Shown: positions 1 through 64,000 of the stretch, in pieces
How the letters are laid out: the number at the start of each line of letters is the position of its first letter
Numbering within the stretch: position 1 is the stretch's first letter
NCBI GenBank assembly: GCA_947627995.1
Contig: CANQYE010000001.1
Location: 8,889-72,888, forward strand
Reading direction: 5' to 3'
Source of the DNA: an uncultured Bacilli bacterium
GTDB taxonomy: Bacteria > Bacillota_I > Bacilli_A > RF39 > UBA660
DNA: 64,000 nt
Program-made: the position numbers and the translations under genes
The notes under the pieces: generated by a model
Told to the model about the DNA's origin: nothing
The model's database searches: none
What the model saw: only the letters and a program-made list of their open reading frames with translations

Positions 1-432
1 ATTTTTAGAGTAATTGTTCCTGAAACAAAAGAAGTTGAAGTAAAAGACGGAAAACAAAAAGAAAAAATTAAAAAGATGTTTCCAGGATATATATTGGTAG
101 AAATGATTATGAGTGATGAAGCTTGGTATATCGTCAGAAATACTCCAGGAGTTACTGGATTTATTGGATCAAGCGGTAAAGGAGCAAAACCGACACCATT
201 ATTACCTCAAGAAATTGACAGAATTTTATCATCAATTGGTATGAGTAGGGTAAATATAGAAACAGATTTAGTAGTAGGCAATAAAGTTAATATTATTGAT
301 GGTCCTTTCAAGGGAATGTCTGGAGTTATTGATAGTTTAGACCTTGAAAATAGTAGATTAAATGTGTTAATAGATTTATTTGGGCAAGAAACACCTGTTG
401 AAGTAGAAGTGTTTCAAGTAAGTAAAATGTAA
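1..432 (+). CDS. nusG: Transcription antiterminator NusG, C-terminal part (5' end lies before the window)
   Basis: The frame is open from nt 1. Translation IFRVIVPETKEV...GYILVEM...KVNIIDGPFKGMSGVIDS matches the NusG NGN/KOW region. It sits directly upstream of rplK-rplA. Confidence 0.85.
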   Translation: MFRVIVPETKEVEVKDGKQKEKIKKMFPGYILVEMIMSDEAWYIVRNTPGVTGFIGSSGKGAKPTPLLPQEIDRILSSIGMSRVNIETDLVVGNKVNIIDGPFKGMSGVIDSLDLENSRLNVLIDLFGQETPVEVEVFQVSKM

Positions 433-1142
433 TGAATAAAATAATAGATATAACTTCTTTGACAAAAAAAGAAACTAAAAATCAAAAAGTTGAAATGAAA
501 AATTCTAGTGTTTCTTACGATAATGATGAAAATCATTTTGATTTTAATGAAATGCTAGATAGATATTTCTCAGAAAATTTGAGGTTTTTTGAAAAACATA
601 GCGTTTCATTAAAATATAGTTTATGTTTAAAATTAACATCTTGTAGTCAAAAATATAATAATGAAATTAATGATTTAATAGTAGACGATAAAGATGAAAA
701 TAAAAATATTTACCAATTTATGGATAATTTAAACATAAATATAATTGAAAAAATTATTGATGAATTCTTTTTGAAATTAATAGAAATAGTAAAAAGCAAA
801 GCCTTTGATTTAAATAATCTAATTACAAAAGATAATATTTTACACATAATAAATAAGCTAAATGATGAAATAGATCAAATAACTAATCAAGCTAATGATC
901 AATATTTAATGAAATTTAACTCAATCAATTTAGAAACACTTATGAACAATTTGCAGAATATTTTTATAAAAACTTTTCAATTTTATGATGTAAATAAAGC
1001 ATCTAAAATATTTGCAAATTATCTTCATGAATTTTATTTATTATTAATTACTTCTTTAAAGAATTTAGAAGCTTCATATTATATAAATACTAGACAAAGT
1101 TTAAATTATTTAATGGATCAAAAAACAAACAAGAAATTTTAA
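432..1142 (+). CDS. Hypothetical N/K/I-rich protein (236 aa) inserted between nusG and rplK
   Basis: ORF start overlaps the nusG stop (ATGTAATG). No recognisable motif and no TM segment. Confidence 0.4.
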   Translation: MNKIIDITSLTKKETKNQKVEMKNSSVSYDNDENHFDFNEMLDRYFSENLRFFEKHSVSLKYSLCLKLTSCSQKYNNEINDLIVDDKDENKNIYQFMDNLNINIIEKIIDEFFLKLIEIVKSKAFDLNNLITKDNILHIINKLNDEIDQITNQANDQYLMKFNSINLETLMNNLQNIFIKTFQFYDVNKASKIFANYLHEFYLLLITSLKNLEASYYINTRQSLNYLMDQKTNKKF

Positions 1143-1280
1143 AAAAATTCTTGTTTTTTAATTTATTATGTGATAAGATTTTAGTTGCAGTTATATATTT
1201 TATATAGGTGTGTAAGTGGGAGGGAATGCGGATTTGCCCTATATACCACTTTCGCGAAAAATATTTTAGGAGGTGTTTTC

Positions 1281-1871
1281 GTGACAAAAGAAGTCATTAA
1301 GAAAATTAAATTGCAAATTCCTGCTGGTAAAGCAACGCCTGCTCCTCCAGTTGGAACAATTTTAGGACCTGCTGGATTAAATCTGCAAGAATTCTGTACT
1401 AGATTTAATGATGCAAGTAAAGATAAAATGGGCGATGTTGTTCCTGTAGAGATTAGTATCTACGAAGATAGATCTTACGATTTTGTAATAAAAACTTCTC
1501 CTGCAGCATTTTTACTTAAAAAGATTGCAAAAATTAATAAGGGAAGTGCTAAAGGAGCAAATCATATCGTAGCTACTATTTCAAAAGATGATTTAAGAAA
1601 AATTGCAGAAACTAAACTACCAGATTTAAATGCATATACTGTTGAAGAAGCTATGAAAATCATTGAAGGAACGGCTCGTAATATGGGAATTGCTATTGAA
1701 GGATTAAATGATGCTGAATTAAAAGAACAAGAAAAAGAAGCCGAAATAGCTGAAAAAGAAGCTGAAAAAAGAGCAGAACAATTAGAACAACTTGAAGCTG
1801 AAGCTAAAGAAATAAATGAAGCTAAAGACGTTGAACTAGTTGATGCAAAAGAAGAACAAACTGAAGAATAA
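1281..1871 (+). CDS. rplK: 50S ribosomal protein L11 with about 50 aa C-terminal E/K/A-rich extension
   Basis: GTG start with AGGAGG 7 nt upstream. [25 protein letters not shown] is the L11 signature. Tail [32 protein letters not shown] follows the normal L11 end. Confidence 0.9.
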
Positions 1872-1919
1872 AATTAAATATTAAACAAATCCGCTAATTA
1901 AATATAATTAGGAGGTAAT

Positions 1920-2618
1920 ATGAAAAAGTTAGGAAAAAAATACGTTGAAGCTTCAAAAAAAGTTGATAAAAATAAAGAATATTCAATTGAAGAAGCTATT
2001 AGTTTAGTAAAAGAAACATCTTATACTAAATTTGATGGAACTATTGAAGTAGCAATTAATTTAAATATTGATGCAAAAAAATCTGATCAACAAATTAGAA
2101 GCTCAGTAGTTTTACCTAAAGGAACAGGGAAAAATCGTAAAGTTTTAGTAATCGCTAAAGCAGATGCTGCAAAAGAAGCTGAAAATGCTGGTGCTGATTA
2201 TGTAGGTGCTGAAGAATTAATTGAAAAAATGGAAAAAGAAAATTGGTTCGACTTTGATGTTATCGTTGCAACACCTGATATGATGCCTAAACTTGGTAAG
2301 TTAGGTAAAGTTTTAGGACCAAAAGGTTTAATGCCTAACCCTAAAACAAAAACTGTTACACCAAATCCAGCTGCTACTGTTTTAGATATTAAAAAAGGTA
2401 TGATTGAATACAAAACAGATACTTATGGAAATATTCATAGTATTATAGGTAAAACTTCTTTTAGTAATGAAGATTTAAAAGAGAATTTAGAATATTTTGT
2501 AAAATTAATAATTGCTAACAAACCACAAGCGGTTAAAGGCAAGTTTATAAAAAATATATCTATTGCTTCTACTATGGGACCTGGAATTAAAATAGATCAA
2601 AATTGTTTTGACAAATAA
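1920..2618 (+). CDS. rplA: 50S ribosomal protein L1
   Basis: RBS AGGAGG present. Protein is L1-like (VDKNKEYSIEEAI..., GKVLGPKGLMPNPKTKTVT). Confidence 0.9.
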   Translation: MKKLGKKYVEASKKVDKNKEYSIEEAISLVKETSYTKFDGTIEVAINLNIDAKKSDQQIRSSVVLPKGTGKNRKVLVIAKADAAKEAENAGADYVGAEELIEKMEKENWFDFDVIVATPDMMPKLGKLGKVLGPKGLMPNPKTKTVTPNPAATVLDIKKGMIEYKTDTYGNIHSIIGKTSFSNEDLKENLEYFVKLIIANKPQAVKGKFIKNISIASTMGPGIKIDQNCFDK

Positions 2619-2624
2619 ATAAAA

Positions 2625-2760
2625 AAAAGATATACTAATATTAAATAAAAAGCGAGTACCAGAGACAGTAGGTATAAAAGTAAATCCTACCGAGGAAAAG
2701 TAAATGAAATTATAAAATAATTTTACTTTCCCTTGGGAAAGTTTTTAATTTATAAGGAGG
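2625..2760 (+). promoter_or_regulatory. Putative L10(L12) autoregulatory leader in the rplA-rplJ intergenic region
   Basis: 147-nt spacer with a hairpin (GTAGGTATAAAAGTAAATCCTAC). Its position matches the ribosomal-protein L10 leader of Firmicutes. Confidence 0.35.
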
Positions 2761-2765
2761 AAATT

Positions 2766-3260
2766 ATGGCAAGTGCAAAAATCATAAATCATAAAAAAGA
2801 TATTGTTAAAGAAATAGTTAATAATATCAAAAATAGCGAAGCTGTAATAGTGTTTACTTATCAAGGACTTGATGTATCTCAAATTAGTACATTAAGAAAT
2901 GAACTTAAATCTAAAGATGGTGAAGTAAAAATATATAAAAACACTTTAGTAAAAAGAGCTCTTGATGAATTAAATATTAGCTTAGATGGATTTATGGAAG
3001 GACCAAACGCTATAATGTTTGGTAAAGATATAATCGATTCAATTAAAATTTTAACTAAATTTGCTAAAGATAATAAGGTTTTAGATATTAAAACTGGAAT
3101 TATTTCTGGCGAAGTAGTTAATATAGATACAATCAATAAATATGCAACTATACCATCACTAGAGGGATTACTTACAATGTTTGCAGGTGGTTTAATGGAA
3201 CATGTTAGAAATGTTGCAATAGCATTAGATTTGTATGCCAAAAAATTAGAAGAAAAATAA
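2766..3260 (+). CDS. rplJ: 50S ribosomal protein L10
   Basis: ATG after [24 protein letters not shown]... is L10-like. Confidence 0.9.
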
Positions 3261-3276
3261 GAAAGGAAAGATAAAT

Positions 3277-3648
3277 ATGGCAAAATTAAAAACAAGTGAA
3301 ATTATTGACGCAATTAAGGAAATGAAAATTCTTGAAGTAAAAGAATTAGTTGATGCAATTAGTGAAGAATTTGGAGTTGATCCATCAGCTGTTGCAGTAG
3401 CTGCAGCACCAGTTGCTGGCGCTACAGAAGATGAAGGAAGTTCAACAAAAACAGTTGTTCTTAAAGATGCAGGAGCTGCTAAAATTCAAGTAATTAAAGC
3501 AATTAGAGATATTACTGGACTTGGACTAGTTGAAGCTAAAGGATTAGCTGATAATGGGGGAAATGTTAAAGAAAATATTCCTGCTGAAGAAGCTAATGAA
3601 ATTAAAGCTAAATTAGAAGAAGCTGGAGCAACTGTAGAATTAGCATAA
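3277..3648 (+). CDS. rplL: 50S ribosomal protein L7/L12
   Basis: Ala-rich hinge ([16 protein letters not shown]). C-terminal domain ends [13 protein letters not shown]. Confidence 0.9.
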
Positions 3649-3653
3649 TTAGG

Positions 3654-3681
3654 GATTACTATTTTTAGTAATCTTTTTTTT
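3654..3681 (+). terminator. Rho-independent terminator after rplL
   Basis: Stem GATTACTA / TAGTAATC followed by T8. Confidence 0.5.
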
Positions 3682-3698
3682 AAGTTAGGGGAAGTATT

Positions 3699-4151
3699 AT
3701 GGTAAAAGAAAATAGTAAATATAACGATAGTTTTATAGTTGAAATTTATCAAAAATTAAAATTAATGAATAATAAGGAATTAAAATTTTTAAAGGAATTT
3801 AAAGATTTATTCTTATTTAAAGATACTAAATATATAATATTATTAATAGAATATAAAACATTAAGTTCAATTATAATCAAACATTTAATGGCCGAAAAAA
3901 GCCTTGATTTTCATTTATTTATATATATGCACTATATAAGAAATTGTATAACTGATTTAAAACAAGGCAACATAAATCAAGCAATTAATAAGTATATAGA
4001 TATGATGGAATTTATAAAAGAAAAATACAACATAGAAAATATTACAATTGATTTATCACATTTAAGTTTAAATACTATTAGAACTGATGAATTAAATGAT
4101 GAATATGTTGAAGTTTTATGTAAAAAATTAATAGTACCAAAAAATAAATAG
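3699..4151 (+). CDS. Hypothetical protein (150 aa) where rpoB normally follows rplL
   Basis: ORF with upstream GGGGAAG. No recognisable motif. Confidence 0.4.
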   Translation: MVKENSKYNDSFIVEIYQKLKLMNNKELKFLKEFKDLFLFKDTKYIILLIEYKTLSSIIIKHLMAEKSLDFHLFIYMHYIRNCITDLKQGNINQAINKYIDMMEFIKEKYNIENITIDLSHLSLNTIRTDELNDEYVEVLCKKLIVPKNK

Positions 4152-4169
4152 AGCTTTAAAGCTCTTTTT
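4150..4169 (+). terminator. Rho-independent terminator
   Basis: Palindrome AGAGCT-TTAA-AGCTCT followed by TTTT. Confidence 0.5.
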
Positions 4170-4198
4170 AATTGTGTAGACAAAACATTTAATTTTTG

Positions 4199-4207
4199 AT
4201 ATAATTT
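4199..4207 (+). promoter_or_regulatory. Extended -10 element (TGaTATAAT) upstream of rnj
   Basis: TGATATAAT lies about 45 nt upstream of the rnj ATG. No clear -35. Confidence 0.35.
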
Positions 4208-4254
4208 TTTTAGCTTTTAAAACTTTTTATAAAATTAGAAAAGAGATGTTTATT

Positions 4255-5889
4255 ATGAGTAAGATAAAAATCATGGCTCTAGGTGGCTTAAATGAAAATG
4301 GAAAAAACACGTATGTTGTAGAGGTTGATGAATCAATATTTGTTTTTGATTGTGGTTTAAAATATGCTAATGAAAATTTATTTGGTATTGATTACATTAT
4401 TCCTGATTTTTCCTATTTGATTAAAAATCGTAAGAGAATAAAAGGGTTGTTTATAACTCATGGTCATAATGAAAATATGGGCGCTGTTTATGATTTGGTA
4501 AAAGATATTCCTCAATTAAAAATATATGCTACAAAATTTACTAAGTATATGTTAATAAATTTAGGAGTTAATTCTAAAAATATAATTGAGATATTACCCC
4601 ATAAAAAGATAAATTTTGGGACTTGTAGTATTTTTCCAATTAGTATTTCACACTCTGCACCAGATAGCGTAATGTATGTATTGAATACAAAAGATGGTGC
4701 TGTAGCATATACGGGAGATTTTATTATTGATCCTGCTATGATGGGACCATATGGAATGGATCTTGGTAAATTCGGTTATATTGGTAAGCAAGGAGTTTTA
4801 TGTTTATTATCTGAATCAGTTTTTTCAGAAAATCAAGGACATACTTCACCTAATCATCGCTTATTAAATTTCTTTAAAGATGCTGTTAATCATGCAGAAA
4901 ATCGTTTATTATTTTTAGTCCTACCTAATCATTTATATACAATTCAAGAAATATTTGATAGTTTAAAAAATTCTCATCGTAAAGTAGTTATAATGGGTAA
5001 GAAGTTGCAAAATATTATAGCTTTTGGTAAAGAAAACGGATATTTAAATTTTAAAGATGATATGCTTGGTGATCTTTCCAATATAAATGATAAAAATTCT
5101 GTTTTATTAATTGGGGAAACTCAAGAAAGGCCTTATGCATCTATTGATAAGATTTTAAATAATTATGATAAGTTTATTACTTTAAAGAAATCTGATACTG
5201 TTGTATTTGCACTGCCAAAAAGAGATGATACAGAAAAAAAATTAGTAAAAATATTAGATGAAATTGCCAGATGTGATGCAACATTTTTAGAAATCCCAAA
5301 AGATAAAAATATATTACATCATGCCTCTAGTGAAGATTTAATGCTAATGATACGTTTATTAAGTCCTAAATATTATATGCCGGTTAAAGGTGAATACCGA
5401 TATATGGTAAAAAATGCTGATATTGCTAATTCCCTAGGCATAAGTAAAGAAAATATTTTGTTAAAACAAAATGGAGATGTTATAAATATCGTTAATGGAA
5501 AATTAGAAGATAAGTTTGAAACGATTAAGGTTAATGATGTTTTGATTGATGGAAAAAGCAATGATGATGTGGGTGAGCTTGTTATAAAAGATCGTGAAAT
5601 GTTAAGCGAAAATGGAATTGTATTGATTAGTGCAACACTTAAAAAAAGAGGAAAAAATATTTTAGTTGGACCAGAAGTTACGACTAGAGGTTTTATCTAT
5701 ATTAAAGATTCTAAAGAAATTATTGATAAAATTAAAGAAATTTCTCATGAAATTATAATAAAAAATACTATTGATAATTATGTTGAGTATAGTAAAATAA
5801 AAGTAGAAATAAGGGAAGAATTAAGCAAATATTTGTTTGAAGAAACAGGATGTAAACCAATGATTATTGCTGTAATTCAAGAAATTTAA
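4255..5889 (+). CDS. rnj: Ribonuclease J (metallo-beta-lactamase / beta-CASP RNase)
   Basis: MSKIKIMALGGLNENGKN start. HGHNENMGA (HxHxDH-like) and the beta-CASP region are present. Length about 544 aa. Confidence 0.9.
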   Translation: MSKIKIMALGGLNENGKNTYVVEVDESIFVFDCGLKYANENLFGIDYIIPDFSYLIKNRKRIKGLFITHGHNENMGAVYDLVKDIPQLKIYATKFTKYMLINLGVNSKNIIEILPHKKINFGTCSIFPISISHSAPDSVMYVLNTKDGAVAYTGDFIIDPAMMGPYGMDLGKFGYIGKQGVLCLLSESVFSENQGHTSPNHRLLNFFKDAVNHAENRLLFLVLPNHLYTIQEIFDSLKNSHRKVVIMGKKLQNIIAFGKENGYLNFKDDMLGDLSNINDKNSVLLIGETQERPYASIDKILNNYDKFITLKKSDTVVFALPKRDDTEKKLVKILDEIARCDATFLEIPKDKNILHHASSEDLMLMIRLLSPKYYMPVKGEYRYMVKNADIANSLGISKENILLKQNGDVINIVNGKLEDKFETIKVNDVLIDGKSNDDVGELVIKDREMLSENGIVLISATLKKRGKNILVGPEVTTRGFIYIKDSKEIIDKIKEISHEIIIKNTIDNYVEYSKIKVEIREELSKYLFEETGCKPMIIAVIQEI

Positions 5890-5890
5890 T

Positions 5891-6838
5891 ATGAAAAAAA
5901 GAAAAAAGAAGCGTTTTAAATTAAAAAGAAGCATTAAATTTTTATTATTTTTAATAATTATAATAATTATTTTGTTTCCAAATTTTAAAAATAATGAAAA
6001 AAATATAACAAACAAATCGGATATTAAAACATGTTTAAATAATTATAAAGTAGATATGGAAGATGAAAAGCAAGAATTAGATAGTTATTTAAGTAATTAT
6101 AAAGTTTCTGTTTTATATCAAAATAAAGTAGATGATTTATCATATAAATATAATGAAGAAGAAGCATATTATTCAGCAAGTACAATTAAAATTATTGATG
6201 CCTTATATATTTATGAAAAAGCTGAAAAACAAGAAATTAATTTAGCTAGTCATATTAATAACTTAAATGATGTAAATAAGGCTAATAGTAAAATAATCAA
6301 TAGTAGTAATATTAAAGATTTAACAATTCGTGATTTAGTTAAATATTTAATAACTTTTTCAGACAATAGAGCACATATTTTACTTGTTAATAATTATGGT
6401 TTTAATACTTTAAGTAATTTTAATAAATCATTAGGAACTAATTATTATATTAAAAATTATGATTATTATACTACAATTAATTTACATGATGCTAATATTT
6501 ATTTAAATAGATTATATAAATATTTATCTAGTAATGGAAAATATAGTAACGAATTAAAAGAATATTTTGCTAATAAAAATGATAATTATATTAATTTGGA
6601 TGAAAGAAATATTGCTTCTTCTCATAAATTTGGTTATTATGGTACATATTTCCATGATATTGGTATTATTTATGATAATAATCCATATTTAATTGCTGTT
6701 TTAACAAAAGAAGCAAATAATGATTATGCTAATATTATACATAATATATCCTTAAAAATTAATGATTTTCATAAAAAATATTATATAAAAAAAGAATTAG
6801 GCTGTTTATTAAAAGAAGTAAAATCTTTTAATAAATAG
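5891..6838 (+). CDS. Membrane-anchored class A beta-lactamase-like serine hydrolase
   Basis: Polybasic N-terminus plus hydrophobic anchor. STIK (SxxK), FSDN (SDN), and KFG in place of KTG. Confidence 0.5.
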   Translation: MKKRKKKRFKLKRSIKFLLFLIIIIIILFPNFKNNEKNITNKSDIKTCLNNYKVDMEDEKQELDSYLSNYKVSVLYQNKVDDLSYKYNEEEAYYSASTIKIIDALYIYEKAEKQEINLASHINNLNDVNKANSKIINSSNIKDLTIRDLVKYLITFSDNRAHILLVNNYGFNTLSNFNKSLGTNYYIKNYDYYTTINLHDANIYLNRLYKYLSSNGKYSNELKEYFANKNDNYINLDERNIASSHKFGYYGTYFHDIGIIYDNNPYLIAVLTKEANNDYANIIHNISLKINDFHKKYYIKKELGCLLKEVKSFNK

Positions 6839-6842
6839 TTTT

Positions 6843-8078
6843 TTAATTCTTTTGAAATATTTTATTTAATTTATTAGATTTTAATAATGAATTATATGCT
6901 TTTTCATTAATTACTAAATCAGCTTCGCCAAAAAATTCAAATACTCGTGGATTAAAACCAAATTTGAATCTATTTAATCCATTATAAGGGTTTTCTTTAG
7001 AAAAGTCTCCTGTTAGGCCGTTTAAATCAGCAAATTTAAATTCGTCTTTATAATAATTTAAAATCTCATAATGAAGGAAATAATTTGGACAAAAGCTTTT
7101 ATATTTTTTATTATAGCCACTCATCGAAAAATAGATTCTATTTTCATATTTAATTACTAATGCACCCGCAATATACTCATTATTTCCTTCTTTTAAACCA
7201 TTAGTGGCTTTAATAATATTATTTTTAAGAATGGTAATAATTTTATCAGATTCCATTTTTTTATTAATATTTGTTTTAGTTGGTTTAGTTTTTATAATTT
7301 CATTATATTCATTATTTTTTTTCATTTCTTCATCATACAATGATTGCATGTTAATTAAATATTTTTCATAATTTATTTTGACTAAAAACAAATCTATTAA
7401 ATCATTTCTACTAAATACATTAAAATAATCTTTATAATAATTTACATCATTATTTCTTTTGCTTTTTACAAAATTATAAAATATATCAATTTTATCATAT
7501 GATACAACTTCTAACTCTAAACCTTTTTGATAACCTTTTCTTATTTTATTGCGTGTGTTTTTTAAACATTTTTCTAAAGAAAATTTTTGAAGGTTTATTA
7601 TCCCATTAAATCTTGGTATCAATGATTCAAAATGAGTAGATTGTTTTAAATATTTATAGCCTAAAGAATTTAAAGAATTAATTAAAGAAGTATTACTATT
7701 ATAAATAGTTTTGTAATTATCTTTATATTTAACTTCACCAATAGCAATTTCTGGATTTATTTTAATAAACACAAAATTTTTTTTAGAATAATATTCTCTT
7801 AAATCTTTAGTGAAATTATTTAATAAAGTATCATTAAAATAATCTAAAAGGAATCCACTAGGAGCGTAGCCATAAAAAGAATTCCAACCAATCTTTTTAT
7901 AAATAATTAAGCTCGCTGCAACTATTTTATCATTATAATCTACATAACCAATAAAATCATAATCAAAGCCTTGCTCACTCATTAATAAAGCGTAATTTGA
8001 TGTTTGACGATAATTTTTTAAAGGACTACTTTTAGCAAATTCATCAAATTCAAAAATAGTTAACTCTTTTATTTTCAT
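6843..8078 (-). CDS. FemAB-family aminoacyl-tRNA-dependent peptidoglycan interpeptide-bridge transferase
   Basis: Co-linear similarity to S. aureus FemA over the N-terminus (MKIKELTIFEFDEFAKSSPLKNYRQTSNYALL...). Length 411 aa. Confidence 0.8.
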   Translation of the reverse strand: MKIKELTIFEFDEFAKSSPLKNYRQTSNYALLMSEQGFDYDFIGYVDYNDKIVAASLIIYKKIGWNSFYGYAPSGFLLDYFNDTLLNNFTKDLREYYSKKNFVFIKINPEIAIGEVKYKDNYKTIYNSNTSLINSLNSLGYKYLKQSTHFESLIPRFNGIINLQKFSLEKCLKNTRNKIRKGYQKGLELEVVSYDKIDIFYNFVKSKRNNDVNYYKDYFNVFSRNDLIDLFLVKINYEKYLINMQSLYDEEMKKNNEYNEIIKTKPTKTNINKKMESDKIITILKNNIIKATNGLKEGNNEYIAGALVIKYENRIYFSMSGYNKKYKSFCPNYFLHYEILNYYKDEFKFADLNGLTGDFSKENPYNGLNRFKFGFNPRVFEFFGEADLVINEKAYNSLLKSNKLNKIFQKN

Positions 8079-8181
8079 AGCTTTCTCCTTTACTCAGTAT
8101 AGAAATTATATCATAAAATATAATATTATAGTAGTTAAAAAAGAATAATTTATGATATAATTGTAAAAAGGAAGTGATATT

Positions 8182-9759
8182 ATGCAAGATAATTCAAAAT
8201 TTTATATAACCACACCTATATATTATCCAAGTAATAAATTTACTTTAGGAAATTGTTATACTACAGTTGCTTGTGATGCAATTGCTAGATTTAATAGAAT
8301 GTTAGGAAGAGATGTTTTTTATTTAACAGGGACTGATGAACATGGCGAAAAAATAGCAAAGATTGCTAAAGAAAATAATAAAACTGAAATAGAGTATCTT
8401 GATGAGATGATAGCTGATGCAAAAGAGTTATGGAAGATTTTAAACATTTCATATGATGATTTTATTCGAACTACAGAAAAACGTCATGAAGTAGTTGTTA
8501 ATATGGTTATGAAAAAACTTTATGAAAAGGGAGAGATTTACAAATCTACATACAATGATTGGTATTGTACTCCTTGCGAGTCATTTTGGACTGAATCTCA
8601 ATTAATTGATGGAAAATGTCCCGATTGTGGAAGAGAAGTCCATGAAGAAAAAGAGGAAGCATACTTTTTTAGACTAAGTAATTATACTGATAAAATTTTA
8701 GATTTATATAAAAATAATGAAGATTTTTTATTACCTAAATCAAGAGTCCACGAAATGGTTAATAATTTTTTAAAAGATGGATTAAAAGATTTATGCGTTA
8801 GTAGAACTAGTGTTAAATGGGGTATACCGGTTGAATTCGATAAAAGTCATACAGTTTATGTTTGGGTAGATGCTTTAACTAATTATATCTCTGCGTTAGG
8901 TTATGGCTCAAATGATGATAAGTTTAATAAATATTGGCCTGCAGATGTGCATGTTGTTGGTAAAGAAATAGTTAGATTTCATGCTATTATTTGGCCTGCT
9001 TTACTTATGGCTTTAGATTTGCCGTTACCAAAACAAATACTTGGACATGGATGGTTATTATTTGGAGGAGATAAGCTTTCTAAAAGTAAAAAAAATACAT
9101 CAAAAGATGTTTTAGATCCAAGAATTTTAGTTAGTAGATATTCATCTGATGCGGTACGTTTATATCTATTAAAAGAAGTTCCATTTGGAAGTGATGGTAT
9201 TTATACACAAGAATTATTTCTGAATTCTTATAATGCAAATTTATCTAATACAATAGGCAATTTAGTATCTAGAACAATTTCAATGATAGAAAAATATAAC
9301 GAAGGTATAATTCCTTCTAAAAAGGAAATAATAGATTTAGATAGTAAATATATTGAAGATATTAAATCAAACATTAAAAATACTTTTGATTTTATGAAAA
9401 TATATGATATTTCTTCAGCATTAAATGAAGTTTTGAATATATTTAATAGATCTAATAAATATATTGATGAGACTACACCTTGGATATTAGCAAAGGAAAA
9501 TAATAAAGGACGTCTTGATTCGGTGTTATATAATTTATCAGAAGTAATTTTAAAAGGGGCTACTTTATTATTACCATTTTTAACTGAACAACCAAAAAAA
9601 ATATTTGAAGCTTTTGGCGTATTAGAAGTTAAAGATTTTAAAAATATATTAGACTTTGATATATTAGAATCTGGAATTAAAGTTAAACATATTAATGCTT
9701 TATATCAAAGGTTAGATATTAAAAAAGAAAATGAAGAATTGTGGGATTTAAATGTTTAA
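8182..9759 (+). CDS. metG: Methionyl-tRNA synthetase homolog (short form, 525 aa) with degenerate HIGH motif (TLGN)
   Basis: [26 protein letters not shown] aligns to B. subtilis [26 protein letters not shown]. Zinc knuckle CTPCES...CPDCG present. KLSKS stands in place of KMSKS. Confidence 0.8.
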   Translation: [525 protein letters not shown]

Positions 9760-10474
9760 AAAAGCAATTTTATTAATTCATGGTTTTGCAGGTGGCACTT
9801 ATGATTTAGAATATTTGGAACATTCTTTAGAAGTAGTTACTAATTACCATGTTTTTTCTTTTACTTTGCCAGGACATGCTAGCAGTGTACAAATTAAAGC
9901 AACTAAAGAAGATTGGATTAAAAGTACAGAAAAAAATATAGAATGGTTAATAAGCAATGGATATAAAAATATATATGTTGTAGGGCATAGTATGGGAGCA
10001 GTAATTGCTTGCCATATTGCAAGAAAATATAGTGAAGTAAAAAAATTAGTGCTATTATCACCAGCTTTCCGTTATTTTAAATTTAAAAACAATAAATTAG
10101 ATATTATAAGCAGTATAAAAAATAGTAAAGATATTTTAAGTGGGTATCCTAGAAATGAAGTAATATCTAGAATTATTTCTTCACCAGCCAGTAGTGTAAA
10201 AAATTTTATAAATTTAGTGAAAGAGCATTATGATGATCCTTTGTTTATAAATATTCCGACACTAATTATTCATGGGAATGATGATTTAATTGCTCCTTTT
10301 GAAAGTGCTTTATATGTTCATAATAATTTAAAATCAAAAATAAATATTTTAATTAATATTAAAGATATAAATCACTATGTTTTAGATGATGAACATAAGG
10401 AGCAAGTTTGTAACTTAGTAAAAAATTTTTTAAAAAACAATCTTACTAATAATAAAAAAATAATTAATATGTAG
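9752..10474 (+). CDS. Alpha/beta-hydrolase fold esterase (GHSMG nucleophile elbow)
   Basis: HGFAGG ... GHSMGAVIA ... HGNDD motifs. Length 240 aa. Confidence 0.6.
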   Translation: MFKKAILLIHGFAGGTYDLEYLEHSLEVVTNYHVFSFTLPGHASSVQIKATKEDWIKSTEKNIEWLISNGYKNIYVVGHSMGAVIACHIARKYSEVKKLVLLSPAFRYFKFKNNKLDIISSIKNSKDILSGYPRNEVISRIISSPASSVKNFINLVKEHYDDPLFINIPTLIIHGNDDLIAPFESALYVHNNLKSKINILINIKDINHYVLDDEHKEQVCNLVKNFLKNNLTNNKKIINM

Positions 10475-10482
10475 TAAGTGTA

Positions 10483-10510
10483 AAATTTCGTAAATATACG
10501 AAATTTTTTT
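10483..10510 (+). terminator. Rho-independent terminator after the esterase gene
   Basis: Stem AAATTTCGTA-aata-TACGAAATTT followed by T-run. Confidence 0.6.
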
Positions 10511-10529
10511 ATTTTTTTTGCTAGTTTCC

Positions 10530-10558
10530 TTGACTTTAATTATTTTATAAAGTATTAT
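10530..10558 (+). promoter_or_regulatory. Putative sigma-A promoter of the mraZ operon (TTGACT-17-TATTAT)
   Basis: Hexamers with 17-bp spacer upstream of mraZ. Confidence 0.4.
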
Positions 10559-10568
10559 TATGGTATGC

Positions 10569-10593
10569 AGTGGTGCAAAGTGGAAGAAAGTGG
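10569..10593 (+). promoter_or_regulatory. Three direct AGTGG repeats at 10-bp period in the mraZ 5' UTR (putative MraZ operator)
   Basis: AGTGGtgcaaAGTGGaagaaAGTGGggg lies immediately upstream of the mraZ ATG (10603). It resembles the GTGGG x3 MraZ-binding repeats. Confidence 0.5.
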
Positions 10594-10602
10594 GGGATAC
10601 TG

Positions 10603-11040
10603 ATGTTTATGGGTGAGTTTCATCATAATCTTGATGAAAAAAATAGAGTCATTATTCCTGCTAAATTACGTGCAAACCTTGGTGAAAGATTTATTATAAC
10701 TCAAGGACTTGAAGGATGTTTATTTGTTTATCCTTTAAAAGAATGGGATAAAATAACAAAAAAACTTAATGGTTTACCTTTTACCAAAAAAGATGCTCGT
10801 ACATTTTCTAGATTTTTTATTTCTGGAGCCACTGAGTGTATATTTGACAAAATGGGTCGAGTAAATATTCCTTATCCACTTATTAAATATGCGAATTTAA
10901 AAAGAGAACTTATTATTATTGGCGTTAATGATCGTATAGAATTGTGGAGTAAAGAGAGATGGGAAAAATATTTGGATGAAAATTCATCAACATTTGAGAC
11001 AATAGCAGAAAATTTATTTTTAGGTGACGAAGATGCATAA
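10603..11040 (+). CDS. mraZ: Transcriptional regulator MraZ
   Basis: MFMGEFHHNLDEKNRVIIPAKLR is the MraZ start. Two MraZ repeats. The ORF track starts earlier at a GTG. Confidence 0.85.
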   Translation: MFMGEFHHNLDEKNRVIIPAKLRANLGERFIITQGLEGCLFVYPLKEWDKITKKLNGLPFTKKDARTFSRFFISGATECIFDKMGRVNIPYPLIKYANLKRELIIIGVNDRIELWSKERWEKYLDENSSTFETIAENLFLGDEDA

Positions 11041-11953
11041 AAGCGTAATGTTGAATGAAACTATTTCAGCTCTAAACATCAAAGATGATGGAATATATGT
11101 TGATGCTACTTTAGGATATGCAGGTCATAGTAGTGAGATTTTAAAACGATTAAAAAGGGGTCGTTTATTCGCCTTTGATCAAGATGAAGAAGCAAGAAAT
11201 TATTCTTTTGAAAAATTAGCAAAAATAAATTCTCAATTTAAAATATTGCCTTATAATTTTGTAAATATGAAAAAAGCCTTACAAAAAGAAAAAATTGATT
11301 TAATAGACGGAATACTTTTTGATTTAGGTGTATCTAGTCCACAAATCGATAATAAGGAACGAGGATTTAGTTTTATGCAAGATGCACCTTTAGATATGCG
11401 TATGAATAAAAATAATGAAAAATCAGCTTTTGAAGTTATTAATTCATATTCGGAAAAGAAATTATTAGAAATATTTTTTAACTATGGTGAAGAAAGAAAA
11501 AGTAAAATTATAGCTGAAAAAATTATTCAAAAAAGATCTCAAAAAGAAATAAGAACGACGTTAGAATTAGTTGAAATTATTAGAAATAGTGTTGGAGAAA
11601 AATATTTTAACTTATATCATCCTGAAAGAAAAATTTTTCAAGCAATTAGAATTGAAGTAAATGATGAGTTAAACGTTATAAAACAAGTTTTGCCGGATGC
11701 AATATCATTATTAAAAAAAGGTGGAAGAATAGTTATTTTAACCTTTCATTCTTTGGAAGATAGAATAGTCAAACAAATATTTAAAAAATATAGCGATGTT
11801 CCTGAAATAGTAAAAGGATTGCCAGAAATTCCTGAGGAGTATAAGCCTCTTATAAAATTAGTTAATAAAAAGCCAATACTTCCTAGTATTGATGAAATAA
11901 ATAAAAATTCTCGTAGCAAAAGTGCAAAATTGAGAATTGTTGAAAGGATTTAG
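11024..11953 (+). CDS. rsmH: 16S rRNA (cytosine1402-N4)-methyltransferase RsmH
   Basis: DATLGYAGHS SAM motif. Position directly after mraZ. Confidence 0.85.
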   Translation: MTKMHKSVMLNETISALNIKDDGIYVDATLGYAGHSSEILKRLKRGRLFAFDQDEEARNYSFEKLAKINSQFKILPYNFVNMKKALQKEKIDLIDGILFDLGVSSPQIDNKERGFSFMQDAPLDMRMNKNNEKSAFEVINSYSEKKLLEIFFNYGEERKSKIIAEKIIQKRSQKEIRTTLELVEIIRNSVGEKYFNLYHPERKIFQAIRIEVNDELNVIKQVLPDAISLLKKGGRIVILTFHSLEDRIVKQIFKKYSDVPEIVKGLPEIPEEYKPLIKLVNKKPILPSIDEINKNSRSKSAKLRIVERI

Positions 11954-11958
11954 ATAAT

Positions 11959-12258
11959 ATGGTAAAAGCAAAAAAATCAAAAATTTTTAAGGGTGAAAAA
12001 ATAACTTATGTTATCTTATTATTTTTAATTATGCTTGCACCTATAATGATTGTTTTTTCTAAAGCAATGTTATCTAAAACAAATTTTGAGCTTAAAAGAA
12101 TGCAAAGTAAAATAAATGTTCAAGAAGATAAAAATGAAAGCCTTAGCATGAAAATTAATGAATTAGCATCACTTGATAAAATACAATCACTTGCAAAGGA
12201 ATTAGGTTTGTCTTATAATAATAATAATATTAAAGTAATAAATGAAACCAAAAATTAA
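11959..12258 (+). CDS. ftsL: Cell division protein FtsL-like (small bitopic, coiled coil)
   Basis: 99 aa with one TM then a coiled coil. Sits between rsmH and the PBP gene. Confidence 0.5.
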   Translation: MVKAKKSKIFKGEKITYVILLFLIMLAPIMIVFSKAMLSKTNFELKRMQSKINVQEDKNESLSMKINELASLDKIQSLAKELGLSYNNNNIKVINETKN

Positions 12259-12269
12259 GGAAGTGTAGC

Positions 12270-14372
12270 ATGAAAAATAAAAAAAGCACCATTAAAATTA
12301 ATAAATTGTTAATTTTTTGTTTGCTTTTTTTATTTGGTTTAATTATTATTAGAGTATTTTTAGTTGCATATACTGGTATAGTTGATGGTATAAATTTAAA
12401 ACAATTTGCAAAATCTAGAGATACATATAAAAGTACTATAAGAGCAAATAGAGGTAGCATTTATGATATTAATGGAGAAATACTTGCTCAAAATGTCAAT
12501 TCATATAATGTAATTGCTTATTTAGATGAAAAAAGAACAACAGATGAAAATAAGCCACGTCATGTAGTTGATAAAGAAAAGACAGCTGAGGAATTAAGCC
12601 CAATTTTAAATATGGAAAAAGATGCTATCTTAAATCTTTTAAATAAAGATGTTTATCAAGTCGAATTAGGGCCAGGAGGTCGAAATATAACTGAGCTTAT
12701 AAAAGAAAAAGTAGAAAAATTAAATTTACCTGGAATAGATTTTATTAAGAGTGATAAAAGATATTACAAAATGGGTAATTTTGCTTCTTATGTAATAGGA
12801 TATGCAAGAAAAAATGATAATGATCAAATCATTGGACAAATGGGTGTAGAAAAGACATTTAATGATGTTTTAAAGGGAACAGATGGATATTTAGAATATC
12901 AAAGAGATATATTTGGGTATCAAATACCAAATACTCCTTCTATTAGAGAAGAACCGAAAAATGGGAATGATATTTATTTAACTATAGATAATAATATACA
13001 AATTTTATTAGAAAATTCGCTAATAAATTTATATGATAAATCGAGATATACATGGGCAACATTTACAATTGCAGATGCCAAAACAGGTGCAATTGTAGGC
13101 AGTGCCTCTTATCCTAGTTTTGATCCAAATACTTTAGAAGGGATTAATAGCTATTTAAATCCTTTAACTCAGTATGCTTATGAACCTGGTTCTACAATGA
13201 AAACTTTTACCTATATGGCAGCAATGGAAAATGGAGTATATAATGGGGAGAATACTTTTACTAGTGGTGGTATAAGTATAGGAGAAGATAAGGTTACGGA
13301 TTTTAATGAGGTAGGATTTGGAGTTATTAGTTTTGATAAAGGTTTTGCATATTCTTCAAATGTTGGAGCAACTTTACTAGCTCAAAAAATTGGTAGGAAT
13401 AATTTAAAGGAATATTTTAATAGATTAGGTTTTGGTAAAAAAACAGGAATTGAATTGCCGGGTGAAGCGAATGGAACGCTTAATTTTAAATACGATATTG
13501 AATTAGCTACAGCATCTTTTGGGCAAGGTATTACTACAACTCCTATTCAAAATATTCAAGCATTAACGGCTTTAACTAATAATGGGATAATGCTTAAACC
13601 ATACATTGTAGATAAAATTATGGATTCAAATGGGATTACTATTGAAAAAGGAAAACGAACAGAGGTTGCTACAGTTGCATCCAAGGAAACAGTAGCAAAA
13701 ATGTTAGATTTAATGAAAAGCGTGGTCAATGATGGTTTGACATCAGCTAAATATTATCAAACAGAAAATGTAACATTAATTGGAAAAACAGGAACTGCAC
13801 AAATAGCAGATCCAAATGGTGGTTACTTAAAAGGAGATACAAATTATATTAGAAGTTTTGCTGGAATATTTCCTTACAACGATCCAAAGTATATAATTTA
13901 TATTTCTGTAAAACAGCTAAGTGGGTCAGTATCTGTAATGGCTAATGCTGTTAAAGGAGTAGTAGAAGAGGTTGCTAATTACAAAAATATAACAGAAACA
14001 GAAAATGCAATGGATGAAAGTAAAATTATAAAATTAACTACTTATATATCAAAAGATAAAGAAGAAGTTACAAATAATTTGTCTTTATTAAATTTAATAC
14101 CAGTTATAATTGGTGATGGGAATAAAATAGTAGATCAATATCCTAATAAAAATGCAACTCTAGTTTCTGGCAATAAGGTGTTTTTACTAACTGATGGACA
14201 AAACATTACTTTACAGAACATGAATGGCTGGTCAAGAAGTGATATAAAAAATTATTGTTCTCTTACAAAAATTAAATGTATTTTTGAGGGAAAAGGTAAA
14301 GCAAGCGAGATATCTTATCCAGAAGGAACAAATATTAAAGATATTGATGAATTAAAAATATTTTTACAATAA
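12270..14372 (+). CDS. pbpB: Class B penicillin-binding protein (PBP2B/FtsI) with C-terminal PASTA domains
   Basis: N-terminal TM. STMK, SSN and KTGT motifs. About 140 aa of C-terminal PASTA repeats. Confidence 0.85.
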   Translation: MKNKKSTIKINKLLIFCLLFLFGLIIIRVFLVAYTGIVDGINLKQFAKSRDTYKSTIRANRGSIYDINGEILAQNVNSYNVIAYLDEKRTTDENKPRHVVDKEKTAEELSPILNMEKDAILNLLNKDVYQVELGPGGRNITELIKEKVEKLNLPGIDFIKSDKRYYKMGNFASYVIGYARKNDNDQIIGQMGVEKTFNDVLKGTDGYLEYQRDIFGYQIPNTPSIREEPKNGNDIYLTIDNNIQILLENSLINLYDKSRYTWATFTIADAKTGAIVGSASYPSFDPNTLEGINSYLNPLTQYAYEPGSTMKTFTYMAAMENGVYNGENTFTSGGISIGEDKVTDFNEVGFGVISFDKGFAYSSNVGATLLAQKIGRNNLKEYFNRLGFGKKTGIELPGEANGTLNFKYDIELATASFGQGITTTPIQNIQALTALTNNGIMLKPYIVDKIMDSNGITIEKGKRTEVATVASKETVAKMLDLMKSVVNDGLTSAKYYQTENVTLIGKTGTAQIADPNGGYLKGDTNYIRSFAGIFPYNDPKYIIYISVKQLSGSVSVMANAVKGVVEEVANYKNITETENAMDESKIIKLTTYISKDKEEVTNNLSLLNLIPVIIGDGNKIVDQYPNKNATLVSGNKVFLLTDGQNITLQNMNGWSRSDIKNYCSLTKIKCIFEGKGKASEISYPEGTNIKDIDELKIFLQ

Positions 14373-14473
14373 AATGTATTAAAAAAATCAGAATATATTT
14401 CTGTTTTTTTTGTTTGTGTTGTGTTAAATTTACAACTTAATTTAAACGTGTTATACTTATTTCGGTGATTTTT

Positions 14474-15238
14474 ATGTTAAAAATTGAAAATTTAAGTATT
14501 AAAGTCTTAAATAAAGAAATATTAAATAATATAAATTTAACAATAAATGATGGTGAAATCCATGTAATTATGGGGCCTAATGGAATAGGCAAAAGTAGCT
14601 TATGCCATTGTATTATGGGAAATCCAGATTATGTTATTTCTAATGGTAATATTTTTTATGATAAAGAGAATTTAAATCTTCTAGATGTTGCAAAAAGAGC
14701 TAAATTAGGAATATACTATTTATTTCAAAACCCGCCAATGATTGAAGGTGTTACTAATTCAGCTATGATTAGAGCTGCTTTAACCTCCAAAACAGGGGAA
14801 CATATTGATATTTTTAAATTTAATAAAGAACTTAAAGAAGTTGCTAATAAATTAAATTTAGATCCTTCTTTTATACATCGAGAAGTTAATGTTAATATGA
14901 GTGGTGGAGAAAAGAAAAAAAATGAAATGTTGAATCTATGGATGCTTAAACCAAATTTTATAATGTTAGATGAACTAGATTCTGGTTTAGATGTGGATAG
15001 TATTAAAGTTGTTTTAAATAGTTTAAAAGAATATATTAAAAAATATAAAGCTTCTTTATTGATAATTACTCATAATACAAAAATATTTGATTATTTAAAG
15101 CCTGATTATATTCATATACTAAATAATAAAACGATAGTTAAAACTGGTAATATAAATTTAGCTTATGAAATTGAAAAAAATGGTTTTAATGAAATTTCTA
15201 AGTCATTTAAAATAAGCGAGAATAAATCTTATGAATAA
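14474..15238 (+). CDS. sufC: Fe-S cluster assembly ATPase SufC
   Basis: MLKIENLSIKV start. Walker A GPNGIGKSS and an ABC signature. The ORF track starts at an upstream GTG. Confidence 0.8.
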   Translation: MLKIENLSIKVLNKEILNNINLTINDGEIHVIMGPNGIGKSSLCHCIMGNPDYVISNGNIFYDKENLNLLDVAKRAKLGIYYLFQNPPMIEGVTNSAMIRAALTSKTGEHIDIFKFNKELKEVANKLNLDPSFIHREVNVNMSGGEKKKNEMLNLWMLKPNFIMLDELDSGLDVDSIKVVLNSLKEYIKKYKASLLIITHNTKIFDYLKPDYIHILNNKTIVKTGNINLAYEIEKNGFNEISKSFKISENKSYE

Positions 15239-15887
15239 AATAGTAGTAGATAAAGATAAATATTTATCTTTAGATAATAAAAAAGTAATTTTAGATGTTA
15301 GGTTAAATGAACTAGAGCTTAATATTACTGGAAATGTTGTCGTTTATGAAAAATTGACTATTGTTGGCGATTATAATTTAAAAATAAAAGTTAATGAAAA
15401 TAGTAGTTTAGAAATGTATATAATAAATTCTTTATCTTGCGGAAATGAAAATATTATTATTGAAAGTTTAGAAAATAGTAATTTATATTTAGAAGAGAAA
15501 ATACATTTAAAAGATAAATTAAATTATTCTATAGAAAACAATTTAAAATCTTCTAATATAAATAATGAAATTAAAGTTCATGTTGTGACTGAAAATAATG
15601 GAAAGATAAACGCTTGTATTAAATCTAGTGTTTTAAAAGATACTAAGAACAATTTTTTAAATGAGGAAATAAAAGTTTTAACTTTAAATAATGCTAAAAA
15701 TGTTATAAAGCCAGATTTATTAGTTAGCAGTAATGATATTATTGCTAATCATAGTGCAACTATAAGTAACATTAAACTTGGTGATTTATATTATTTACAA
15801 AGTAAGGGCATTAATGAAAAAGAAGCAAAAGAATTATTTAAAAATGGGTTTTTATATAACAAAAAAATAAATGAAGTTATAAATTAG
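15231..15887 (+). CDS. Miniature SufB/SufD-family protein (218 aa)
   Basis: C-terminus IKPDLLVSSNDIIANHSATISNIKLGDLYYLQSKGINEKEAKELFKNGF matches the conserved SufB/D C-terminal region. Overlaps the sufC stop. Confidence 0.55.
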   Translation: MNKIVVDKDKYLSLDNKKVILDVRLNELELNITGNVVVYEKLTIVGDYNLKIKVNENSSLEMYIINSLSCGNENIIIESLENSNLYLEEKIHLKDKLNYSIENNLKSSNINNEIKVHVVTENNGKINACIKSSVLKDTKNNFLNEEIKVLTLNNAKNVIKPDLLVSSNDIIANHSATISNIKLGDLYYLQSKGINEKEAKELFKNGFLYNKKINEVIN

Positions 15888-15899
15888 GGAGGTGATAAT

Positions 15900-17102
15900 T
15901 TGGATTTTACTAGAAAAGATTTTCCAATGTTAAATAGTGATATTATATATTTTGATAATGGAGCTACTACTTTTAAACCAGATTCTGTTATTCAAGCTAT
16001 TAGTGATTATTATAGTAATTATTGTGCAAATGCACATAGAGGAGATTATGATATCTCTTATAAAGTTGATTTAGAATATGAAGGAGCAAGAGATGCTGTA
16101 AAAGAATTTATAAATGCTGCTTCTCGTGATGAAATTATTTTTACATCTGGAGCAACTGAAGGCCTTAATATGATAGCAGATGGTTTTTTTAAAAACATTT
16201 TAGAGATAAATGATGAAATAATTATTAGTGATAGTGAACATGCTTCTAATGTTTTACCATGGTTTCGATTGGCTAAAACTAATGGATGCATTATCAAAAA
16301 GATTCCTTTAGATAAAGATTATAAAGTAACAATCGATGCTTTAAAAAGCGTTATTACACCTCAGACTAAAGTTATATCTCTTGCTCAAGTAACAAATGTT
16401 ATAGGAGATATTAGACCGATAAAAGAAATATGTGAATTTGCTCATCAATTAGGTATTTTTGTTGTTGTTGATGGATCTCAAAGTGTTCCACATATGAAAG
16501 TAAATGTTCAAGATTTAGATTGTGACTTTTTAGTTTTTTCTGGACATAAAATGTGTGGACCGACTGGTATTGGAATTTTATATGGCCAAAAGGAGTTATT
16601 GGAAGAAATGATACCAATAAATTTAGGTGGTGGAATGAATGAGTCTTTTGACACTATTGATTCTGTGATGCTTAAATCACTGCCACATAGGTTGGAAGCT
16701 GGGACTCCTAATATAGCAGGAGCGATTGGTCTTAAAAAAGCTATTGAGTATTTAAATAATCTTAAAATGGATAATATTCATAAATATGAACAAAATTTAA
16801 GAAAATATATGATAGATAGACTTATAAAAATTCCTCACGTTGATATAATTAATTTGAATAGTGAAAGTGGAATAATTACTATAAATGTTGATGGGATTTT
16901 TAGTCAGGATGTTGCTTATTATTTAAATAAATATAATATTTGTGTACGTGCTGGGAATCATTGTGCTAAAATATTAAAACAATCAATAGGTGTTAAAAAT
17001 ACACTTCGAATAAGTTTATATTTTTATAATACATATGAAGAAATTGATAATTTTATCGAGCTTATTTCTGATAAAGAAAAGATATTGAAAGAGATGATAT
17101 AA
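15900..17102 (+). CDS. sufS: Cysteine desulfurase SufS (class II)
   Basis: PLP-Lys in FSGHKMCGPTG. Active-site Cys in RAGNHCA. Confidence 0.85.
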   Translation: MDFTRKDFPMLNSDIIYFDNGATTFKPDSVIQAISDYYSNYCANAHRGDYDISYKVDLEYEGARDAVKEFINAASRDEIIFTSGATEGLNMIADGFFKNILEINDEIIISDSEHASNVLPWFRLAKTNGCIIKKIPLDKDYKVTIDALKSVITPQTKVISLAQVTNVIGDIRPIKEICEFAHQLGIFVVVDGSQSVPHMKVNVQDLDCDFLVFSGHKMCGPTGIGILYGQKELLEEMIPINLGGGMNESFDTIDSVMLKSLPHRLEAGTPNIAGAIGLKKAIEYLNNLKMDNIHKYEQNLRKYMIDRLIKIPHVDIINLNSESGIITINVDGIFSQDVAYYLNKYNICVRAGNHCAKILKQSIGVKNTLRISLYFYNTYEEIDNFIELISDKEKILKEMI

Positions 17103-17539
17103 TGGATGAAAATTTAAGAAGAGAAATCATTTTAGAAAATTATCAGAATCCGATTAATAGAGAGATAATAAAAGATAATAGATATATAAAAGTTAATTCT
17201 AACAATGAATCTTGTATTGATAATATTGATTTATTTATATTAATTGAAAATAATAAAATAAGAGATATAAAATTTGATGGAGAAGCTTGTGCAATAAGTA
17301 CTGCCAGTACGTCTTTAATGATTAAAAGTTTAATAGATAAAAGTTTGGATGAAGTTAAAGATATTTGTGAAAATTTTACAAAAATGATTAATGGTGATAG
17401 TAAATATGAAATATCCGGAGAACTATTATCTTTTAACGAAATTTATAAACAAGCGAATCGAAAGCATTGTGCTATTTTACCTTGGTTAGGTATAAAAAAA
17501 GCAATTGAAGAATATAAAAATCAAAATAACACAGATTAA
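17102..17539 (+). CDS. sufU: Sulfur-acceptor scaffold SufU
   Basis: Three conserved Cys (NESCID, GEACAIS, RKHCAIL). Confidence 0.75.
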   Translation: MDENLRREIILENYQNPINREIIKDNRYIKVNSNNESCIDNIDLFILIENNKIRDIKFDGEACAISTASTSLMIKSLIDKSLDEVKDICENFTKMINGDSKYEISGELLSFNEIYKQANRKHCAILPWLGIKKAIEEYKNQNNTD

Positions 17540-17606
17540 TGTGTTATTTTTTTTATTGAGTTATAATTTAAGTTTATGATATTATTTATTTGTAGAGGTG
17601 TGAAAT

Positions 17607-18302
17607 ATGAAGAAGACAATATTATTATTTATAATAATTAGTTTAGCATTTTTAAGTGTAGTTGGTTGTGCAAATAAAAAAAATCTAATTTCAAAGGATG
17701 CTATAAAATTTAAAGAAGAGTATGAAAGTTTAAATAATACTTCAAATTCAGATGAAAAAGTACATAGAAGTTTATCTATTTCTGAAAATAATCCGTTTGT
17801 TTATTCTAATGCAAAAGAGATTTTAAAAAAAATCGAAAATAAGGAAACTTTTTATATTTATTTTGGTTCATCTTATTGTCCATGGTGCAGAAGCGTTATA
17901 GAAAAAGTAATTGAAGTAGCTAAAAAAAATAATATAAGCACTATTTATTATATTGATATATGGAATGGAGATCATAATGAAATTTTAAGAGATACATACG
18001 AACTTGATGAAAATAATGAAATAAAGTTGGTTTCAAAAGGCGCAGAAGAATATCAAGATCTATTACGTTATTTAAATAACGTATTAGGAGAATATACATT
18101 AACAAGTAAAGATGGCCAAAAAATATTGGTTGGGGAGAAAAGAATCTTTGCTCCGAACTTTATTTATATTAAAGATGGAAAAGCTGTTAAATTAGAAAGT
18201 GGTAATTCAGATAAGCAAACAGATTCCAGAATGGACTTAACTGAAGAAATATTAAAAGACGAAGAAATTAAGTTCAATGAATTTTTTAAAAATGATAATT
18301 AA
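17607..18302 (+). CDS. Thioredoxin-fold lipoprotein (CPWC motif)
   Basis: Lipobox VVGC after a signal peptide. YFGSSYCPWCRSV. Confidence 0.55.
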   Translation: MKKTILLFIIISLAFLSVVGCANKKNLISKDAIKFKEEYESLNNTSNSDEKVHRSLSISENNPFVYSNAKEILKKIENKETFYIYFGSSYCPWCRSVIEKVIEVAKKNNISTIYYIDIWNGDHNEILRDTYELDENNEIKLVSKGAEEYQDLLRYLNNVLGEYTLTSKDGQKILVGEKRIFAPNFIYIKDGKAVKLESGNSDKQTDSRMDLTEEILKDEEIKFNEFFKNDN

Positions 18303-18329
18303 AACAAATCTAAAAAACGATTTGTTTTT
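18302..18329 (+). terminator. Rho-independent terminator
   Basis: Stem AAACAAATC ... GATTTGTTT then T-run. Confidence 0.45.
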
Positions 18330-18383
18330 AAATATTTTGTATAAAAAATGATAAATTATAAATTAAATTAGGAGTAATAAAAA

Positions 18384-19211
18384 ATGGAAAAATTTAAAGA
18401 AATAGAAAGAAGTATAATTAAAACTTATCGAAAAGAAATTTGGAGCAAATTTATAAAAGGAGTTAAAAATTATAAGTTAATTGAAGAACACGATAAAATA
18501 ATGGTATGTATAAGTGGAGGGAAAGACTCTTTTTTATTAGCTAAATGTATACAAGAATTAAAAAGACATTCTATAAAAAACTTTGATGTTTGTTATGTGG
18601 TAATGGATCCTGGTTATAGTAAGAATAATCGTAAACGTATCTTAGATAACGGAAAACTTTTAAATATACCAATTCAGATATTTAAAACAAATATATTTGA
18701 TGCAGTTGAAAATGTTTCATCAAGCCCCTGTTATTTATGTGCTAGAATGAGAAGAGGGTATTTATATAGTAAAGCGCAGGAATTAGGATGCAATAAAATA
18801 GCTTTGGGCCATCATTTTGATGATGTTATAGAAACAACCTTACTTTCAATGTTTTATGGTTCAGAAATAAAAACTATGATGCCAAAATTACATAGTGAAA
18901 ATTTTAAAGGTCTAGAATTAATAAGGCCATTATATTTAGTTAAGGAAAAATCTATCTTGGCTTGGTGTAATTTAAACAATTTACAATTTCTTAATTGTGC
19001 ATGTCATTTTACTGAAAACCATTTTTCAATTAATGATGGAACCAGTAAACGAAAAGAAATAAAAGAGTTAATCAAAAAATTGAAAGAAACTAATGACAAT
19101 GTTGATAATAATATTTTTAAATCATTGGATAATATTAATTTAAATTGTGTATTGGGAACAAAGAAAAATAGTAAATATAAAAGTTTTTTAGAAGATTATG
19201 ATAAAAAATAA
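18384..19211 (+). CDS. PP-loop ATPase, TtcA/TtuA-like tRNA thiolation enzyme
   Basis: SGGKDS PP-loop plus CxxC pairs (CYLCARMRRG, CACHF). Confidence 0.6.
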   Translation: MEKFKEIERSIIKTYRKEIWSKFIKGVKNYKLIEEHDKIMVCISGGKDSFLLAKCIQELKRHSIKNFDVCYVVMDPGYSKNNRKRILDNGKLLNIPIQIFKTNIFDAVENVSSSPCYLCARMRRGYLYSKAQELGCNKIALGHHFDDVIETTLLSMFYGSEIKTMMPKLHSENFKGLELIRPLYLVKEKSILAWCNLNNLQFLNCACHFTENHFSINDGTSKRKEIKELIKKLKETNDNVDNNIFKSLDNINLNCVLGTKKNSKYKSFLEDYDKK

Positions 19212-19260
19212 AATATATTAGAATTTTTTTGTTAAAAAATGTATATGATATAAAATATTC

Positions 19261-19292
19261 TTGACTTGCGGGGGGGGGTATTAGTTTATAAT
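19261..19292 (+). promoter_or_regulatory. Promoter TTGACT-(20 nt spacer containing G9)-TATAAT, candidate phase-variable
   Basis: TTGACT at 19261-19266. G9 at 19270-19278. TATAAT at 19287-19292. Spacer is 20 nt; 17-18 would be optimal. Confidence 0.5.
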
Positions 19293-19315
19293 ATCTTTAG
19301 AAAGGAAAGAATGAA

Positions 19316-20608
19316 GTGAAAAAGAAAAGTTTATTATTTACAATCATTGCTTTAGTGCTTTTTATACCAAAAGTATATGCAGTTGAAACAGTAGATTGCT
19401 CAAATGGAAGACCTAAAGCACAAGTCGGTACAAGTTGTTATTCATCATTAAATGATGCATTAGAAAGTGCTAATGAAGAAAATAACACAATTAAATTATT
19501 AGATGATGTTTCTAACTACACCATAAAGATTTCAAAAGATCAAACAATAGTACTAGATTTAAATACTCATAAAATAACTGCTCCTGATAATAGTTGGGCA
19601 ATTTACAATGAAGGAAATCTAACTATTACTAATGGAACAGTGTTAGGAAATAGCAAAAGTGCTGCTATTCGTAACAATGGAAAAAAATTAGTTGGTAAAT
19701 CATTAACTGTTCAATCTTCTTTTATAGCTATTATTAATAATGATGTAGTAGCAATAGATGGTGTTGAACAAGAAAGTGGTCGACCTACATTAATTTTAGA
19801 AGATAGTACAATTAATGGAAATGCAGGATTTAGTGGTTCCGGTTTACAATTAGGCGGAAACGCAAATGTTAAAAATGTGAAGTTTACGGCTACTAAAGGA
19901 AGTGCATTAATTCGTGTTTTCGACGGAAAAACAGAAACAGAAGTTGTACTTGATAATTTATCTACAACAAATAGAGGTCTTATTAATGCTGGGAAAAATA
20001 GCACTAATGATGAACATGGAATTAAAGTAGAAATTAAAAATATATCTGAAAATGATAAATCAAAATTGACACTATCTCCTGAAGGAGATGCTGTAATTAT
20101 TCCGGATAAAGAGTATGCAGACAAAGTTTTAAAATTTGCACTTAAAGGTTCAACAATTATTATTCCAGAAGGATTCTATATGGATAAAATTGATATACGT
20201 GAAGGTGTAAATATAAAGTTTGTTGATGGAAATAATGGAAAACAAATATTAGAAAAAAATGAAGATGGTACTTATAACATTGTTAAAAGAGCAGATTATT
20301 CAAAAATTGATAAATTACTAAATGAAATCGAAAAATTAAATAAAGATGATTATACAAAAGATACATGGGATGCATTAGAAAAAGCAATATTAGCTGTTGA
20401 TTATGATAAAACTGCAAAAGAACAAGATAAAGTTGATGCAATGGCTAGCGTAATTGAAAAAGCAATGAATAATCTTGTTAAAATAAAAAAAGAAAATACA
20501 ACTATAAATCCAAACACTGGTGATAGTTCTATAATTTATATAATAATTGGTGGAATATCAGTACTTGGAATAGTTACTAGCGTTTTATATTTAAAAAAGA
20601 ATAGATAA
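19316..20608 (+). CDS. Cell-wall-anchored surface protein with NPNTG sorting signal
   Basis: GTG start after AAAGGAAAG. Signal peptide. NG-rich repetitive core. C-terminal NPNTG + hydrophobic segment + KKNR. Confidence 0.6.
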   Translation: MKKKSLLFTIIALVLFIPKVYAVETVDCSNGRPKAQVGTSCYSSLNDALESANEENNTIKLLDDVSNYTIKISKDQTIVLDLNTHKITAPDNSWAIYNEGNLTITNGTVLGNSKSAAIRNNGKKLVGKSLTVQSSFIAIINNDVVAIDGVEQESGRPTLILEDSTINGNAGFSGSGLQLGGNANVKNVKFTATKGSALIRVFDGKTETEVVLDNLSTTNRGLINAGKNSTNDEHGIKVEIKNISENDKSKLTLSPEGDAVIIPDKEYADKVLKFALKGSTIIIPEGFYMDKIDIREGVNIKFVDGNNGKQILEKNEDGTYNIVKRADYSKIDKLLNEIEKLNKDDYTKDTWDALEKAILAVDYDKTAKEQDKVDAMASVIEKAMNNLVKIKKENTTINPNTGDSSIIYIIIGGISVLGIVTSVLYLKKNR

Positions 20609-20618
20609 TAAATTAATG

Positions 20619-20643
20619 GAAATAGGAAACTATTTCTTTTTTT
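20619..20643 (+). terminator. Rho-independent terminator
   Basis: Stem GAAATAG-gaaa-CTATTTC followed by T7. Confidence 0.55.
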
Positions 20644-20723
20644 ATGATTAAATAATTTCACAATTTTCTATTTTACTTTTTTCGAAAACTAGAGTATAAT
20701 TATGGATAATAGGAGTGAAACTT

Positions 20724-21968
20724 ATGAGAAAGATTATTGCTAGTATTGATTTAGGCTCTGATACCATTAAAATAATAGTTGGTGAAATATATAATAATAA
20801 ATTAAATATTTTAGCAATATCTGATACCCCTAGTAAGGGAATAAAAAAAGGCTTAGTAGTTAATCCCAATGAAATGATGAATTGTTTGAAGAAGGGATTA
20901 AAAAAGATTGAAGAATCACTAGATTTAAAAGTCAAAAAAGCTATTATAAACGTTTCTGCAATAGATGCTAATTTTATAAGTAGTGAAGGTACTTGCACTA
21001 TTAATAATGCAGATGGAATTGTTCGTGGGACGGATATAGTGCGTGCTTTGCAAGCTTCTACTTATAATAAAGTAGCATTAAATAAGGAATTAATAAATGT
21101 AATACCAGTGGATTATATTCTAGATGATGAACAAAAAGTTATAAATCCAAAGGGTTTAAAAGCAAATAGAATAGTAGCTCGTTCAATTTTAATCACAACT
21201 CCTAAAAAAAATATATATAATGTTTTATCGTGTTTCGATAAATTAGGAATTGAAATAATAGATATTTCCGTAGGAGCTATTGGAGACTATGAAACATTTA
21301 AAAATAATAAGATTTCCAATTCTATCGGAGCGATTATTAATATGGGTAGCAACACAACTACTATAAGTATATTCAATAAAGGTATTATGACAAATTCTGA
21401 AGTTATTGAATTGGGCAGCGAAAATATAGATAATGATATATCTTTTATATATAAGATTAATAAAGTAGAATCAAAAAGATTAAAAGAAAATTTAGCTTTA
21501 GGACATAAAAGATTGGCCTCTGCTACAGTAAGCGAAGAAATAAAAAATAAATTAGGAGATATTATAAAAATAAATCAGTATGAAATATCTGAAATTGTGA
21601 TGAGTAGAATAGCTGAAATTCTAAATAAAGTAAAAAAAGAAATTAACTACTTAACAAAACATGAAATTAGTTATATAATATTTACAGGAGGATTGACAGA
21701 AATAACTGATCTTTCGTTATTACTAGAAGAAATATTTGGAAAAAATGTTACTTTAGGTAAAATAGATATAATTGGTGCTAGAAATAGAAAGTATAGTTCA
21801 GCTATTGGAATGATTAAATATTTTAATAATAAATTGAAACTTAGAGATAAGGAGTTTTCTATATTTGATTTTGAAGAATTAGAATATTTGAGTAGTGCTA
21901 ATAAAAAAATGAATATTTCAAATGACACTATATTTGGTAAAATATTTGGATATTTTTTTGATAATTAA
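20724..21968 (+). CDS. ftsA: Cell division protein FtsA
   Basis: MRKIIASIDLGSDTIKI actin-like ATPase. Directly upstream of ftsZ. Confidence 0.85.
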   Translation: MRKIIASIDLGSDTIKIIVGEIYNNKLNILAISDTPSKGIKKGLVVNPNEMMNCLKKGLKKIEESLDLKVKKAIINVSAIDANFISSEGTCTINNADGIVRGTDIVRALQASTYNKVALNKELINVIPVDYILDDEQKVINPKGLKANRIVARSILITTPKKNIYNVLSCFDKLGIEIIDISVGAIGDYETFKNNKISNSIGAIINMGSNTTTISIFNKGIMTNSEVIELGSENIDNDISFIYKINKVESKRLKENLALGHKRLASATVSEEIKNKLGDIIKINQYEISEIVMSRIAEILNKVKKEINYLTKHEISYIIFTGGLTEITDLSLLLEEIFGKNVTLGKIDIIGARNRKYSSAIGMIKYFNNKLKLRDKEFSIFDFEELEYLSSANKKMNISNDTIFGKIFGYFFDN

Positions 21969-21983
21969 GGGAGAGTGTATTAT

Positions 21984-23060
21984 ATGAATTTAGAGATGGA
22001 TCAAATAGCTAAAATTAAAGTTATTGGTGTAGGTGGCGGTGGTTGTAATGCCGTTAATAGAATGATAGAGGCAGGAGTTAAGGGCGTTGAATTTATTGTA
22101 GCTAATACTGATTTACAAGTATTGAATGCTTCTCCAGCAGAAATAAAATTACAATTAGGTGAATCTATTACAGGTGGTTTAGGAGCAGGAGCAAATCCTA
22201 ATGTTGGTCGAGAAGCTGCCATGGAATCAAGAAGTGAAATAGAAGAAGTTTTACGTGGCGCTGATATGGTATTTGTTACATGCGGACTTGGTGGTGGTAC
22301 TGGAACTGGAGCAGCACCAATAATTGCAGAAATTGCTCAAAGCTTAAACGCATTAACTGTTGGAATAGTTACAAAGCCTTTTAAATTTGAAGGAAAAAAA
22401 CGTATGGAACAAGCATTACTTGGATTAGAGGAATTGAAAAAGAATGTCGATACTTTAATAGTAATTCCAAATGATCGTTTAAGAGATATTATTGATAAGT
22501 CTACGCCGATGGTCGATGCGTTCAAAGAAGTTGATAATGTATTACATAGAGGTGTACAATCAATAAGTGATTTAATTGCAGTATCAGGATTAGTTAACTT
22601 AGATTTTGCTGATGTTAAAGCTGTAATGGAAAAACGAGGTAATGCTTTAATAGGTATTGGACTTGGAATTGGTGAAAATAGAGCTATTGAAGCGGCAAAA
22701 CAAGCTGTTTCATCTCCTCTTTTAGAAACTTCAATTAATGGTGCTACTGATGCAATTATTAATATCACTGGTGGAAATTCATTAACTCTTTTTGAGGCCG
22801 AAGATGCAGCTGAAGTGGTAAGAGCTGCTGCTAATACGGATATAAATACTATTTTTGGTGCGGTAATTAATGAAAATTTAAATGATGAAGTAATTGTAAC
22901 AGTAATTGCAACAGGTTTTGATGATAATGACTCTGAAAGCTTATATCAAAAAGAAAATACAATATCTAGCGATGATCTGCCAAGACTTGATAGCGATGTA
23001 GAAGTTCTAGATAATGATATTGATATTCCATCATTTTTAAGAAACAGAGATAATTTTTAA
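21984..23060 (+). CDS. ftsZ: Cell division GTPase FtsZ
   Basis: [13 protein letters not shown] tubulin signature and GGGTGTG. Confidence 0.9.
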
Positions 23061-23078
23061 AAAAAAATTAATTTTTTC

Positions 23079-23112
23079 AAAGAAGTTTACTAAAGTAAAC
23101 TTCTTTTATTTT
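23079..23112 (+). terminator. Rho-independent terminator after ftsZ
   Basis: 12-bp stem AAAGAAGTTTAC-taaa-GTAAACTTCTTT then T-rich. Confidence 0.6.
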
Positions 23113-23126
23113 AAATAGGTGATTAT

Positions 23127-23786
23127 ATGCGAAAAAAAACAAAAAAAGAAGAAAAGGATATTGAAAGTTATATTTTTAAAATAAGAAAATTAAATAAAAA
23201 TAATAAATTGACTGAAGAAGATAAAATAAAATTTGAAAAATATTTATTAATGCAAAATGATATTTTAATTCCATCTATAGAATATTTGAATATTGTTGAT
23301 TGCCCCACAGAATATTTTATTAGTGAGTTAATAATAAAAGATAAATGGCATGATATTGTTGTGATCTCTAATCATGTCCCAAATTCAAGGTTCAAAATTA
23401 AATTTTCGGATTATATTGAAAAAAAACTTAGAGAAAAAATTCAAGAAGACCCGAATATTTATGGTAATTATTTTATTAAACTAGCTAAAAATATAGAATT
23501 AAAGGTAATGGATTATGAGTGTGTAATTTTACAAACAAAAAATTTAAATTTAATTGCTATGTTTGCAATCTATTATAATAATAATTTGATTTTTGAAATA
23601 TTTGATAATTATTTGAATTTGAAAATTTTTCTTGAAACAAATAAAAATAATGACGTAGAGCTTAATTTGGCTTATATAAGACTTTTAGAATTAATGAATG
23701 AAGATAAAAGAGTTGATACTCAATTGATTTTGAAAAATGTTGATAATAAACTTTTAAAATATTTTAATAAACTATCGATAATTTGA
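23127..23786 (+). CDS. Hypothetical protein (219 aa)
   Basis: ORF only. No motif recognised. Confidence 0.4.
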   Translation: MRKKTKKEEKDIESYIFKIRKLNKNNKLTEEDKIKFEKYLLMQNDILIPSIEYLNIVDCPTEYFISELIIKDKWHDIVVISNHVPNSRFKIKFSDYIEKKLREKIQEDPNIYGNYFIKLAKNIELKVMDYECVILQTKNLNLIAMFAIYYNNNLIFEIFDNYLNLKIFLETNKNNDVELNLAYIRLLELMNEDKRVDTQLILKNVDNKLLKYFNKLSII

Positions 23787-23842
23787 CAATTTTTCATATT
23801 ATTGTTAAAATATGTGACGTTTAAAGTGAAAGAGGGAATTTT

Positions 23843-24418
23843 ATGACTTGTTTAGAATGTAATGTAGAAAATAAAAATATAAATAATGAAAAAAATAATA
23901 CGATAAAAAAATTAGATATAATAAATTTAGCACTTAGAAAAATTAAAGAAAATAATTTGCCATTACAAGTATTATGGCAAGAAAGTGGTTATACGCCTGA
24001 AGTTAAAAATTTTATAAGAAAATTATATTCAATAGGATTTAAAGAAATCGAAATATATTATATATTACAAAGATATGCAAATTATGATGTTTTTGTAGAA
24101 TATATTCAAGAAAAATATGAAAAAAAAGGAAAATTTTCTGAAGAAACGATTCAAAATGCAGAATTAATAAATTTAGCTATACAAAGGTTAAATAAAAATG
24201 ATGTTACATTAGGTGTTTTATTGGGAGCTTTTGATTATACTAAAGAGATAGAAGAGTTTGTTGATAATTTAGAATTTATAGGTTTATCAGAAGAAGAAAT
24301 ATATTTAATTTTAAAAAAATACGCAAATGAAGGTATATTTACTGGTTATGCTAATTTTAATTATTCAAAATTACATCAAAGTGAAGAAATTAAAATACCT
24401 ATGTTACAATTAAAATAG
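23843..24418 (+). CDS. Hypothetical protein (191 aa) with two tandem internal repeats of about 65 aa
   Basis: Repeat 1 INLALRKIKENNLPLQVLW...IYYILQRYANY. Repeat 2 INLAIQRLNKNDVTLGVLL...IYLILKKYANE. Confidence 0.4.
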   Translation: MTCLECNVENKNINNEKNNTIKKLDIINLALRKIKENNLPLQVLWQESGYTPEVKNFIRKLYSIGFKEIEIYYILQRYANYDVFVEYIQEKYEKKGKFSEETIQNAELINLAIQRLNKNDVTLGVLLGAFDYTKEIEEFVDNLEFIGLSEEEIYLILKKYANEGIFTGYANFNYSKLHQSEEIKIPMLQLK

Positions 24419-24467
24419 AATATTTGCCATTAGGCATTTTTTTAATTTGTAAATAAAATAAAAAAAA

Positions 24468-24495
24468 TTAGCACTCATATATTGACAAGTGCTAA
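24468..24495 (+). promoter_or_regulatory. CIRCE operator (TTAGCACTC-N9-caAGTGCTAA)
   Basis: Near-perfect match to the HrcA-binding inverted repeat. Confidence 0.7.
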
Positions 24496-24514
24496 GCATA
24501 ATATTATAATGTAA

Positions 24515-24540
24515 TTAGCACTGAAAAAAAATTGTGCTAA
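24515..24540 (+). promoter_or_regulatory. Second CIRCE-like inverted repeat (TTAGCACTG-N9-TGTGCTAA)
   Basis: Degenerate copy 20 nt downstream of the first. Confidence 0.5.
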
Positions 24541-24544
24541 GAAG

Positions 24545-25549
24545 GTGATATATTTGGGTCCAAGACAGAAACAATTGCTTAAAGAAATTGTGGAAAGTTA
24601 TATAAAAACAGCTAAACCTATTGGATCAAAGGCTTTATGCATTAAATTTAAATGCTCAAGTGCAACTATCCGTAATGAAATGGTAGCTTTAGAAAATTTA
24701 GGTTTAATAACAAAAACGCATTTATCCTCAGGAAGAGTCCCTAGTGAGAAAGGGTATAGGTATTATGTTGAAAACTTAATGGTACCAAAAGAACTTTCTG
24801 GTGATGATATGTTAAAATTACAAACGATTTTCCATAATAATTCATTACAAGTAAATGATGCAATTAGTAAATGTGTAGAAATTATATCGGAAATTACAAA
24901 TTATACGTCAGTTGTTTTAGGAAAAAGTTCAAAAGATAATTTACTTAGTCAATTAAGTATTATTCCTATTACTGAAAATAAGATTGTAGCACTTGTTTGT
25001 ACTAATAAAGGCTTCGTGGAAAATAAACAATTTACTATACCAAAAGATATTTCAATTAATGAAGTTGTAAAAACAAGTGAAATGATTAATAAAATGTTAA
25101 TTGGTACGCCTGTAAATGAAATTAGTAGTAGAATGGAATTTGAAATAAAACCTATTATTGCTAAAAAAATAAAACAATATGAAGCAGTTTATAATATTTT
25201 CTATGATGCTTTTAATGATTTTACAAAGAGTAATATTATTTTTGGTGGAAAAACTAATATATTAAAACAACCTGAATATGATGATATTAATGAAGTAAAA
25301 AAAATTGTAGAAAAGTTAGAAGATGAAACTCTTGTGTCTCGTATAGAAACAAAAGAAAAAGGAATAAATATTTATATTGGTGACGAAACGGAGTTTGATC
25401 CTAATGTAACAATTATCAAAACCCATTACAACATAGATGGTGAAGAAGGAACTATTGCAATTGTTGGACCAAAAAGAATGGAGTACGATAAAGTAGTAGG
25501 ACTTTTAAATTATATTGAGAAAGAATTAAATGGTGAAAAAGATGACTAA
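24545..25549 (+). CDS. hrcA: Heat-inducible repressor HrcA
   Basis: RQKQLLKEIVESYIKTAKPIGSKAL. Start may be the TTG at 24554. Confidence 0.85.
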   Translation: MIYLGPRQKQLLKEIVESYIKTAKPIGSKALCIKFKCSSATIRNEMVALENLGLITKTHLSSGRVPSEKGYRYYVENLMVPKELSGDDMLKLQTIFHNNSLQVNDAISKCVEIISEITNYTSVVLGKSSKDNLLSQLSIIPITENKIVALVCTNKGFVENKQFTIPKDISINEVVKTSEMINKMLIGTPVNEISSRMEFEIKPIIAKKIKQYEAVYNIFYDAFNDFTKSNIIFGGKTNILKQPEYDDINEVKKIVEKLEDETLVSRIETKEKGINIYIGDETEFDPNVTIIKTHYNIDGEEGTIAIVGPKRMEYDKVVGLLNYIEKELNGEKDD

Positions 25550-26126
25550 GAAAGAAAACAAAGAAGAAATTAAAAAACAATCTTGTAATTGCGAACAAGA
25601 TTGTTCTTGTCAAACTGATCAAGAAAAAAAATGCGATTGTGAAAAAAAAGCACAGAAAAAAAATCCTAAAAATAAAGAAATCGAAAAATTGAAAGAAGAA
25701 AATAATGTTCTTCAAAATAAGATTTTGAGATTGAATGCAGAAATAGCTAATATAAAACGGCACAATGAAGAAGAGAGAATGCGATTAATAAAGTATGATG
25801 GAGAGAAAATAATTATAGATTTATTAGAAAGTTTAGATAATTTTGAGCGAGCTATTTCAATGGATGATGATAATTTAGAAGATGAAGTTAGTAAATTTTT
25901 AAGTGGTTTTAAAATGATTTATACTAATTTAGTAAATAAACTTAAAAATTTAGGCGTTGAAGAAATTAAAGCATCTGGTGAAGTATTTGATCCAAATATT
26001 ATGGAAGCAGTACTTACCGATAAAAATGAAAAATATGAATCTAATATTGTAACCGAAGTATTACAAAAAGGTTACAAATATAAAGATAAAGTTATAAGAC
26101 CAGCAATGGTTAAAGTAAATGAATAA
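25542..26126 (+). CDS. grpE: Nucleotide exchange factor GrpE with Cys-rich N-terminal tail
   Basis: GrpE coiled coil and C-terminal beta domain. N-terminus SCNCEQDCSCQTDQEKKCDCEKK. Confidence 0.85.
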   Translation: MTKKENKEEIKKQSCNCEQDCSCQTDQEKKCDCEKKAQKKNPKNKEIEKLKEENNVLQNKILRLNAEIANIKRHNEEERMRLIKYDGEKIIIDLLESLDNFERAISMDDDNLEDEVSKFLSGFKMIYTNLVNKLKNLGVEEIKASGEVFDPNIMEAVLTDKNEKYESNIVTEVLQKGYKYKDKVIRPAMVKVNE

Positions 26127-26133
26127 AAATTGA

Positions 26134-27990
<1,857 letters not shown>

Positions 27991-27999
27991 TAATTAATA

Positions 28000-28023
28000 A
28001 AAGTTCTAGGTTACTAGAACTTT
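28000..28023 (+). terminator. Hairpin / possible attenuator between dnaK and pepF
   Basis: Stem AAAGTTCTAG-gtta-CTAGAACTTT then a short T-run. Confidence 0.4.
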
Positions 28024-28047
28024 TAAATGATATTGGAAAGGTTAATT

Positions 28048-29853
28048 ATGCAAAATTATAATTATAAAAATAGAAATGAAGTGCCAGAAAAGTACAAATG
28101 TGATTTATCATCATTATTTAAAAATGAAGAGGAATTTAATGAATGCCTTTTAGAAACACAAAAAGAAATATCTGAATTAAAAAAATTTAAAGGATGTACA
28201 AAAGATTCAGTTTTACTTTTTGAATTTTTAAAAGAAGAAACAAAAGTTATTGCCAAATTAGATAATTTATATACATATGCATCCTTAATGAATGATGTGT
28301 TATTAGGTAATTCTGCTAATATTGAAAGAAAAAATAAAGTGGAAATTTTAAATAGTGAATTTACATTAAATACTTGTTTCTTTGTGCCAGAATTATTAAA
28401 ACTTTCCAAAAAAGAATATCAATCTTTATTTAATAATAACCCTAGATTAAAAGAGTTTAAAGCAGAATTAGATGATACTTATAGATACAAAGAATATGCT
28501 TTATCAGAATCTGAGGAAAAAATACTTTCGGATTTAGTGCTTGCAACTGATCATTACGAAGATATCTCATCTACTCTTTTAGATAATGTCCATAATTATG
28601 GGAAAATTAAATTGCAAAATGGTGAAAGTGTAATAATCACTTCTAACAATTATCGTACTTTGCTTAAAAATAAAGATAAAATTATAAGAAAAAAAATATA
28701 TAATTCATATAATAAAACTCTTGATCAATATGGAGCAATATCTGCTGGTTTATTAAATAATTATATTAGTATGAATAATTCATTATCAAAATCACATCAC
28801 TATAAAAATAGTTGGGATGAAAAATTGTTCAATTATAACTTAAGTGATAAAGTATTTATAACATTAGTTGATACTATAGAAAGTAATTTAAAAATTTTAC
28901 AAAAATTTTATCAATTAAAAAGAAAAATTTTAAATTTAGATACTTTGCATAGTTATGATTTATATTTAGAGCCTAAAAAATCGAATAAAAACTATACAAT
29001 CGAAGAAGCACAAAAAATTACTATAGAGTCTTTAAAAGTTTTAGGAAATGAATATAGCTTAAAATTAAAAAAAGTATTTAATGATAGACATATTGATTAT
29101 TGTTCTTATAAAGGCAAATGGTCTGGAGGATATTGTACTTCTCCAATTAACAATAGTAGTAGAATATTGATGAGTTATACTAATGATTTAAAGTCAATAT
29201 CAACTATTGTTCATGAATCTGGACATGATGTTCATAGCCAATTCATTAATGAATTTAATCCATTACATTATCGTTTTCCGCAAACAATTGTTTGTGAAGT
29301 AGCATCATTGGTTAACGAATGTTTACTTTCATATTATATTGCAGAAAATGGAAAAACTAAAGACGAAAGATTATCAGGTATATATAATATTTTATCTGTT
29401 ATTGCATCAAATTTATTTGACGCAGTTAGAGAAGGAAAAAATGAGCAAGATATGTATGAAAGAGTATTTTCGGGTGATTATTTAACGAAAGATTATTTAG
29501 ATAATTTGACATATAAGTCATTAGAAAAATATTATGGTGATTCTCTGAAACTGGATAAATATTCTAAAAATTCTTGGATAACAAGATCACATTATTTTAA
29601 TAATTTTTATCTATATAGTTATGCTATTTGTATAAGTGTTGCTTCAAACGTAGCTTCTAAAATATTATCTGGTGATACAAAAATGTTAAATAAGTATATT
29701 GAATTTTTAAAACAAGGATCTGATAAGTGTCCAAAGGAAGCATTTGCTGTTTTGGGTATAAATTTGGAAGATAAAAGTGTTTATGAAAATGTAATTAAAT
29801 ATTTTGATTCATTAATTTCAAAATATTATGAAATTCTTGAAAAGGAGGAGTAA
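28048..29853 (+). CDS. pepF: Oligoendopeptidase F (M3B family)
   Basis: HESGH zinc motif. About 600 aa. The PepF N-terminal pattern is present. Confidence 0.8.
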   Translation: MQNYNYKNRNEVPEKYKCDLSSLFKNEEEFNECLLETQKEISELKKFKGCTKDSVLLFEFLKEETKVIAKLDNLYTYASLMNDVLLGNSANIERKNKVEILNSEFTLNTCFFVPELLKLSKKEYQSLFNNNPRLKEFKAELDDTYRYKEYALSESEEKILSDLVLATDHYEDISSTLLDNVHNYGKIKLQNGESVIITSNNYRTLLKNKDKIIRKKIYNSYNKTLDQYGAISAGLLNNYISMNNSLSKSHHYKNSWDEKLFNYNLSDKVFITLVDTIESNLKILQKFYQLKRKILNLDTLHSYDLYLEPKKSNKNYTIEEAQKITIESLKVLGNEYSLKLKKVFNDRHIDYCSYKGKWSGGYCTSPINNSSRILMSYTNDLKSISTIVHESGHDVHSQFINEFNPLHYRFPQTIVCEVASLVNECLLSYYIAENGKTKDERLSGIYNILSVIASNLFDAVREGKNEQDMYERVFSGDYLTKDYLDNLTYKSLEKYYGDSLKLDKYSKNSWITRSHYFNNFYLYSYAICISVASNVASKILSGDTKMLNKYIEFLKQGSDKCPKEAFAVLGINLEDKSVYENVIKYFDSLISKYYEILEKEE

Positions 29854-29856
29854 GAC

Positions 29857-30960
29857 ATGCAAAAAAAAGATTATTATGAAATATTAGGTTTACAAAAAGG
29901 TGCTAGTGAAGCAGAAATAAAAAGTGCTTTTCGTAAACTTGCGAAAAAATATCATCCGGATATTAATAAAGAAACAGGAAGTGAAGAAAAGTTCAAAGAG
30001 ATTTCGGAGGCTTATTCAGTATTATCTGATCCAGAAAAAAAAGCTAATTATGATAGATTTGGCCATGAAGGTGCTAATTTTGGTGGAGGAGCTGGATTTA
30101 GTGGTTTCCAAGGAGGTTTCGGAGACATTGATTTAGATGATATTCTTGGTGATTTATTTAACTTTGGATTTGGGCGTAGTAATAGAAGAAATTCTTCAAA
30201 ACGTCCTATGCCAGGGGAAGATGTATTAGTATCAATGAAATTAACTTTTGAAGAAGCAGTTTTTGGTTGTAAAAAAGAACTTTCTTTGACTTTAGATGAA
30301 ACATGTAAAAAATGTTCTGGATTAGGTGGACACGAAAAAGAAGATTGTCCTAAATGTAACGGACGTGGAAGAGTTATTAGTGAACAACGTACTATTTTTG
30401 GTGTATTTCAAAGTGAAACTACTTGTCCTAATTGCCATGGAGATGGATATATTTTTAAAACAAAATGTAATGCTTGCAAAGGTTTAGGCCATGTAAAAGA
30501 GAATAAAGATATTTTGGTTAATGTTCCATCAGGTGTTAATACAGGAAGTCGTCTTAAAATATCCGGGAAAGGTCCAGCTGGTCAAAATGGTGGAGAAAAT
30601 GGTGATATTTATATAGAATTTAAGGTAGCATCACATCCATTATTTGAACGTAATGAAAATGATATATATTTAACTATTCCTTTAACTATTACAGAAGCAG
30701 TGCTAGGAACTAAAAAAGAAATTCCTACTATTTATGGAAACGTTTATTTAGATATAAAACCAGGAACAAATACTAATGATAAATATCGATTAAAAGGTAA
30801 AGGTGTAGAAGTAAAAGGAAATAAAGGAGATATGTATGTTATAGCTAATGTAATTATACCATCGAAATTAACTAAGAAACAAAAAGAAATATTTAATGAC
30901 TTGAATAATACTGAACTAGACAATGATAGTGTTTTTAAAGAATTTAATAAATATTTATAA
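29857..30960 (+). CDS. dnaJ: Chaperone DnaJ
   Basis: J domain with HPD. G/F region. Four CxxCxGxG repeats. Confidence 0.9.
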
Positions 30961-30969
30961 AAATACTTT

Positions 30970-31008
30970 CTCTAATAAATTTATTGTGTTACAATAAATT
31001 TATTAGAG
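30970..31008. terminator. Perfect 18-bp stem hairpin downstream of dnaJ
   Basis: CTCTAATAAATTTATTGT-gtt-ACAATAAATTTATTAGAG. T-run is weak. Confidence 0.45.
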
Positions 31009-31020
31009 GTTGATTTATTT

Positions 31021-31473
31021 ATGAATAATGTTATTAATAGTTTAAAAGGTGTAGCTACTTCGCTTACATGGATTGATATTGTATTTTTTTCTTTAATTAT
31101 TGTTTTAATACTTTCCTTTATTTTAATGATTTATTTTATGAAAATAAATAAAAAAATGCTTGAAGTAGAAATTGCAGAATCAGAAAAAAATGATACTAAA
31201 AATGCTAATACTTATTCTGATCCCGAGTATCAAAATATTGATTTAACAGAATATGAGCAAGCTCAAGAAGATGGTGCGGTAATCAGCTATAATGAACTTA
31301 TAAAAACAGTAAATAAAAAAGAAATTAAATATGATGAAAATTATAATTCATCATCTGATTTAGATATTAAAAAAATTAATATTGAAAATAATAGCGTAAA
31401 TGAAAAAAATCCTTATGAAAATGAAGAAAAATATTTAGAGTCTTTAATAGAATTGAATAAAAAATTAAATTAA
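31021..31473 (+). CDS. Hypothetical membrane protein (N-terminal TM, acidic tail)
   Basis: ORF of 150 aa. Hydrophobic segment at residues 20-40. Confidence 0.4.
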   Translation: MNNVINSLKGVATSLTWIDIVFFSLIIVLILSFILMIYFMKINKKMLEVEIAESEKNDTKNANTYSDPEYQNIDLTEYEQAQEDGAVISYNELIKTVNKKEIKYDENYNSSSDLDIKKINIENNSVNEKNPYENEEKYLESLIELNKKLN

Positions 31474-31546
31474 TAGCAAGTTACTTGCTTTTTTTCTTGA
31501 TAAAATATATTTTTACTTATAAAATATATAGGAAAAGGTGATTATT

Positions 31547-32845
31547 ATGAAAGTAAGTATAATTACTTTAGGTTGTAAAGTTAATATATATGAAAGTGAA
31601 ATGATTAAAAATAAATTTATTGATGCTGGTTATAAAATAGATGATGTTAATCCAGATATTATAATAATAAATACATGTTCGGTGACTAATAATGCAGATA
31701 GTAAAAGTAGAAAAATAATTAGAAGTAAAAGAAAACAATATGCTAATGCTATTTTGGTTGTATGTGGATGTATGAGTCAAAATCATCAGGAAATATTAAA
31801 TGATTTAAATATTGATATTTTAATTGGAAATAAAGATAAAAGTAATATTGTTTTATTTGTAGAAAAATTTAAAGAAAATAAAAAGAAATTAATTAATTTT
31901 GAAGATCCAAATAAATTTAGTTTTGAGGATATGCAAGTAGCAAAATTCCATAATAAGACAAGAGGTTTTGTCAAAATTCAAGATGGATGTAATAATTTTT
32001 GTTCATATTGTATCATACCATATTTACGCGGTAGGTGCCGTAGTAAAGATTTACATGTAGCTTTGAAAGAAATAGAAAATTTATGTAATAATAATCATCA
32101 AGAAATAGTATTAACTGGTATACATACAGGATTTTATGGTGAAGGGAAAGACTATAATCTTTCTATGTTAATGAATGAAGCATGCAAAATAAAAGAATTA
32201 AAACGTTTAAGAATTTCTAGTATTGAAATAACAGAGATAGATGATCAATTTTTAAATTGTTTAAAAGAAAATCCTAAAATATGTAATCATCTTCATATTC
32301 CTTTACAATCTGGAAGTGATAAAGTTTTAAAAGACATGAATCGCCGATATGATACCGCATATTTTTTAAATAAGCTTAATAAAATTAGACAGATAAGAAA
32401 AGATATTAATATTACTACTGATGTGATTGTTGGTTTTCCAACTGAAACAGATGAAAATTTTCATGAAACATTAAATTTTTGTAAAAAAGCAAAATTTTCT
32501 AAAATTCATGTTTTTCCTTATTCTAAAAGAAATGGTACAACTGCTGCTAATATAAAACCTATTTTAAATGAAAATGTTAAAAAGCAAAGGTCAAAAGAAT
32601 TACTTTTATTATCAGATAAGTTAGAAAAAAAATATAATGATCAATTTTTGAATAAAAATTTAATAGTATTAGTTGAACAAAATATTAATAATGAAACAAG
32701 TGTCGGACTAACTGATAATTATTTAAAAGTACATATTGATAGAAAAATAGAAACAAATAAAATGGTTGAGGTAAAAATATTAAGCGCTAAGTCTCATTAT
32801 GTAAATGCTAGATTTTCAAAAGAATTGATTAAATGCAATAATTAA
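31547..32845 (+). CDS. mtaB: MiaB-like radical-SAM tRNA methylthiotransferase (MtaB/YqeV type)
   Basis: UPF0004 N-domain Cys residues. CNNFCSYC radical-SAM motif. C-terminal TRAM-like region. Length about 430 aa. Context downstream of dnaJ. Confidence 0.65.
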   Translation: MKVSIITLGCKVNIYESEMIKNKFIDAGYKIDDVNPDIIIINTCSVTNNADSKSRKIIRSKRKQYANAILVVCGCMSQNHQEILNDLNIDILIGNKDKSNIVLFVEKFKENKKKLINFEDPNKFSFEDMQVAKFHNKTRGFVKIQDGCNNFCSYCIIPYLRGRCRSKDLHVALKEIENLCNNNHQEIVLTGIHTGFYGEGKDYNLSMLMNEACKIKELKRLRISSIEITEIDDQFLNCLKENPKICNHLHIPLQSGSDKVLKDMNRRYDTAYFLNKLNKIRQIRKDINITTDVIVGFPTETDENFHETLNFCKKAKFSKIHVFPYSKRNGTTAANIKPILNENVKKQRSKELLLLSDKLEKKYNDQFLNKNLIVLVEQNINNETSVGLTDNYLKVHIDRKIETNKMVEVKILSAKSHYVNARFSKELIKCNN

Positions 32846-32905
32846 AATATAATATCTATCTTGTAAAATTATTTAAAAATTTATATAATATTAATTGGTG
32901 ATAAT

Positions 32906-33367
32906 ATGAATCGCATTTTTATTCAAAACTATGAATGTAAATATGGTAAAGTAAAAGTAGATGCATCTAAATTCCCTTTAAACTTTAATAATATAAATTT
33001 TTCTCCCACTCAATATCAAATTTTATATTTGCATTTTGGAAAAATAAATCCGGATTTTTCTAATTACTTACAAAAAACGATTAATTTAGATTTATATAAT
33101 GTTGAAGAGTTAATTAATAATAAAAATTATAGCATTCTTGATAGCTTTATTAATAGGATTATACATGATTATGAAAATAATAGAGCTTTTATAGAAGCAA
33201 TTAATGGGCATTTAATTATAAAAGATAATTTAATTACTAATAATGCTCCAGTAAAAGATATTGCAAATGTTTATGCAGCTATTTTAGAAACAATAAAAAA
33301 ATATACAGATCAATCATTTACAATAGAAAGTATAGGTGATAATTATGAAATGCGAAAAATGTCATAG
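32906..33367 (+). CDS. Hypothetical protein (153 aa)
   Basis: ORF only. Confidence 0.35.
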   Translation: MNRIFIQNYECKYGKVKVDASKFPLNFNNINFSPTQYQILYLHFGKINPDFSNYLQKTINLDLYNVEELINNKNYSILDSFINRIIHDYENNRAFIEAINGHLIIKDNLITNNAPVKDIANVYAAILETIKKYTDQSFTIESIGDNYEMRKMS

Positions 33368-33608
33368 TATTATATCTAAAAATGATAAATTTTGTTCAAG
33401 TTGTGGATCAAAAATTAAGTTAAAAAATAATACAGAAACTCAAGTAGTAAAAAATAATACTCGTCCACTGTATATTTTAATTGCTATAATGGGAGGAATC
33501 ATTATTTTATTAACAATCATAGTATATATTTTAATTTTTAATACTTCGAGAGATGACACAAATTGTATAACTGATCGCTATATATATAATAATCCTTATG
33601 ATATATAA
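33336..33608 (+). CDS. Zinc-ribbon membrane protein (CxxC-x12-CxxC + TM)
   Basis: CEKCHSIISKNDKFCSSCGS followed by a hydrophobic helix. Overlaps the previous ORF. Confidence 0.4.
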   Translation: MIIMKCEKCHSIISKNDKFCSSCGSKIKLKNNTETQVVKNNTRPLYILIAIMGGIIILLTIIVYILIFNTSRDDTNCITDRYIYNNPYDI

Positions 33609-33630
33609 GGGTTTTTAAATAGGTGTTAAA

Positions 33631-35817
33631 GTGAATTACATAAAAGGCAAATTTAGAAATGTTATTTTTGAAAGTGAGAATGGCTATAAAATAGGTTTAT
33701 TTAGAATAAAAGAAACGAACGATGAAGAATTACGTGATTATATAAATAAAACTATTACTTTTACAGGGTATTTTGGTCAACTAAATGATAATGATACTTA
33801 TATTTTTTATGGAAAATTAAATAATCATCCTAAATATGGTATACAATATATAGTTAATAATTATGAAAAGGCTAAAATAGAAGGTAAAGATGCTGTAATT
33901 GAATTTTTATCAAGTTCTATAATAAAAGGCTGTGGGGAAAAAACAGCAATTAAAATTGTTGAAACTTTAGGTGAAAATGCAATAGAATTAATAAAAGAAA
34001 ATCCTCAAAATTTAATTTTAGTTTCTGGAATAAAATCTGATAAAGCAATGAAAATATATGATTCTATAATGAAATATGCTAGTACTGATGAGTTAATAAT
34101 TTATTTAAAAGGTTTAGGATTTTCAATGAAAGATTCTTTAAAATTAATTGAAAAATACAATGATAAAATAAAATCAATTATTGATGGGAATATATATGAA
34201 CTTGTAAATTTAATTGATTTTTCTAAACTAGATCATATTTATTTAAATTTTGGCCAACAAGATAGCGAGATAAGAATTTTAGCTTGTATTTTAGAAACTA
34301 TGAAAATAAAATCGAATGAAACAGGAGATACTTATTTTACTATTGATGAATTAAATAAATATTTAAAAAATTGTTTTAATATTGATATAAATATTAAAGT
34401 TTTTAAAAATTATTTGAGCAAATTAATAGAACAGAATAAAATAATAAATAGTGATGAGAAATACTTTTTATATGATTTATATTATTATGAAGTTAAAATT
34501 GCAGATAATTTAAAAAATATTTTTCAAAATCAATCTTTAAAGATTCCTTTTTTTGAAGAAACTTTAAAAACAATAGAAGAATTTTTACATATTAAATATA
34601 ATGATTTACAAAAAAAAGCAATTAAATCAGCTTTAGAGAATAATATCTCTATTATAACTGGTGGGCCAGGAACAGGGAAAACTACTATAATTGATGCAAT
34701 TGTAAAAGTTTATATAGAAATTAATAAGTTAAGTCATATTGATATACTAAATAATATTGCTTTATTAGCACCTACTGGTAGGGCAAGTAAACGATTAAGT
34801 GAAAAAACTAATCTTCCTGCAATGACTATTCATAGATTTTTAAAATGGAATAAAGAAAAAAATGAGTTTAAAATTAATAATGAAAATAAAAATTATCAAA
34901 GATTAGTCATTGTAGATGAAGTCAGTATGGTAGATACATTTTTAATGCATTCATTATTAGAAGGACTTACTAGTAATGTCAATCTAATATTTGTTGGGGA
35001 CGAAAATCAGTTGCCAAGTGTAGGATCAGGATTAATATTGGATGACTTAATTAAAAGTAATTTATTTAATCATGTAAGATTAGATTTAATATATCGTCAA
35101 AGTGTGAATTCTTATATACCATATCTTGCTAAAGAAATTAAAGAAAGAAAATTAACTGATTTTACTAAAATGGCAAGTGATTATAATTTTATTGAAGTAG
35201 ATAGTAGTAGTATTAAATTAATGATTGAAAAAATAATTAAAAAATCATTAGAAAAAGGGCTTAATGAAGATGATATCCAAGTGCTTATTCCAATGTATAA
35301 AGGAGAAAATGGAATTGATAATATAAATAAAGTTTTAAAAGAGTTATTTAATCCTAAAGATGAAAATACAAAAGAGTATGTTTATGGTGATATAACTTTT
35401 CGTATACACGATAAAGTCATTGAACTTTTAAATAAGCCAGATTGTAATATTTTTAATGGCGATATAGGTTATATTTGTAAAGTTTGGGAACAAAACAAAG
35501 ATAAATATGTAATTAGTGTTAATTTTGATGGTAATATTGTAGATTTAAAGAAAGATGATTTAAATACAATAAAACATGCTTATGCGATTACTATACATAA
35601 AAGTCAGGGTAGTGAATTTAAACATATTATATTTCCAATTGCTAAAGGATATAGCAGAATGCTTTATAATAAACTTATATATACAGGAGTTTCACGAGCA
35701 AAAAAATCATTGGTAATAATTGGAAAAAGTGATCTTTTTAAGGCCGCTGTTGATAATGATTATAGCGAGGTTAGAAAAACAGATTTACTTAATAAATTAT
35801 TGTATATTTTTAAATAA
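33631..35817 (+). CDS. recD2: RecD2-type ATP-dependent DNA helicase
   Basis: GTG start. Walker A GGPGTGKTT. RecD-like helicase motifs and an N-terminal OB-like domain. Confidence 0.8.
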   Translation: MNYIKGKFRNVIFESENGYKIGLFRIKETNDEELRDYINKTITFTGYFGQLNDNDTYIFYGKLNNHPKYGIQYIVNNYEKAKIEGKDAVIEFLSSSIIKGCGEKTAIKIVETLGENAIELIKENPQNLILVSGIKSDKAMKIYDSIMKYASTDELIIYLKGLGFSMKDSLKLIEKYNDKIKSIIDGNIYELVNLIDFSKLDHIYLNFGQQDSEIRILACILETMKIKSNETGDTYFTIDELNKYLKNCFNIDINIKVFKNYLSKLIEQNKIINSDEKYFLYDLYYYEVKIADNLKNIFQNQSLKIPFFEETLKTIEEFLHIKYNDLQKKAIKSALENNISIITGGPGTGKTTIIDAIVKVYIEINKLSHIDILNNIALLAPTGRASKRLSEKTNLPAMTIHRFLKWNKEKNEFKINNENKNYQRLVIVDEVSMVDTFLMHSLLEGLTSNVNLIFVGDENQLPSVGSGLILDDLIKSNLFNHVRLDLIYRQSVNSYIPYLAKEIKERKLTDFTKMASDYNFIEVDSSSIKLMIEKIIKKSLEKGLNEDDIQVLIPMYKGENGIDNINKVLKELFNPKDENTKEYVYGDITFRIHDKVIELLNKPDCNIFNGDIGYICKVWEQNKDKYVISVNFDGNIVDLKKDDLNTIKHAYAITIHKSQGSEFKHIIFPIAKGYSRMLYNKLIYTGVSRAKKSLVIIGKSDLFKAAVDNDYSEVRKTDLLNKLLYIFK

Positions 35818-35846
35818 TCAGGGGAAAATAATATTGAAGGAGTGAT

Positions 35847-36047
35847 ATGATGAAAGCAAGAACTTCAATAATGATGATGTTAAGTGGAATCGGTATAGGT
35901 GCTGCTTCTGCAACTTATTTAATGGCAAATAAGAATGTTAAAAACAAAGCATGTAAAGTTATGAACGATGCATTAGATCAAGTAGAAAATAAAATGACAC
36001 AAATGAATAATAAACAGGGGCAAAATAAAAATAAAAAAAGTAATTAA
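35847..36047 (+). CDS. Small membrane peptide (66 aa), basic Q/N/K-rich tail
   Basis: ORF with a TM segment. Own terminator downstream. Confidence 0.3.
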   Translation: MMKARTSIMMMLSGIGIGAASATYLMANKNVKNKACKVMNDALDQVENKMTQMNNKQGQNKNKKSN

Positions 36048-36060
36048 TAATATAAGTTTA

Positions 36061-36090
36061 AAATAGTATCTTAAAAGATACTATTTTAAT
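36061..36090 (+). terminator. Rho-independent terminator
   Basis: AAATAGTATCTT-aa-AAGATACTATTT then T-rich. Confidence 0.5.
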
Positions 36091-36188
36091 TTTATTACTA
36101 TTAATAAAATATATTTGTTCAATAAACAATAATTTAAATTTACTTTTTAATTTTTTTATTGTATATTTTAGTTATAAGGAATGATTTT

Positions 36189-37037
36189 ATGCGTGATATT
36201 TGGAATCCTTGGCATGGATGTAGAAAAAAATCATCTGGTTGTAAAAATTGTTATATGTATTATTTAGATAAAATTCATGGTTTGGATGGTTTTAATATAT
36301 ATAAAGTAAAAAGTAATTTTAATTATCCTATTCAGAAAGATATGCATGGAAATTATAAAGTCAAAAGCGGAGAAAAAATTAGAGTTTGCATGACTTCTGA
36401 TTTTTTTTTAGAAGAAGCTGATGAGTGGCGCAAAGATGCTTATGATATAATGGAAAAAAGAAAGGATGTAGTCTTTTGGCTACTTACAAAAAGACCAGAA
36501 AGGGTAAAAAATCATTTGCCTAAATATTTTGAAAATATTGCATTTAATGTAACTTGTGAAAATCAAGAAATGTGTGATGAAAGAATTCCTATATTACTTG
36601 ATTTACCATTTAAACATAAAGGTATCATGGTCGCACCATTTATTGGTAAAGTTGATATTTCGAAATATTTAAAAACTGGGAAAATTGAATATGTTTGTTG
36701 TGATGGCGAAAACTATGAAAATGCGCGCCCCTTGAATTATGAATGGGTTAAAAGTCTTTATGATCAATGTAAGAAATATGATGTTACTTTTGAATTTTTT
36801 GGAACAGGCAATATTTTTATTAAAAATAATAAAAAATATAGAATTTCTTCTGATCAACAAGGATTAATAGCTTATAAATCTGGACTACAATATCATGGTA
36901 AGAAAATAGTTTACGATTTAAAAATAAAAGAGCAAATGTCATTATTTTCTGAAAATGAAAATACTAATACAAAATGCAATACTTGTAATAGAAGATTTAC
37001 GTGTTCTAAAGAAAAAAATTGTGAAAAAACTATTTGA
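36189..37037 (+). CDS. DUF5131 (phage Gp37/Gp68 family) protein with C-terminal Cys-rich tail
   Basis: N-terminal MRDIWNPWHGCRKKSSGCKNCYM is the DUF5131 signature. C-terminal KCNTCNRRFTCSKEKNCEK. Confidence 0.6.
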   Translation: MRDIWNPWHGCRKKSSGCKNCYMYYLDKIHGLDGFNIYKVKSNFNYPIQKDMHGNYKVKSGEKIRVCMTSDFFLEEADEWRKDAYDIMEKRKDVVFWLLTKRPERVKNHLPKYFENIAFNVTCENQEMCDERIPILLDLPFKHKGIMVAPFIGKVDISKYLKTGKIEYVCCDGENYENARPLNYEWVKSLYDQCKKYDVTFEFFGTGNIFIKNNKKYRISSDQQGLIAYKSGLQYHGKKIVYDLKIKEQMSLFSENENTNTKCNTCNRRFTCSKEKNCEKTI

Positions 37038-37080
37038 GAAAAAAAATTATTTATAGTAAAATTATGATGAGGAGATAAGT

Positions 37081-37548
37081 ATGGAAATAGATGTAAGCAA
37101 GCTTAAATATGGAACAATTTCTAAAATAGCTATAAATGGTAGTTACAATATTCCAAAATTAATTATTAAACGCAAAGACATAATTGAAATTGCTGATGTC
37201 TTAGTTGATGGGTATTTAACTAATAACTATGATTTATATTTAAATGTTTCTACAACTATTAAAATGAATGACAGTCGTACATTAGAGCCAATTGATTTAA
37301 ATATTGATTTTTTAATTGATGAAAATATTGCTGAAAATGAAGAATATTTAAAAAATAATCAGAATAAACTTGATATTATAACCATTTTGTGGGAAAATAT
37401 TGTATTGGAAATTCCTATTCGTGTTGTTAGTGATGAAAATGAAGAATTCAAATTACAAGGTAATGGGTGGGAATTAACAGATGATAATAAGAAAATAGAT
37501 ACAAGATTAGCACCTCTTGCTGATTTGTTAAAAGAAAGGAAGGAGTGA
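37081..37548 (+). CDS. yceD: YceD/DUF177 family protein
   Basis: 155 aa acidic protein immediately upstream of rpmF, the conserved pairing. Confidence 0.7.
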   Translation: MEIDVSKLKYGTISKIAINGSYNIPKLIIKRKDIIEIADVLVDGYLTNNYDLYLNVSTTIKMNDSRTLEPIDLNIDFLIDENIAENEEYLKNNQNKLDIITILWENIVLEIPIRVVSDENEEFKLQGNGWELTDDNKKIDTRLAPLADLLKERKE

Positions 37549-37552
37549 TATT

Positions 37553-37795
37553 ATGGCAGTTCCTTTTAGAAGAACAAGTAAAACAAAAAAAAGAATGCGT
37601 CGTACACATTTAAAAAAAGATGAACCAACAGTTCTTTTATGTCCACAATGTAAAAGTCCGATAAAACCTCATCGTGCTTGTACAAAATGTGGCTACTATA
37701 AAGGCAAAAGTGTTATTAATACAGAAAATGCTGTAGTAGAAAATGCTAAGGAAGAAAAAGTAGAGAAAAAAAGTACTAAGAAAGCAGAAAAATAA
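37553..37795 (+). CDS. rpmF: 50S ribosomal protein L32 with Lys-rich C-terminal extension
   Basis: MAVPFRRTSKTKKRMRR and the CxxC...CxxC zinc ribbon. About 20 extra C-terminal residues. Confidence 0.85.
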   Translation: MAVPFRRTSKTKKRMRRTHLKKDEPTVLLCPQCKSPIKPHRACTKCGYYKGKSVINTENAVVENAKEEKVEKKSTKKAEK

Positions 37796-38040
37796 TTTTG
37801 CTTTTTTTAATGTTTTAATCCACTCGTTATTTTCAATTTTGAGTAATATAATATAGGAGATGGTAAATCTCTATGAAATTTTTAAAAAGTCTTCTTAGTA
37901 TAAAAACAATAATTAGTTTGCTTTTTAGCATTACAACTTGTATTTTAGCAATTAAAGGGTGCATAAAATCAGAAACTTTTCTTGCTATTATTATGGCTAT
38001 CATTACTTATTATTTTACTCGAAATAATAAAAGTGAGTAA

Positions 38041-38076
38041 GTTGTTAATCATATAGTTACGATTAACAACTTTTTT
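38041..38076 (+). terminator. Rho-independent terminator
   Basis: GTTGTTAATC-10 nt-GATTAACAAC then T6. Confidence 0.5.
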
Positions 38077-38128
38077 ATGGATTATAAATTATAAATAGTG
38101 TATAATAATAGTGTTTTAAGGTGATAAT

Positions 38129-39052
38129 ATGAAGAAATGTACTATTATATGTAATCCACAAAGTGGTCAAAATGATAAAAAACAAATGTTAAATGATTTT
38201 AAAGAAATATTAAATAAATATAACTATGAATTAAATTATATATTTACTGAATATAAAGGACATGCTACTAAAATAACAAAGGAATTACCAGATATTGATT
38301 TATTAATTGTAGCAGGCGGAGATGGAACATTAAATGAAGTCGTAGCAGGAAATTTACAAAGAACAAAACCTTTATTAATGGCTAACTTACCTTTAGGTAC
38401 TATAAATGATGTAGGGAAAATGTATGGTTATACTTCAGATAAAAATCATGATTTAGAAATGTTATTAAATGGCACAATTAAAAATATAGATACATGTTTG
38501 TTAAATGATAGAGCATTTGTATACGTAGCTGGTTTTGGCAATTATGTTGATGTTGCTTTCTCGACACCACGAGAATTAAAAGAAAAATATGGTAAATTGG
38601 CTTATATGTTTGAAGGATTAAAAAAAGTGCCTGCACCAGTTAAATCTTTTAAATTAAAATATAAAGTTGATAATAAAATTCATTATGGACAATATTCTTT
38701 TATATTTGTTACAAATACAACGAGAGTAGCAGGGATAGATAATATTTATCCTGATGCCAAACTAGATGATAATATGTTTGAAGTTATATTGAGCCCTTTA
38801 ACATCAAAAATTCAAATTTTAAAAACTATTACTATGTTTAAAACAACAGATTTAGACAAATTAGAAGGTGTAGAATATTATAGAACAAATAATTTTGAAA
38901 TCGAATTTGAAACCATTCCTGATGAATCTTGGTGTTTAGATGGTGAGGAATATACAATACATAACCAAAAATTGAAGTTTTCAATTAATAAAAAATTAAA
39001 TATGCTAGTACCTAAAGAAAATGTAAATAAGTTATTTATAGATAAGAAGTAG
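38129..39052 (+). CDS. dagK: Diacylglycerol kinase (DagK/YegS family catalytic domain)
   Basis: VAGGDGTLNEV DAGK_cat motif. Length 307 aa. Confidence 0.75.
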   Translation: MKKCTIICNPQSGQNDKKQMLNDFKEILNKYNYELNYIFTEYKGHATKITKELPDIDLLIVAGGDGTLNEVVAGNLQRTKPLLMANLPLGTINDVGKMYGYTSDKNHDLEMLLNGTIKNIDTCLLNDRAFVYVAGFGNYVDVAFSTPRELKEKYGKLAYMFEGLKKVPAPVKSFKLKYKVDNKIHYGQYSFIFVTNTTRVAGIDNIYPDAKLDDNMFEVILSPLTSKIQILKTITMFKTTDLDKLEGVEYYRTNNFEIEFETIPDESWCLDGEEYTIHNQKLKFSINKKLNMLVPKENVNKLFIDKK

Positions 39053-39061
39053 GAGTTTATC

Positions 39062-39742
39062 ATGATTTTAGCGAAGTTGTTTTTATTGTTTATAATTTAT
39101 TCTTTTATTGGTTGGGTTATTGAAATGATTTATTGTTATTGTCGATCTAAAAAGATTGTAAATAGAGGATTTTTGATTGGACCAATTTGTCCTATTTATG
39201 GTTTTGGAGCTATTTTAATTTATTTGCTTTTAAAAAATTTTGATAGTGACTTAATAACTATTTTTCTTAAAACTATGCTAATCTGTGGAGTTTTAGAATA
39301 TATTACAAGTTTTATTTTGGAAATAATTTTTAAAACTAAATGGTGGGATTATAGTGATCGAAAATTTAATATTAATGGAAGAATATGTTTAGAAACTTTA
39401 ATACCATTTGGAATACTTGGAATCATTTTTATAAAGCTCATAAATCCATTTTTTATGAATTTAGTTTCTAATATTAATAAACCATTTATTATATTTTTTT
39501 CTAGTATTCTATTTTTAACAATTATAGTAGATTTATTACTTTCCTTAGCAATTTTATTTAATATTAAAAATACAATTAATAAAATTAGTAAAAATAAAAA
39601 TAGAACTTTAAAATTTACAAAAAAAGTTATGAAAGCACTTAATAAAAAATCTATTTTCCATAAAAGAATTATTAAAGCTTTTCCAAATTTAACAAAAACT
39701 ATAAGGAAATTACGAAGAAAAATAAAAAATAAAGTGAATTAA
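39062..39742 (+). CDS. Polytopic membrane protein (CmpB/DUF1113-like)
   Basis: N-terminus FIIYSFIGWVIEMIY pattern. 5-6 TM segments. Confidence 0.4.
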   Translation: MILAKLFLLFIIYSFIGWVIEMIYCYCRSKKIVNRGFLIGPICPIYGFGAILIYLLLKNFDSDLITIFLKTMLICGVLEYITSFILEIIFKTKWWDYSDRKFNINGRICLETLIPFGILGIIFIKLINPFFMNLVSNINKPFIIFFSSILFLTIIVDLLLSLAILFNIKNTINKISKNKNRTLKFTKKVMKALNKKSIFHKRIIKAFPNLTKTIRKLRRKIKNKVN

Positions 39743-39817
39743 TGTGTAAATTTAAACATAAAATTTTAATAAGGTATTTAAAAATTTTTATTTTATGTTA
39801 TACTTAAATAGTATGAG

Positions 39818-40327
39818 GTGAAAAAACCAATGACAAAATTTCAAAAACATGAGTTTGATGATATTGTTCAAAATATAATTAATTTAAAAGAATATAATAA
39901 TTTAAAAAAAGAAATACATCATGGTATATCTAGGTATGATCATTCTATGCATGTAGCAAGATGTTCATATAAATTATGTAAAGTTTTTAAAATAGACTAT
40001 AAGGAAGCAACACGCTCTGCATTATTACATGATTTTTTTACTAATTCTGAGGTAAAAGATTATAATGCTATTAAAAGATATAGGATTCATCCTCAAATTG
40101 CTTTAAATCATAGTAGTAAATATTTTAACTTAACAGAAAAAGAAAAAGATGCAATATTAACACATATGTTTCCTTGGACTTTAACTATTCCGAAATATAA
40201 AGAAAGTTGGATAGTATCTTTAGCTGATAAAATTGTATCTATAAAAGAAGGATGTAATTCAAAATTATTTATGCCTTTAACAACACTATTTTTGTTTATT
40301 ATTAATATTATATCAATTCAAAAATAA
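39818..40327 (+). CDS. HD-domain phosphohydrolase
   Basis: H...HD motif (HSMHVARCS ... LLHDFF). Confidence 0.6.
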   Translation: MKKPMTKFQKHEFDDIVQNIINLKEYNNLKKEIHHGISRYDHSMHVARCSYKLCKVFKIDYKEATRSALLHDFFTNSEVKDYNAIKRYRIHPQIALNHSSKYFNLTEKEKDAILTHMFPWTLTIPKYKESWIVSLADKIVSIKEGCNSKLFMPLTTLFLFIINIISIQK

Positions 40328-40575
40328 TATAAGATTTAATCTTATATTTTTAAATTTATCTTTTTATCTTAGTTTGATAGAAATATCCTTCTAAAATTTT
40401 ATTACAATAAGGGATGTTTGGAAAATATTTGTTTTAAAGATAGATAATTTTAAAGAAATAAAAGACTAAAAAAAGTTGATTATAATGAAATAGATTAAAA
40501 AAAGAAATACTCAGTTTGATATATTTTACAAAAAAAGCTCTATTTAGAAATTATTTGTGTTAAAATAAAATATAT

Positions 40576-40652
40576 GTCCTCGTAGCACAACTGGAAAATG
40601 CAGTCGCCTCCTAAGCGACAGATTGGAGGTTCAAATCCTCTCGGGGACGCCA
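40576..40652 (+). tRNA. tRNA-Arg (anticodon CCU), CCA encoded
   Basis: Hand-folded cloverleaf. Acceptor GTCCTCG/CGGGGAC. Anticodon stem GTCGC/GCGAC with loop CTCCTAA. T-arm GGAGG-TTCAAAT-CCTCT. Length 77 nt. Confidence 0.9.
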
Positions 40653-40665
40653 TTTTAGTAATTAT

Positions 40666-40696
40666 AAAACTGATTTAAAAGTCAGTTTTTTATTTT
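40666..40696 (+). terminator. Rho-independent terminator after the tRNA
   Basis: AAAACTGA-8 nt-TCAGTTTT then T-run. Confidence 0.55.
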
Positions 40697-40788
40697 GAAT
40701 ATTAAAAAGAAAAAAATGAGTTTACTAGCCATTATCCATTTTTGTAAACTATAAAATTAAATAAACTGTAAATCGAAAAAAAATTATA

Positions 40789-40817
40789 TTGACATCGGGG
40801 GGGAATATTGTTATCTT
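40789..40817 (+). promoter_or_regulatory. Promoter TTGACA-(17 nt spacer containing G7)-TATCTT, candidate phase-variable
   Basis: TTGACA at 40789-40794. G7 at 40797-40803. Weak -10. Confidence 0.4.
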
Positions 40818-40844
40818 TAATATAGGAAGGAGAATAAGTGGAAA

Positions 40845-41711
40845 ATGAGTGAAAAATTTAAAAAAAGATATTTAATAATCGTAATGATTATGGTATTAGG
40901 TTTTATTATGATGCCTAATGTATTTGCTCTTGAAGGATTCGGTAGTGTTGAAGGATTAACAGGTACATCTAGTGTAGAAAATGAAAATTCTAATAATATA
41001 ACTTTAAAATTCGATGATGTAACACTAAATTGGGCTGCTGCTAATACTGGAATTGGAAGAGATAGAGATGGTTGGTGGTTAGGTGTTAAATTTACTGCAC
41101 CAACTGGTATTAATGAAGAAAATGTAGCAAATGCAAAAATAAAACGAGGCGGAGAGATAAAACCTTTTACTGATGTAAAAGATGGAAATTATTTCTTTAA
41201 TGCTTGGCTTTATGTTGATAATTTAACCGAAGAAAATGTTGGATCTTACGAATTTGACTGGGATGGTGATGGTGAATTTGAGCAAACAATAAACATCAAA
41301 ATATCTAAAGCTAAACTTAATTTAGTACAACCAGAAGGGGTCAAAAAAGTATACATTGAAGGTGATAATGGTAAAGTAGAATTTGCAACTAAAGTATCTA
41401 CTTTAAATGATTTAACTGATTATGAAAAAAAATTGCTTGAAAAAACTATTGCACCTAATGAAAATCGTGAATTTATAGGTTATAAAACAGACGATGGAAA
41501 TGACTTTGACTATACTTCTGGAGAATTAACTGACGGAATAAAATTGATTGCACAATATAAAGAAGTGCCAGTAGCTGTTCCAACAACAGAAGAAAAAGTA
41601 AAAGAAGAAACTAAAAATCCCGAAACTTCAGATGTAAATTTAATTTTATTGTTAGGACTAATCCTAATAAGTGGATGTGGATTAATTTATATAAAAAGAA
41701 AAATTAATTAA
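40845..41711 (+). CDS. Cell-wall-anchored surface protein with NPETS sorting signal
   Basis: Signal peptide. C-terminal KNPETSD + hydrophobic segment + KRKIN. Confidence 0.55.
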   Translation: MSEKFKKRYLIIVMIMVLGFIMMPNVFALEGFGSVEGLTGTSSVENENSNNITLKFDDVTLNWAAANTGIGRDRDGWWLGVKFTAPTGINEENVANAKIKRGGEIKPFTDVKDGNYFFNAWLYVDNLTEENVGSYEFDWDGDGEFEQTINIKISKAKLNLVQPEGVKKVYIEGDNGKVEFATKVSTLNDLTDYEKKLLEKTIAPNENREFIGYKTDDGNDFDYTSGELTDGIKLIAQYKEVPVAVPTTEEKVKEETKNPETSDVNLILLLGLILISGCGLIYIKRKIN

Positions 41712-41730
41712 AAAATAATTATATTATTAA

Positions 41731-41762
41731 AAAGTTCAAAGGTAATATTTGAACTTTTTTTT
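41731..41762 (+). terminator. Rho-independent terminator
   Basis: AAAGTTCAAA-7 nt-TTTGAACTTT then T8. Confidence 0.65.
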
Positions 41763-41827
41763 AATTAGTTAATATATTTTGATTTTTTAAATAATATAAA
41801 TAATCATAGTTAATTGTTTTTTGCTAA

Positions 41828-41856
41828 TTGACAAATATAAGAAATAATTTTAAAAT
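41828..41856 (+). promoter_or_regulatory. Sigma-A-type promoter (TTGACA-17-TAAAAT) of the tad-like operon
   Basis: Consensus -35, 17-bp spacer and 5/6 match at -10, about 30 nt upstream of the tadZ-like ATG. Confidence 0.5.
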
Positions 41857-41887
41857 TATTATATGATAGAGAATGGGAAGGGTTATT

Positions 41888-42658
41888 ATGGCGAAGACAA
41901 ATAGAGGTAAAACTATTGCTGTTTTTTCTGCAAAAGGCGGAGTTGGGAAAACGGTTTTTACTTTAAATTTAGCTGGAATATATAAACAACTTAATAAAAA
42001 AGTTTTAATAATAGATCTTGATTTAACAAATGGGGGTATAGCTTTATCATTGAATAGAAGAGTAGATAGAACAATCTATAATTTATTTGATGATTTAAAT
42101 AATAATCGTTATAAAGAATTTAAAGATTATGTAACAAACTATGAAAAAAATTTAGATTTTATTGCTTGTCCTAAAGATCCAAGAGATGCAAATAAAATTG
42201 ATGCAAAATATATCGATATTATTATCGAGCGAGCTTCGTATTTATATGACGCAGTAATTTTAGATACTTCTCATGTATTAAATGATATTAATTTAGTTGC
42301 TCTTGATAAAGTAGATAAAATTTTATTTTTAGTTACAAATGATCCTTTAGATTTAAAAAATGTTAAGTCTTTAATAAGTATATTTAAAAATTTAGATAAA
42401 ACAAATTATAAAATGATTTTAAATAATTCTTGCAATTTAAATAAAGATTATTTTTCATTATATGATATCAAAAATATTTTAAAAACAAATATTGATTATA
42501 TTTTAACTCAAAATTTTTATATCAAGAACATAGATATATTTCTTCTTAATGGGAAAATATTTATTATGGATAAGAAGATTGCTTCATCCAAAGATTATGG
42601 AGTAATGTTAACTATCGCAACTGATATATTTAAAGAAGGTGATGGAAAAAATGAGTAA
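41888..42658 (+). CDS. ParA/MinD-family ATPase, TadZ/CpaE-like
   Basis: Deviant Walker A AVFSAKGGVGKT. Sits upstream of the CpaF-type ATPase. Confidence 0.6.
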   Translation: MAKTNRGKTIAVFSAKGGVGKTVFTLNLAGIYKQLNKKVLIIDLDLTNGGIALSLNRRVDRTIYNLFDDLNNNRYKEFKDYVTNYEKNLDFIACPKDPRDANKIDAKYIDIIIERASYLYDAVILDTSHVLNDINLVALDKVDKILFLVTNDPLDLKNVKSLISIFKNLDKTNYKMILNNSCNLNKDYFSLYDIKNILKTNIDYILTQNFYIKNIDIFLLNGKIFIMDKKIASSKDYGVMLTIATDIFKEGDGKNE

Positions 42659-43973
42659 GTCTTTAATTGAAGAATTTAATGTTAAAGTAAATAAGCAAAA
42701 ACCTTATATAGTAAATGATTATGATATTTTTCCAGATAAAAATTTATTAGATGAATTACGTAATAAGATAATTGGTAATTTAATTGATAAAGAAATTCCT
42801 AAAGAAAAAATTAATGAGTTTATTGATGATGAAATAAATTTGGCTTTAGAGGGGCATAATTTAACCAATTTAGAAAGAAGTCATATATATAATTTAATTG
42901 ATAATGAAATAAATGGTTTTGGGCCTTTAAATGAAATTTTGAAAGATAATAATGTAACAGAAATAATGGTAAATAGTCCTAAAGAAATTTATATAGAAAC
43001 TGATGGAAAATTAGTTAGAGATGAAAGTATTTCATTTATTAATAATGAACATATTATTAGAACTATTCAAAGGCTTATCTCACCGATGGGTAAAACAATA
43101 AATACTAAAAATCCTATTGTTGACTCAAGGCTAATGGATGGTTCAAGGATTAATGCTGTAATCCCACCATTATCTATTAAAGGTCCAGTATTAACTATTC
43201 GTAAATTTAAGCCTTATTTAAATACAATTGATGATTTAATAAGATCTGGTTCTTTAACACCATATATGGCAAGATTTCTTGAAGCTGCTGTAATTGGTAA
43301 ATTGAACATTATTATTTGTGGTGGATCAGGAAGTGGAAAAACAACTCTTTTAAATATTTTAAGTAGTTTTATAAACGATAATGAAAGAATTATTACTATT
43401 GAAGATGCCGCAGAATTAAAATTAAAACAAAAACATGTATTATCCTTAGAAACACGTCCGAATAATTATGAAAATGAAGGAGAAATTACTATTCGTGATT
43501 TAGTAATCAATTCATTAAGAATGCGACCTGATAGAATTATTGTCGGTGAAGTTCGTGGGAAAGAAGCATTTGATATGATGCAAGCTATGAATACTGGACA
43601 TGATGGGTCAATTACTACTCTTCATGCTAATAGTCCTAAAGATGCTTTAAATAGGTTAGAGACAATGGTTATGATGAGTGATATGGGTCTTCCACTAAAT
43701 GCTGTAAAAGAATATATTTATAATGCAATAGATTTAGTTATAAATGTTGAACGATTAAGTGATGGTAGACGAAAAATAACAAGTATATGTGAAGTTGATA
43801 AAATAGAGGATAATGAAATAAAGTTAAAAGAGATATTTGCTTTTAAAATTAATGGATTATCTTCAAAAAATATGGTTACAGGAGAATATATTTTATATAA
43901 ATTTATTCCAAAAGTTTTTTATAAACTAAAGAAAAGAGGAATTACATCTTTAAGTGATATTTTTGAAAAATAA
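42651..43973 (+). CDS. CpaF/TadA-type (VirB11-like) secretion ATPase
   Basis: NVTEIMVNSPKEIYIE. Walker A GGSGSGKTTLLN. Walker B, His box and Asp box present. Confidence 0.8.
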   Translation: MSKSLIEEFNVKVNKQKPYIVNDYDIFPDKNLLDELRNKIIGNLIDKEIPKEKINEFIDDEINLALEGHNLTNLERSHIYNLIDNEINGFGPLNEILKDNNVTEIMVNSPKEIYIETDGKLVRDESISFINNEHIIRTIQRLISPMGKTINTKNPIVDSRLMDGSRINAVIPPLSIKGPVLTIRKFKPYLNTIDDLIRSGSLTPYMARFLEAAVIGKLNIIICGGSGSGKTTLLNILSSFINDNERIITIEDAAELKLKQKHVLSLETRPNNYENEGEITIRDLVINSLRMRPDRIIVGEVRGKEAFDMMQAMNTGHDGSITTLHANSPKDALNRLETMVMMSDMGLPLNAVKEYIYNAIDLVINVERLSDGRRKITSICEVDKIEDNEIKLKEIFAFKINGLSSKNMVTGEYILYKFIPKVFYKLKKRGITSLSDIFEK

Positions 43974-43987
43974 AAGAAGGTGATTAG

Positions 43988-45010
43988 GTGAAAAATATAA
44001 ATTGGGAATTATTAATTTTTCAAGTTATTATTGCAATAATTATTGTTTTTCTAATCATTTTTTTCATAAAAATAAAATCAAATTTAAAATTAGAAAAAAG
44101 ATTCTCATATTTTAGTTTAAATACATTAAATGAAGAAAAAGAGCTTTCATTCCTAGATTATATTTTTAATAAGTTATGGAAATTTGTTCATAATTATGCA
44201 AAATTTTTAAATCATTTTAAATGTTTTAGAAAATATGGGTTAAAATATGAGAAATACATTCCATCAAAAAATAAATTTAAAATTAATGGTACTGATTATG
44301 TTGTAATAAAATTTATAACTGGATTAATTGTTGTTTTAGTAGCAGTAATATATAATATTATTAATAGAAATAATATTAATTTCCTTATTTATGTTATTTT
44401 ATTTTTATTTAGTTATACAATTGTAGATATTTTACTAGATATAAAATTTAAAAGAAAAATAAAAAATGTAAAAAAAGATTTGTATAAAACTATTATTATC
44501 ATGAATAATTCTTTTAAATCTGGAAAAACAATATTAAAAGCGGTTGATAATGTAAGAAAATCTTTAAAAGGCGATATAGCAGATGAATATAATAAAATTT
44601 ATACAGATTTATGTTATGGACTTTCTATTGAATCAGCATTTCAAAGATTTTATGAGCGAGTTAAAATAGAACAAATAAAATATATTGTTCTTTCAATATC
44701 TATTTTAAATAAAAGTGGGTGCAATATTAATGAGATATTTAATTCAATTGAAAAAAATGATTTAGATGATCAAAAAATTAATAATACAATAAAAACACAA
44801 TTATTATCTAGTAAATTATTTTTTAATTGTGCTTTAAGTTTGCCAATAATTTTAGTAAGCATAATATTTATTATAAATAGAAATTACTTCAATCCTTTTA
44901 TTTTTACAATTGTAGGTGTTTTATTTTTGATCTTATTAATTAGTTTATATTTATTATATATAATTCTAATAAAAAAGATATTCGAGGTTGATATAGATGA
45001 AAGAGTTTAG
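43988..45010 (+). CDS. TadB-like inner-membrane platform protein (T2SS-F domain)
   Basis: GTG start. TM-flanked cytoplasmic domain in GspF-like topology. Position after the ATPase. Confidence 0.55.
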   Translation: MKNINWELLIFQVIIAIIIVFLIIFFIKIKSNLKLEKRFSYFSLNTLNEEKELSFLDYIFNKLWKFVHNYAKFLNHFKCFRKYGLKYEKYIPSKNKFKINGTDYVVIKFITGLIVVLVAVIYNIINRNNINFLIYVILFLFSYTIVDILLDIKFKRKIKNVKKDLYKTIIIMNNSFKSGKTILKAVDNVRKSLKGDIADEYNKIYTDLCYGLSIESAFQRFYERVKIEQIKYIVLSISILNKSGCNINEIFNSIEKNDLDDQKINNTIKTQLLSSKLFFNCALSLPIILVSIIFIINRNYFNPFIFTIVGVLFLILLISLYLLYIILIKKIFEVDIDERV

Positions 45011-45692
45011 TTTTACAAAAAAGATTTATCGAAAAAAAACTATTAATAGAATTAAGAATAAAATTAATTTATTAGGAAATTCTAAATACGATGTTAATAG
45101 TTTTTTAATAGTTCGGCTTATTTTAAGTTTAATTTTATTTTTTATTTTAGTTTTTTCTAAATCATTGATTATTTTGGCACCTATTATATCTATAATATTT
45201 TATTTTGCATATGAATATTTTTTATTAGATATCGCTATAAAAAGAAGAAGGGATTTATTAAATAGAGAAGCGGTATTCTTTTTCGAAGTTTTAAGTACTA
45301 CTTTAAAGACTACAAATAGTTTAAAAAAAGCATTAAGTTTAGTTGTTAAAAATATTAATAATGATTTGTCTTATGAATTTAGTAAAGCTTTAAAAGAAGT
45401 GGAGATTGGGAAAAGTTTTGCTTTGAGCTTAGAGGAAATGCAAAAAAGAATTCCGAGTGAAGAAATTAATAATTTAATTTTAAATATTTGTGAGGCAATG
45501 CGTTCCGGTAATGATATAGAAAATACTTTAAATATTGAAATAAATTCATTAAGAGAAAAAAGATTTTTAATTATTAAAAATAAACTATCAAAAATACCAT
45601 TAAAAGTTTTGATTTTAACTATTATTTTAATTGGTCCAATAATTGCCATAATTTTTTATGGGCCTACAATAATTGATTATATATTAAGTTGA
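44997..45692 (+). CDS. TadC-like inner-membrane platform protein (T2SS-F domain)
   Basis: Same architecture as the previous ORF. Overlapping start. Confidence 0.5.
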   Translation: MKEFSFTKKIYRKKTINRIKNKINLLGNSKYDVNSFLIVRLILSLILFFILVFSKSLIILAPIISIIFYFAYEYFLLDIAIKRRRDLLNREAVFFFEVLSTTLKTTNSLKKALSLVVKNINNDLSYEFSKALKEVEIGKSFALSLEEMQKRIPSEEINNLILNICEAMRSGNDIENTLNIEINSLREKRFLIIKNKLSKIPLKVLILTIILIGPIIAIIFYGPTIIDYILS

Positions 45693-46108
45693 TTTTCTTA
45701 ATTGAATCATATATAATTAGTGTAGATATTAAGGAGGAGTTTATGAAGTATTGTTCAAATTGCGGTAAAGAGTTAAAAGAAGGTGCAGATGTATGTTTAA
45801 ATTGTGGTAAAGCAATAAAAAAAATTCCTTCAACTACTGCAAATAATACAAAAAATGCAAAATCAAAAGTGACTGCGGGGATTTTAGCAATATTTTTTGG
45901 AGCATATGGAGTACATAATTTTTATTTAGGTTATACTGGAAAGGCTGTTGCTCAACTAATTCTAACAATTATCGGTTTTATTACATTTATTTTAATTATT
46001 GGAATTTTTTTGGTATTAGCAAGCTCTATTTGGGCATTTGTTGAAGCAATATTATTATTTACTGGTAGCATAAAAGTTGATGGGTATGGGAATAATTTAG
46101 GTGATTAA
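45689..46108 (+). CDS. Zinc-ribbon + TM2-domain membrane protein
   Basis: CSNCGKELKEGADVCLNCG. TM2-like GILAIFFGAYGVHNFYLGYTGKA. Confidence 0.5.
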   Translation: MIFLIESYIISVDIKEEFMKYCSNCGKELKEGADVCLNCGKAIKKIPSTTANNTKNAKSKVTAGILAIFFGAYGVHNFYLGYTGKAVAQLILTIIGFITFILIIGIFLVLASSIWAFVEAILLFTGSIKVDGYGNNLGD

Positions 46109-46109
46109 T

Positions 46110-46646
46110 ATGAATATAAATACAATTACAGAAAAAATGGATAAAGCAATTACTAATTTAGAAAATAAATTTTTAAATATTAGAGCTGGTAGAGCAAATC
46201 CTGCTATGTTAAATGGAATAATGGTAGAGTATTATGGTAATCCTACACCAATTCAATCGGTTGCTAATATTTCTGTGCCTGAAGCAAAACAAATTTTAAT
46301 TAAACCTTTTGATAAAGGGGTATTGAAAGATATTGAAAGATCTATCAATGAAGCTAATTTAGGGATTAGCCCTGTTAATAATGGTGAAATGATTATATTA
46401 GCAATTCCTGATTTAACTGAAGAAAAAAGAAAAGACTATGTTAAAATGGCTAAGTCTTGTGCTGAAGAAGCTAAAATAGCATTACGTAATATCAGACAAG
46501 ATGCAAATAATGATATTAAGAAAGAAGCATTGCCAGAAGATGAAGAAAAAAAAGAACTTGAAAATATTCAAGAATTAATAACTAAATATAATAAAATTGT
46601 TGATGAAAAGTTAAAAGAAAAAGAAAACGAATTAATGCAATTTTAA
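46110..46646 (+). CDS. frr: Ribosome recycling factor
   Basis: VRAGRANPAMLNGIMVEYYG. The ORF track starts 9 nt earlier at a GTG. Confidence 0.85.
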   Translation: MNINTITEKMDKAITNLENKFLNIRAGRANPAMLNGIMVEYYGNPTPIQSVANISVPEAKQILIKPFDKGVLKDIERSINEANLGISPVNNGEMIILAIPDLTEEKRKDYVKMAKSCAEEAKIALRNIRQDANNDIKKEALPEDEEKKELENIQELITKYNKIVDEKLKEKENELMQF

Positions 46647-46647
46647 A

Positions 46648-46677
46648 AAATCACTTAAAATTATAGTGATTTTTTTA
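46648..46677. terminator. Bidirectional terminator between convergent frr and the cysteine desulfurase gene
   Basis: A-run, AAATCACT-9 nt-AGTGATTT, T-run. Confidence 0.6.
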
Positions 46678-47799
46678 TTTAAGAGAAATTAATTTTTCAT
46701 ATATTTCATTAAAATATGTATTAAATTTTTTTATTTCTTCATTTGTAGATAAGTGAGAAATACTGATTCTTAAAGTACTATTAGCTCTTTTAGAATCATT
46801 GTATAAAGACATTACAGCAATTGACTCATTCCCTTTTGAGCAAGCGGTTGAAGTACTTACATATATTTCATGTTCTTCTAAAGCATGAACAAAAGTTTCG
46901 CTTTTTATATCCATTAAACTAATATTTAAAATATGTGGGATAGAATATTTTGTTTTATTAATTAAAATATTTGGGAATTTTTTTAGATTGTCACATATTT
47001 TTTCATTTAATTTATGGACATAAATTTCTTTTTTATCTAAATCATTTAATGCTATTCTTATTGCTTTACTCATAGATACTAATAGTGGTAAAGGTGGTGT
47101 CCCTGGTCTATATTCTTCATATTTTGTACTACCTATTAATAATGGTTTAATTTTTACTTTCTTATTTTTGTATAAAAATCCAATACCTTTTGGGCCATAT
47201 ATTTTATGAGCAGACATACTTGCTAAATCAACGCTTCTTAAATTTATATTAACTTTTCCAATTGCTTGAGTGATATCAGAATGAAATAATACATTTTTAT
47301 TTTGTTTATTAATTATTTGCCGTATTGTTTGCAATGGTTGTCTTATTCCAAGTTCACTATTAACAGCACATATACTAACTAATAATGTTTTATCATTAAC
47401 TTTATTTTTTAAATCTTCAAAATCAATAACGCCTTCAGATGTATTTTCAACATAGATGATTTTGTATCCTTCATTTTTTAAATAATCACATATTTTATAA
47501 ATACTAGGATGCTCTAATTTAGAAACAATTATTTCTCCTTTTTTATTTAATGCCTCTATTGTTTTTATCAAAGCTAAATTATTTGCTTCAGTAGCCCCAG
47601 AAGTTAAGATTATTTCTTCGATATCAATTTTTAATAAATCAGCGATTTGTTTTTTCGCACTTTGATACAGTTCTTTAGATTTTACTCCTAAGCTATGAAT
47701 AGAATTAACATTTCCAATATATGTTTTAGTTGTTTTATTATATGAGTCTAAAACATCATGTAAAACAGGAGTAGTTGCACTATAATCTAAATATACCAT
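46675..47799 (-). CDS. Cysteine desulfurase, class I (IscS/NifS-like)
   Basis: PLP-Lys SAHKIYGPKGIGFLY. Cys loop TACSKG. Length 374 aa. Confidence 0.8.
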   Translation of the reverse strand: MVYLDYSATTPVLHDVLDSYNKTTKTYIGNVNSIHSLGVKSKELYQSAKKQIADLLKIDIEEIILTSGATEANNLALIKTIEALNKKGEIIVSKLEHPSIYKICDYLKNEGYKIIYVENTSEGVIDFEDLKNKVNDKTLLVSICAVNSELGIRQPLQTIRQIINKQNKNVLFHSDITQAIGKVNINLRSVDLASMSAHKIYGPKGIGFLYKNKKVKIKPLLIGSTKYEEYRPGTPPLPLLVSMSKAIRIALNDLDKKEIYVHKLNEKICDNLKKFPNILINKTKYSIPHILNISLMDIKSETFVHALEEHEIYVSTSTACSKGNESIAVMSLYNDSKRANSTLRISISHLSTNEEIKKFNTYFNEIYEKLISLK

Positions 47800-47930
47800 T
47801 GATAATCACCTATAATAAATATATCAAATATGATTTTAATTATCAATATTTACATATATTTACAGCTTGCTATTTTTTTCTTTAATGATAAATAAATAAT
47901 TTGTTATAATTATAATAGAGGTGACTAGCA

Positions 47931-48182
47931 ATGAATAATAAATTTGTTATAAAAGATGAGTCTAATAAAGAAATTGAATGTGAATTACTTTTTACTTTTA
48001 AAGATACTAAAACAAATCGCGATTTTGTAGTGTTTAGATACAAAAAAGAAAATAATAAAGAATCAATAAGTGCAGGGATAGTTAATACTGATGGAGAAAC
48101 AATGGATATTACTTTAGTATCAAATGATGATGACTGGGATTTAGTTGATGAAAAATTAAAAGAAAAGTATGGTGATAAGTAA
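47931..48182 (+). CDS. DUF1292 (YrzB-like) small acidic protein
   Basis: 83 aa with an acidic C-terminus and a YrzB-like pattern. Confidence 0.5.
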   Translation: MNNKFVIKDESNKEIECELLFTFKDTKTNRDFVVFRYKKENNKESISAGIVNTDGETMDITLVSNDDDWDLVDEKLKEKYGDK

Positions 48183-49474
48183 TGGAAAAATTAGTTATTG
48201 AAAGAAGTAGCAAAGACAAATTAGGAGTTCATTTGAATGGAGAATATACTAATATCGAAAAGGATGTTGATGCTATTTTAAATCAAATAAAAAAAATTTA
48301 TGAAAAAGATCATTTAAATATTATGCAAATTGGCAAAGATTTGTATTTAACTAATGAAAAAATTTCGATTCAATTTAGTGATTTTGATGGAATTAGAAAA
48401 ATACCAAATTATACAGAACAATTAAAATTTATAACAGATGAGATAGATAAAAAATTCGTAATTGAAAATGGTACAATTAAAGAAGTTGAAACCGAAAAAC
48501 CTTTAAAAGCTGATAGAACTTATAATCCTCTTAAAGCTCAAGTGGTTTTAGGGGTATCTATAATTGCTATGTCAATTACAGCAGGAATATTTATAAAATC
48601 AAATGATAATATTGAAGAGTATAAAAGTAATATTAGATATAATAATAATTATGCGTATTCTAGTATTACCGATGAACAGATGGAAGCTAAAAAAATTTAT
48701 GATCAAAATAATAAAAGTGATTATGAAATTTTTCTTGATAATAAATTTTTAAATCAATATACTTGTTTTGATGATAAAAATCTTTCTATTGCAAATGATA
48801 ATACAAGTTTTGAAGCTGATGAAGAAAAATTTAATATAACAAAAAATAATTATGGAAATATTATTTCTAAATATTCACATATTTATGGTTTAGATGAGAA
48901 TATTATGTTAGCAATTGCTACTCAAGAAAGTGGTAAGCATACAGAGATTGAAAATAATGGTGGAATAGGTTTATTTCAAATTGATACTAAAACTTGGATT
49001 AATAAGGAAATTACTGCATATAATTTTGAAACGCAAACTTATGAAACAGAGTTTATAACCGAAGAAAAATTAAAAAATTTAGATTTTAATATTAAATTTG
49101 CTTGTATGTTTTTTCAAAATAATTTATATTATTCAAATAATAATATTCCAGTTTCTATTCAAATGTTTAATTATGGTATGGGGAATATGAATACTATATT
49201 TGATTATATGGCTAAAGAACAAAACTGTTCTATAATTGATTTTTATAATAATCCAATGAATTTATCTTGGCTAAATTATACTAACATTATTAATGGTGGC
49301 GATAAAGAACGAGGCGATGATGAATATTTAAAACATGTGTTAGCTTATATTGATAAAAATGAAATATTATCTTTTAAAGATAGTGATGGTAATGCTATAA
49401 CAATGCCTGTTTCATATATTAATGATGAAATAGAAAAATACCAAATAGGAGAAAATAAATCAATTAAATTATAA
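48182..49474 (+). CDS. Membrane-anchored protein with C-terminal lytic transglycosylase (SLT-like) domain
   Basis: LAIATQESGKH...GGIGLFQI matches the SLT catalytic Glu motif. One TM near residue 120. Confidence 0.55.
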   Translation: MEKLVIERSSKDKLGVHLNGEYTNIEKDVDAILNQIKKIYEKDHLNIMQIGKDLYLTNEKISIQFSDFDGIRKIPNYTEQLKFITDEIDKKFVIENGTIKEVETEKPLKADRTYNPLKAQVVLGVSIIAMSITAGIFIKSNDNIEEYKSNIRYNNNYAYSSITDEQMEAKKIYDQNNKSDYEIFLDNKFLNQYTCFDDKNLSIANDNTSFEADEEKFNITKNNYGNIISKYSHIYGLDENIMLAIATQESGKHTEIENNGGIGLFQIDTKTWINKEITAYNFETQTYETEFITEEKLKNLDFNIKFACMFFQNNLYYSNNNIPVSIQMFNYGMGNMNTIFDYMAKEQNCSIIDFYNNPMNLSWLNYTNIINGGDKERGDDEYLKHVLAYIDKNEILSFKDSDGNAITMPVSYINDEIEKYQIGENKSIKL

Positions 49475-49486
49475 AAATACTTGCAA

Positions 49487-49513
49487 AATACACCAATTTG
49501 GTGTATTCTTTTT
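49487..49513 (+). terminator. Rho-independent terminator
   Basis: AATACACC-aattt-GGTGTATT then T-run. Confidence 0.55.
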
Positions 49514-49535
49514 AAGTGCGAAAAGAGTGGTAAAA

Positions 49536-51347
49536 ATGAATAAAATAATTAATATTGCTGTCGTTGCTCATGTTGATGCTGGAAAATCAACCTTAGTTGA
49601 TGCTTTACTTAAACAAAATGGTGTTTTTAGAGAAAATGAAAATGTTGTTGATTGTGTAATGGATTCTAACACTTTAGAGCGTGAAAGAGGTATTACCATT
49701 ACTGCTAAGAACTGTGCAATTAATTATAAAGATTATAAAATAAATATTGTTGATACTCCTGGACATGCAGATTTTTCATCTGAAATTGAACGAATTATTA
49801 AAACTGTTGATAGCGTAGTTTTATTAGTCGATTCTGCTGAAGGTCCAATGCCACAAACCAGATTTGTATTAAAAGAAGCATTGAAAAATAATTTAAAACC
49901 AATACTCTTTATAAATAAAATAGATAAAAAAGATGCTAGACCTGAAGAAGTAGTTGATATGTGTTTTGATTTATTCTTGGAGTTAGGAGCAACTGATGAA
50001 CAATTAGATTTTAAAATAATATATGGAATTGCCAAAGAAGGTATAGCAGTAACTGATTTAAACGACAAAGGAAAAAATATTTCTCCTTTACTTGATACTA
50101 TAATTAATGAAGTAAAACCTTTTTCAGGTGATATAAACGATAATTTACAAATGCAAATATCTTCTTTAGATTATGATGATTATATTGGTCGACTTGGTAT
50201 TGGCCGCGTTAACAAAGGGATAGTAAAGTCAGGTGAAACAGTTTCTTTAATTAAAAATAATGGAGAAGTAACATCTTTTAGAATATCTAAACTTTTTGTA
50301 AATGAAGGAATTAAAAAAGTTGAAGTTAAAGAAGCATATTTTGGGGATATTGTTACGATTGCTGGTTGTAATGATATTTCTATAGGTGATACAATATGTA
50401 CAAAAGATGTTATCGAACCATTACCAAAAATTGAAATTGAAAAGCCAACCTTATCAATGAACTTTTTAGTAAATTCATCTCCCTTTGCTGGCAAATGTAA
50501 AAATTCTAAATTTTTAACATCACGTCATTTAAAGGATAGATTAGAACGAGAATTATGGACCAATGTTGGTTTAGAAGTTGAAGAATTAAAAGATAATGAT
50601 GGTTTTAAAGTTTCTGGAAGAGGAGAGCTTCATTTATCAATATTACTTGAAAATATGCGCCGCGAAGGATATGAATTAAATGTATCAAAACCTGAAGTTA
50701 TTTTTAAAGAAATAGATGGTAAAAAGTACGAGCCTTTTGAAAAAGTAATTATAAGTACGCCTTCGGATTATTCTGGGACTATTATTAGTGATTTAAATGA
50801 AAGAAAAGGAATTTTGGAATCTATAACTAACGAGGAAGATGGTTATGTTAGATTGGAATTTTCTTGCCCAACTAGAGGATTAATTGGTTATAGAAGTAGC
50901 TTTATTACTAATACAAAGGGTGAAGGTATAATGGTTAGAAGTTTTGATACTTATAAACCATATGCAGGCGAGATTTCACATCGAAAAAATGGTGTTCTAG
51001 TTTCAATGGTAAATGGAACAACTTTTGGTTATTCTTTATGGAATTTAGAAGATCGGGGAGAAATGTTAGTTGAACCTTCAACAGAGGTTTATATTGGAAT
51101 GATTATCGGTATACATAATAGAGATAATGATTTAGATGTTAATCCATGTAAAAATAAGCAGCTTACAAATACTCGTTCATCTGGTGCAGATGAGGCTATA
51201 TCACTGACTAAAGTAAGAACATTTACATTAGAAGAAGCACTGGAATTCATTGAAAATGATGAATATGTAGAAATAACACCAGATGCTATTAGATTGCGTA
51301 AAAAAGAATTAGATCCTAAAGAAAGGTATCGTCAAAATAGAAAATAA
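49536..51347 (+). CDS. typA: Translational GTPase TypA/BipA
   Basis: AHVDAGKST, DTPGHADF, NKID G-motifs. Length about 600 aa. Confidence 0.9.
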   Translation: MNKIINIAVVAHVDAGKSTLVDALLKQNGVFRENENVVDCVMDSNTLERERGITITAKNCAINYKDYKINIVDTPGHADFSSEIERIIKTVDSVVLLVDSAEGPMPQTRFVLKEALKNNLKPILFINKIDKKDARPEEVVDMCFDLFLELGATDEQLDFKIIYGIAKEGIAVTDLNDKGKNISPLLDTIINEVKPFSGDINDNLQMQISSLDYDDYIGRLGIGRVNKGIVKSGETVSLIKNNGEVTSFRISKLFVNEGIKKVEVKEAYFGDIVTIAGCNDISIGDTICTKDVIEPLPKIEIEKPTLSMNFLVNSSPFAGKCKNSKFLTSRHLKDRLERELWTNVGLEVEELKDNDGFKVSGRGELHLSILLENMRREGYELNVSKPEVIFKEIDGKKYEPFEKVIISTPSDYSGTIISDLNERKGILESITNEEDGYVRLEFSCPTRGLIGYRSSFITNTKGEGIMVRSFDTYKPYAGEISHRKNGVLVSMVNGTTFGYSLWNLEDRGEMLVEPSTEVYIGMIIGIHNRDNDLDVNPCKNKQLTNTRSSGADEAISLTKVRTFTLEEALEFIENDEYVEITPDAIRLRKKELDPKERYRQNRK

Positions 51348-51350
51348 AAA

Positions 51351-51382
51351 AAATTGTTAAATATTATTTTAACAATTTTTTT
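51351..51382. terminator. Bidirectional terminator between typA and the convergent hypothetical gene
   Basis: 11-bp stem AAATTGTTAAA-6 nt-TTTAACAATTT flanked by A- and T-runs. Confidence 0.6.
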
Positions 51383-52056
51383 CTATTATTTTTATTTAAA
51401 GAATCAATAAATTCACTATATTTTAATTCGTTAGAATATCTCATTTCATAATCATGATGTTGAATGTCTAAATTTACATCATTAAATGGTGGGAAATCTA
51501 TATAATCAGTTTCATAATAATAAACCCCTGATTTATAATATGAAGCTTGGTCAGTTGCTACAATTTTGTTCTTAACTGCTTGCTTTTTATCATTGACATA
51601 AATTTCAGTTTGTATATATGAACTGGTATAAGGACATGATACATTAAAAGTTTCTGAGTTAATTTCCTTTAAATAAATTAATTCATTATTATGATATGAT
51701 TTTAATGATAAATATCTTTTAATTCCTAAGTTCTCATCATATGTATCTAAAGCATATTTAGTGAATTTTGAATATGTAACTGTTATATTTTTATCATTAA
51801 ATTGCATGCTTCTATATTCACTTTCATTATTGCTAATATATTCTGTTGTAATAGAATCTTGATTAATTGATAAAATGAATATATCATTGTTTGAATATTG
51901 TATTAAACAACTATTTTTTGTTATTTTAGCTATTCGATTTGTTTCATTTATTTTATCTAATTTATTAAAAATATCATTTAATATTTCTTTATTAGGAATT
52001 AATTTACTTATTTTTCTTTTTAAATAATTAGATAATTTTTGTTTGTCTTTTGACAT
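51364..52056 (-). CDS. Hypothetical protein (230 aa)
   Basis: ORF only. Confidence 0.35.
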   Translation of the reverse strand: MSKDKQKLSNYLKRKISKLIPNKEILNDIFNKLDKINETNRIAKITKNSCLIQYSNNDIFILSINQDSITTEYISNNESEYRSMQFNDKNITVTYSKFTKYALDTYDENLGIKRYLSLKSYHNNELIYLKEINSETFNVSCPYTSSYIQTEIYVNDKKQAVKNKIVATDQASYYKSGVYYYETDYIDFPPFNDVNLDIQHHDYEMRYSNELKYSEFIDSLNKNNRKKLLK

Positions 52057-52092
52057 TAAAATCTCTCCTTCATTAAAAAATTATTGTAAAAT

Positions 52093-52917
52093 TTACAAAA
52101 TAAATAATGTAAATAATCCTATTATAATACAATAAATTGCAAATTTCCATAGTTTACCACGTTTTACTATATCAAAGAACCATTTAGAAGAAAAATAAGT
52201 AACTATCGTAGCTGCGATTAAACCAGCCAAATAAGATATTATTAAATTAGTAGAAATGCCTGCTTTAAATATATCTATTATGCTTAATAGTAAAGAAGCA
52301 ATACTAATTGGAAAATACAATATAAAACTAAATTTTATAGCTGTATCACGTTTAAAATCACGTAGTAAACATCCTACTAAAGTAGATCCACTTCTTGAAA
52401 GACCTGGTACAATCGCAAAAGCTTGTAAAATACCAATTATTAAAGAATCTTTAAATGAAATATCTTTATCTTCTTTTTTGCCTTTAATATTCTTTACTAC
52501 AAATAACGATAAGGCTGTGATTAAAAAAGCAATCCCAACTATTTTAACGTTATTTAAAGCCTTTTCTAAAGGATTTTTAAAAATTAATCCAATTATTCCA
52601 GCAGGAATTGTCGCAACTATAATCATTAGGCAATATTTAAAATTAGCTTTTATTTTTGGGCTGTTTTTACTTTCTGTATTAGTAAGATATTTAAAAAAAC
52701 TTGTAATTAATTCAATTATATCTTTTCTAAAAATAAATAAAATTGCTAAAAAAGAACCAAAATTAACAATAATTTCAAAATTAAGATCATTAAATATATT
52801 AGTATTAAATAAATTTCTAAAAACTAGCAAATGTCCACTAGAAGAAATAGGTAAAGGTTCTGTAAAGCCTTGAATAATACCTAAAAAAATATAAATTATT
52901 AAATTCAATTTTATCAC
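52093..52917 (-). CDS. uppP: Undecaprenyl-diphosphatase UppP/BacA
   Basis: GIIQGFTEPLPISSSGHL signature. Eight TM segments. Confidence 0.85.
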   Translation of the reverse strand: MIKLNLIIYIFLGIIQGFTEPLPISSSGHLLVFRNLFNTNIFNDLNFEIIVNFGSFLAILFIFRKDIIELITSFFKYLTNTESKNSPKIKANFKYCLMIIVATIPAGIIGLIFKNPLEKALNNVKIVGIAFLITALSLFVVKNIKGKKEDKDISFKDSLIIGILQAFAIVPGLSRSGSTLVGCLLRDFKRDTAIKFSFILYFPISIASLLLSIIDIFKAGISTNLIISYLAGLIAATIVTYFSSKWFFDIVKRGKLWKFAIYCIIIGLFTLFIL

Positions 52918-52976
52918 CTATTAAATTATATAATATTTTTCTAAAATAATAAATAAAATAAAATAAAGGAGTATCA

Positions 52977-53177
52977 ATGAAAAAAATATTGTTATTGATA
53001 TTAGGAATTTTTTTATCCAGTTTAGGATTATTTTTTACAATTTTATATATGACATTATTAAATAATGGGTATAGTTTTTTTGAATTTGTTAAATTTATTA
53101 TATGTAGATACGAGTGCTTATTATTGCCAATAGGTTTAATTTTTTTATTTATTTTATTTAGAAAGGAAAATATATGA
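52977..53177 (+). CDS. Small membrane protein (66 aa)
   Basis: ORF with two hydrophobic helices. Confidence 0.25.
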   Translation: MKKILLLILGIFLSSLGLFFTILYMTLLNNGYSFFEFVKFIICRYECLLLPIGLIFLFILFRKENI

Positions 53178-53827
53178 AATATATTTATGATATTGAACTT
53201 AATTTTTTTGATGATAAACTTTTAGAATTTTATGAGTGGGAAGAAAATGATTTATTAGATATTATTAAAAAAATACCTATATTTAAAGTATCACATCAAA
53301 CTTTGTATGACTTTATTTTATTCAATCCAATAGTAAATGAAGAATTTTTAGACTGTATATACAAAAAATGTGAAATTTATAATAAAAATAGTGTTGGTTT
53401 TATAGATTATGCAATAATTTTATGTGATGAAACTTCTGCTATAGCTGTTGAATTTAATTCGGATGGGAAAACAATTGCGAAAAGTAAATTACCAATTGAT
53501 AGTGAATTAAATGTTATTGAAATAGCAAATACTTATAAAGAAAGCAATATCATATATAAAAAAAATAAGATTAAAAATGTTATTAGAAAAGAGCTTAGAA
53601 AAGAAGAAAAAATAAAAAAGATTATAAAAACTGAAATAAAAAATTTATATGAAAAAAAGTTTTCTGAAAAATTAGAGTATATCTATTATGAATGGAAAAA
53701 TAAATATGAAGAAGATATTGAAAAAATTTATAAAGAGTTAATGGAAATAGTAGAAAAATGTGAATTAGATGAAAATGTAATTAAAATTTATAATTTAATT
53801 AATTTGTCTTATAAAAAAAATAGATAA
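53174..53827 (+). CDS. Hypothetical protein (217 aa)
   Basis: ORF only. K/E-rich C-terminal half. Confidence 0.35.
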   Translation: MKYIYDIELNFFDDKLLEFYEWEENDLLDIIKKIPIFKVSHQTLYDFILFNPIVNEEFLDCIYKKCEIYNKNSVGFIDYAIILCDETSAIAVEFNSDGKTIAKSKLPIDSELNVIEIANTYKESNIIYKKNKIKNVIRKELRKEEKIKKIIKTEIKNLYEKKFSEKLEYIYYEWKNKYEEDIEKIYKELMEIVEKCELDENVIKIYNLINLSYKKNR

Positions 53828-53907
53828 TTTGTTAATATAATTATTTTTTTTAACTTTTTTAATTTTTAAATTAATGATATACTACTTATTAGTAGGGGTG
53901 AAAATTA

Positions 53908-54495
53908 ATGAAGTTATATATTGACACACATTCTAAGATATTAACTATTGCTTTATTAAATAATGAAACATTAATTATAAAGAAAAATATAGATTGCGAT
54001 AATAAGTTAAGTACATTAACTATTAATTCAATAAAAAAAACTTTGGAAGAAATTAATGTAAATAAAAAAGATATTAAGGAAATTATTGTAGTTAATGGGC
54101 CTGGAAGTTTTACGGGAATTAGAATAGGGGTAACTATAGCAAAAACTTGGGCATTTTCGTTAAATATAAAGATTAAAGCAGTTGACTTTTTATATTTAAG
54201 TGCTCTTAGCGTAGATAGTTCTAATAAAAAGATAGTTAGTGTCAAGGATCCTAAAGGATATTATCTTGGATATTTTAATGAAGATAATATTAAACTAGAG
54301 GATTATGTTTATATTAAAGAAAAAGATTTAGAATCATATTTAAATACACACGAAGGACAATTTTATAATGAAATTGAAAATATCGATTTTTTAAAATTAA
54401 TTAAAAATATTGATAAAATAAAAAATGTTACTGCTCATGAAGTTAATCCATTATATATAAAAAAAATAGAGGTAGAAAATGGTAAGAGAAGCTAA
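53908..54495 (+). CDS. tsaB: tRNA t6A37 biosynthesis protein TsaB
   Basis: MKLYIDTHSKILTIALL...NGPGSFTGIRIG. Confidence 0.75.
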   Translation: MKLYIDTHSKILTIALLNNETLIIKKNIDCDNKLSTLTINSIKKTLEEINVNKKDIKEIIVVNGPGSFTGIRIGVTIAKTWAFSLNIKIKAVDFLYLSALSVDSSNKKIVSVKDPKGYYLGYFNEDNIKLEDYVYIKEKDLESYLNTHEGQFYNEIENIDFLKLIKNIDKIKNVTAHEVNPLYIKKIEVENGKRS

Positions 54496-54904
54496 TATTT
54501 ATGATATAAATTATATTAATGATTTGGGTTTGAAATTAAATAATAAATTTATAAAATTATTTAATATGAAAGAAATTTTAAAAGAAGAAATTTCCACTGT
54601 TTATGTTTATGAAGATAAAAATGAAATTAAAGGATTTTTACATATAACAAAATTATATGAAATAATTGATATAGTAAATATAGTGGTTGATGAAAATGTA
54701 AGAAATAAAGGAATAGGTACTATATTACTTGACTATTTATTTTCAGGATTAAATAAAGATATAAAATTAATAACTTTAGAAGTTGCGGTAGATAATAAAC
54801 CGGCAATAGCATTATATAAAAAATTTGGTTTTCAAATATATAATGAACGCAAGCACTATTATCGTAATAAGAATGCTTATGTAATGGGGAGACGTTTTGA
54901 ATGA
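54479..54904 (+). CDS. rimI: GNAT acetyltransferase, RimI-like
   Basis: GNAT motif A RNKGIGTILL. Sits between tsaB and tsaD. Confidence 0.65.
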   Translation: MVREANIYDINYINDLGLKLNNKFIKLFNMKEILKEEISTVYVYEDKNEIKGFLHITKLYEIIDIVNIVVDENVRNKGIGTILLDYLFSGLNKDIKLITLEVAVDNKPAIALYKKFGFQIYNERKHYYRNKNAYVMGRRFE

Positions 54905-55908
54905 AAGATATATTTATTTTAGGAATTGAAAGTTCATGCGATGAAACAAGCATGGCAATAATTAAAAACGGAAAAGAATGTGTTTCTTTAACGATTGCTA
55001 CTCAAATGGAAATACATGCGAAATATGGTGGAGTAGTTCCGGAAGTAGCATCAAGAATGCATACTGAAAGTATTACTTTAGTTTTAGAAGAAACATTAAA
55101 AAAAGCTAATATGAAGATCCAAGATCTTGATGCAATTGCAGTTACTTATGCACCTGGACTAGTTGGAAGTTTATTAATTGGTATTGAATGTGCTAAAACT
55201 TTAAGTTATTTGTTTGATATACCATTAATTAAAGTAAATCATATTGCTGGTCATATTTACGCTAATAATTTAACTAATCCTATAAATTACCCTAGTCTTG
55301 CTTTAATAGTTAGTGGCGGACATTCTGATTTAGTTATTATGAAAAAAGACTATGATTTCCAAGTTTTGGGAAAGACATTAGATGACGCAATTGGAGAAGC
55401 TTATGATAAAGTAGCTAGAGTTTTAGGTCTTAATTATCCTGGGGGTCCAAACGTAGAAAAACTCGCAAAAAAAGGGAAAAATTTTTATAACCTGCCTATA
55501 CCTCTTTTAGATGATGATAGTTATAATTTTTCATTTAGTGGGTTAAAAAGCAGTGTTATTAATTTAGTTAATAATTATAAAATGAAAAATATTAAAATAA
55601 ATAAATCTGATTTGGCATGTAGTTTTCAAACGGTAGCTATTAAAAGTATAATAAAAAAAGTTGAGTTGGCATTAAAAAATTATAATTTAAAAAATTTAAT
55701 TGTTGCTGGAGGAGTTTCAGCTAATTCATTTTTGCGAGAAGAATTAAATAATTTAGTAAAAAAATATGATGTTAATTTATCTGTTCCAGATATTATATAT
55801 TGTACAGATAATGCCGCTATGATTGGTGCTGCTGCTTATCCATTATTTTTGAAAAAAGAATTTTCTGATTTTTCATTAAATCCACAAAGTCGTTTGGAAA
55901 TTTTTTAA
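54901..55908 (+). CDS. tsaD: tRNA N6-adenosine threonylcarbamoyltransferase TsaD
   Basis: ILGIESSCDET. HIAGH metal site. GGVSAN. Confidence 0.9.
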   Translation: MKDIFILGIESSCDETSMAIIKNGKECVSLTIATQMEIHAKYGGVVPEVASRMHTESITLVLEETLKKANMKIQDLDAIAVTYAPGLVGSLLIGIECAKTLSYLFDIPLIKVNHIAGHIYANNLTNPINYPSLALIVSGGHSDLVIMKKDYDFQVLGKTLDDAIGEAYDKVARVLGLNYPGGPNVEKLAKKGKNFYNLPIPLLDDDSYNFSFSGLKSSVINLVNNYKMKNIKINKSDLACSFQTVAIKSIIKKVELALKNYNLKNLIVAGGVSANSFLREELNNLVKKYDVNLSVPDIIYCTDNAAMIGAAAYPLFLKKEFSDFSLNPQSRLEIF

Positions 55909-55960
55909 TATTGATAATATTTTAACTTTGATGTAGAATAGTTTATGATAGGTGATTTAG

Positions 55961-56560
55961 ATGAAAATTAAAAGATTGTTAGTTTTAATGATTATTATTG
56001 CTTTTATCTCAACTTTTAATATTTTTGTTTCACATAGCTATCTAACAACTATAATTAGTGGAACTGGTAATAATAATAAATTAACGACTAAAAGTGATTT
56101 TAATATAAGTTTTAATACAACTGATAATATATCAATGACTGATTCACCATTAATTTTGGATACAAAAAGAAAAAATTACGATAATATTACTAAGTTTGAT
56201 ATTGAGCTTAGTGATACGACGATTTCATCAGCTAAATTTAGTATATATTTAAATGAACTAACTTTAACTAATAATTATTTATCTAAATATGTTAAGTGGG
56301 AATTAGTTCCAATTTCTAATGGAGTTGAACAAACTGCTATAGCAAGTGGTAATTTTGCCAATTGTAATACATGCTCAGGCGGCAAATTAGTATTAAAATC
56401 AGATTTAACAATTTCTAAAGGATCAACTTTATCTTACGGCGTTCGAATTTGGCTAAGTGAGGATTCTTCAGCTAATACACTTACTAATAATCAAAACTCA
56501 CTAATGAATGGTTCATTAAGTGCTAAAGTTGGAATAGAAGCCCAATTTACTAAAAATTAG
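55961..56560 (+). CDS. Secreted hypothetical protein (signal peptide)
   Basis: N-terminal signal sequence. S/T/N-rich. Confidence 0.35.
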   Translation: MKIKRLLVLMIIIAFISTFNIFVSHSYLTTIISGTGNNNKLTTKSDFNISFNTTDNISMTDSPLILDTKRKNYDNITKFDIELSDTTISSAKFSIYLNELTLTNNYLSKYVKWELVPISNGVEQTAIASGNFANCNTCSGGKLVLKSDLTISKGSTLSYGVRIWLSEDSSANTLTNNQNSLMNGSLSAKVGIEAQFTKN

Positions 56561-56571
56561 GATGTGATTTA

Positions 56572-57324
56572 ATGGGTTTATTAATAACTGCATTAGCAGG
56601 TTTTTTCTTTGCAATTGGAGTAATAATTTCTTTTATTTTTAAAACTAATAAAAACATGTATGTTTTTTCTTTAACATTAGCATTAATGACTTTATTAGGT
56701 TTAATATTTTTTGATTTAATTCCTGAATTATTCGAATTAAAAAATCATATTTTTTATGGGAATAGTATTATAATATTAAGTATAATTATTGGATTTTTAT
56801 TACTTAAAATATTAGATGCTTTTATACCATCCCATAGTCATAAACACCGCGAAAAAAACGATAATCATAAAGAACATAATTTGCATTTACTTCATATTGG
56901 TTTTATTACTGCTATTTCATTATTTATACATAATTTTATTGAGGGAGCTTCGATTTATTCTGTATCGTTAGCTGATATTAAATCTTCGCTTATAATGACA
57001 TTAGGAGTTGGATTGCATAATATCCCTTTAGGAATTGAAATTTCTCAAACATTTAATAATTTTAAAAATAATAAAATTAAAAGTTTTACTTTACTTTTAT
57101 TGTTGATTATTTCAACTTTTTTAGGTGGATTTACTATTTTTTTATTTAATAATATTATTAATGAATTCGTAGTTGTAATTTTAATATCAATAACTTTAGG
57201 TATGACATTATATTTAATATTTGTAGAAATTCTTAAAGAATTATTTAATTATTCACTAACTAAACCAATATTTTATGGTATAATTATGGGGATGATTTTG
57301 ATAACATTGAGTTTATTTTTATAG
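56572..57324 (+). CDS. ZIP-family metal (zinc) transporter
   Basis: His-rich loop HSHKHREKNDNHKEHNLH. HNFIEGASI ZIP signature. Confidence 0.65.
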   Translation: MGLLITALAGFFFAIGVIISFIFKTNKNMYVFSLTLALMTLLGLIFFDLIPELFELKNHIFYGNSIIILSIIIGFLLLKILDAFIPSHSHKHREKNDNHKEHNLHLLHIGFITAISLFIHNFIEGASIYSVSLADIKSSLIMTLGVGLHNIPLGIEISQTFNNFKNNKIKSFTLLLLLIISTFLGGFTIFLFNNIINEFVVVILISITLGMTLYLIFVEILKELFNYSLTKPIFYGIIMGMILITLSLFL

Positions 57325-57333
57325 GAGGAGTTT

Positions 57334-58278
57334 ATGAAAAAAATTTTAGTTATTGGAGCGGGAGGTACAATTGGTTTACAAGTAATAAAATTTTTGTTAT
57401 CTGAAAGTAAATATGATATAACCGCATTTGATTTGAAAAATAAAAGAAATTTAAATATTTTTAAAAAATACCATAATAGAATTAATATAGTATATGGTGA
57501 TTTAAATTCACAAGAGCAAATTGAATTTTTGCTTCGTAATCAAGATGTCGTAATACATTTAAGTGGATTAATGCCGCCATTATCCACTTTAAATGAAAAG
57601 TTAAACAAAAAATTAAACTACGATGCTTCTGTGACTCTTATTGAGTCTATAAAAAAGATTAATCCTAAAATTCATTTACTTTATGCTTCTTCTAGCTTTA
57701 TTTATGGCAAACATGAAGAAAATGTAAGTGTAAAAACAAAAATAAAAGAAGAAAATTTGGATGCATTTTCTAAAAATTTATATAAAATTGAAACAATTAT
57801 AAAAAAAGATTTACAAAATTTTACTATTTTTAGATTACCTTTAGTCTTAACTGATAAACCTAATAAAAATATGTTTTATAATCTTGAAAAAGAAAGTAAA
57901 ATTGAATTTATTACTTTAGAAGATGCGGCATATGCCTTTGTATCTGCTGTAGATAATTTATCAAAAATTAATAAAAAAACATATAATGTTGGTGGTGGAG
58001 AAAAATGTGTTTGTACTTATCAAGAATTTTTAAATAAAATGTATAAATATTATGGCATCAATATTAAAATTATAAATGATAAGTTAATTAGCAGTAATCT
58101 ATTTTATCCTAATTATTTTAAAGATAGTTATATATTAAATGATATTTTAAATTTTCAAACTGATACAATTGATAGTTATTTTTCTAAATTAAAAAATAAA
58201 AATCGTAAAGTATGTATAACTATGTCAAAACCATTTATAAAGAGGGGCAAGAATGTTAAAAAAAATTCAAAAAAATAA
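57334..58278 (+). CDS. NAD-dependent epimerase/dehydratase-family protein
   Basis: Rossmann VIGAGGTIG N-terminus. Confidence 0.5.
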   Translation: MKKILVIGAGGTIGLQVIKFLLSESKYDITAFDLKNKRNLNIFKKYHNRINIVYGDLNSQEQIEFLLRNQDVVIHLSGLMPPLSTLNEKLNKKLNYDASVTLIESIKKINPKIHLLYASSSFIYGKHEENVSVKTKIKEENLDAFSKNLYKIETIIKKDLQNFTIFRLPLVLTDKPNKNMFYNLEKESKIEFITLEDAAYAFVSAVDNLSKINKKTYNVGGGEKCVCTYQEFLNKMYKYYGINIKIINDKLISSNLFYPNYFKDSYILNDILNFQTDTIDSYFSKLKNKNRKVCITMSKPFIKRGKNVKKNSKK

Positions 58279-58873
58279 AAAATTAATTTATCCTATTATT
58301 TTATTTGTATTTTTAATAATGCTTTTAACTTGTTTGGTATGTTTAAATCAAACACAAAATTTTGATGAAAATATTTTATTAACTATATCTACTTGGCGCA
58401 ATGAATCATTAACAAAGATTATGATTTTAGTATCAGAATTATCAGGGTATTTTTTTGTAACTTTTCTAACTATTTTTTTAAGTTTAGTTTTTTGGAAAAA
58501 AAGATATTATTTATATTTTTTAATTAATTCATTAGGGGTTATTATTGTGAATAATATTTTTAAATTATTAGTAAACCGAACAAGACCATTAATGTTTATG
58601 ATTATTGAAGAAAAAGGAAAAAGTTTTCCAAGCGGGCATGCAATGATAAGTTTAGCTTTTTTTGGCTTTTTAGGATATCTTTGCTATCAAAAATTTAATA
58701 ACAAATATTTAAAAGTATTTTCATTAATTTTTTCTTTTCTTTTGATTTTACTTGTGGGATTTTCTAGATTGTATTTAGGAGTTCATTATTTAACAGATGT
58801 CGTGACAGGTTACTTAGTTAGTGGTATAATACTTTTAATTGAATTAAATTATTTTTTCAAAGGAGGAAACTAA
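58253..58873 (+). CDS. PAP2-family phosphatase (BcrC/YbjG-like)
   Basis: KSFPSGHAM and SRLYLGVHYLTDV PAP2 motifs. Confidence 0.65.
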   Translation: MLKKIQKNKKLIYPIILFVFLIMLLTCLVCLNQTQNFDENILLTISTWRNESLTKIMILVSELSGYFFVTFLTIFLSLVFWKKRYYLYFLINSLGVIIVNNIFKLLVNRTRPLMFMIIEEKGKSFPSGHAMISLAFFGFLGYLCYQKFNNKYLKVFSLIFSFLLILLVGFSRLYLGVHYLTDVVTGYLVSGIILLIELNYFFKGGN

Positions 58874-58874
58874 T

Positions 58875-59591
58875 ATGGGGAGAGCATATGAAGTAAGGAA
58901 AGCCAGTATTCAGAAAACTGGTGCTCAAAAAGCGAAATTATATTCTAATTTTTCAAAAGAAATTTATCAAGCAGCAAAAAGTGGGATACCAGATCCAGAT
59001 AGTAATATTGCTTTAAAAAGAATTATGGAAAAAGCTAAAAGAAGTCAAGTTCCTAGCGATATTATAAATCGTGCTGTAGAAAAAGCCAAAAGTTCAGGTG
59101 GAGAAGACTATAAAGAGGTTATATACGAAGGATTTGGCCCCAATAATTCTACTTTAATGATAAAGTGCTTAACAGATAATGTTAATAGAACAGTAGCTAA
59201 TGTCCGTGAGGCATTTAATAAAACAAAAAACAAAATAGGGGTTAGTAATTCTGTTTCTTATAATTATGATCATTTAGCTATTATTGGAATTAAATCAAAT
59301 GATGAAGAAAAAATAATGGATATGTTACTAAATGAAGGTATAGAAATTAAGGATATTGAATCTGAAGAAGGTATAGTAATTATTACATCATCTTTTCATG
59401 ATGCTTCAGCAATTAAAGATTGTCTTGAAAAAAATATATCAAATGTATCATATGAAATTGATGAAGTAGGATTATATCCAAAAGAAAAAATTAAATTGAG
59501 CGGTGAAAGTTTAGATAATTTTACTAAACTTTTAGATATGCTTGATAATATTGATGACGTAACGGATGTTTACCATAATGTCGAATTATAA
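58875..59591 (+). CDS. yebC: YebC/PmpR-family transcriptional regulator
   Basis: MGRAYEVRKASIQKTGAQKAKLYS is the family-typical start. Confidence 0.85.
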   Translation: MGRAYEVRKASIQKTGAQKAKLYSNFSKEIYQAAKSGIPDPDSNIALKRIMEKAKRSQVPSDIINRAVEKAKSSGGEDYKEVIYEGFGPNNSTLMIKCLTDNVNRTVANVREAFNKTKNKIGVSNSVSYNYDHLAIIGIKSNDEEKIMDMLLNEGIEIKDIESEEGIVIITSSFHDASAIKDCLEKNISNVSYEIDEVGLYPKEKIKLSGESLDNFTKLLDMLDNIDDVTDVYHNVEL

Positions 59592-59616
59592 AAAGTTCTA
59601 TAATATAGAACTTTTT
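59591..59616. terminator. Bidirectional terminator between yebC and convergent lexA
   Basis: AAAAGTTCTAT-aat-ATAGAACTTTT. Confidence 0.55.
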
Positions 59617-60241
59617 ATAATTTACGATATAAACCAATTGCAATTCCAAGGATTTTAATGTTTTTAAAAATAAATGGCTCCATTGTATCATTTTCTGGTT
59701 GAAGTCTAATATAATCTTTTTCTTTATAAAAAGTTTTTAATGTTACTTCATTATCTTCTGTTAAGGCTACAACTATATCTCCATTGTGGGCGACATTTTG
59801 TTTTTTAACAATTACTAAATCCCCATCATATATTCCTTTGTTTATCATACTTTCACCACTAACCTCTAATGTAAAAACATTAGCTGTTTTTGGGACCAGA
59901 AATGAAGGTAATGAGAAATATTCATTAGGTCTTTCTATAGCTTCGATTGGATTCCCAGCAGTGATTTTACCTAAAAGTGGGACTTTAATCACATCTTCAT
60001 TTTTATCTTTAAATTCATTATCTACTAAAACTTCTATTGTTCTAAATTTTTGGTCAGTTTTTCTAATCAAACCAGCTGCTTCTAATTTTTTTAAATGTGT
60101 ATGAACAGTAGCTGGTGAAGATAATCCTAAACCTTTTCCTATTTCTCTAACAGCTGGAGGATATCCATTTTTAACAATGTATTTTTTTATAAAAGTAAGA
60201 ACTTCTTCTTGCTTTTTTGTTATGCTATTCATTAAAATCAC
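59615..60241 (-). CDS. lexA: SOS repressor LexA
   Basis: Winged HTH N-domain. S24 peptidase SGESM ... VVKKQ catalytic dyad. Confidence 0.85.
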   Translation of the reverse strand: MILMNSITKKQEEVLTFIKKYIVKNGYPPAVREIGKGLGLSSPATVHTHLKKLEAAGLIRKTDQKFRTIEVLVDNEFKDKNEDVIKVPLLGKITAGNPIEAIERPNEYFSLPSFLVPKTANVFTLEVSGESMINKGIYDGDLVIVKKQNVAHNGDIVVALTEDNEVTLKTFYKEKDYIRLQPENDTMEPFIFKNIKILGIAIGLYRKL

Positions 60242-60279
60242 ATCCTAATTAAATATTAGCATAAACATTTTATGAAGTC

Positions 60280-60291
60280 AAACAAATGTTT
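60280..60291. promoter_or_regulatory. Candidate degenerate LexA box (AAAC-N4-GTTT) upstream of lexA
   Basis: AAACAAATGTTT compared with the Gram-positive GAAC-N4-GTTC. A second half-palindrome AAACATTT lies 17 nt upstream. Confidence 0.3.
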
Positions 60292-60370
60292 TATATAGTT
60301 CTATTATATTTTTGTTAATAAAATTATATGTTATGACTATATGCATTATATTTGACATAGAATTTATTGG

Positions 60371-60619
60371 GTGGTTGTAATGCATATTGCAAGTAATATC
60401 AAATCTTTTTTATATGATGAAGATTATTTTGTGACGTATTATAAAAATAATGTTTATGTCTATAATTATCAAAAGTTAAATATTTTTACTAATAATGTTA
60501 TAGAGTTATTAATGGATAATTTCTCTTTAATTATAAAAGGGTCTAATTTAAAAATAATTAAAATGGAGTCCAAAGAAATTATGATTAGTGGAAAAATAGA
60601 AAGTATAGGTTTAAAATGA
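60371..60619 (+). CDS. yqfC: YqfC/YabP-family sporulation protein
   Basis: Beta-rich pattern NLKIIKMESKEIMISGKIESIG typical of YabP/YqfC. Followed by a YqfD-like gene. Confidence 0.5.
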   Translation: MVVMHIASNIKSFLYDEDYFVTYYKNNVYVYNYQKLNIFTNNVIELLMDNFSLIIKGSNLKIIKMESKEIMISGKIESIGLK

Positions 60620-61791
60620 AAAATATTATTGATGAAAATAAAAAACATTATGTTACTATAAATATAAAAGGGAAAAATTTAAAAAATTTAATTTTAAATT
60701 TAGTTAATAAAAATATTCCACTAAAAAAAATTAATGAGGATAAAGATGAATTAACATTAACAATATTAGAAAATGATTATAAAAATATAAAAAAAGATTA
60801 TAAAAATTATAAAATTAGAAAAATAAATGATGTTGGAATTTATAAGATAAAAGATTTCTTCAATAAATATAATCTTTTTATTTTAATGATTGTTTTAGGA
60901 TTAATATTATTATTTTTTTTATCTAATATTATTATTAGTGTTAAAGTTATTCATAATGATAAATATTTAAGAAATTTAGTTTTAAATGAATTAGAAGATT
61001 CAGGCATTAAAAAATTTAGTTTTAAAAAAAATTATGATGAAATAAATAAAATAAAAAATCGTATTATTAATAAGTATCCAGATAATATTGAATGGTTAGA
61101 AATAGAAATAAAAGGAATGAAAGTTATTGTACATTTAGAAGAAAGAATTCTTAATAAGAATTCTTCTAAAGAAAATGATTGTGATATTGTAGCAAAAAAA
61201 GATGCTATAATTACAAAAATAACTGCTTCTAAAGGAGAGATAAAAAAGGATGAATTTGATTTTGTAAAAGCTGGCGATGTTATAATTACAGGTAATATTG
61301 CTGTAAATGAAGAAACTAAAAAATTATTATGTGCAAAAGGAAAAGTTTATGGAGAAGTATGGTATAGCGCAAAAATTTCTTTACCATTAAATTATTATAA
61401 AAAGGTTTATACTGGCAAAAAAAGAATGAATATTGGAATTGGGATTAAAAAGCCTAAGTCAATTTTTAAAATAAAATATGATAATTATGATATTAAAAGA
61501 AAAAAAATCTTTAATTTATTTAATTGGAAAATTTATTCAGAAGAAATAAAAGAAGTGAAATTACAAAAAGAAAAATATACCGAAAAAGAGGCAATGGAGA
61601 AAGTAATTGCAATAATACTTGAAAAATTTGATATTAAATTATCTAATGGTGAATATATTATTTCTCAAAAAGTTTTGAAAAAAGAAATAATTAATAGTAC
61701 AATAAATGTAGAAGTGTTTATAGCAGTTAATGAAAGAATTGATTCATTAGCTTATATTCAAAAAGAAAAAGAGGAAAAAAAGATTGAATAA
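60616..61791 (+). CDS. yqfD: YqfD-like stage IV sporulation membrane protein
   Basis: 391 aa with a single TM near residue 95. Position yqfC-yqfD-...-ybeY-dgkA as in Bacillus. Confidence 0.5.
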   Translation: MKNIIDENKKHYVTINIKGKNLKNLILNLVNKNIPLKKINEDKDELTLTILENDYKNIKKDYKNYKIRKINDVGIYKIKDFFNKYNLFILMIVLGLILLFFLSNIIISVKVIHNDKYLRNLVLNELEDSGIKKFSFKKNYDEINKIKNRIINKYPDNIEWLEIEIKGMKVIVHLEERILNKNSSKENDCDIVAKKDAIITKITASKGEIKKDEFDFVKAGDVIITGNIAVNEETKKLLCAKGKVYGEVWYSAKISLPLNYYKKVYTGKKRMNIGIGIKKPKSIFKIKYDNYDIKRKKIFNLFNWKIYSEEIKEVKLQKEKYTEKEAMEKVIAIILEKFDIKLSNGEYIISQKVLKKEIINSTINVEVFIAVNERIDSLAYIQKEKEEKKIE

Positions 61792-61806
61792 ATTGGAGGA
61801 GTATAT

Positions 61807-62427
61807 ATGACAAATACCATTTTTGATTTAATTAAAAATATATGGCCAACTTTAGTAATATTTATAATTGTTTTAATTACAGTAAGATTATATTATTTTA
61901 AACTTAATGGTGGCAAAATTGTTTTTTATAAGGAATTTTTAAATTTAATTTTTTTAATTTATATATTATTGCTATTCGAATTAGTAACAAATAGAGAACT
62001 TGGCTATGGTGGAGTTAATTTAGTCCCTTTTACAGAGATATTTAGATATAAAATAGGAAGTTATTTATTTTATCAAAATGTTTTTGGCAATATAGCATTA
62101 TTTATTCCTTTTGGTTATTTTATTTCTAGGTATATAAATTCAAAAAAAACTATACATATTTTTATTATATCCTTAATAACTTCTTTAACCATTGAACTTG
62201 TCCAACTAAAAATTGGAAGATCTATGGATATAGATGATATTATGCTAAATATTATAGGTGGAATATCAGGTTATTTAATTTACGTTGGTCTTTCCGCAAT
62301 TAAAAAAAGATTACCACAATTTTTGCAAAAAGATATAATTTATAATATAATCAGCATAGTTTTAATAATTATTATATTACTTTATTTTTTAGATTTTATG
62401 GGATTTGTTAATATTGGGTGGTTATAA
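61807..62427 (+). CDS. VanZ-family membrane protein
   Basis: GGVNLVPF motif. Four TM segments. Confidence 0.55.
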   Translation: MTNTIFDLIKNIWPTLVIFIIVLITVRLYYFKLNGGKIVFYKEFLNLIFLIYILLLFELVTNRELGYGGVNLVPFTEIFRYKIGSYLFYQNVFGNIALFIPFGYFISRYINSKKTIHIFIISLITSLTIELVQLKIGRSMDIDDIMLNIIGGISGYLIYVGLSAIKKRLPQFLQKDIIYNIISIVLIIIILLYFLDFMGFVNIGWL

Positions 62428-62850
62428 ATGAATGATTATGTTATAGTAAATGAATATGATAATAAAGAATATGCTTTTATTAATAAAGTTATTAAAAAAG
62501 CTTTAAATTACTTGAATATTGAAAAAAGTGTTTTTTCTGTAGTTTTGATAAATGATGAGAAGATTCAATTTTTAAATAAGAAATATCGTAATATTGATAA
62601 AGTTACAGATGTATTATCTTTTGCATTTGAAGATAATTCTAATATCAAAAATAATGAAATAAGAGTTTTAGGTGATATTTTTATCTCAATACCGCAAATG
62701 GAACGTCAAGCTGCTGAATATGATAATACAATTGAAGAAGAGCTTTCCTTTTTAGTAGTACATGGATTATTACACTTACTTGGTTATGATCATATGACTA
62801 AAGATGAGGAAATTAAAATGTTTGCTATCCAAAAGGAGATATTAAAATGA
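62428..62850 (+). CDS. ybeY: rRNA maturation endoribonuclease YbeY
   Basis: HGLLHLLGYDH metal site. Confidence 0.85.
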   Translation: MNDYVIVNEYDNKEYAFINKVIKKALNYLNIEKSVFSVVLINDEKIQFLNKKYRNIDKVTDVLSFAFEDNSNIKNNEIRVLGDIFISIPQMERQAAEYDNTIEEELSFLVVHGLLHLLGYDHMTKDEEIKMFAIQKEILK

Positions 62851-63242
62851 GTAGTATAGATCGAATAAAATTAAAAAAAAGGGGTATAAAAAGATTTATA
62901 AAAAGTTTTTCTTTTGCTATAGATGGATTAAAATATGCTTTTATTTACGAACAAAATTTTTTAGTACATTTTATTGCTATTTTTTTAGTAATACCTTTAG
63001 GGATTTTTTTTAAAATCAAACTTATAGAATGGTTATTTGTTTTGCTTGCAATAGCTTTAGTAATATTTGCAGAATTAATAAATACAGCTATTGAAGCAGT
63101 GGTAGATTTATATACATTAAAGATAAATCCATTAGCTAAAATCGCTAAAGATACTGCAAGTGCTGCTGTCTTTATTTTAGCACTATTTGCATTAATTGTT
63201 GGATTAATAGTTTTCTTGCCGTACATCTTGAATTTATTTTAA
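62847..63242 (+). CDS. dgkA: Diacylglycerol/undecaprenol kinase DgkA (small membrane kinase)
   Basis: 131 aa with three TM. Conserved position after ybeY. Confidence 0.7.
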   Translation: MSSIDRIKLKKRGIKRFIKSFSFAIDGLKYAFIYEQNFLVHFIAIFLVIPLGIFFKIKLIEWLFVLLAIALVIFAELINTAIEAVVDLYTLKINPLAKIAKDTASAAVFILALFALIVGLIVFLPYILNLF

Positions 63243-63295
63243 ATCACATATGTGATTTTTTTATATAATGTTAGACTTGTTTAAATTTATAATTA

Positions 63296-63577
63296 ATGGT
63301 ACAATTATATAAGTTAAGAGGTGATTTTATGGATAAAACAACACTTTTTGATATTTCAATTATAAAAAATGAATTAATTGCTAAAACTTTAAACGAAGTA
63401 TTCGAAGCTTTAAAAGAAAAAGGTTATCATCCAGTAAACCAATTAGTAGGTTATTTAATAAGTGGAGATCCTGGGTATATTTCTTCTTATAAAAATGCTC
63501 GTAGTAAAATATTAGAATTGGATCGCACTGAAATTATACAAATTCTTTTAGAGTTTTATTTAGAAAATAAAAAATGA
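63296..63577 (+). CDS. DUF965 (YrzL-like) protein
   Basis: 93 aa upstream of ruvX, as in the B. subtilis yrzL-yrrK arrangement. Confidence 0.5.
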   Translation: MVQLYKLRGDFMDKTTLFDISIIKNELIAKTLNEVFEALKEKGYHPVNQLVGYLISGDPGYISSYKNARSKILELDRTEIIQILLEFYLENKK

Positions 63578-63993
63578 GATATCTTGGTCTTGATTTAGGT
63601 ACTAAAACTTTAGGTGTTGCTATTTCTGATAAAACTGGACTTATTTCATCTCCTTTAAAAACAATAGTTTATCAATCATATGATGAATTAATTGAAAAAT
63701 TGAAATTAATAATTAAACAATATGACATAAAAAAAATTATATTAGGGTTACCGAAAAATATGAATAATACCAATGGTATTCGTGCAACATCAACAATTTT
63801 ATTTAAAGAACAATTAGAAAAAGAAACTAATCTTGAAGTGATATTAATTGATGAAAGATTATCTACTGTAGAAGCGGAAAATGTTTTAATTCAAGCTGAT
63901 ATGTCACGAAAAAAAAGAAAAAAGGTAGTGGATAATTTAGCTGCAAGCATTATATTAGATACATATTTAAGGAGGAAAGAAAATGGAAAATAG
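63574..63993 (+). CDS. ruvX: Holliday-junction resolvase-like RNase RuvX/YqgF
   Basis: MRYLGLDLGTKTLGVAISD. Confidence 0.8.
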   Translation: MRYLGLDLGTKTLGVAISDKTGLISSPLKTIVYQSYDELIEKLKLIIKQYDIKKIILGLPKNMNNTNGIRATSTILFKEQLEKETNLEVILIDERLSTVEAENVLIQADMSRKKRKKVVDNLAASIILDTYLRRKENGK

Positions 63994-64000
63994 TAAGAAT

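Follow-up and report, generated by a model that had tools for sequence, protein, structure and literature searches.

A run of seven guanines in the promoter of a gene for a small surface protein (gene B) of an uncultured bacterium from the rabbit gut is probably a slippage-prone spacer of a SigA-type promoter, such that a change in its length would alter expression of the gene. The run is one of two in the window, by which we mean the whole 64-kb stretch of DNA that we analysed, and the other occupies the same place in the promoter of a second surface-protein gene (gene A). This reading builds on what could be established directly, namely the anatomy of the locus, the rarity of G runs and their exclusive position in promoters, the polymorphism of tract length between strains and between paralogues, and the recurrence of the arrangement in homologues and related genomes.

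The gene B promoter, as predicted from its sequence, reaches 10 of 12 consensus matches over TTGACA and TATCTT with a TG present upstream of the latter (Table 1), in a window whose G+C content is 24.4%. The first-pass annotation had described a TTGACA followed by a spacer with the G7 and a weak −10, TATCTT; all of these coordinates hold, and to them we add that the spacer measures 17 nt and the −10 is of the extended type. Its alternative −10, TAATAT (40818–40823), was dropped, as it would require a spacer of 23 nt, which we judged not credible. The 190-nt intergenic region opens with a terminator-like hairpin, and no promoter comparable to TTGACA-G7-TATCTT was found upstream of that one; a scan with Rfam returned the tRNA alone and no known leader element, Tandem Repeats Finder reported no further notable repeat, and neither a palindrome nor any other operator-like feature is present at the G-tract promoter of gene B. 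The next operon downstream, which is tad/Flp-pilus-like, has a separate promoter (TTGACA-17-TAAAAT). Together with the upstream hairpin and the downstream terminator, this makes gene B a monocistronic unit that would depend on the G-tract promoter. The adjoining pilus operon (41873–45692), on the 3′ side of gene B, encodes a ParA/CpaE-like protein, a T2SSE ATPase and two T2SSF proteins.

Table 1. Positions in the window of the elements of the gene A and gene B loci
Feature	Position	Strand	Details
Gene A promoter	19261..19292	+	TTGACT (19261–19266), tgc, G9 (19270–19278), tattagtt, TATAAT (19287–19292); 20-nt spacer
Gene A	19316..20608	+	430-aa signal-peptide protein, NPNTGD sorting tail
tRNA-Arg(CCT) upstream of gene B	40576–40652
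AT-rich hairpin and U-run after tRNA-Arg(CCT)	40666..40689	+	Insulates gene B from upstream transcription
Gene B promoter, −35 hexamer TTGACA	40789..40794	+	Perfect consensus; top + strand match in the 190-nt intergenic region
Gene B promoter, spacer tc-G7-aatattgt	40795..40811	+	17 nt; TG at 40809–40810 is the extended −10 (−15/−14)
G7 homopolymer in gene B spacer (variable element)	40797..40803	+	G7 in the window, L007 and L008; G8 in L001–L006
Gene B promoter, −10 hexamer TATCTT	40812..40817	+	4/6 matches, preceded by TGn
Gene B ribosome-binding site	40824..40832	+	AGGAAGGAG
Gene B	40845..41711	+	288-aa protein, predicted secreted and wall-anchored, ATG at 40845 to stop at 41711
NPETS sorting motif, gene B residues 258–262	41616..41630	+	Clade consensus NP[NED]T[SGA]D
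Intrinsic terminator 3′ of gene B	41729..41759	+	Hairpin then T8; −15.7 kcal/mol, z −5.1; closes the monocistronic unit

The annotation of gene B as a signal-peptide protein with a C-terminal NPETS was likewise borne out. The signal peptide, read by eye, spans residues 1–28 (MSEKFKKRYLIIVMIMVLGFIMMPNVFA|LE, with the site at ..NVFA|LE) and is conserved across 32 homologues, while the C-terminus carries the NPETS, a hydrophobic stretch or transmembrane helix and a KRKIN tail, a motif that is not LPXTG. The sortase-anchor model TIGR01167 scores 15.6 bits on gene B, just below its cut-off of 15.9, and apart from such weak anchor matches Pfam and NCBIfam returned no domain. Tails of the form NP[NED]T[SGA]D are shared by homologues and by other proteins of the clade (including L026, L031 and L046; alignments A1 and A2), which supports a real variant sorting signal. 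This clade motif is non-canonical, with TPKTG in some homologues, and is reminiscent of class B sortase substrates. As for the enzyme itself, no open reading frame with a TLxTC signature was found in the 64-kb window, and a related metagenome-assembled genome (MAG) contains a weak sortase match (L015).

The window protein (P0002, with V184) is near-identical to P0001. A word-indexed search had found only the protein itself, and one more relative with a profile, which made gene B look like an orphan; an exhaustive HMMER search overturned this with 302 relatives. Full-length homologues have 290–325 residues and share the signal peptide, both domains, an NPxT[SGA]D or TPKTG motif, the hydrophobic stretch and a basic tail. 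An AlphaFold model built on a 32-sequence alignment (pLDDT 87.8; the single-sequence model, at pLDDT 42, was not usable) consists of a beta-sandwich at about residues 30–165 and a beta-grasp domain at about 167–240. The former, which contains a DWDGDGEFEQ motif and is weakly GEVED-like, occurs in up to ten copies in giant proteins of 2–4 thousand residues, and the latter weakly resembles the InlB B-repeat; a fold search of the PDB with the model gave no match at E ≤ 0.001. Surface exposure is indicated by the signal peptide and the C-terminal sorting signal, together with the domains of the model. In our reading, gene B encodes a small protein, putatively adhesin-like and anchored to the wall through a variant sorting signal.

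Runs of at least six G or C are scarce in this genome. The window contains two, the G7 of gene B and the G9 of gene A, its longest C run does not exceed 4, and 18.8 kb of flanking DNA from the same genome (about 83 kb in total with the window) contains no further G/C run of at least six. Calculated analytically, 0.17–0.25 G runs of at least 7 and 0.005–0.008 runs of at least 9 would be expected in 64 kb. Both runs are intergenic and begin 2–3 nt past a TTGAC[AT] hexamer, a context that makes up about 0.15% of positions. Genes A and B are also the sole open reading frames of the window with a sortase-type C-terminal tail, and each lies behind a G run (Fisher p ~6 × 10−4 against roughly 58 other window genes). 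Thus, G/C runs of such length are not a common feature unrelated to surface genes: there are two in about 83 kb, both in promoters of genes with a sortase signal.

Gene A ends in a sorting tail of the form NPNTGD...KKNR (motif region 20551–20565), on which TIGR01167 scores 20.0 bits (cut-off 15.9). The two genes had been called unlinked; they are indeed separate transcription units, but they lie 21.5 kb apart on one contig and are not genetically unlinked. A homologue of gene A with 60% identity (P0004) occurs in the MAG GCA_947627975.1, 'uncultured Bacilli bacterium Lapin-016__bin23', from rabbit gut, where its promoter reads cTTGACT-G8-...TATAAT and the next two genes (Peptidase_M73/Laminin_G) have the same promoter.

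To follow the tracts between strains, we traced the exact proteins of genes A and B to other public assemblies. Among eight others in which the gene B tract is readable, two have G7 (L007, L008) and six G8 (L001–L006), corresponding to spacers of 17 and 18 nt, and the contig of a further one (L009) breaks within the G run. For gene A, two of five other assemblies have G9 (L012, L013) and three G7 (L010, L011, L014), with spacers of 20 and 18 nt. The length variation sought at the outset is therefore present between lineages at both tracts. Three haplotypes, 99.4–99.97% identical, account for the assemblies; H1 has G7 at gene B, and H2 and H3 have G8. Tract length follows haplotype, the consensus length is steady across samples of one strain, and a single mutation per tract is sufficient to explain these data. 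At 40840, 5 nt ahead of the gene B ATG, a G/T polymorphism gives lineage H2 an in-frame TTG (40839) two codons upstream; being better spaced from the ribosome-binding site, this TTG may make the start codon of gene B differ between lineages.

Over 50.4 kb compared between lineages of 99.4–99.9% identity, we counted about 130 substitutions and 4 indels, the latter consisting of both G tracts, one of 145 A/T runs of at least 7 (A8/A7) and one 12-bp indel. Indels thus affect the G tracts more readily than A/T runs of comparable length (Fisher p = 2.8 × 10−4, on two or three events in all). The sole variable A/T run, at 51346, is A8 in the window and A7 in L001 and lies at the 3′ end of a BipA-like gene (49527–51347), and the 12-bp indel, ATATGTGAATAA at 17587, is present in L010 and L011, 20 nt upstream of a lipoprotein/thioredoxin-like gene (17607–18302). 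One assembly with 3x coverage (L149) has a 28-bp deletion in its NusG gene (aligned to window positions 252–279, within the open reading frame 76–432, leaving a product of 139 aa), which is probably an assembly error. A locus-specific pattern that allowed tracts of 4–16 nt gave no match in JGI metagenomes, and four assemblies of a related MAG locus (L015–L018) show no tract change, which is neutral as they represent one strain at 99.9–100% identity. We did not take the ending of contigs at G tracts (L009, L139 and many MAG contig ends) as a sign of heterogeneity within samples, as strain mixtures or paralogous repeats explain them equally well.

Among the homologues of gene B, the closest is P0021 (43%), whose contig starts at a G11, or longer, followed by tactattaTATAAT. 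Three others (P0023, P0028 and P0091) have ordinary promoters without a G tract, from which we conclude that the tract was gained lineage by lineage. In the leaders of two tract-less homologues (L140, about 225–275; L141, about 185–235), a palindrome, TTTTGTGAAAATCACAAAA, lies between an RBS-like GGAAAGGA and the start codon; it is a possible operator, which would point to conventional regulation in genes that lack the poly-G.

We then scanned one genome per species with the pattern CTTGACT-N0-3-G7-N8-13-TATAAT, which matched at least 134 sites in at least 119 loci. Among the matches listed, about two thirds of the sites belong to some 16 low-GC 'Bacilli' MAGs from rabbit gut and one from goat caecum, with at least 20, at least 15 and at least 9 sites in individual MAGs; housekeeping proteins of the window are 45–64% identical to those of these genomes. 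The 369 kb of Bacilli-MAG loci among the matches listed contain 81 G/C runs of at least 7, 77 of which fit the pattern, while the other 4 are promoter-like and none is coding, a figure of 81 out of 81 that is biased, as the loci were chosen for having one pattern match, whereas the window itself is unbiased. In all 77 pattern sites and two of the four other runs listed, the tract starts 0–3 nt after TTGAC[TA] and ends 6–11 nt before the −10.

Almost all genes behind these promoters, among the matches listed, encode secreted or anchored proteins. Their products include SipW/TasA-camelysin-type N-termini, FGE-sulfatase-like C-termini (weak matches), NPNTSD-anchored beta-helix proteins and DUF6273. 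An exception is a TTGACT-G8 promoter with a 16-nt spacer (L046, 2818–2846; CANQYB010000016.1) that drives an 866-aa P-type cation ATPase, and so this promoter type is not strictly limited to surface proteins. The window genome contains the sporulation genes SpoVAC/AD/AEB, YabP, YqfD, SpoIIP and GPR, which indicate that the host is a spore-former despite its 24% G+C.

Spacers in the listed sites range from 15 to 20 nt and are bimodal, with 16 nt in 18 sites, 19–20 nt in 52 and 17–18 nt in six, and in the listed Bacilli-MAG sites the non-G part of the spacer does not offset the number of G's. Within a genome, the lengths listed are fairly uniform (G8 in 9 of 9, G9 in 18 of 20 and G10 in 11 of 15), and could represent a preferred functional length rather than free drift. 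When listed Bacilli-MAG promoters were grouped by identity at the −35 box and over the 30 nt after the tract, the number of G's differed in four of the seven groups. The first-pass annotation had suggested a small phase-variable surface repertoire. Its phase-variation part is supported, and the small size may be correct for this genome, but in relatives such promoters number from 9 to at least 20.

Other gut genomes contain comparable elements. Phascolarctobacterium MAGs have a highly conserved cassette, tgcacttttgCTTGACTGGGGGGG(G)AC...TATAAT, with G7–8 and a 16–17-nt spacer, in many copies per genome (L025, L039, L043, L049, L055, L064, L067–L069, L073, L074, L077, L085, L091 and L108). It also occurs in a few bins with the label Bacteroidota or Segatella (L034, L070, L082 and L095), where it may reflect contamination or a mobile element. 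Tracts of G11–G15 that take up most of the spacer in TTGACT...TATAAT, in many cases in the form Gn-TATGGTATAAT, are found in 'Alphaproteobacteria' gut MAGs (L036, L041, L050, L075 and L093), and the same type occurs in Clostridia (L066, L122 and L136) and Saccharibacteria (L101 and L132). Judging by these matches, several unrelated lineages from the gut or from other host settings seem to have poly-G promoter spacers.

We infer that the promoter of gene B is in use, that the length of its tract affects transcription and that switching is frequent and reversible. The proposed sequence of events starts from a sigma-70/SigA-type promoter with a G7 spacer as the sole driver of monocistronic gene B. 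Slipped-strand mispairing at replication would add or remove G's and thereby shift the distance between the −35 and the −10, which at gene B would be 17 nt with G7 (the optimum, with an extended −10) and 18 nt with G8. Spacer length would in turn set promoter strength, such that cells of one lineage would differ, heritably and reversibly, in how much gene B protein they display. With G8 the spacer is still 18 nt long and the −10 still extended, so the effect of G7 versus G8 may be graded and not on/off. The same principle would apply to gene A, where G9, with its 20-nt spacer, is predicted to be off and G7, with 18 nt, to be on or intermediate. In the strain of the window, gene B would thus be expected to be on and gene A to be off. 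The other lineage has 18-nt spacers at both.

A fixed promoter element could account for part of the same data. The G run would then be a preferred spacer or the site of a clade-specific factor, its length differences slow and nearly neutral, and there would be no switch. The uniformity of tract lengths within each genome, their stability across samples of the same strain and their agreement with haplotype are in favour of such an element, and most relatives have 19–20-nt spacers, two to three slips away from 17 nt. Yet a fixed element should keep a constant distance to the −10, whereas the spacers vary over 15–20 nt, uncompensated by their non-G part; both tracts of the window differ between lineages against one of 145 A/T runs, the number of G's differs in four of seven paralogue groups with identical flanks, and no palindrome or operator-like feature accompanies the tract. 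In addition, runs of at least seven G's are intrinsically slippery. We regard a fixed element as unlikely.

Less probable again, we think, is that the tract acts through something other than spacing, either post-transcriptionally, with transcription starting further upstream and the G run in the leader, or through DNA structure or promoter melting. A precedent exists in Treponema pallidum, where the poly-G of tprL acts without altering the −35/−10 spacing (PMC7864442). Against it stands the regular position of the tract at the 77 pattern sites and two of the four other runs listed in relatives, just after TTGAC[TA] and a short way before the −10, as well as the lack of a comparable upstream promoter in the intergenic region of gene B and of a known leader element in the Rfam scan. 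Chance can be considered very improbable, as can an error of sequencing or assembly in a homopolymer. A lone G7 in 64 kb is in itself not very improbable, with a roughly 20% chance, homopolymers are error-prone, and two contigs (L009 and L139) break inside the tract. However, the tract is seen in 9 independent assemblies, one of them at 88x, with lengths consistent per haplotype, and the second tract, like at least 80 sites in relatives, has the same placement with respect to the −35. A slippage-prone promoter spacer is hence the reading that we prefer.

Repeat-driven promoter switches are well known in Neisseria, Haemophilus, Treponema and mycoplasmas. In the vlp genes of Mycoplasma hyorhinis, Citti and Wise reportedly described in 1995 a poly-A tract in the promoter spacer of each family gene, with combinatorial on/off expression and most copies at an off-length. 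This is a multigene surface family in a low-GC lineage near the Bacilli, and resembles the 9 to at least 20 G-tract promoters per genome in the related MAGs, but the vlp tracts are poly-A, their products are lipoproteins of a wall-less organism and there is no sequence homology to the G-tract genes. In the pilus study of Bifidobacterium breve, the G tract is said to lie inside the coding sequence and to act by frameshift, not in a promoter spacer. B. breve, an actinobacterium, resembles the present case as a gut commensal with a G-run slippage switch on sortase-dependent pilus clusters (PMC9187656).

Our preferred reading is a promoter of the porA/tp0126 type. In porA of Neisseria meningitidis, a poly-G tract lies between the −35 and the −10, and slippage around a 17-nt optimum alters transcription (PMC7864442, after van der Ende 1995). 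As at gene B, the promoter is of the sigma-70 type, its spacer contains a run of G's and the gene encodes a surface protein; porA differs in encoding an outer-membrane porin of a Gram-negative pathogen and in that switching and its effect on expression were proven experimentally there, whereas for gene B both are deduced. The gene B product, for its part, is predicted to be sortase-anchored and belongs to a gut commensal that forms spores and has 24% G+C. In T. pallidum, tp0126 and tprE/G/J/L have promoter poly-G tracts of 7–11 nt that differ in length from strain to strain and also inside one strain, and this length determines transcription (PMC7864442). This spirochaete likewise has several surface-protein genes per genome with promoter poly-G, and the tp0126 tract lies between the −35 and the −10; unlike here, the tprL tract overlaps the −10, and heterogeneity was measured within strains, where we compare consensus assemblies (PMC7864442). 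Our literature search found no paper describing poly-G promoter switches for this bacterial group. The mechanism is thus already known. What is unusual is the host, the kind of product under its control (sortase-anchored or TasA-like) and the number of such promoters in relatives.

Repeat systems with several loci have until now seemed confined to pathogens. A 2025 review, which also cites the Vlp system of M. hyorhinis, treats this as an open question for wider genome sampling (PMC11868660), a question on which our observations bear. It is about an even call whether low-GC, spore-forming Bacillota of the rabbit and ruminant hindgut have a promoter 'phasome' that extends over the whole genome, in which essentially every G run of at least 7 is a TTGAC[TA]...TATAAT spacer and dozens of secreted or anchored proteins in each genome (TasA/camelysin-like proteins and NPxTSD adhesins, gene B among them) are individually switched. 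If so, this would be a large multi-locus, repeat-based phase variation system in a non-pathogenic, walled Gram-positive commensal. A simple rule, TTGAC[TA]-G(7 or more)-TATAAT, would then find such genes in metagenomes, and tract length would have to be weighed when the expression of surface proteins is inferred from MAGs. Homopolymer slippage would, if this is true, be a general strategy by which gut commensals hedge their surface against IgA, phage and niche fluctuation.
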